Source of the DNA: Plantibacter sp. VKM Ac-2880
GTDB lineage: Bacteria; Actinomycetota; Actinomycetes; Actinomycetales; Microbacteriaceae
NCBI RefSeq assembly: GCF_015351235.1
Contig: NZ_JADKSJ010000001.1
Location: forward strand, 1,093,530-1,117,529
Length of the DNA stretch: 24,000 nt
Direction of reading: 5' to 3'
The notes below the pieces were generated by a model that searched no databases, had not been told where the DNA came from, and was given only the letters and a program-made list of their open reading frames with translations. A program made the position numbers and the translations under genes. Every line of letters begins with the position of its first letter. Position 1 is the first letter of the stretch. This document shows positions 1 through 24,000 of the stretch, one piece after another.

Positions 1-2
1 CG

Positions 3-50
3 TCGACGGTCGCCCTCGCGACCGTCGGGCTGTGGCTGGCGCAAGGCTGA
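3..50 (+). CDS. 3' end of an upstream gene (partial; hydrophobic C-terminus ...STVALATVGLWLAQG*)
   Basis: Frame 3 reads G/C-ending codons up to TGA at 48-50. Only 15 codons are visible, so there is no functional call. Confidence 0.25.
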   Translation, partial: STVALATVGLWLAQG

Positions 51-74
51 GCGAGCCGGGCCGAGGCCGGGTCC

Positions 75-449
75 TCAGTGCTCGTGGCGGGCGTCGGCGG
101 CGCGGCGGCGGGCCAGCAGCTCGGTGACGATCCGATCGATGAGCTCGAAGGGGATCGGCCGACTGAACGGGAACTGGAGCGTGTCCTTCGCCGCGCGGTA
201 GTCGGCGACGGCCGACTGGAGCGGTTCGTCGAACGGTGGGATCGAGTAGAGCGCGATGTGGTGCTTCCACGCGCCGAGGTAGAGCAGGTAGCGGTCGTCG
301 AGCATGAAGGTCGGCATGCCGTACCGGATGGCCTCGGTGATCTCCGGGACGATCCGGTGCACGCGGAGACGGATCTCCTCGATGGCGTCGGCGGGGTCGG
401 TCGGCAGCGCGGCCAGGTAGTCGTCGATGGTGCTCGGTGTACCAGGCAT
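75..449 (-). CDS. DUF1801 (YdhG-like) domain protein
   Basis: Sequence TIDDYLAALP...AIRYGMPTF...LYLGAWKHHIALY is typical of the DUF1801/YdhG family. The ATG at 449 is preceded by GGAGGA 6 nt upstream, which I prefer over the track's start at 503. Confidence 0.8.
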   Translation of the reverse strand: MPGTPSTIDDYLAALPTDPADAIEEIRLRVHRIVPEITEAIRYGMPTFMLDDRYLLYLGAWKHHIALYSIPPFDEPLQSAVADYRAAKDTLQFPFSRPIPFELIDRIVTELLARRRAADARHEH

Positions 450-539
450 GTGCGTCCTCCCCAGGCTTCGGACGGCACGGGACCACTCGTCCCGTGCCGT
501 CATCGTCCCATGTCCGTCGCCGGTGCGACAGTGGTGGTT

Positions 540-1526
540 CTACCGCTTCGCGAGGGCGCGGCGCACGTCGTCCTGCACGAGGTCGGCGTTCATGGCCGCT
601 CCCGCCATCGCTCCGGCGGCCGCCGCCTGCACGACCTGGGGACGCAGACTGGTGACGTCCCCGGCCGCCCACACGCCGGGGACCGCGGTGGCGCCCATCG
701 CGTCGACCCCGATCGCGTCGCCGTAGTGCGCTCCGGCCGGGTGCGGTTGCGTCTGCACGCCGAGCTCTGCGAAGGCGTCTGCGTGCACCCGGGCGACCGG
801 TGCCACCGCGAGCGCGTCGACCGGGATCGTCCGGCCGTCGGCGAGGCGGACGCCCACGAGCCGGTCGTCCTCGACCTCGAGCCGCTCCACGAGGCCGTCG
901 ATGACCTCGATGCCTCGTGCGGCGAATGCGGCCTCCTGCTCGGGGCTGAACGCCTCGGCGGTGTTGCGGAGGACGACGACCCGCTCGCTCAGCTGGCGGA
1001 ACAGCTGGGCCTGGTGCGCAGCCGCCTGGGCGTCCGTGCCGAGGATGCCGATCATCTGGTCCTGCACCTCCCAACCGTGGCAGTACGGGCAGTGGAGGGC
1101 GTCACGTCCGTAGCGCTCCCGGAGCCCCGGGATGGCCGGCAGTTCGTCGGCCGTGCCGGTGGCGATGAGGAGTCGTCGACCGCGGAGGGTCGCGCCGTCC
1201 GTCGTCGTCAGGACGAATCCGTCGGCGTCGCGGACGGCGGTGCGGACCTGGGCGTCGACGACCAGGACCCCGTAGGCGGTGACCTCCGCGCGCCCGAGGC
1301 GGACGAGTTCCCGAGGGGGGATGCCGTCGCGCGACAGGAAGCCGTGGACGCCGTCGGCCGGGGCGTTCCGCGGCCGGCCTCCGTCCACGACGATGACGGA
1401 GCGACGCGAGCGGCCCAGCATGAGGGCGGCGCTGAGTCCGGCCGCGCCGCCGCCGACGATGATCGCGTCGACGAGCTCGGTGGCGGCCGGTGCGGTGGCA
1501 GACGGGCGGGTGGCTGGGGTGGTCAT
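540..1526 (-). CDS. FAD-dependent pyridine nucleotide-disulfide oxidoreductase (thioredoxin-reductase-like)
   Basis: N-terminal dinucleotide fold VDAIIVGGGAAGLSAALMLGRS, redox-type HCPYCHGWE motif, and C-terminal GVWAAGDV FAD motif. I chose the ATG at 1526 (MTTPATR...) because the upstream extension is Arg/Pro-rich. Confidence 0.85.
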   Translation of the reverse strand: MTTPATRPSATAPAATELVDAIIVGGGAAGLSAALMLGRSRRSVIVVDGGRPRNAPADGVHGFLSRDGIPPRELVRLGRAEVTAYGVLVVDAQVRTAVRDADGFVLTTTDGATLRGRRLLIATGTADELPAIPGLRERYGRDALHCPYCHGWEVQDQMIGILGTDAQAAAHQAQLFRQLSERVVVLRNTAEAFSPEQEAAFAARGIEVIDGLVERLEVEDDRLVGVRLADGRTIPVDALAVAPVARVHADAFAELGVQTQPHPAGAHYGDAIGVDAMGATAVPGVWAAGDVTSLRPQVVQAAAAGAMAGAAMNADLVQDDVRRALAKR

Positions 1527-1587
1527 GATCGTTCCGTTCGGTCGAGGGTCGGTGCGGGGTCCAGCGTGCGTCGCGGTGTGCTGAACT

Positions 1588-1613
1588 GGCAAGAAACTTT
1601 GCCGGAACGGCAA
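1588..1613. promoter_or_regulatory. Candidate operator: GGCAAG half-site plus perfect palindrome TTGCCG-GAA-CGGCAA
   Basis: TTGCCGGAACGGCAA at 1599-1613 has perfect 6-bp inverted arms. A third half-site, GGCAAG, lies at 1588-1593. The site sits in the only AT-richer part of the divergent intergenic region, just upstream of the XRE gene's GGGAGA ribosome-binding site. Confidence 0.35.
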
Positions 1614-1633
1614 CGGCCCGGGAGAATCGACCC

Positions 1634-2242
1634 ATGGCGCATGGACACGAGGAGCAGCGATCGATCGACGGGGTGCTGGACGCGGTCGGGCCGCGCCTCC
1701 GCGCGATCCGGCAGCACCGGGGCACCACCCTCGCGGCGCTCTCCGCCGAGACGGGTATCTCGGTCTCCACCCTGTCCCGGCTCGAGTCCGGACAGCGCCG
1801 CCCCAACCTCGAACTGCTCCTGCCGCTCGCGAAGGCGCACCAGGTCCCGCTGGACGACCTCGTCGGCGCCCCGCAGACCGGTGACCCCCGCGTGCATCTG
1901 AAACCCGTCCAGCGCCACGGCCAGACGATCGTGCCGCTCACCCGCCGGCCGGGAGGCTTGCACGCGTTCAAGAGCATCATCCACGGCGGACCTGGGCCGC
2001 AGACCCCCGGAACGCAGCAGGTGCACGAGGGCTACGAGTGGCTCTACGTCTTGAACGGCCGGCTCCGCCTGTTGCTCGGCGATCAGGATCTCGTCCTCAC
2101 TGCGGGCGAGGTCGTCGAGTTCGACACTCGGGTGCCGCACTGGTTCGGGCGGGCTGAGGCCGGAGCGGTCGAGTTCCTCAGCCTGTTCGGCAAGCAGGGC
2201 GAACGCATGCACGTCCGGGCGAGGTCGACCGAGGCCCGCTGA
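1634..2242 (+). CDS. XRE-family HTH transcriptional regulator with C-terminal cupin domain
   Basis: HTH segment LRAIRQHRGTTLAALSAETGISVSTLSRLESGQRRP, followed by a cupin-like C-terminal half (EWLYVLNGRLRLLLGDQDLVLTAGEVVEFDTRVPHWF). It is divergent from the flavoprotein gene. Confidence 0.85.
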   Translation: MAHGHEEQRSIDGVLDAVGPRLRAIRQHRGTTLAALSAETGISVSTLSRLESGQRRPNLELLLPLAKAHQVPLDDLVGAPQTGDPRVHLKPVQRHGQTIVPLTRRPGGLHAFKSIIHGGPGPQTPGTQQVHEGYEWLYVLNGRLRLLLGDQDLVLTAGEVVEFDTRVPHWFGRAEAGAVEFLSLFGKQGERMHVRARSTEAR

Positions 2243-2333
2243 CGCGTCACGCCGTTCTCCGCCGCACGGATCCGTCCGGACATGGCAGGCTGAGGCCGAC
2301 GGTCCACGGGCCGCCCGACGAGCAGGAGAACCG

Positions 2334-2732
2334 ATGAGCGCATCCGACGACCGTCCGTTCGCCGAGCAGCTGCTCGAACGCCGAGGGTTCGCCGTCGCGA
2401 CCGCGCTCGTCGTCATGCTCGGCGGGCTCGTCGTCCCGTTCGTCGGCTGGGTGGCCGGCATGGTCATGCTCTGGCGGGCACGCGCCTGGACCACGCGCCA
2501 GAAGGTGTGGGCCACCGCCGGCCCGCTCCTCGCCACCGGGGTCGTCCTCATCGTGCTGGCCCTGCTGACGGCCAACTGGAGTACGACCGACGCCGGGCTC
2601 GGCGGCTCGCCCGTGATCCCGGTCGTCCTCGACCTCGGCGGGACGGCCGTGGTGCTCCTCCTGGTGTCATACGCCGTGGCGGGTGGGTGGCTGTTGTGGT
2701 CGGTGCTGCGCCGACCGGCACCGCAGACCTGA
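2334..2732 (+). CDS. Hypothetical integral membrane protein (3-4 predicted TM helices)
   Basis: Strong AGGAGA ribosome-binding site 6 nt upstream of the ATG, G/C-rich third codon positions, and long hydrophobic runs. I do not recognise a family. Confidence 0.65.
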   Translation: MSASDDRPFAEQLLERRGFAVATALVVMLGGLVVPFVGWVAGMVMLWRARAWTTRQKVWATAGPLLATGVVLIVLALLTANWSTTDAGLGGSPVIPVVLDLGGTAVVLLLVSYAVAGGWLLWSVLRRPAPQT

Positions 2733-2783
2733 GCGGCGTCCGATTCGCGGTCGGCGCTCAGGTGGACCGGGCAGAGTGGAACG

Positions 2784-3299
2784 ATGCCCGACTCCTCTCG
2801 CTCCCGCCGACCCGTCCCCGTCCAGCCCGGACCCGGTGAGGAGTCCGTCTGGGAGTACCCGCGCCCGCCCCGGGTCGAGCCACGCGACGAACGCGTCGTC
2901 ATCCGGTTCGGCGGAACCGTCATCGCGGAGTCGACGTCGGCGGTCCGCGTCCTCGAGACGAGTCACCCGCCCGTGTACTACGTGCCGGCAGCCGACTTCA
3001 CGCCGGGCGTCCTCGTGCCCATCGACGGCACGACCATGTGCGAGTTCAAGGGCGAGGCCCACTACCTCGACGTGCGGGTGGGCGACGAGGTCGCGCCCGC
3101 GGCCGCCTGGACCTACCCGGACCCGCGCTCGGGCTACGCGCCCCTGTTCGGCATGATCGCCGTCTACCCGGGGCGCATGGAGGCCTGCGAGGTCGACGGC
3201 GTCCGCGTGCACGCCCAGGAGGGCGACTTCTACGGCGGATGGATCACGCCGGGGATCATCGGACCGTTCAAGGGCGCCCCTGGCACCATGGGCTGGTAA
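2784..3299 (+). CDS. DUF427 domain protein
   Basis: The pattern WEYPRPPRVEP...VVIRFGG..IAES...VLETSHPPVYYVP..D....CEFKGEA.Y....AAWTYPDP is the characteristic DUF427 pattern. Confidence 0.85.
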   Translation: MPDSSRSRRPVPVQPGPGEESVWEYPRPPRVEPRDERVVIRFGGTVIAESTSAVRVLETSHPPVYYVPAADFTPGVLVPIDGTTMCEFKGEAHYLDVRVGDEVAPAAAWTYPDPRSGYAPLFGMIAVYPGRMEACEVDGVRVHAQEGDFYGGWITPGIIGPFKGAPGTMGW

Positions 3300-3423
3300 A
3301 ACGTCCTCCTCGGACTCCCGCCTCGCCTGCTCCTACACCCGTCCCACCCGCCGTGCAATGGCTGGGTGGAGGGCTGACCCCGTGCCACGCTGAGCGCCAG
3401 GACGCCTCGACGACGAGGCTCGG

Positions 3424-3921
3424 GTGCAGGAGGCGGTCGGAGCCATGGACGCATTCGGTGAAGCGGTCGATCCGGGGTGGTCCCTCCTGCGCGTCGTCCC
3501 ACTGTTCGGGCTCGCCGTGAGTGCCGGCGCGGTCGTCGGCGCGGTCCTCGCCGCCGGTGCGGAACTGTTCGAAGCGGTCGGGACCGTCTCCGCGCACCCG
3601 GCCGACCTCGGTGGGATCGCCGTGCTCGTCGGCGGGCTCGTCGGGGGGATGCTCGCCGCCGTCGGGGCGGTGGGGGCGCTGCTGGCGCTCGGCGTGCTGG
3701 ACCACTGGGGCGAACGCGGGCCGCTCCGTCGGGCCTGGATCGCCGGCGGTGGTGCTGCCGTGCTCGTCTCGGTCGTCGGCGGCCTCATCGCGGCGCCCAT
3801 CGGACTCGGCTCGACGATCGGGGTGGTCGTCTTCGCCGTCCTCGCCGCCGGTGGCGCGGCGGGCGGAGGGCTGTACGCCTTCGAGCGTGCCTTGGCTCGT
3901 CGAGGTGTCCGCGGCGGGTGA
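3424..3921 (+). CDS. Hypothetical Gly/Ala/Val-rich membrane protein
   Basis: G/C-rich third positions throughout and four hydrophobic segments. The start is ambiguous: GTG at 3424 with GAGG upstream, or ATG at 3445. Confidence 0.5.
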   Translation: MQEAVGAMDAFGEAVDPGWSLLRVVPLFGLAVSAGAVVGAVLAAGAELFEAVGTVSAHPADLGGIAVLVGGLVGGMLAAVGAVGALLALGVLDHWGERGPLRRAWIAGGGAAVLVSVVGGLIAAPIGLGSTIGVVVFAVLAAGGAAGGGLYAFERALARRGVRGG

Positions 3922-3930
3922 GGGTTGCCG

Positions 3931-4920
3931 TCAGTGGGCGAGCTGCAGGAGCCGTGCCCGATGCCAGTCGGTCTGTGTCAACGCGGACACCCGCAGGAGT
4001 CCCGTCAGCGCGTCCCATCCGGCGGACCAGCCGATGCGCGAGGCGATGGTCCAGACGTCCGCTTCCGGGTCGTCGGCCAGGACCGACCGCACCTCGTCCG
4101 CCCGGCGCAGGTGGTGCGCCGCCAACTCGTCGCACCGCTCGGCGAGGCCGGTGAAGCGGAAGCCGTGTCCCGGGATCACCTGGTCGCCGTCGTACTCACG
4201 GACGCGGTCGAGCGAGGACAGGTAGGCGGTCACCGGGTTCTCGGCCGTCCGCGCGCCGAGTCCGAGGCCAGAGAAGATCGTGGGGAGGACGTGGTCGCCG
4301 GTGAAGAGGTAGCCGCGGTCCTCATCGCGCAGGGTGAGGTGCCCGGTGGTGTGACCCGGCGTGTGGATGACACGGATCATGCGACCGGGGAGCGCCAGCA
4401 GCTCGCCGTCCTCGAGCGTCCGGTCGGCACGGGTGTCGCCGAGGTGGCCGGCCGGGGCGGCGGCGTCCTCGCTCCAGGGGCGCACGGTCGTGTCATCGGC
4501 CGGGACGCCCCAGGCGTCCAGTGCTGCAGCCAGCTCGGCCGGGCCGGGTGGCGTCGAACCGGCGGCCTCGTCCTCGAGCCGGTGCATGAGGACGGGCGCG
4601 GCCAGCTCTTCCCGCAGGACACCGGCCAGGCCGAGGTGGTCGGGGTGGAGATGGGTCACCACGATGCCGGTGAGGGTGGTGACGCCGACGTCGCGGAGCT
4701 CGCGCAGCAGGTGCTCCCGACCCTCAGGGGTGTCGGTTCCGGGGTCGACGACGATGGCGCGCCCGTCCGTGCCGAAGAGCACCGAGCAGAGGGTGAAGGG
4801 GTTGCCGGGATCGGTGGTCGGAACGGCGATGACGACCGTGTCGGCATCGAGCTGTTCCGTCGGCGGCGTCCGTCCTTCGCGGAAGGCGGCGGCCTGCGAT
4901 TCGCTCGACGAGGTGATCAT
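3931..4920 (-). CDS. MBL-fold metallo-hydrolase
   Basis: Metal-binding motif VVTHLHPDHLG, downstream HTPGHTTGH, and a later GDH. I chose the ATG at 4920 (MITSSSE...). Confidence 0.85.
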   Translation of the reverse strand: MITSSSESQAAAFREGRTPPTEQLDADTVVIAVPTTDPGNPFTLCSVLFGTDGRAIVVDPGTDTPEGREHLLRELRDVGVTTLTGIVVTHLHPDHLGLAGVLREELAAPVLMHRLEDEAAGSTPPGPAELAAALDAWGVPADDTTVRPWSEDAAAPAGHLGDTRADRTLEDGELLALPGRMIRVIHTPGHTTGHLTLRDEDRGYLFTGDHVLPTIFSGLGLGARTAENPVTAYLSSLDRVREYDGDQVIPGHGFRFTGLAERCDELAAHHLRRADEVRSVLADDPEADVWTIASRIGWSAGWDALTGLLRVSALTQTDWHRARLLQLAH

Positions 4921-4996
4921 GGGGGTGCTCCGGGTGCTGTTCGGGGGACGGACCAACCCTAGTCGTGGCTTCCGCGAGGTTCAGTACGATGGGTGC

Positions 4997-5107
4997 ATGA
5001 CCGTCAACGACATTCTCATCGGCGTGATCGCCCTCATCACCGTCCTCGGCGGCATCGGCATGGTCGGCGCGCTCGTCGCGATGGCCAAGTCGGGCTACCA
5101 CGGCTGA
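4997..5107 (+). CDS. Small single-TM protein (36 aa, MTVNDILIGVIALITVLGGIGMVGALVAMAKSGYHG)
   Basis: ATG start with almost exclusively G/C-ending codons and one clear TM helix. It is hidden in the track inside a longer artefactual ORF (4361..5107). The ribosome-binding site is weak. Confidence 0.4.
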   Translation: MTVNDILIGVIALITVLGGIGMVGALVAMAKSGYHG

Positions 5108-5124
5108 CCGCTCGCCTGCCGAGC

Positions 5125-6030
5125 TCAGCGCGCGACGGCCTCGTCCGTCGCCCGCTGGATGGCTGCGAGCGCCGCGGCGACAGCGGAACGCTGCAGTGAG
5201 CCCTTCCGCGCCGTCGCGATGATCTTCCGCTCGCTCATCCCGGAGATCGGCTTGCGGACGACGTCGGCACGCGACCCGATCGCGATGTCGGGGAGGACGG
5301 CGACGGACAGCCCGGCCGCTACGTGGTCGATGACGACCTCGTAGCTCGTGAAGCGTCCGACCACCCGGGGTTCGAAGCCCGAGCGTCGGCACAGCAGTGG
5401 GACGAGTTCGCCGAGGTAGGTGCCCGGGGCGTCGAGGGCCCACGATTCAGCCTGCAGTTCGGCGAACGACACCACCTCGCGTCCGGCGAGTGGGTGGTCG
5501 AGCGGTGCGATGAGCAGGAGCGGATCCGTGGTGAGCGGCACGCTGTGCACCGAGGGGTCGAGGAGGAAACCGTCCTCCTGATCGACCGTGATGACGACGT
5601 CGCAGGTGCCGCGTTGGACGGCCGTGGTGCTCTCGTGCGGTTCGACCTCGATGAGTTCGACCTCGAGTCGCGGGTACTGCTGGGCCAAAGCACGAGCGGC
5701 CGGGATGAGGACCGGGGCGATGACGCTCGCGAAGCCGGCGATGCGGAAGCGTCCGGAGGGCTCGGACTCGACCTCGGCCAGTTCCACCTCGATCGCGTCC
5801 ATCTGCGCGAGGAGCGCCCTGGCGCGTTCCACGAGCAGTGCTCCGGTCGGTGTCAGCGCGAGGGTCCGGCCTCGTCGTTCCAGTAGGGCGGCGCCGGTCT
5901 CCGATTCGAGGACGGAGAGCTGCTGGGAGACCGTCGAGGGGCTCAGGTCGAGCTCGCGGCCGACCGCACGGATCGTGCCGAGGCGGTCGAAGGCCTCGAG
6001 CAGTCGCAGTCGCACGGGGTTCAGGGCCAT
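5125..6030 (-). CDS. LysR-family transcriptional regulator
   Basis: N-terminal LysR HTH (LRLLEAFDRLGTIRAVGRELDLSPSTVSQQLSVLE) and a C-terminal substrate-binding fold. The ATG at 6030 has TACTGT 6 nt upstream and no Shine-Dalgarno sequence, so the mRNA may be leaderless. Confidence 0.9.
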   Translation of the reverse strand: MALNPVRLRLLEAFDRLGTIRAVGRELDLSPSTVSQQLSVLESETGAALLERRGRTLALTPTGALLVERARALLAQMDAIEVELAEVESEPSGRFRIAGFASVIAPVLIPAARALAQQYPRLEVELIEVEPHESTTAVQRGTCDVVITVDQEDGFLLDPSVHSVPLTTDPLLLIAPLDHPLAGREVVSFAELQAESWALDAPGTYLGELVPLLCRRSGFEPRVVGRFTSYEVVIDHVAAGLSVAVLPDIAIGSRADVVRKPISGMSERKIIATARKGSLQRSAVAAALAAIQRATDEAVAR

Positions 6031-6116
6031 GGTGCAACAGTATCGAGCGCGCTTGGGGGCGCTCCACACGCCCGCCAGTCCGATCGGGGGCCCGTGGCTC
6101 GTCCGAGGGCCCCGCG

Positions 6117-6866
6117 TCACTCCCAGACGAAGGTGTCGGGGAGTCGGCCCGGTTCGGTGAGCCTGGCGTTCCGCAGCACCGGTCCGTGCGGGCCGACCGA
6201 CAGGGCGGTGACGGAGAGCGATGCCAGTCGGAGGCCGTCATGGTCGTCGATCCGGACGACCGCTTCGTCGGCATCGGCAGGCACGCGTGTCGTCGATCGC
6301 AGCGTCTGCAACCAGGGTTCCCACGACGCGGCCGTGGCGCCGTCGAGTGGGCCGGTCGGCGCCGGGCTGTCGGCGAAGTCCGGCCGCCACCGGCGGACCC
6401 GGGGGACGTCGAGGTGGTCGGGGCCCTCATGGGTCACGACGTGCAAGCCGGGTGGCACCTCGACCGAGCGGAGCGACGTGCCGTCCCAGCTCGTCACCTC
6501 GACGCGGTCGGGTCGGAGCTCGACGAGGTTCCACGAGCGGGCGCTCCGGCCGTCGGAGCCGTCGACCCCGGTCGTCACCGCCTGCAGGGGGAGCACCCCG
6601 CGCGAGACCCAACCGCTCGCCGGCATGGGGAGGTCCTCGCGTCGGTTCAACACGACCGCCGCCCGCGGTCCGCCGTCGGCGTCGACGTTCGTCGCCAACC
6701 AGGCGCCACCCGCCTCCCGGTCGTGGATGCCGCGGACCCCGTCACCGAGCGCGGGCCACCAGGAGCCGGGCGGATCCCAGGCGCGTCCCGGCTGCTCGTC
6801 GCGGAGCCCGAGCACGGCGATCGGCCACGGGCGCCCCGGCTCGAAGTCGATGATGACGGTGCACAC
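6117..6866 (-). CDS. NRDE-family (TANGO2-like) protein
   Basis: The GTG at 6866 is preceded by GAGGAGG. The product then begins (M)CTVII.., the N-terminal Cys typical of NRDE proteins, and continues ..LGLRDE... The track's longer start (6968) overlaps coaBC. Confidence 0.75.
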   Translation of the reverse strand: MCTVIIDFEPGRPWPIAVLGLRDEQPGRAWDPPGSWWPALGDGVRGIHDREAGGAWLATNVDADGGPRAAVVLNRREDLPMPASGWVSRGVLPLQAVTTGVDGSDGRSARSWNLVELRPDRVEVTSWDGTSLRSVEVPPGLHVVTHEGPDHLDVPRVRRWRPDFADSPAPTGPLDGATAASWEPWLQTLRSTTRVPADADEAVVRIDDHDGLRLASLSVTALSVGPHGPVLRNARLTEPGRLPDTFVWE

Positions 6867-6946
6867 GCGCGTTCCTCCTCGGCCGGTCGGACTAGGACAG
6901 ACTAGACGAGGACCGCGCGCCGGAGCGCCGGTGGTGAGGAGACGAG

Positions 6947-8200
6947 ATGACCACGCAGGACGCATCACCCGGGGCGCACCGCCGTACCGTCGTCGTCGGC
7001 ATCACGGGCGGCATCGCGGCCTACAAGGCGGTCGGCGTGGTGCGCGGTTTCGTGCGTGCCGGGCACGACGTCCACGTGGTCCCGACCGAGAGCGCCCTGC
7101 GGTTCGTCGGGCTGCCGACCCTGGAGGCGATCAGCCGGAACCCGGTCACCACCTCGCTGTACGACGGCGTCGCCGAGGTCAGGCACGTCGCGCTCGGGCA
7201 GCGGGCCGACCTCATCGTGGTCGCTCCGACGACGGCCAACACGCTGGCGAAGCTCGCGGCGGGGTTGTCCGACGACCTCCTCGGCACCACCATCCTCGCC
7301 AGTCGGGCTCCCGTCCTGATCGCCCCGGCGATGCACACCGAGATGTGGCAGCACCCGGCCACGACGGCGAACGTCGCACTCCTGCGCTCGCGCGGGGTCG
7401 CCTGCATCGGACCGGAGACCGGTGCGCTCACCGGCGGCGACGAGGGACCGGGGCGGATGAGCGAGCCGGAGGACATCGTGGCGGCGGGCCTCGCACTCCT
7501 GCAAGGTCGGGATGGTGCCGGTGACCTCCGCGGCGACCGCGTCGTCGTCTCGGCGGGCGGCACGCGGGAACCGCTCGATCCGGTGCGATTCCTCGGCAAC
7601 CGGTCGAGCGGCCGGCAGGGGTTGGCCATCGCGCAGGCGGCGGTCGCCCGCGGCGCCGAGGTCGTGCTCGTCGCGGCGCACCTCGACACGGACGTCGCGG
7701 CCGAGGCGGCCGGCGTCGCGGGCCTCAGGGTCGTCCCCGTCGGGACCGCCGCGGAACTCGCCACCGCGATGGACGAAGCGGCGGAGCAGGCGAGCCTCGT
7801 GGTGATGGCGGCGGCCGTCGCCGACTACCGGGCAGCCGAGATCGCCGAGCGCAAGATCAAGAAGGACGACACCGGCGACGAACTGACCCTGCGACTGGTG
7901 CGCAACCCGGACGTCCTGGCGGGGCTCGCCGAGGCGGCCGTCCCGGGTCGCGTCATCGTCGGCTTCGCGGCCGAGACCGCATCCGACCGCGACGAGCTCC
8001 TCGCCCTCGGCCGGGCGAAGATCGCGCGGAAGGGAGCCGACCTCCTGGTCCTCAACCGCGTCGGTTGGACCGACGGCTTCGGCACACCCGACAACGAGGT
8101 CCTCGTGATCGATCGGGAGGGCGAGCTGGTCGGCGAGGCGTCCGGCTCGAAGCGCGCCGTCGCCGACCGCCTGCTCGACCTCGTCCTCGCCCGCCGCTGA
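6947..8200 (+). CDS. coaBC: Bifunctional phosphopantothenoylcysteine decarboxylase / phosphopantothenate-cysteine ligase
   Basis: Flavoprotein N-terminal domain (VVVGITGGIAAYKAVGVVR...APAMHTEMW) and a C-terminal DFP/CoaB domain (VSAGGTREPLDPVRFLGNRSSGRQG...AAAVADYR). The length and architecture are canonical. Confidence 0.95.
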   Translation: MTTQDASPGAHRRTVVVGITGGIAAYKAVGVVRGFVRAGHDVHVVPTESALRFVGLPTLEAISRNPVTTSLYDGVAEVRHVALGQRADLIVVAPTTANTLAKLAAGLSDDLLGTTILASRAPVLIAPAMHTEMWQHPATTANVALLRSRGVACIGPETGALTGGDEGPGRMSEPEDIVAAGLALLQGRDGAGDLRGDRVVVSAGGTREPLDPVRFLGNRSSGRQGLAIAQAAVARGAEVVLVAAHLDTDVAAEAAGVAGLRVVPVGTAAELATAMDEAAEQASLVVMAAAVADYRAAEIAERKIKKDDTGDELTLRLVRNPDVLAGLAEAAVPGRVIVGFAAETASDRDELLALGRAKIARKGADLLVLNRVGWTDGFGTPDNEVLVIDREGELVGEASGSKRAVADRLLDLVLARR

Positions 8201-8254
8201 ACCCGCCTACCTCCATGGGCGAGCCTCCCCCGAACGGGGCTCACCACTGGCACC

Positions 8255-9562
8255 ATGGGCACTATGCCACGTCTCCGTCCCGCGCGCCGTCGCGCATCCA
8301 TCGCCGCGACCCTGGCCGGAGTCATCGTCCTCTCACTGGGACTCGCGCAACCCGCTGCGGCGGTGGAGTACCCCAGCTGGGAGGACGTCGAGGCGGCCCG
8401 GTCGAGCGAGACGTCGAAGCAGTCGGCCATCGTCCAGATCGAAGGCCTCGTCCAGGAGCTCAAGAACGCCGCCGCGCTCGCCGAGGCCGAAGCGGTGTTG
8501 CGTGCGGACGAGTACGAGGCGGCGCAGCTCGCCGTCGACGAGGCCAGCTACCGTGCGGTGTCGCTCCGCGAGCAGGCCGTCGCCGCGACGACCGTCGCGG
8601 AGACGTCCAAGCGGCAGGCGGGTGCGCTCGTCGCGGCGTGGTTGCGGTCGGGGAACATCGACCTCTCGACCGCTGCCTTCCTGGACAACGAACCGGAGGC
8701 GCTCCTCGGCCGGCTGAGCACGATCTCGAAGCTCAGCGAGTCGACGGACGGCACCTACGACCGCGCGAAGACGGACGCGAACACCGCCTCGCTCCTCACC
8801 GAGCAGGCCACCATCGCCGAAGCCGCGCTCGGCGACCTCGCGGCGGCGGCCGAGACCGCCCTCGGTGACGCGGTCGCGGCCCGAGCAGACGCCGAGACCG
8901 CCGTGGCCGACCAGCAGGAGTACCTCGCCACGCTCGAGGCTCAGCTCATCGTCCTCAAGGAGAACCGCGCCGCCACGGAGGCCGACTACCGCAAGGGCGA
9001 GGAGGTGCGCGCGGCGGCTGCTGCTGCGGCTGCTGCGGCCGTGGCGGCCGCCGAAGCGGCCAGGGTCGCCGCCGAAGCCGCGGCGAACGCCGCGGCGAAC
9101 GCCGGTGGTGGTGGCGGTGGCGGTGGTGGAGCAAGCTCCGGTGCGGTCGGCGGTCAGGGCTGGGCGCTGCCGATCTCAGGCCGGATCACCGACAACTACG
9201 GACCACGACCGGGGCGGCCCGTGCCGGGCGTCAACGCGTTCCACTCCGGGACGGACATCGGAGCCGGGTGCGGTCGCGCGGTCTACGCCGCCAACGCCGG
9301 CCAGGTGGTCTACGCGGGGTGGCTCGGGACCTACGGCAACTGGGTCCTCATCGACCACGGCGGCGGAGTCATGACCGGGTATGCGCACAACAGCAGCATC
9401 CTCGTCGGCGAAGGCCAGTCGGTGTCCGCGGGTCAGAACATCTCCCTGGTCGGCTCGACGGGTGCCTCCAGCGGCTGCCACGTGCACTTCGAGGTCAGGA
9501 TCGGCGGCTCCCGCGTCGACGCGGTGCCGTTCATGGCGGACCGGGGCATCCGCCTGGGCTGA
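8255..9562 (+). CDS. Secreted coiled-coil M23 (LytM-type) metallopeptidase, paralog 1
   Basis: Signal peptide ending AAA|VE, a long Ala/Glu/Gln-rich helical region, and an Ala/Gly linker. The C-terminal M23 domain has HSGTD (HxxxD) and HVH (HxH) intact. Confidence 0.9.
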   Translation: MGTMPRLRPARRRASIAATLAGVIVLSLGLAQPAAAVEYPSWEDVEAARSSETSKQSAIVQIEGLVQELKNAAALAEAEAVLRADEYEAAQLAVDEASYRAVSLREQAVAATTVAETSKRQAGALVAAWLRSGNIDLSTAAFLDNEPEALLGRLSTISKLSESTDGTYDRAKTDANTASLLTEQATIAEAALGDLAAAAETALGDAVAARADAETAVADQQEYLATLEAQLIVLKENRAATEADYRKGEEVRAAAAAAAAAAVAAAEAARVAAEAAANAAANAGGGGGGGGGASSGAVGGQGWALPISGRITDNYGPRPGRPVPGVNAFHSGTDIGAGCGRAVYAANAGQVVYAGWLGTYGNWVLIDHGGGVMTGYAHNSSILVGEGQSVSAGQNISLVGSTGASSGCHVHFEVRIGGSRVDAVPFMADRGIRLG

Positions 9563-9589
9563 GCGGCGGGTCCGCCTGGAGGCGTCGCC

Positions 9590-10237
9590 TCAGAGGCCGA
9601 GGCGTTCGAGCTCCGCGTCCATGCGGCGCGCCATCTCGGCGTAGCCGTCGTCGTTCGGGTGCAGCCCGTCTGCGGCCATCCACTCCGGGTGCCCCTCGAT
9701 CCAGTGCGACGCTCCGGGGACGGTGTCCGCGTCGATCTCGCCCGCAGCGTCGGCCACCCAGCCGATGATCGTCTCGATCGCCGCCGGGCGCTCGTCCGTG
9801 TACCAGAAGGGCTCGACGACGATGAAGCGGGCGTCCGGCAGGGCGTCGCGCAGGCGGTGCAGGTCGGTGTCGATCTGCTCGTGGATCCGATCCGCCGAGC
9901 GGTCGAAGCTGAAGGCGTCGTTGAGCCCCATCGTCACGAAGACGATCTCGGGGCGTTCGGCGATGATGAGTGAGGGCAGATCGCCGCTGTCGTCGCCGAA
10001 GCGGTCGCGGTGGTTGATGAAGCCCAGGCCGTTCACGCTCGGGTTGAACTCGCGCCATCCTCGTTCTTCGCTGACCACCGTCGACCACCGGTTCGCCGGG
10101 TCGCTCGCACCGGTGCCGAGCGTGTAGGAGTCTCCGTAGAAGGCGACGACCGGGCCGTCGTCGTCGGACTGGGCGCATCCGGTGAGCCCGGCGGCCAGGG
10201 CGAGCACCGCGGCGGCGGCGAGCAGTCGTGATCTCAT
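9590..10237 (-). CDS. SGNH/GDSL-family hydrolase lipoprotein
   Basis: Lipobox LTGC after a signal peptide. Block I is FYGDSYT, with GxND (GLNDA) and a C-terminal DGLHP block. Confidence 0.85.
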   Translation of the reverse strand: MRSRLLAAAAVLALAAGLTGCAQSDDDGPVVAFYGDSYTLGTGASDPANRWSTVVSEERGWREFNPSVNGLGFINHRDRFGDDSGDLPSLIIAERPEIVFVTMGLNDAFSFDRSADRIHEQIDTDLHRLRDALPDARFIVVEPFWYTDERPAAIETIIGWVADAAGEIDADTVPGASHWIEGHPEWMAADGLHPNDDGYAEMARRMDAELERLGL

Positions 10238-10304
10238 ACGGGTGCTTCGGAACGGGCGTCATCGCGGAGGGGTGGTCAAATGCGTCCGCCGTCGGCAAGC
10301 GTGT

Positions 10305-10346
10305 ACGCGGATGCGGTCGAGACTAGGGCGATCAGACGCGGATGCG
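10305..10346. promoter_or_regulatory. Direct repeat ACGCGGATGCG x2 (31-bp spacing) upstream of the mod regulator gene
   Basis: Identical 11-mers lie at 10305-10315 and 10336-10346. A related inverted copy (ATGCGTCCGCC) lies about 30 bp further upstream. Location suggests an operator, but that function is inferred. Confidence 0.3.
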
Positions 10347-10363
10347 TGGACTAACCTGACTCC

Positions 10364-10768
10364 ATGCCGCAGATCCGTATCCGAGACGCCGCCCTGTTCC
10401 TCGGGGTCAGTGACGACACCGTCCGCCGCTGGATCGACCAGGGCGCGCTCGTGAGCGCGAAGGACGACGCCGGCCGCGCGGTCGTCGACGGCCTGTCGCT
10501 CGCGCAGCTCGCCCGGCAGAACGCCGTCCTCCCCGTCGACCCCTCGGAAATCGGACGCTCCGCCCGGAACCGCTTCGTCGGCATCGTCACGGACATCACG
10601 ATGGACACGGTCATGGCGCAGGTGGAACTGCAGTGCGGGCCGCACCGCGTGGTGTCGCTCATGAGCAGTGAGGCCGTGCGCGAACTCGGCCTCGAACTCG
10701 GCTCCACGGCCATCGCGGTCGTGAAGGCCACGACGGTCCTCATCGAGACCCCGAAGGCGAGCTCATGA
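10364..10768 (+). CDS. HTH (excisionase/MerR-like) plus TOBE/Mop domain protein, likely molybdate-responsive regulator
   Basis: N-terminal IRDAALFLGVSDDTVRRWIDQG and C-terminal Mop/TOBE pattern RNRFVGIVTDI...AQVELQCG...SLMSSEAVRELGLELGSTAIAVVKAT. Its stop overlaps the modA start (ATGA). Confidence 0.8.
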   Translation: MPQIRIRDAALFLGVSDDTVRRWIDQGALVSAKDDAGRAVVDGLSLAQLARQNAVLPVDPSEIGRSARNRFVGIVTDITMDTVMAQVELQCGPHRVVSLMSSEAVRELGLELGSTAIAVVKATTVLIETPKASS

Positions 10769-11580
10769 ACCGCACCGCATTCCTTCGATCCGTCCGACTG
10801 CTCAGCGCCGTGGCGCTCGGCGTCGGGATCCTGCTCGCGGCATCCGCCTGCGCCGCGCCCGCGCCCGCGGCCACCCCGACCGGCTCCTCCACGGCCCACG
10901 ACCTCAGCGGTTCCATCACGGTGTACGCCGCCGCATCCCTCAAGACGAGCTTCACGACGCTCGCGGAGGACTTCGAACAGGCGCACCCCGGCACGAGCGT
11001 CGAGCTCACCTTCGCCGGGTCGTCCGACCTCGTCACGCAGCTCACGAACGGTGCTCCCGGGGACGTCTTCGCCTCAGCGGACGAGAAGAACATGGCGAAG
11101 CTGATCGATGCCGACCTCGTCGAGGGCGACCCGGTCGACTTCGCGACCAACGTCCTGCAGATCGCCGTCCCCCCGTCGAACCCTGCCGAGGTCGAGACCT
11201 TCGCCGACCTCGCCCGTCCGGGCGTCAAGACGGTCGTGTGCGCGCCGCAGGTGCCGTGCGGCGCGGCGACGGTCGCCGTCGAGGACGCCACGGGCGTCGC
11301 GCTCAGCCCGGTCAGTGAGGAGTCGTCGGTCACCGACGTCCTCGGCAAGGTGACCTCGGGGGAGGCCGATGCCGGGTTGGTCTATGTGACGGACGTGATC
11401 GCGGCGGGCGATGCGGTGCGGGGCATCGCCTTCGACGAATCGTCGAAGGCCGTCAACACCTACCCGACCGCGCCGCTCGCCGGGAGCGCGAACCCCGCAC
11501 TCGCGGCGGCCTTCGCCGCCTTCGTCGTGAGCGCCGACGGGCAGCGCGTGCTCGCCGATGCCGGCTTCGGCGCCCCGTGA
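10765..11580 (+). CDS. modA: Molybdate ABC transporter substrate-binding lipoprotein
   Basis: Lipobox (AASAC), then ITVYAAASL...FE..HPG..V...FAGSS.L..Q...GAP.DVFASAD and a later GEADAG.VY.TD. This is the canonical ModA pattern. Confidence 0.9.
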
Positions 11581-11584
11581 CCGC

Positions 11585-12427
11585 ATGAGGAACCCGGGCT
11601 CGGGGGTGCCCCGCTGGGTCGTCGTGATCGCGGCGATCGGAGCGGCGTTCGTGCTGCTCCCGCTCGTCGCGATCGTGCTGCGGGTCGACTGGGCCGACTT
11701 CGGCGCCCTCGTCACCTCGGAGTCGTCGATCGCGGCGCTCGGCTTGAGTCTGCGGACCTCGCTCATCGCGACGGCACTGTGCATCCTGTTCGGCGTGCCG
11801 CTCGCACTCGTCCTCGCCCGCACGCGGTTCCCGGGCCAGCGGCTCCTGCGGTCGCTCGTCCTCCTCCCGCTCGTGCTGCCGCCGGTCGTCGGCGGCATCG
11901 CCCTGCTCTACACCTTCGGCCGGCTCGGCCTGCTCGGCCCGGCGCTGGCCGACGCCGGGCTCAGCATCGCGTTCTCCACGACCGCTGTGGTTCTCGCCCA
12001 GACCTTCGTCGCCCTGCCGTTCCTCGTCCTGAGTCTCGAGGGTGCGATCCGCACGAGCGGCGCGCGCTACGAGGCGGTCGCGGCGACGCTCGGGGCGCGG
12101 CCGACCACGGTGTTCCGGACGATCACGCTGCCGCTCCTCGCGCCCGCCATCGTCTCCGGCGCCATCCTCTCGTTCGCGCGTGCGCTCGGCGAGTTCGGTG
12201 CCACCCTCACCTTCGCGGGGAGTCTGCAGGGCGTGACCCGTACCCTCCCGCTCGAGATCTACCTGCAGCGCGAGACTGATCCGGACGCGGCGGTCGCCCT
12301 GTCGCTCGTCCTCGTCGTGGTCGCCGTGCTCGTCGTCGGGGTCGCCGGCGCCCGTGGAGCAGTGGCACGAGGTCCGGCTCGTGGGCGACGTCCGTCGTCG
12401 CGACCCGCTGTGGGAGCCGAGCGATGA
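11585..12427 (+). CDS. modB: Molybdate ABC transporter permease
   Basis: ModB/CysTW-type permease with [11 protein letters not shown] and the EAA-like loop [21 protein letters not shown]. An alternative start at ATG 11558 would overlap modA by 23 nt. Confidence 0.9.
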
Positions 12428-13506
12428 TCCCGGCGGAGTATGGCGGGTCGGCGCTCAGCCTGCGGGCGACCGTGGGCGCCCGCGATTGGGAGGTCGCGAT
12501 CGAACTCGCGCCAGGCGAGACCGTCGCCGTGCTCGGCCCGAACGGCGCCGGCAAGTCCACGCTGCTCGGCGTCCTCGCGGGACTGCTGCGGCCGGACACC
12601 GGGCAGGCGACGCTCGGCGATCGCGAGCTGTTCCGGGTGGATGAGGGCGGCCATGGGCGCTGGCTCCCGCCGCACCGACGAGGCGTCTCGCTGCTCGCGC
12701 AGGAGGCGCTGCTCTTCCCGCACCGGACCGTGCTCGACAATGTCGCCTACGGTCCGCTCGTCGCCGGGGCGTCGCGTGGCGAGGCACGGGACATCGCCAG
12801 GCGGAGGTTGGCATCGGTGGAGGCGTCCCACCTCGAGGACCGTCGGCCCGCTGAGCTGTCCGGCGGTCAGGCGCAACGGGTGGCGCTCGCACGCGCGCTC
12901 GCGCCGGATCCCGCCCTGCTCCTCCTCGACGAACCGATGGCCGCGCTCGACGCCTCGGTCGCCCCACCGCTGCGGCGGATGCTCCGTGAACAGCTGCGCG
13001 GACGCACGACCCTGCTCGTGACCCACGAGGTACTCGACGCGTACACCCTGGCCGACCGGGTCGTCGTGCTCGACGACGGGCGCATCGTGGAGCAGGGGCC
13101 GACGTCGGAGGTGCTCGAGCGGCCGCGGACGGCGTTCACCGCGGACCTCGCCGGCCTGAACCTGCTGACGGGGGTGCGGACGCGGAGCGGGCTCCGGCTG
13201 GCCGACGGGACGGAGGTCGCGGTCGACTCGGCCGTCGATGCGGACCCCATCCCGCTGGGCGCGCCCGTCGCCTGCGCGTTCCGGCCCTCGCGGGTGGAGG
13301 TGTTCGATGCAGACGGGGCTCCGGGCGGTGACGCCGTCCGGGCGGTGATCACCGACCTCGAACCCCGTGGCGACGTCGTCCGGCTCCGCACCAAGCTCCT
13401 CTCGGCCGACGTCACCGTGCGGGAGCTCGCCTCGGCCGGGTGGTCCACCGGTGATGTCGTGGACGTCGTCGTCGACCCGCGGGCGGTGGTCCTCTACCCG
13501 CGATGA
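12424..13506 (+). CDS. modC: Molybdate ABC transporter ATP-binding protein with C-terminal TOBE-like domain
   Basis: Walker [10 protein letters not shown], signature LSGGQAQRV, Walker B LLLLDEP. ATGA start/stop overlap with modB. Confidence 0.9.
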
Positions 13507-13540
13507 GCCGTGACCGACCGAGACGTGACACAGTGAGTCG

Positions 13541-14302
13541 ATGAACCGATTCTGGAGACGCTGGTGGCCGCTCGTCGTCGGGGCGGCCGGCACGCTTGCG
13601 ATCGGCGGGATCTGCGCGGCGCTCGTCGCCATGGGGCTCGTGCGGCCGAACGCCATCCTGGCGGCCTCGTACGCGGTGCGAGGGGTCGACGTCTCCTCGT
13701 ATCAGGGCGAGATCGACTGGGACGTCCTCGCGGCCCAGCGCATCGACTTCGCGATCATGAAGGCGACCGAGGGATCAGGCGATCAGGACGAACGGTTCGC
13801 CGCGAACTGGGCGGGTGCGCAGCGGGCTGCCGACGAGACCGGCTTGCTGATCGGGGCGTACCACTTCCTGAGCTTCGACAGCCCGGCCGAGACACAGGCC
13901 CAGAACATCTTCGACACCGTCCCCGTCACCGCAGGGGCGTTGCCGATCACCATCGATCTCGAGTGCTACGCCGACTACTGTCGGACGCCACCGAGCGCTG
14001 AGCGGGTCGCCGCCGTCCTCGACCCGCTCCTCGCGGCGCTCGAGGAGCACTACGGGCAGCCGCCGATCATCTACGCGACCATGCGGTATTACGACGCGTT
14101 CCTCGCGGGTGCGTACGAGCGGAACCCGCTCTGGATCCGCTCCGTCGTCACCCCACCGGTCCTGTCGGACGGGCGGGCGTGGGACCTCTGGCAGTACACG
14201 AGCCGGGAACGCCTGGCCGGATACCGCGGCAAGGAGGAGTTCATCGACGTGAACGTCTTCGACGGCTCCCTGGACGACCTCCGAGCGCTCGTCGGCCCCT
14301 GA
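13541..14302 (+). CDS. Glycoside hydrolase family 25 muramidase (membrane-anchored lysozyme)
   Basis: N-terminal TM anchor, then the GH25 signature RGVDVSSYQGEIDW....IDFAIMKATEG......F..NW......G...GAYHF. Confidence 0.85.
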   Translation: MNRFWRRWWPLVVGAAGTLAIGGICAALVAMGLVRPNAILAASYAVRGVDVSSYQGEIDWDVLAAQRIDFAIMKATEGSGDQDERFAANWAGAQRAADETGLLIGAYHFLSFDSPAETQAQNIFDTVPVTAGALPITIDLECYADYCRTPPSAERVAAVLDPLLAALEEHYGQPPIIYATMRYYDAFLAGAYERNPLWIRSVVTPPVLSDGRAWDLWQYTSRERLAGYRGKEEFIDVNVFDGSLDDLRALVGP

Positions 14303-14328
14303 GCCGCGGCGTCCGATGGCGCCTCGGC

Positions 14329-14469
14329 TTACGGGGCGGGTGCGGGGCCGGTGGTCGGCTCGGCGACGGGGAGGAACGTGTCCTCGCCGTCGACCTCCTG
14401 CTCGATGGAGTCCTCGGTGGTCTCCGTGTCCTCGGGGATGCGGTCGTCGTTCGCTGCGTGCTTGCTCAT
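14329..14469 (-). CDS. Small acidic hypothetical protein (46 aa, MSKHAANDDRIPEDTETTEDSIEQEVDGEDTFLPVAEPTTGPAPAP)
   Basis: Not in the supplied ORF track because it is too short. It has an ATG start and nearly all codons end in G/C, as in the genuine genes here. I do not recognise a family. Confidence 0.35.
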   Translation of the reverse strand: MSKHAANDDRIPEDTETTEDSIEQEVDGEDTFLPVAEPTTGPAPAP

Positions 14470-14545
14470 ACGACCACGATACGACGGCTGTCGCGCAGAG
14501 CAATGGGGTTGCGAGCCGACGTCGGGCGCCTGCCGACGATCGCGC

Positions 14546-15157
14546 TCAGGAGGCGAAGGCGAGCGAGCGGGCTTCGAGTTCGGCGGTCAGGACGTCGATG
14601 GCCGTCGGGCCGACGCCGTGGATCCGCAGCAGCACCGCAGGGGAGACCCTGGTGAGCTGCTCGAATCGGGTGAACCCGTGTGCGGACAGCGCCCTGCCGG
14701 CGACCGATCCGATCGCGGCCGGGAACTCCGACGTCTCGGCGGGTGTCAGCTCCACGAACAGTGCGGCGATGCGCTCCTCGATGTCGTCGCGGATGCGACG
14801 GACGGCGTCGATCCCCTGCCCGGCGGGGTCCTCGAGCTCCCAGTCCTCGTAGCGCTTGCCGGGGAAGATCGGGCAGGCGTCGCCACAGCCCATGGTGATC
14901 ACCGCGTCCGACGCCCGCACCGCTTCCGTGGTGAGGATGCGCGGGACGGCGGCCGTGATGTCGATGCCGTGCTCCGCCATCGCCTCGACGGCGACCTGGT
15001 TGATGCGGTCTTTGGGTTCACTGCCCGCGGAGAGCACCTCGACCCGGTCGCCGGCGAGCGCCCCGAGGAAGCCGGCCGCCATCTGGGAGCGTCCGGCGTT
15101 GTGCACGCAGACGAAGAGGACGGTCGGTGTCGTCGGCGTGGTCGGGTCGATGGTCAT
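14546..15157 (-). CDS. arsC: LMW-phosphatase-type arsenate reductase-like protein with extra C-terminal HhH-like domain
   Basis: P-loop VLFVCVHNAGRSQMAAG (CX5R-S) and TMGCGDACP...GKRYEDWELEDPAG are typical of thioredoxin-coupled ArsC. About 70 extra C-terminal residues (..FTRFEQLTRVSPAVLLRIHGVGPTAIDVL..) go beyond the usual ~135-aa domain. Confidence 0.85.
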   Translation of the reverse strand: MTIDPTTPTTPTVLFVCVHNAGRSQMAAGFLGALAGDRVEVLSAGSEPKDRINQVAVEAMAEHGIDITAAVPRILTTEAVRASDAVITMGCGDACPIFPGKRYEDWELEDPAGQGIDAVRRIRDDIEERIAALFVELTPAETSEFPAAIGSVAGRALSAHGFTRFEQLTRVSPAVLLRIHGVGPTAIDVLTAELEARSLAFAS

Positions 15158-15753
15158 GGCGTCTCCTGGAGGTGGGGTGATCCGAGCGCGGACGAACGGT
15201 CGAGCAGCTCGACGAGGACAGCGTAGCTCGCGCCGGGCTCGGCACCGCGGGTGAAGCCGTCGACGAGCTCGAGGGACACGAAGCCGTGGAGGGCCGCGCG
15301 GACGATCCTGCCGGCGTCGGTCATCGCGACGCTGTCGAGCCCGCGTCCCGCGAGGGTCCGTTCGACGAGGAGGACGAGTTCCCGGTCGGCGGGGTCGCCC
15401 GCGGCGGTCCGGGCGTCGGTCGTCGAGAAGGCGAGGGTGTACCGGCCAGGGTAGGCGAGGGCGAAGCGACGGTAGGTGTCGGCCAGCGCGGTGAGCGCTC
15501 GCGTTCCGCCGAGGCCACTCGTCGCGATGTCGATGCTGCTGGCGAGGTGGGCCAGCGCGAGTGACGCGACGGCGGCTCGGAGGTCTTCGGTGCTCCGCAC
15601 GTGCTTGAGGAGCGCGGGCGCCGAGGTGTCCAGGTGCCGGGCCAGGGCGGCGAGCGTGAGTGCGTCGGCTCCGTGCGCGTCGGCGAACTCGGCGGCTCCG
15701 ACGATCACCAGCTGGCGGGAGAACTTCGTCCGGGAGACAGGTGTGTCGGTCAT
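15154..15753 (-). CDS. TetR/AcrR-family transcriptional regulator
   Basis: N-terminal TetR HTH (IVGAAEFADAHGADALTLAALARHLDTSAPALLKHV). Its stop overlaps the arsC-like start (ATGA at 15154-15157), implying one operon. Confidence 0.85.
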   Translation of the reverse strand: MTDTPVSRTKFSRQLVIVGAAEFADAHGADALTLAALARHLDTSAPALLKHVRSTEDLRAAVASLALAHLASSIDIATSGLGGTRALTALADTYRRFALAYPGRYTLAFSTTDARTAAGDPADRELVLLVERTLAGRGLDSVAMTDAGRIVRAALHGFVSLELVDGFTRGAEPGASYAVLVELLDRSSALGSPHLQETP

Positions 15754-15816
15754 CGGATCGAGCCTAACGGCTTGCGGTGGGCGCGCCGGTCTGCCTCTGG
15801 CGCCTCCGGGGTGGCG

Positions 15817-16275
15817 TCAGACGGTGGGTGGTGTCGCCTCGTGGTGGGGTGCACCGTGGGTGCGGCGGTCCTCCTTCATGGCGGCCTCCGCGAGGTGGCG
15901 GCGCCCGCCAGCGAGTTCGTCGCGCACCTGTGCCTCGAGCGTGCGGAACGGCTCCCAGTAGTTGCCGTCGTAGTCCTCGACGATCTGGAACGTCCAGCGA
16001 CCGTCGATGACGTTCCGCCCGACGAGTTCACGGTCGATGCGGTCGGCGAGCTCGGTCTGCCCGGCGTCGCGGAGCGCGTCCGCGGCTTCGCCCAGCGCGA
16101 GGTCCGCCTTGCCGGTGAGGCGGTGGAAGCCGTAGAGCATGCCGCGTGCCTGCTCCACCACCTCGAGGGCCTCGGTCACCTTGCCGACCGCCTCCACGGT
16201 CGCGTTGTCGACGCCGTCGGGAACTCGGTGGGCGTTGTCGGGTCCGTCGGTGGTGCGGTCGTCTGCAGAACTCAT
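15817..16275 (-). CDS. Hypothetical protein (152 aa), no family recognised
   Basis: ATG at 16275 (MSSADDRTTD...) with good G/C third-position bias. The track's longer version (to 16458) runs through the repeat hairpin and was trimmed. Confidence 0.65.
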   Translation of the reverse strand: MSSADDRTTDGPDNAHRVPDGVDNATVEAVGKVTEALEVVEQARGMLYGFHRLTGKADLALGEAADALRDAGQTELADRIDRELVGRNVIDGRWTFQIVEDYDGNYWEPFRTLEAQVRDELAGGRRHLAEAAMKEDRRTHGAPHHEATPPTV

Positions 16276-16384
16276 GCCACCAGTCTGTCTCGATCGAACC
16301 TGGATGTCGGGGGCTTGCGGATGGAGGTGCACGATGTCAGTCGGGCACGGTCCTTGCGCGCACCGAGCGGGCGCACCCCGACTG

Positions 16385-16453
16385 CCCTTCGACAAGCTCA
16401 GGGACCGAAGCGCGTCCGCTTGACCGCGCCTGGTCCTTGAGCTTGTCGAAGGG
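16385..16453. repeat. Inverted repeat / hairpin formed by two opposed copies of the core motif
   Basis: CCCTTCGACAAGCTCAGGGACC (16385-16406) pairs with GGTCCTTGAGCTTGTCGAAGGG (16432-16453). The arms are 22 bp with 1 mismatch and the loop is 25 nt. The right arm is also unit 0 of the 80-bp array. Confidence 0.9.
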
Positions 16454-16893
16454 CTCACGAGGAACCCTTGGAGACGCTGCGGACGCGGAGTGTGTCCGGT
16501 GGACCGTTCGCGGTCACTGAGCTTGTCGAAGTGCTCACGAGGAATCCTTCGAGACGCTGCGGACGCGGAGTGTGTCCGGTGAACCGCTCCCGGTCACTGA
16601 GCTTGTCGAAGTGCTCACGCAGAACCGTTGGGGACGCTGCGGGACCGGCGTGTGTCCGGTGGACCGTTCGCGGTCACTGAGGTTGTCGAAGTGCGCACGA
16701 GGACCCTTCGAGACGCTGCGGACCCGGAGTGTGTCGGGTGGACCGTTCCCGGTCACTGAGCTTGTCGAAGTGCCCACGAGGAATCCTTCGAGACGCTGCG
16801 GACGCGGAGTGTGTCCGGTGGACCGTTCGCGGTCACTGAGCTTGTCGAAGTGCCCACGAAGAACCCTCCGACACGCTCGGGGACCGGAGGTGG
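16438..16893. repeat. Tandem array, about 6 units of 80 bp (unit TGAGCTTGTCGAAGTGCTCACGAGGAATCCTTCGAGACGCTGCGGACGCGGAGTGTGTCCGGTGGACCGTTCGCGGTCAC)
   Basis: TGAG(C/G)TTGTCGAAG starts at 16438, 16518, 16598, 16678, 16757 and 16837, giving periods of 80, 80, 80, 79 and 80. The last unit degenerates and ends at the out-of-frame stop (16894) of the HNH gene. The period is not a multiple of 3. Confidence 0.95.
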
Positions 16894-18164
16894 TCAGAAC
16901 GGTGCGGGATCGGGTTCCGTCCGATGATGTTTCCCGTCGGGTGTCGTCCAGTCGAGGACCCCACCGGCCCGTGTTCGAGGTTCCAGCCCGGGAGGTGCTT
17001 CATGCGGTGGTGATGTCGACACAAGCACGCGAGATTGCCGACGTCCGTTGTCCCTCCGTCTTCCCACGCGACCGAGTGATCGAGATCGCAGGCTCGCGCG
17101 CGCCTCCCGCAGCCCGGTGCGCGGCAGGTGCCGTCCCGCAGGCGCACCGCCCGCTGCAAATCGGCGGGAACGCGATACTGCTTCCGCCCGACGGAGAGCA
17201 CGGCGCCGGTTTCCGGCTGGACGAGGATCCGGGTCAAGCTCGGCGCGTTGACCGCGAGCCGGGCGGCGGTCTCCGGGTCGATCGGACCGTACCCGTCGAG
17301 GGTGGCGGGTGCGTCGGAGACGCCGGCCATGCTCAGCGCCGGGACGGTAATCTGCACGGTCGGCTTGATGTGCTCCTGGACCTCGATCGGGTGTGGGAGC
17401 ACCCGGTTCGACATCACGTCTTCCGGCGTCACTCCGGCGAGGGCTAGCGCTGCGAGGGCGTCGGCCTGCAGCTGTCCGCAGGTGCGAGCATCGCCGGCCT
17501 TGCGTGATTCGGCAGCCGCTGCCTCGACCCGTTCGACGATGCCCTGCGCGATGGGTGCGGTGGTGAACAGGTGTACCCACGCCATGCCGTCGGCGGCGGG
17601 CTCGAACTCCACCCGACGGTCGGCCTCCGAGCGGATTGTGCGAGCGGTGATCGACTCGGGGTGGAGTCGTTCGCGGAGGACACGGGCGCGCTTGCGGAGG
17701 TTCGCGTTGGTCGTTTCCTCCGCAACCGGCAACGCCGCCTCCAGGAACGCCGCCCGACCCGCGGCCGGCACGTCGCAGAGTTGATCGATGATCGTCTGCG
17801 CATGCCGGGCCGAGATGCGGCCAGCCTCAAGCGAGGCGAGCACGGCCGGGGCTTCATTCACGAGACGTTCCGCGTCGTTCGTCGCACGCTGAACCGTCTG
17901 CTCAGGCGTCCGCGTCGCCATCGCGAGCGCCGCACAAGTGGACCGGCGGGAGAGCGCCTGCCGTTCCGCGGGCGGGTACACGGCCGGGACCACGGAGTCG
18001 GCGAGGGCGTCGGCATACGCCGCGGACCGGGCCAAGAGTCGCGCCGCCCGAGCGGCCAGTACAGCCTGCTGCCGACAGATCTCCGCATACTCGTCCGAGA
18101 ACTCCGCGAGCTGCGCGGCGTACTCGTCGCCAGCTCGAACTGCGGAAGTGGTGCTCTCGGTCAT
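16833..18164 (-). CDS. DUF222 / HNH endonuclease (REP13E12-like), probably frameshifted near the 3' end
   Basis: Typical DUF222 body and HNH core CRAPGCGRRARACDLDHSVAWEDGGTTDVGNLACLCRHHHRMKH. I chose the ATG at 18164 because the upstream extension uses rare codons. The C-terminal tail of this frame reads into the repeat (..ALRQAQ*). The family-typical ending GGVLDWTTPDGKHHRTEPDPAPF* lies in another frame and stops at 16894. Confidence 0.9.
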   Translation of the reverse strand: MTESTTSAVRAGDEYAAQLAEFSDEYAEICRQQAVLAARAARLLARSAAYADALADSVVPAVYPPAERQALSRRSTCAALAMATRTPEQTVQRATNDAERLVNEAPAVLASLEAGRISARHAQTIIDQLCDVPAAGRAAFLEAALPVAEETTNANLRKRARVLRERLHPESITARTIRSEADRRVEFEPAADGMAWVHLFTTAPIAQGIVERVEAAAAESRKAGDARTCGQLQADALAALALAGVTPEDVMSNRVLPHPIEVQEHIKPTVQITVPALSMAGVSDAPATLDGYGPIDPETAARLAVNAPSLTRILVQPETGAVLSVGRKQYRVPADLQRAVRLRDGTCRAPGCGRRARACDLDHSVAWEDGGTTDVGNLACLCRHHHRMKHLPGWNLEHGPVGSSTGRHPTGNIIGRNPIPHRSDHLRSPSVSEGSSWALRQAQ

Positions 18165-18236
18165 GGAACAAGTCCACCATGGACCACTGACATTCCAGAT
18201 GCGGAGTATCCGCGTTGGTGGACGCATCTCCGTGCA

Positions 18237-18344
18237 CCCTTCGACAAGCTCAGGGATCGGGGTGCTCGTGTGCCCTTCGACAAGCTCAGGGACCGGGGTG
18301 CTCGTGTGCCCTTCGACAAGCTCAGGGACCGGCGGAGGGTTGCT
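18237..18344. repeat. Tandem array, 3 units of 36 bp (CCCTTCGACAAGCTCAGGGACCGGGGTGCTCGTGTG)
   Basis: Unit starts at 18237, 18273 and 18309. The core is the reverse complement of the core in the 80-bp array. Confidence 0.95.
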
Positions 18345-18376
18345 CAGGGACCGGAAGGGTGAGAGGTCCGCTGAGC
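18342..18376 (-). terminator. Hairpin from partial inverted cores (GCTCAGGGACC / GGTCCGCTGAGC), possible terminator of the lipoprotein gene
   Basis: 11-bp stem with one bulge and a 12-nt loop, beginning 10 nt after the stop codon at 18386 on the minus strand. There is no U-tract. Confidence 0.4.
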
Positions 18377-18385
18377 TTGGGCGGG

Positions 18386-18904
18386 TCAGTAGTTCAGGCA
18401 GCGATCCGGATCCTCGATCTCCGGCGGATCACCCTGATAGAGGGTGAAGAAGTTCTCGGCCGGGCCGGACAGGGACCCGCGGGGGTGGACGCACAGGCGA
18501 GCGAGATCGTTGTCGCTCCGCACGCTGGAGGTGATCGATGACCGCTCGCAGGCGCCGTCGTCGGGCCGCAGGACGAGGTCCCGGTTGGTTCCCTCGTTGT
18601 CCACGACCCACGTTCCGGAGAAGTCGATGACGTCGTTCTCGCGTGGGTCGTCGTCTCCGCACTGCACCTCCGAGGGCCAGGCGGTGGCGTCGAAGGTTCC
18701 ATCGTCAGCCAGCTCGAGCCAGGTGTCTCCGCTGCGCCACGTGCCGACCGCTTCGTCAGCAGACATCCCGTATCGCGTATCGGAGCACGAGACGAGCGAG
18801 GTGCTCAGCAGGGCGCCGAGGACGGAAGCCGCCAACCGGTGCGCTCCACGGACGGTCGCTCGCTGCGCGCGGCTGATCGTTCGGCGTGACGGTCCCGAGT
18901 CCAC
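18386..18904 (-). CDS. Hypothetical lipoprotein
   Basis: Arg-rich n-region, hydrophobic core and lipobox LVSC. The mature part is Asp/Trp-rich with 4 Cys. It has a GTG start at 18904 and no ATG alternative upstream of the signal peptide. Confidence 0.6.
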   Translation of the reverse strand: MDSGPSRRTISRAQRATVRGAHRLAASVLGALLSTSLVSCSDTRYGMSADEAVGTWRSGDTWLELADDGTFDATAWPSEVQCGDDDPRENDVIDFSGTWVVDNEGTNRDLVLRPDDGACERSSITSSVRSDNDLARLCVHPRGSLSGPAENFFTLYQGDPPEIEDPDRCLNY

Positions 18905-18978
18905 GCTGCGAGTCTGGTCACCGTGGACGGGCGTGGCAAATCGTGCTGGGCCTGGGCGGGCCGGGCAGCCGGCCGGGC

Positions 18979-19020
18979 AAAAAAAAGAACCCCCACCATG
19001 TAGAAGCTAGGTGGGGGTTC
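18979..19020 (-). terminator. Rho-independent terminator of the tRNA operon
   Basis: Minus strand: GAACCCCCACC, a 12-nt loop, GGTGGGGGTTC, then T8. It begins 2 nt after tRNA-Phe. Confidence 0.85.
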
Positions 19021-19022
19021 CG

Positions 19023-19095
19023 TGGCTCCGACGGGCGTCGATCCCGTGACCTCACGATTTTCAGTCGTGCGCTCTACCAACTGAGCTACAGAGCC
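19023..19095 (-). tRNA. tRNA-Phe (GAA)
   Basis: Folded by hand: acceptor GGCTCTG/CGGAGCC, D-arm GCTC-AGTTGGTA-GAGC, anticodon arm CACGA-CTGAAAA-TCGTG, T-arm ACGGG-ATCGACG-CCCGT. Total 73 nt with no encoded CCA. The T-loop starts with A rather than T. Confidence 0.9.
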
Positions 19096-19126
19096 GAGTA
19101 CATCAGCTGCACGAACGGCGACGATG

Positions 19127-19163
19127 TCTCAAAAGCAGAAGCCCTCCCTTGCGAGAGGGCTTC
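19127..19163 (-). terminator. Terminator-like hairpin between tRNA-Asp and tRNA-Phe
   Basis: Minus strand: GAAGCCCTC, an 8-nt loop, GAGGGCTTC, followed by TGCTTTTGA. The 9-bp perfect stem lies at 19138-19163. Confidence 0.4.
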
Positions 19164-19173
19164 CGACCTTTTG

Positions 19174-19247
19174 CGACCCTGACGGGACTTGAACCCGCGA
19201 CCTCCGCCGTGACAGGGCGGCACGCTAACCAACTGCGCTACAGGGCC
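19174..19247 (-). tRNA. tRNA-Asp (GTC)
   Basis: Folded by hand: acceptor GGCCCTG/CAGGGTC, anticodon loop CTGTCAC, T-arm GCGGG-TTCAAGT-CCCGT. Total 74 nt. Confidence 0.95.
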
Positions 19248-19364
19248 ATACATGTTGAATTGGTGATGATAAGAACTGCGGTGATGCTGGTGTTGCTCAG
19301 TGCTTCTCGCAGTCGCGCAGACTCACTATACCTGAATCTGAGCGGCTGTTTTTCCAGTAGTCGG

Positions 19365-19440
19365 TGGTGACCCCAACGGGATTCGAACCCGTGCTGCCGC
19401 CGTGAAAGGGCGGTGTCCTAGGCCGCTAAACGATAGGGCC
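19365..19440 (-). tRNA. tRNA-Glu (TTC), CCA encoded
   Basis: Folded by hand: acceptor GGCCCTA/TGGGGTC, anticodon arm CCGCC-CTTTCAC-GGCGG, T-arm ACGGG-TTCGAAT-CCCGT. A 3' ACCA is present. Confidence 0.95.
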
Positions 19441-19475
19441 GCGAAGCCCTGAAGCTTCATGACTACCGAGCGACA

Positions 19476-19503
19476 AGCATACGGATGAAACCCCGGAATC
19501 CAA
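19476..19503 (-). promoter_or_regulatory. Candidate promoter of the tRNA Glu-Asp-Phe operon (TTGGAT-16 nt-TATGCT)
   Basis: Read on the minus strand about 35-60 nt upstream of tRNA-Glu. The match is to the sigma-70/SigA-type -35 and TANNNT -10 only. Confidence 0.35.
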
Positions 19504-19729
19504 AATCGGGTTCCCACGACCCCGTTTCGCGGTCGACGCCGGATCTCGCGACAGGCGCCGAATGACCGCTGAGCCGCACATGGGCGGGGTTAGCCTCGGG
19601 CGTGGCACCATGCCCGCTCGGCTGTCGGGCGGGGTGTCCGAGGGCTGTCCCCACCCCTTCGGGAGTACCGTGGACAGTGGTACAGATGTGACCGATGTGA
19701 CTGCAGCGAACCGAGATGGGCCGTACTTC

Positions 19730-21025
19730 ATGAGCAAGAGACTTCCCGGTGCCTCGCGCCGAGGCCGGACGACGACCGCCGGGACGGTGTCCTCCGCCCG
19801 TTGGCGCGGACGCCTCGCCGCCGCGGTCGTGATGTCCCTCGCGATCGTCGGGTCCTTCGGCATCGCGGGACCCGCCTCGGCAGCCGACTACCCCTCGTGG
19901 GACGACGTCCAGGCGGCGAAGGGCAATGAGGCTGCGAAGGCCGCCGAGGTCACGAACATCAAGAACTTCATCGTCCAGTTGCAGGACGAACTGCAGGTGG
20001 CCCAGGACGAGGCCGAGAAGCGCGGAACCGAGTTCCAGGCGGCTGAAGAGGCGTTCTTCGAGGCTGACGCCCGTGCGACCGCGATCCAGGCCCAGGCCGA
20101 CGCGAAGACCACCGAAGCCGACACGGCGACCAAGCAGGCCGGTCGGGTCGCCTCCCAGCTGTACCGCTCCGGCGGTGCAGACCTCAGCCTGAGCCTCTTC
20201 CTCGACGGGGAGAGCAAGGGCGCGACCGACCTGCTGTCGAAGCTCGGCAACATGAACCAGGTCGCCGAGCACAGCAACGGTGTCTACGAGCAGGCTGTCG
20301 CCGCACGGAACACCGCAGCCGCACTCGGTGAGCAGGCCGGCGTCGCCCGTGACGAACGCGAGTCGCTGCGGCAGGCCGCGCAGGTCGCCATGCAGGCCGC
20401 GCAGGAGGCGGCATCCGCTGCAGCGGCGAAGCTGGAGCAGAACCAGGAACTCATCGTCACGCTCAACGCCCAGTTGACGGCGTTGCAGGACACGACGGCG
20501 AAGACGGTCCAGGACTACGAGGCCGGCGTCGCCGCGGCGAAGGCGAAAGCCGCAGCGGAGGCGGCCGCCCGAGGGCAGAGCGCCGACGGCGGTCAGCTCA
20601 GCAGCCAGGGCTGGGCCATCCCGGCATCCGGCAGCATCTCCGGCACCTACGGGTATCGCGACCCGATCTCCACCGGCGGCGGCAGTTCAGGCAGCTTCCA
20701 CCGGGGTACGGACATCGCGGGCGGGTGCGGGATCCCGATCTACGCGGCGACCTCCGGCACGGTGACCTACGCCGGGTGGTACGGCACCTACGGCAACTTC
20801 ATCCTCATCGATCACGGCTCGGGTGTCTCGACCGGCTACGCGCACATCGTGGACGGCGGCATCCAGGTCGGTGTCGGCTACCAGGTCTCCGCCGGGCAGG
20901 TCATCGCCTACGTCGGCACGACCGGTGCCTCAACCGGCTGCCACCTGCACTTCGAGGTCCGCATCAACGGCAACGCGATCGACGCACAGCCGTTCATGGC
21001 CGACCGCGGCGCACCGCTCGGCTGA
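19730..21025 (+). CDS. Secreted coiled-coil M23 (LytM-type) metallopeptidase, paralog 2
   Basis: I chose the ATG at 19730 (MSKRLPGASRRGR...). Signal peptide ASA|ADYPSWDDV, a helical Ala/Gln/Glu region, and an M23 domain with HRGTD and HLH intact. The track's upstream extension (from 19562) has poor codon bias. Confidence 0.9.
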   Translation: MSKRLPGASRRGRTTTAGTVSSARWRGRLAAAVVMSLAIVGSFGIAGPASAADYPSWDDVQAAKGNEAAKAAEVTNIKNFIVQLQDELQVAQDEAEKRGTEFQAAEEAFFEADARATAIQAQADAKTTEADTATKQAGRVASQLYRSGGADLSLSLFLDGESKGATDLLSKLGNMNQVAEHSNGVYEQAVAARNTAAALGEQAGVARDERESLRQAAQVAMQAAQEAASAAAAKLEQNQELIVTLNAQLTALQDTTAKTVQDYEAGVAAAKAKAAAEAAARGQSADGGQLSSQGWAIPASGSISGTYGYRDPISTGGGSSGSFHRGTDIAGGCGIPIYAATSGTVTYAGWYGTYGNFILIDHGSGVSTGYAHIVDGGIQVGVGYQVSAGQVIAYVGTTGASTGCHLHFEVRINGNAIDAQPFMADRGAPLG

Positions 21026-21052
21026 TCGCGGCGCACCGCTCGGCTGATCGCG
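21009..21052. repeat. 22-bp tandem duplication spanning the M23 stop codon (GGCGCACCGCTCGGCTGATCGC x2)
   Basis: Two identical copies at 21009-21030 and 21031-21052, with a partial third copy (GGCAC). Confidence 0.9.
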
Positions 21053-21063
21053 GCACTCCGCAC

Positions 21064-21103
21064 GACGAAGCGGCCGGCACCCTCGGGTGTCGGCCGCTTC
21101 GTC
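21064..21103. terminator. Long perfect hairpin between convergent M23 and ppa genes
   Basis: GACGAAGCGGCCG and CGGCCGCTTCGTC form a 13-bp stem. The inner loop pairs further (CACCC-TC-GGGTG). Neither side has a U-tract, as is common in high-GC actinobacteria. Confidence 0.6.
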
Positions 21104-21131
21104 ATACGGGGTGAGGCTGGGCCTCAGGGGG

Positions 21132-21623
21132 TCAGTGACCCTCCGCCTTGAGCTTCTCGAAGCCCGCGAGGATGATCTTCTCGGCCGCGGCGGCGTCGCC
21201 CCAGCCGTCGATGCGAGCCCACTTGCCGGGCTCGGTGTCCTTGTAGTGGACGAAGAAGTGCTCGATCTCGTCGCGCGTCGCCTGCGGGATGTCGTTCAGG
21301 TCCTGGATGTGCGCCCAGCGCGGGTCCTTGTACTGCACGGCGATGACCTTGTCGTCCCCGCCACCGTCGTCGGTCATGTGCAGCACGCCGACCGGACGGA
21401 CCTTGATGCCGACGCCCGGGAACGTCGGGAAGTCGAGGAGGACCAGCACGTCGACCGGGTCGCCGTCCTCGCCGAGGGTGTTCTCGAAGAAGCCGTAGTC
21501 GGTGGGGTAGACGAAGCTCGTGAACAGCACGCGGTCGAGGAAGACCCGACCGGTCTCGTGGTCGATCTCGTACTTGTTGCGGCTGCCCCGCGGGATCTCG
21601 ATGACGGCGTCGTACTCGGCCAT
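21132..21623 (-). CDS. ppa: Inorganic pyrophosphatase (family I)
   Basis: IEIPRGSRNKYE......DR......YP.DYGF...TL..DGDP.D.LVL and DDK..AV are canonical. The ATG at 21623 has AAGGAG upstream. The track's longer start was trimmed. Confidence 0.95.
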   Translation of the reverse strand: MAEYDAVIEIPRGSRNKYEIDHETGRVFLDRVLFTSFVYPTDYGFFENTLGEDGDPVDVLVLLDFPTFPGVGIKVRPVGVLHMTDDGGGDDKVIAVQYKDPRWAHIQDLNDIPQATRDEIEHFFVHYKDTEPGKWARIDGWGDAAAAEKIILAGFEKLKAEGH

Positions 21624-21752
21624 AAGCCTGCTCCTTGCGAGGTTGGATGTCGTGGAATCGGCACGGTCGCCGACGAGGACCAACCCTAACCGATGCGCCC
21701 AGGAGCCACCGGTGCCGGGGCGCGGCCGCCGTCGTGCAATAGCGTGGTGCGG

Positions 21753-22760
21753 GTGAACGACGTCCGACCTCCGCTCCACCCGTCCGTCGCCGTGTTACGG
21801 AAGGCGGTCCGCGACGCGATCGGTCGGTGGCCTGCGGCCGGATCCCGGGCTGAGGGCGAGGCGGACCTCCTCGTCGCCCTGAGTGGTGGGGCGGACTCAC
21901 TCGCGCTCGCCGCTGCGACCGCGTTCGAGGCGCCGAAGCTCGGGTTGCGGGCCGGTGCCGTCGTCGTCGACCACGGCCTGCAGGAGGACTCCGCGACCGT
22001 CGCCGCACGAGCCGCGGACCAGGCGAGGCAGCTGGGTCTCGACCCGGTGCGCGTCCGGAGGGTCGAGGTCGGTTCCGACGGCGGCCCGGAGGCGGCGGCC
22101 CGCGACGCCCGGTACGCGGCGCTCGAGGGCGCACGCGTCGAGGCCGGGGCGTCGGCCGTCTTGCTCGCACACACGCTCGACGACCAGGCCGAGACGGTAC
22201 TCCTCGGGCTCGCCCGCGGATCCGGCGCCGGCAGCCTGCAGGGGATGTCGCCGGTCAGTGGCACCCTCGTCCGCCCCCTCCTCGGCGTCCGCCGTGCGCA
22301 GACCCGAGAGGCGTGTGCGGCGCTGGACCTGAGCCCCTGGAACGATCCGCACAACACGGACGCCGCCTACACGCGCGTCCGGGTGCGCGAGCGGGTGCTC
22401 CCCGTGCTCGAGAGCGAACTCGGACCGGGCATCGCGGAGGCGCTCGCCCGCACGGCGGATGCCATGCGGGAGGACGCCGAGGCCTTCGAAGAGATGATCG
22501 AGGAGACCATCGAAGAGATCGTCGAGCATGCCGAGGCCGGGATCTCCGTCAGTACGGCGGCGCTCGCCGCGAACCCCGCCGCGCTCCGGCAGCGCGTCAT
22601 CCGGTACATCGTGCAGAGCGAGTTCGGGGTCGCCCTCTCACGGACCCAGACGATCGAGGTCGCGCGGCTCGTGACCGACTGGACAGGGCAGGGCCCGATC
22701 GATCTGCCCGGCTGTCGGGCCATGCGCCGCGACGGCCGCATCGTGTTCTCCGCGAGCTGA
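21753..22760 (+). CDS. tilS: tRNA(Ile)-lysidine synthetase
   Basis: PP-loop LVALSGGADSLALA and the conserved position upstream of hpt-ftsH. The start is uncertain. I prefer GTG 21753 (VNDVRPPLHPSVAVLRKAV...), with the alternative at 21693. Confidence 0.85.
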   Translation: MNDVRPPLHPSVAVLRKAVRDAIGRWPAAGSRAEGEADLLVALSGGADSLALAAATAFEAPKLGLRAGAVVVDHGLQEDSATVAARAADQARQLGLDPVRVRRVEVGSDGGPEAAARDARYAALEGARVEAGASAVLLAHTLDDQAETVLLGLARGSGAGSLQGMSPVSGTLVRPLLGVRRAQTREACAALDLSPWNDPHNTDAAYTRVRVRERVLPVLESELGPGIAEALARTADAMREDAEAFEEMIEETIEEIVEHAEAGISVSTAALAANPAALRQRVIRYIVQSEFGVALSRTQTIEVARLVTDWTGQGPIDLPGCRAMRRDGRIVFSAS

Positions 22761-22822
22761 AGGCGGCCCCGCGAGGAGGTGGCGCGCACCGGCGTCCAAG
22801 TCATCTCGCATACACTCGACGC

Positions 22823-23374
22823 ATGGAGCAGAGCGACATTTCGGACGACCTCACGACCATCCTCGTCACCGAGCAGGAGATCCGCGACAAGCTCGCCGAA
22901 CTCGCCCGCCGGATCGAGGTCGACTACGCCGGGAAGGACGTCCTGCTCGTGGGCGTCCTGAAGGGCGCGGTCATGGTCATGGCCGACCTGGCGCGCGAAC
23001 TCCGCATCCCGCTGTCCATGGACTGGATGGCCGTCAGCTCCTACGGCGCCGGCACGAAGTCGAGCGGTGTCGTGCAGATCCGCAAGGACCTCGACGCCGA
23101 CCTCACGAACCGTCACGTCCTGATCGTCGAGGACATCATCGACTCCGGACTCACCCTCTCCTGGCTGCTCGAGAACTTCGCCTCGCGCGGCGCAGCCTCG
23201 ATCGAGGTCTGCGCGCTCCTCCGCAAGCCGGAGGCCGCGAAGGTCCACGTCGAGTGCAAGTACGTCGGTTTCGACATCCCGAACGACTTCGTCGTCGGAT
23301 ACGGTCTCGACTTCGACGAGAAGTACCGCAACCTCCGCGACGTCGGCGTGCTCGCACCCCACGTCTACGCCTGA
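22823..23374 (+). CDS. hpt: Hypoxanthine phosphoribosyltransferase
   Basis: PRPP-binding motif VLIVEDIIDSGLTL plus GVLKGA..F..DL and FVVGYGLD...YRNL. Length 183 aa. Confidence 0.95.
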   Translation: MEQSDISDDLTTILVTEQEIRDKLAELARRIEVDYAGKDVLLVGVLKGAVMVMADLARELRIPLSMDWMAVSSYGAGTKSSGVVQIRKDLDADLTNRHVLIVEDIIDSGLTLSWLLENFASRGAASIEVCALLRKPEAAKVHVECKYVGFDIPNDFVVGYGLDFDEKYRNLRDVGVLAPHVYA

Positions 23375-23527
23375 GGCGAGCGACGAACCTCGCCTGGATC
23401 ACTCGTTAAGCCCATGGCAAACATGGGGGAGGCATCCAGCAGCGAGGGGGTAGCCTGATTTCCGACGCGGCTCCGCCCGTCGACCCCTCCTGCAGAAAGG
23501 GAACGGGCCAGTCCCGGCCTCTCAACT

Positions 23528-24000
23528 ATGAACGTCAAGCGCCTCTTCAAGGGTCCCATCCCGTACCTCATCATCGCTGCTCTGGTCTTCTGGATCGGCA
23601 TCAGCCTGATGAGCATGAACGGCTTCCGTGAGGTCTCCACCCAGGAAGGCCTGGCCTTCCTCGAGAAGGGGCAGGTCAAGGAGGCCGTCATCACGGACGG
23701 CGACCAGCGCGTCGACCTCACGCTGACGAAGGCGGACGACGAGTTCGGCAAGCAGGTGCAGTTCTACTACGTCGGCGCTCGTGCTGCCGACGTGGTCGAG
23801 GCCGTCGACGCCGCGGACCCCTCCGGTGGGTACAACGACAAGGTCCCGCAGCCGAGCTGGCTGCTGTCGATGCTCGGTCTCCTGCTGCCGCTGCTCCTCA
23901 TCGGTGTGTTCTTCTGGCTCATGCTGTCCGGCATGCAGGGCGGCGGCAACAAGGTCATGCAGTTCGGCAAGTCGAAGGCGAAGCTCGTCTCCAAGGAGTC
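23528..24000 (+). CDS. ftsH: ATP-dependent zinc metalloprotease FtsH (N-terminal part, runs off the window)
   Basis: MNVKRLFKGPIPYLIIAALVFW..., an extracytoplasmic segment, a second TM helix, then the typical GGGNKVMQFGKSKAKL. The ORF is open to the window end, so it is absent from the ORF track. Confidence 0.95.
   Translation, partial: MNVKRLFKGPIPYLIIAALVFWIGISLMSMNGFREVSTQEGLAFLEKGQVKEAVITDGDQRVDLTLTKADDEFGKQVQFYYVGARAADVVEAVDAADPSGGYNDKVPQPSWLLSMLGLLLPLLLIGVFFWLMLSGMQGGGNKVMQFGKSKAKLVSKE

Follow-up and report, generated by a model that had tools for sequence, protein, structure and literature searches.

The window, the 24,000-nucleotide stretch of Plantibacter sp. VKM Ac-2880 DNA that we analyzed, carries a DUF222/HNH nuclease gene set between arrays of a short repeated core. 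The features at this locus are as follows.

16384 to 16454, no strand: outer terminal hairpin made of two opposed full cores, with 23-nt arms and a 25-nt spacer.
16431 to 16893, minus strand: downstream array, 5.7 units of 80 bp.
16866 to 16886, plus strand: degenerate core (3 mismatches) directly past the family-typical stop codon, in the orientation of the upstream cores.
16894 to 18164, minus strand: DUF222 plus HNH nuclease gene (Pfam), a 1,271-nt allele with a frameshifted 3' end.
18165 to 18198, minus strand: promoter-like leader, CTGGAATGTCAGTGGTCCATGGTGGACT-TGTTCC, directly 5' of the ATG.
18237 to 18338, plus strand: upstream array of three 36-bp units, with GGG-type cores at 18239, 18275, and 18311, antisense to the gene.
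18342 to 18376, no strand: partial-core "stutter" (GCTCAGGGACC) plus one opposed half-core, forming a weak 11-bp hairpin.

The product of the window gene is 100% identical to Plantibacter sp. VKM Ac-2880 protein P0001. A preliminary description of this DNA had called the gene DUF222/HNH, and Pfam placed both domains above their cut-offs: DUF222 (PF02720) scored 84.1 bits against a gathering cut-off of 24.4 (E = 1.4e-23), and the HNH domain (PF01844) scored 25.2 bits against 21.4. Residues C347, C352, C359, D362, H363, N377, C382, H384-H386, and H390 are invariant in 41 relatives, and C380 is nearly invariant across the same 41. The sole PDB sequence match of the nuclease, to the HNH domain of IscB, was weak (E = 0.018). 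We found that the reading frame of the window copy is not intact. It is 1,271 nt long, versus 1,272 nt in seven relatives, and a 1-nt deletion near 16965-16968 shifts its last ~30 codons. As a result, the open frame continues into the array, to 16833, and the family-typical stop codon (16894-16896) is out of frame. The conserved HNH Cys, His, and Asn residues all lie upstream of the frameshift. The gene upstream has the same orientation as the HNH gene.

Since the first Mycobacterium tuberculosis genome, DUF222/HNH (REP13E12) genes have been recognized as multicopy repeats of actinobacteria. To our knowledge, no ends, regulation, or spreading route have so far been defined for them. The window gene is likewise multicopy: the best 120 of 586 protein hits were all 56 to 100% identical, and among these 120 up to four named hits came from a single Plantibacter strain, on separate contigs. 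We read at least five distinct DUF222/HNH loci.

The core had been described in three 36-bp units upstream of the gene and, as its reverse complement, in tandem 80-bp units downstream. Tandem Repeats Finder recovered both arrays, with a 36-bp unit repeated 2.7 times at 18237-18332 (98% matches) and an 80-bp unit repeated 5.7 times at 16438-16889 (88% matches). Allowing up to three mismatches, we found 11 matches to the 21-nt core CTTCGACAAGCTCAGGGACCG in the 24-kb window, all inside 16387-18331, where 0 were expected by chance (100 shuffles). Six are on the minus strand (16431, 16511, 16591, 16671, 16750, and 16830), and the loop TTCGACAAGCTCA is read on that strand at each of these positions. 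Five are on the plus strand: 16387, the degenerate copy at 16866, and the three upstream cores. Each 80-bp unit consists of one good GTG-type minus-strand core and one decayed opposed core. A loop-like match at 21149 lies inside a coding region with one mismatch, and we therefore regard it as a chance match. The 80-bp array had been said to end exactly at the stop codon; it does reach to within 5 to 7 nt, the degenerate plus-strand core ending at 16886, but the fit is not exact, and in this copy the stop is out of frame.

A hairpin had also been proposed at each outer end. The left one held up: its arms (16384-16406 and 16432-16454) are 23 nt long and 96% complementary, with a DNA fold of -36 kcal/mol (z = -9.2). 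The right one (18342-18376) is weak, an 11-bp stem with a bulge made of half-cores only (z = -2.8), and is specific to the window; paralogous loci carry direct partial repeats there instead. CRISPR and MITE readings of the arrays were ruled out on anatomy. The "spacers" of a supposed CRISPR array are themselves repeated, since whole 80-bp units match at 88%, and no Cas families were found among the window's neighboring genes scanned against Pfam.

The conserved part of the leader is 28 nt long, with 0 to 3 mismatches in 14 DUF222 loci, and is more conserved than the coding sequence. TGTCRGTG stands at an equal distance from the start in five DUF222 genes from two genera. The published PafBC/RecA-NDp consensus is TGTCGG (or TGTCAG)-N10-TA-N3-T, spanning -35 to -10 (PMC8151990). 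With its layout TGTCRG-N10-TnnnnT, the leader agrees with this motif in spacing and in the first half. TGTCAG-N10 is exact, and the -10-like hexamer (TGGACT in the window; TTGAAT or TTGGAT in Microbacterium) keeps the T at position 1 and the T at position 6, without the published A at position 2. The short distance from leader to ATG implies a leaderless mRNA. The element may be a promoter of the PafBC (DNA damage) type whose transcript would have no leader. DNA damage induces five putative HNH endonucleases in M. tuberculosis, and this response depends on RecA (PMC8151990).

We found that one layout, in the order antisense cores, 28-nt promoter-like leader, gene, core at the stop codon, and core array, recurs at at least five independent Plantibacter chromosomal sites: the window and L126; L121, L122, and L123; L124; L057; and L135. 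Five or more loci show fixed core orientation and fixed spacing of the cores from the start and stop codons. At L136, one intact core lies on each side of the gene amid decayed ones. A looser layout is present in other DUF222 subfamilies, at L086 in Plantibacter and at L096 and L110 in Microbacterium (29% identity), and at all three, antisense cores lie 5' of the promoter. The core itself led us to L057, L086, L096, and L110, which are therefore ascertained and do not count as independent tests. Among distant paralogs, L138 has a decayed core only, L140 has one core, and L125 has none.

Within 700 bp of DUF222 genes, loop density was 4.18 per kb, versus 0.039 per kb elsewhere (41 versus 3 loops), an enrichment of ~100-fold; among the three hits elsewhere, one is due to chance and lies within a gene. 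The recurrence of the architecture at independent loci, together with this enrichment, upholds the earlier proposal that the arrays belong with the HNH gene. Cores and HNH genes might instead simply both pile up in permissive intergenic DNA, and HNH-less cores are indeed common. The enrichment and the fixed layout at at least five loci already contradict such a coincidence, which we regard as extremely improbable.

The preliminary description had likened the flanks to complex terminal inverted repeats. In this reading the locus is a transposon, and the opposed arrays and hairpins are ends for its own nuclease. The two large arrays in the window are indeed opposed, and a strong hairpin stands at the left end. 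However, the immediate cores on the two sides of the gene share one orientation and are therefore direct, not inverted, repeats. The core at the stop codon is intact in L121 and L122, and in L057 it overlaps the stop itself; L057 has no inverted downstream array, its stop codon lying within a single same-orientation core. A terminal opposed core is present in L121, L122, L126, and L135 but not in L124. The downstream arrays of paralogs have a 61-bp period and the upstream ones have 1 to 9 units with a ~58-bp period, and both the number of units and the period of the outer arrays vary between orthologous loci.

The movement expected of a transposon was not apparent either. We looked for the empty site and target duplication that had been suggested as a check. 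Each of the six orthologous loci that we inspected has the gene, so that no recent movement is documented, and no target duplication is evident at the outer array edges. The exact 152-amino-acid neighbor led to a single 3.5-kb contig that breaks at the array, its 93% homologue led to an occupied orthologous locus, and two more distant homologues led to nonsyntenic sites. A metagenome scan with the lipoprotein yielded four loci, all occupied. Identity is 82 to 85% between copies that share a locus in different genomes and 82 to 88% between copies at different loci; a shared locus brings no greater similarity, and there are no near-identical pairs among the copies read. We also know of no transposase role for HNH nucleases. 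We consider a transposon with ends of this kind very unlikely.

Purifying selection on the gene is strong. Its dN/dS was 0.07 to 0.11 between the window gene and its relatives and 0.06 to 0.13 across all 28 gene comparisons, and seven of eight copies are intact. L121 and L122 are one locus in two strains. The genes flanking it have a dS of 0.00 to 0.05, versus 0.30 for the HNH gene, which has 5 mismatches in its first 420 nt and ~94 in the next 840. The divergent part is a tract acquired by conversion from a paralog that is functional but diverged. In M. tuberculosis, the REP13E12 (DUF222/HNH) loci rank with the regions where conversion is most frequent (PMC13061034).

The core forms a hairpin in which a 3-bp stem closes a 13-nt loop, TTCGACARGCTCA, and is trailed by ACC; its consensus is nnnGnCCC-TTCGACAAGCTCA-GGGACCG. 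The loop is all but invariant, with one A/G position. In 149 sequences, the inner three pairs are formed in 140 to 145, and the middle stem pair shows 66 double changes. Stem covariation scored 0.301 versus 0.083 in shuffles, a value reached by 0 of 500 shuffles. Beyond the 3-bp stem, pairing barely exceeds that of shuffled flanks (2.2 versus 1.75 pairs), and we rejected long extended stems on this ground.

As the preliminary description had suspected, the core belongs to a widespread intergenic repeat class. Our 18-base core pattern matched at least 119 stretches, drawn from many phyla, and the identical loop occurs in Bacteroidota, Fibrobacterota, Spirochaetota, Cyanobacteria, Planctomycetota, Sphingomonadaceae, and other groups. 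Cores are short intergenic imperfect palindromes in either orientation, often in inverted pairs and clusters, and some are followed by T-runs. In genomes of up to 58% G+C, they lie almost only at gene 3' ends (28 convergent, 37 tandem, and 1 divergent), and in Plantibacter they are also dispersed at the 3' ends of ordinary genes. At gathering score, Rfam returned only three tRNAs for the window and nothing for 15 core-bearing loci; at E values up to 10, it gave only subthreshold miRNA-like noise on the hairpin in 16300-18450. A full-text literature search for the core as written, for its RNA form, and for six peptides translated from it turned up nothing relevant, and 50,697 phage records contained zero matches. 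The core hairpin is a previously uncatalogued intergenic repeat, absent from Rfam and from the literature searched.

In a tblastn search of the 119 core-bearing stretches listed, the window HNH protein matched only four, all from Microbacteriaceae. The scatter of cores without HNH genes, which had been named as evidence against a link, was found in part, most Plantibacter clusters being HNH-less. The gene goes with the cores, and the cores do not need the gene. This dependence is one-way because HNH-less core clusters are the majority in Plantibacter and universal in other phyla. No general partner gene emerged from the 112 open reading frames that flank the core in genomes of up to 58% G+C: they fell into 175 Pfam families, none in more than three members, and transposase families were not enriched among them. 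GIY-YIG genes adjoin the core in three other phyla. They do so in just 3 to 4 of the 119 loci listed, and we regard this adjacency as a side observation only.

These distributions bear on a RAYT-like system, in which the DUF222/HNH nuclease would make and disperse the hairpin repeats as its nonautonomous passengers. The repeats would relate to it as REP sequences do to REP-associated tyrosine transposases (RAYTs), and the gene would be surrounded by its substrates. Like RAYT genes, the HNH gene is flanked by repeats in fixed orientation; the same genomes hold many HNH-less clusters, and the arrays beside the gene turn over quickly. Intergenic 3'-end hairpins in inverted pairs and clusters, with a nuclease-type gene flanked by repeats, are features shared with the REP/BIME and RAYT systems of Proteobacteria. 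In contrast, a core with an identical loop is dispersed over the distant groups listed above, the HNH protein accompanies it only in Microbacteriaceae among the 119 stretches, and no Pfam family exceeds three members among the flanking reading frames. RAYT genes are usually single, whereas the DUF222/HNH gene is multicopy. The associated gene here encodes an HNH nuclease and not a Y1 HUH transposase, the Plantibacter core lacks a GTAG head, its conserved part is the 13-nt loop rather than the stem, and its sequence is common across phyla rather than species specific. We consider a RAYT-like system quite unlikely.

The position of the cores at gene 3' ends raises the possibility that they provide insulation only. 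REP-like terminators would bracket a toxic nuclease gene and block read-through, leaving its expression to the damage-responsive promoter alone, the cassette would have been multiplied by segmental duplication, and the repeats would have no part in movement. The bias toward gene 3' ends and the T-runs fit this, as do the long hairpin that begins no more than ~10 to 20 nt from the stop codon in most copies, the very strong conservation of the promoter, and the co-oriented upstream neighbor. Insulation leaves unexplained why one core orientation is kept on both immediate flanks, why arrays reach nine units where one hairpin would do, and why the gene is a recombination hotspot. As a full account, it appears unlikely to us; it is compatible with the explanation that we prefer and is no exclusive alternative to it.

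That explanation, which we hold with moderate confidence, is that the locus is a nuclease cassette, inducible by damage, that sits within REP-like hairpin repeats and has spread by recombination. The architecture and its recurrence, the enrichment, the selection, one conversion tract, and the stem covariation are observations; the mechanism is inferred. Most likely, the gene would be copied, jointly with at least the cores closest to it, into further core clusters through homologous recombination or gene conversion, which the nuclease may stimulate. Dispersed cores would provide the homology and possibly a candidate cut site for the nuclease. As a double-strand cut site, the core would make the many HNH-less cores of the genome hazardous. 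Spread of this kind would be homing-like and not cut-and-paste transposition. The hairpin arrays probably double as transcription stops, and they would silence the nuclease except when the damage-responsive promoter fires. The multilocus distribution could also reflect one old burst or segmental duplications.

The cassette resembles several known systems in part. It shares with REP13E12 of M. tuberculosis the DUF222 plus HNH Pfam architecture, multiple copies per genome, and a hotspot of conversion between paralogs (here L121/L122; in M. tuberculosis, see PMC13061034). The comparison with REP13E12 is by description; the DUF222/REP13E12 literature searched describes no flanking repeats, hairpin arrays, or promoter cassette. 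The Plantibacter copies, in contrast, diverge by 12 to 18% under strong purifying selection. Like free-standing homing endonuclease genes (HNH and GIY-YIG), the gene is a selfish-looking nuclease gene that may be copied via homologous flanks, with a conversion tract inside it and shared cores on both sides. It differs from them in that the six orthologous loci include no empty/occupied allele pair, the copies are old and strongly constrained, and a dispersed repeat, not a conserved gene, would serve as the "target."

Some insertion sequences, for example, IS1397 and members of the IS110 family, target REPs. The cassette is similar to them as a putatively mobile gene specifically within intergenic hairpin-repeat clusters but has no transposase or recombinase. 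A broader reading would make the hairpin a pan-bacterial, horizontally spreading element, a landing pad and homology platform for unrelated free-standing nucleases (DUF222/HNH in Actinomycetota and GIY-YIG in several other phyla) that nick it and ride repeat-to-repeat conversion. We think this quite doubtful. If true, it would describe a form of mobility independent of both transposases and conserved targets in host genes.

One DUF222/HNH subfamily now has a readable anatomy, with a fixed promoter, fixed flanking hairpins, selection on the protein, and evidence of conversion. The near-invariant 13-nt loop across distant phyla is either spread widely by some agent or constrained by a universal cell component. 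For DUF222/HNH genes, the status "assumed mobile" becomes experimentally specific, in terms of hairpin nicking, damage induction, and conversion into empty clusters.

We found that the DUF222/HNH nuclease gene (HNH gene) lies between arrays of a short hairpin-forming repeat, the core CTTCGACAAGCTCAGGGACCG. A search of the window gave 11 matches with at most 3 mismatches, every one inside 16387-18331, where a shuffled sequence is expected to give none. Six minus-strand copies lie downstream of the gene and three plus-strand copies upstream, with one additional plus-strand copy at either edge of the downstream array. The preliminary description of the window sequence matches this, as the 80-bp and 36-bp tandem arrays and the 11 cores were found. 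It had also placed a hairpin at each outer end; the left one is strong, but the right one is merely an 11-bp stem of half-cores.

Features around the HNH gene in the window
16894-18164, minus strand: HNH gene, with Pfam matches to DUF222 and HNH
16438-16889, downstream of the gene: 80-bp tandem unit, 5.7 copies (Tandem Repeats Finder)
18237-18332, upstream of the gene: 36-bp tandem unit, 2.7 copies (Tandem Repeats Finder)
16384-16406 and 16432-16454: left outer hairpin, 23-nt arms, 96% complementary; DNA fold -36 kcal/mol, z = -9.2
18342-18376: right outer hairpin, 11-bp stem only, built of half-cores; z = -2.8
18165-18198, minus strand: leader CTGGAATGTCAGTGGTCCATGGTGGACT and the 6 bases to the ATG

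The outer edges of core clusters often bear two to four direct copies of the core 3' part alone, GCTCAGGGACC plus ~10 nt. This stutter was seen at 18342-18354 in the window, upstream of 3440 in L121 and L122 (HNH loci), at 3880-3930 in L140 (a farther paralog), and in the core-bearing stretches L029, L031, L033, L052, and L014. It occurs alike in Plantibacter, Microbacterium, Treponema, and Bacteroidales, which hints at a shared mode of cluster growth. Elsewhere in the window, a 22-bp unit (2.9 copies, 90% matches; 20998-21061) runs across the stop codon of an M23 peptidase gene (19562-21025) and is followed by a terminator-like hairpin near 21066-21100. A tRNA-Phe, tRNA-Asp, and tRNA-Glu cluster (19022-19440, minus strand) lies past the lipoprotein-like gene bordering the upstream array.

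Further copies of the HNH gene, at independent chromosomal sites, were read for comparison.

Comparison loci
L121, L122, L123: between a VIT1 gene and a 217-aa gene
L124: between two DUF805 genes
L057: separate chromosomal site
L135, L136: adjoining glycoside hydrolase genes
L126: locus orthologous to the window, in another species

Five sites (the window with L126; L121-L123; L124; L057; L135) share a common order.

Layout, in gene orientation
1: upstream, 1-9 cores antisense to the HNH gene
2: conserved leader, ~70 nt
3: HNH gene
4: core starting 8-17 nt past the stop codon, antisense again in most copies
5: usually an array of sense cores of the GTG variant, ended by one opposed core

The stop codon lies inside the 3' core in L057, the post-stop core is in sense orientation in L135, and it is decayed or absent in L124 and L126. 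L136 has a single intact core on each side of the gene, among decayed copies. DUF222 genes of other subfamilies in Plantibacter (L086) and Microbacterium (L096 and L110, the latter encoding a protein only 29% identical) likewise carry antisense cores, placed before the same promoter motif. L057 and these three were located via the core; being ascertained, they give no independent test. For loci located through proteins, the 9.8 kb lying no more than 700 bp from a DUF222 gene contain the loop 41 times (4.18 per kb), versus 3 times in the remaining 76.9 kb (0.039 per kb), one of these three being a chance match within a gene. Among farther paralogs, L138 has one decayed core only, L140 has one core, and L125 has none. 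The shared layout and the loop densities bear out the proposed tie between the arrays and the HNH gene, and we concluded that the link is real. It runs in one direction: cores are dense beside the gene, but most Plantibacter core clusters lie between ordinary transporter genes without it.

The 28-nt leader is present with 0 to 3 mismatches in all 14 matching DUF222 loci and ends six bases short of the ATG. It is more conserved than the coding sequence, the proteins being only 58-100% identical, and it contains a GTCCA-TGG-TGGAC inverted repeat. Microbacterium DUF222 genes carry TGTCRGTG at an equal distance from the ATG. Because the motif is so close to the ATG, the HNH transcript would be leaderless. 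The PafBC (RecA-independent) DNA-damage promoter is TGTCGG-N10-TA-N3-T (PMC8151990). The leader, TGTCRG-N10-TnnnnT, agrees with it in the first half and the spacing, but its hexamer has no A at position 2, which leaves it a candidate member.

The flanks had been likened to complex terminal inverted repeats. A transposon with such ends did not fit: the two cores nearest the gene share orientation in most copies, the opposed array is missing from L057 and the terminal opposed core from L124, and the arrays at orthologous loci (L126 and the metagenome contigs L131-L134) vary in unit number, period, and composition. The HNH gene was present at all five of these orthologous loci, and the loci read gave neither an empty site nor a target duplication nor two nearly identical copies. 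Copies are 82-88% identical whether at a shared or a different locus.

An annotated protein of Plantibacter sp. VKM Ac-2880 is identical to the window protein. The family is multicopy; the best 120 of 586 matches are 56-100% identical to it, and the named ones among these are Plantibacter throughout, with up to 4 named per strain. A fold search with the predicted structure gave no significant match, and the model is confident for the N-terminal helical domain only. A 1-nt deletion near 16965-16968, within a short C/G run, shifts the last ~30 codons, putting the family-typical C terminus ...GGVLDWTTPDGKHHRTEPDPAPF and its stop at 16894 out of frame. The frame is intact in 7/7 relatives compared, hence in 7 of 8 copies; the deletion may be a genuine mutation that inactivates the gene, or a homopolymer sequencing error. 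We found a dN/dS of 0.06-0.13 in 28/28 pairwise comparisons. Between L121 and L122, one locus in two closely related strains, the flanking genes have a dS of 0.00-0.05 and the HNH gene 0.30. Its initial 420 nt hold 5 mismatches and the next 840 about 94, mostly synonymous, with a sharp mosaic boundary from 1% to 11% divergence (4420-5260 in both). This mosaic is a conversion tract from a diverged yet functional paralog, and the gene is functional and recombining. In Mycobacterium tuberculosis, REP13E12 (DUF222/HNH) regions rank among the most often converted loci (2026 preprint, PMC13061034).

The core itself proved to be the widespread intergenic repeat that had been suspected. The exact 18-base pattern TTCGACAAGCTCAGNGACC occurs in at least 119 stretches of species-representative genomes. 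The matches listed include Bacteroidota, Fibrobacterota, Spirochaetota, Cyanobacteria, Planctomycetota, Verrucomicrobiota, Gemmatimonadota, Chloroflexota, Binatia, a Sulfurovum, and Microbacteriaceae; among them the core is often on several contigs per genome, with frequent close inverted pairs. It is also on Microbacterium plasmids and Sphingobium, Novosphingobium, and Phyllobacterium megaplasmids. Both plasmid matches inspected (L141 3501-3560, Microbacterium sp. No. 7 plasmid B; L142 2501-2521, Sphingobium megaplasmid) lie in intergenic, unannotated DNA at 3' ends of ordinary genes. A search of 50,697 phage records gave no match, no Rfam family matches the core, and a literature search found neither its literal sequence nor its frame translations.

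The three bases 5' of the 13-nt loop lie outside the search pattern, and the triplets on either side pair in 223/248 instances (CCC/GGG 119, CAC/GTG 50, CGC/GCG 25, and others). Among 149 distinct cores, the three inner stem pairs form in 140-145, the middle pair being C-G in 73, A-U in 31, and G-C in 30. Stem covariation scored 0.301 versus 0.083 when shuffled, a value reached by 0 of 500 shuffles; pairing beyond these three pairs is weak. A frequent small unit is an inverted pair with unlike closing triplets, GGG facing GTG or GTG facing GCG (L031 3957-4002; L073 6988-7033; L066 3072-3121; L058 2221-2268), which could form one long symmetric-mismatch hairpin or two small stem-loops whose loops are complementary.

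In genomes of up to 58% G+C, copies are mostly intergenic; 43/133 lie within ORFs of 90 aa or more, though spurious ORFs reading through the repeat arrays have probably raised this number. They are placed at the 3' ends of genes, facing either way (convergent 28, tandem 37, divergent 1). The 112 flanking ORFs hold 175 Pfam families, each in at most 3, and in these genomes the core is tied to no gene family. Such placement is REP-like behavior. In a RAYT-like reading, the DUF222/HNH nuclease would make the repeats; this agrees with the local picture but is hard to square with the spread of the same core through phyla in which no adjacent DUF222-like gene was found. In a Sulfurovum, a Verrucomicrobia, and a Flavobacteriales genome, the core has a small GIY-YIG (UPF0213-like) nuclease gene 50-300 nt away, and in a fourth genome the gap is ~1 kb (L094 1375-1761; L079 172-528; L008 7328-7849; L075 5440-6715). 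This adjacency of a second nuclease family, unrelated to DUF222/HNH, may not be chance, but it is seen at only 3-4 of 119 loci among the matches listed.

We concluded that the HNH gene is part of a nuclease cassette whose promoter and flanking hairpins are fixed and which recurs at several sites. The protein is strongly constrained, the copies recombine, and the hairpin repeat has a far wider distribution than the gene. We infer that the cassette spreads and is kept up by homing-like recombination between core clusters, a process that the nuclease may stimulate and DNA damage may trigger; the hairpin arrays would also shield the gene from outside transcription. The cassette resembles two known kinds of element, REP-like repeats with an associated nuclease and homing-like nuclease genes. 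Less likely, unrelated nuclease genes may use the hairpin as a platform across phyla.
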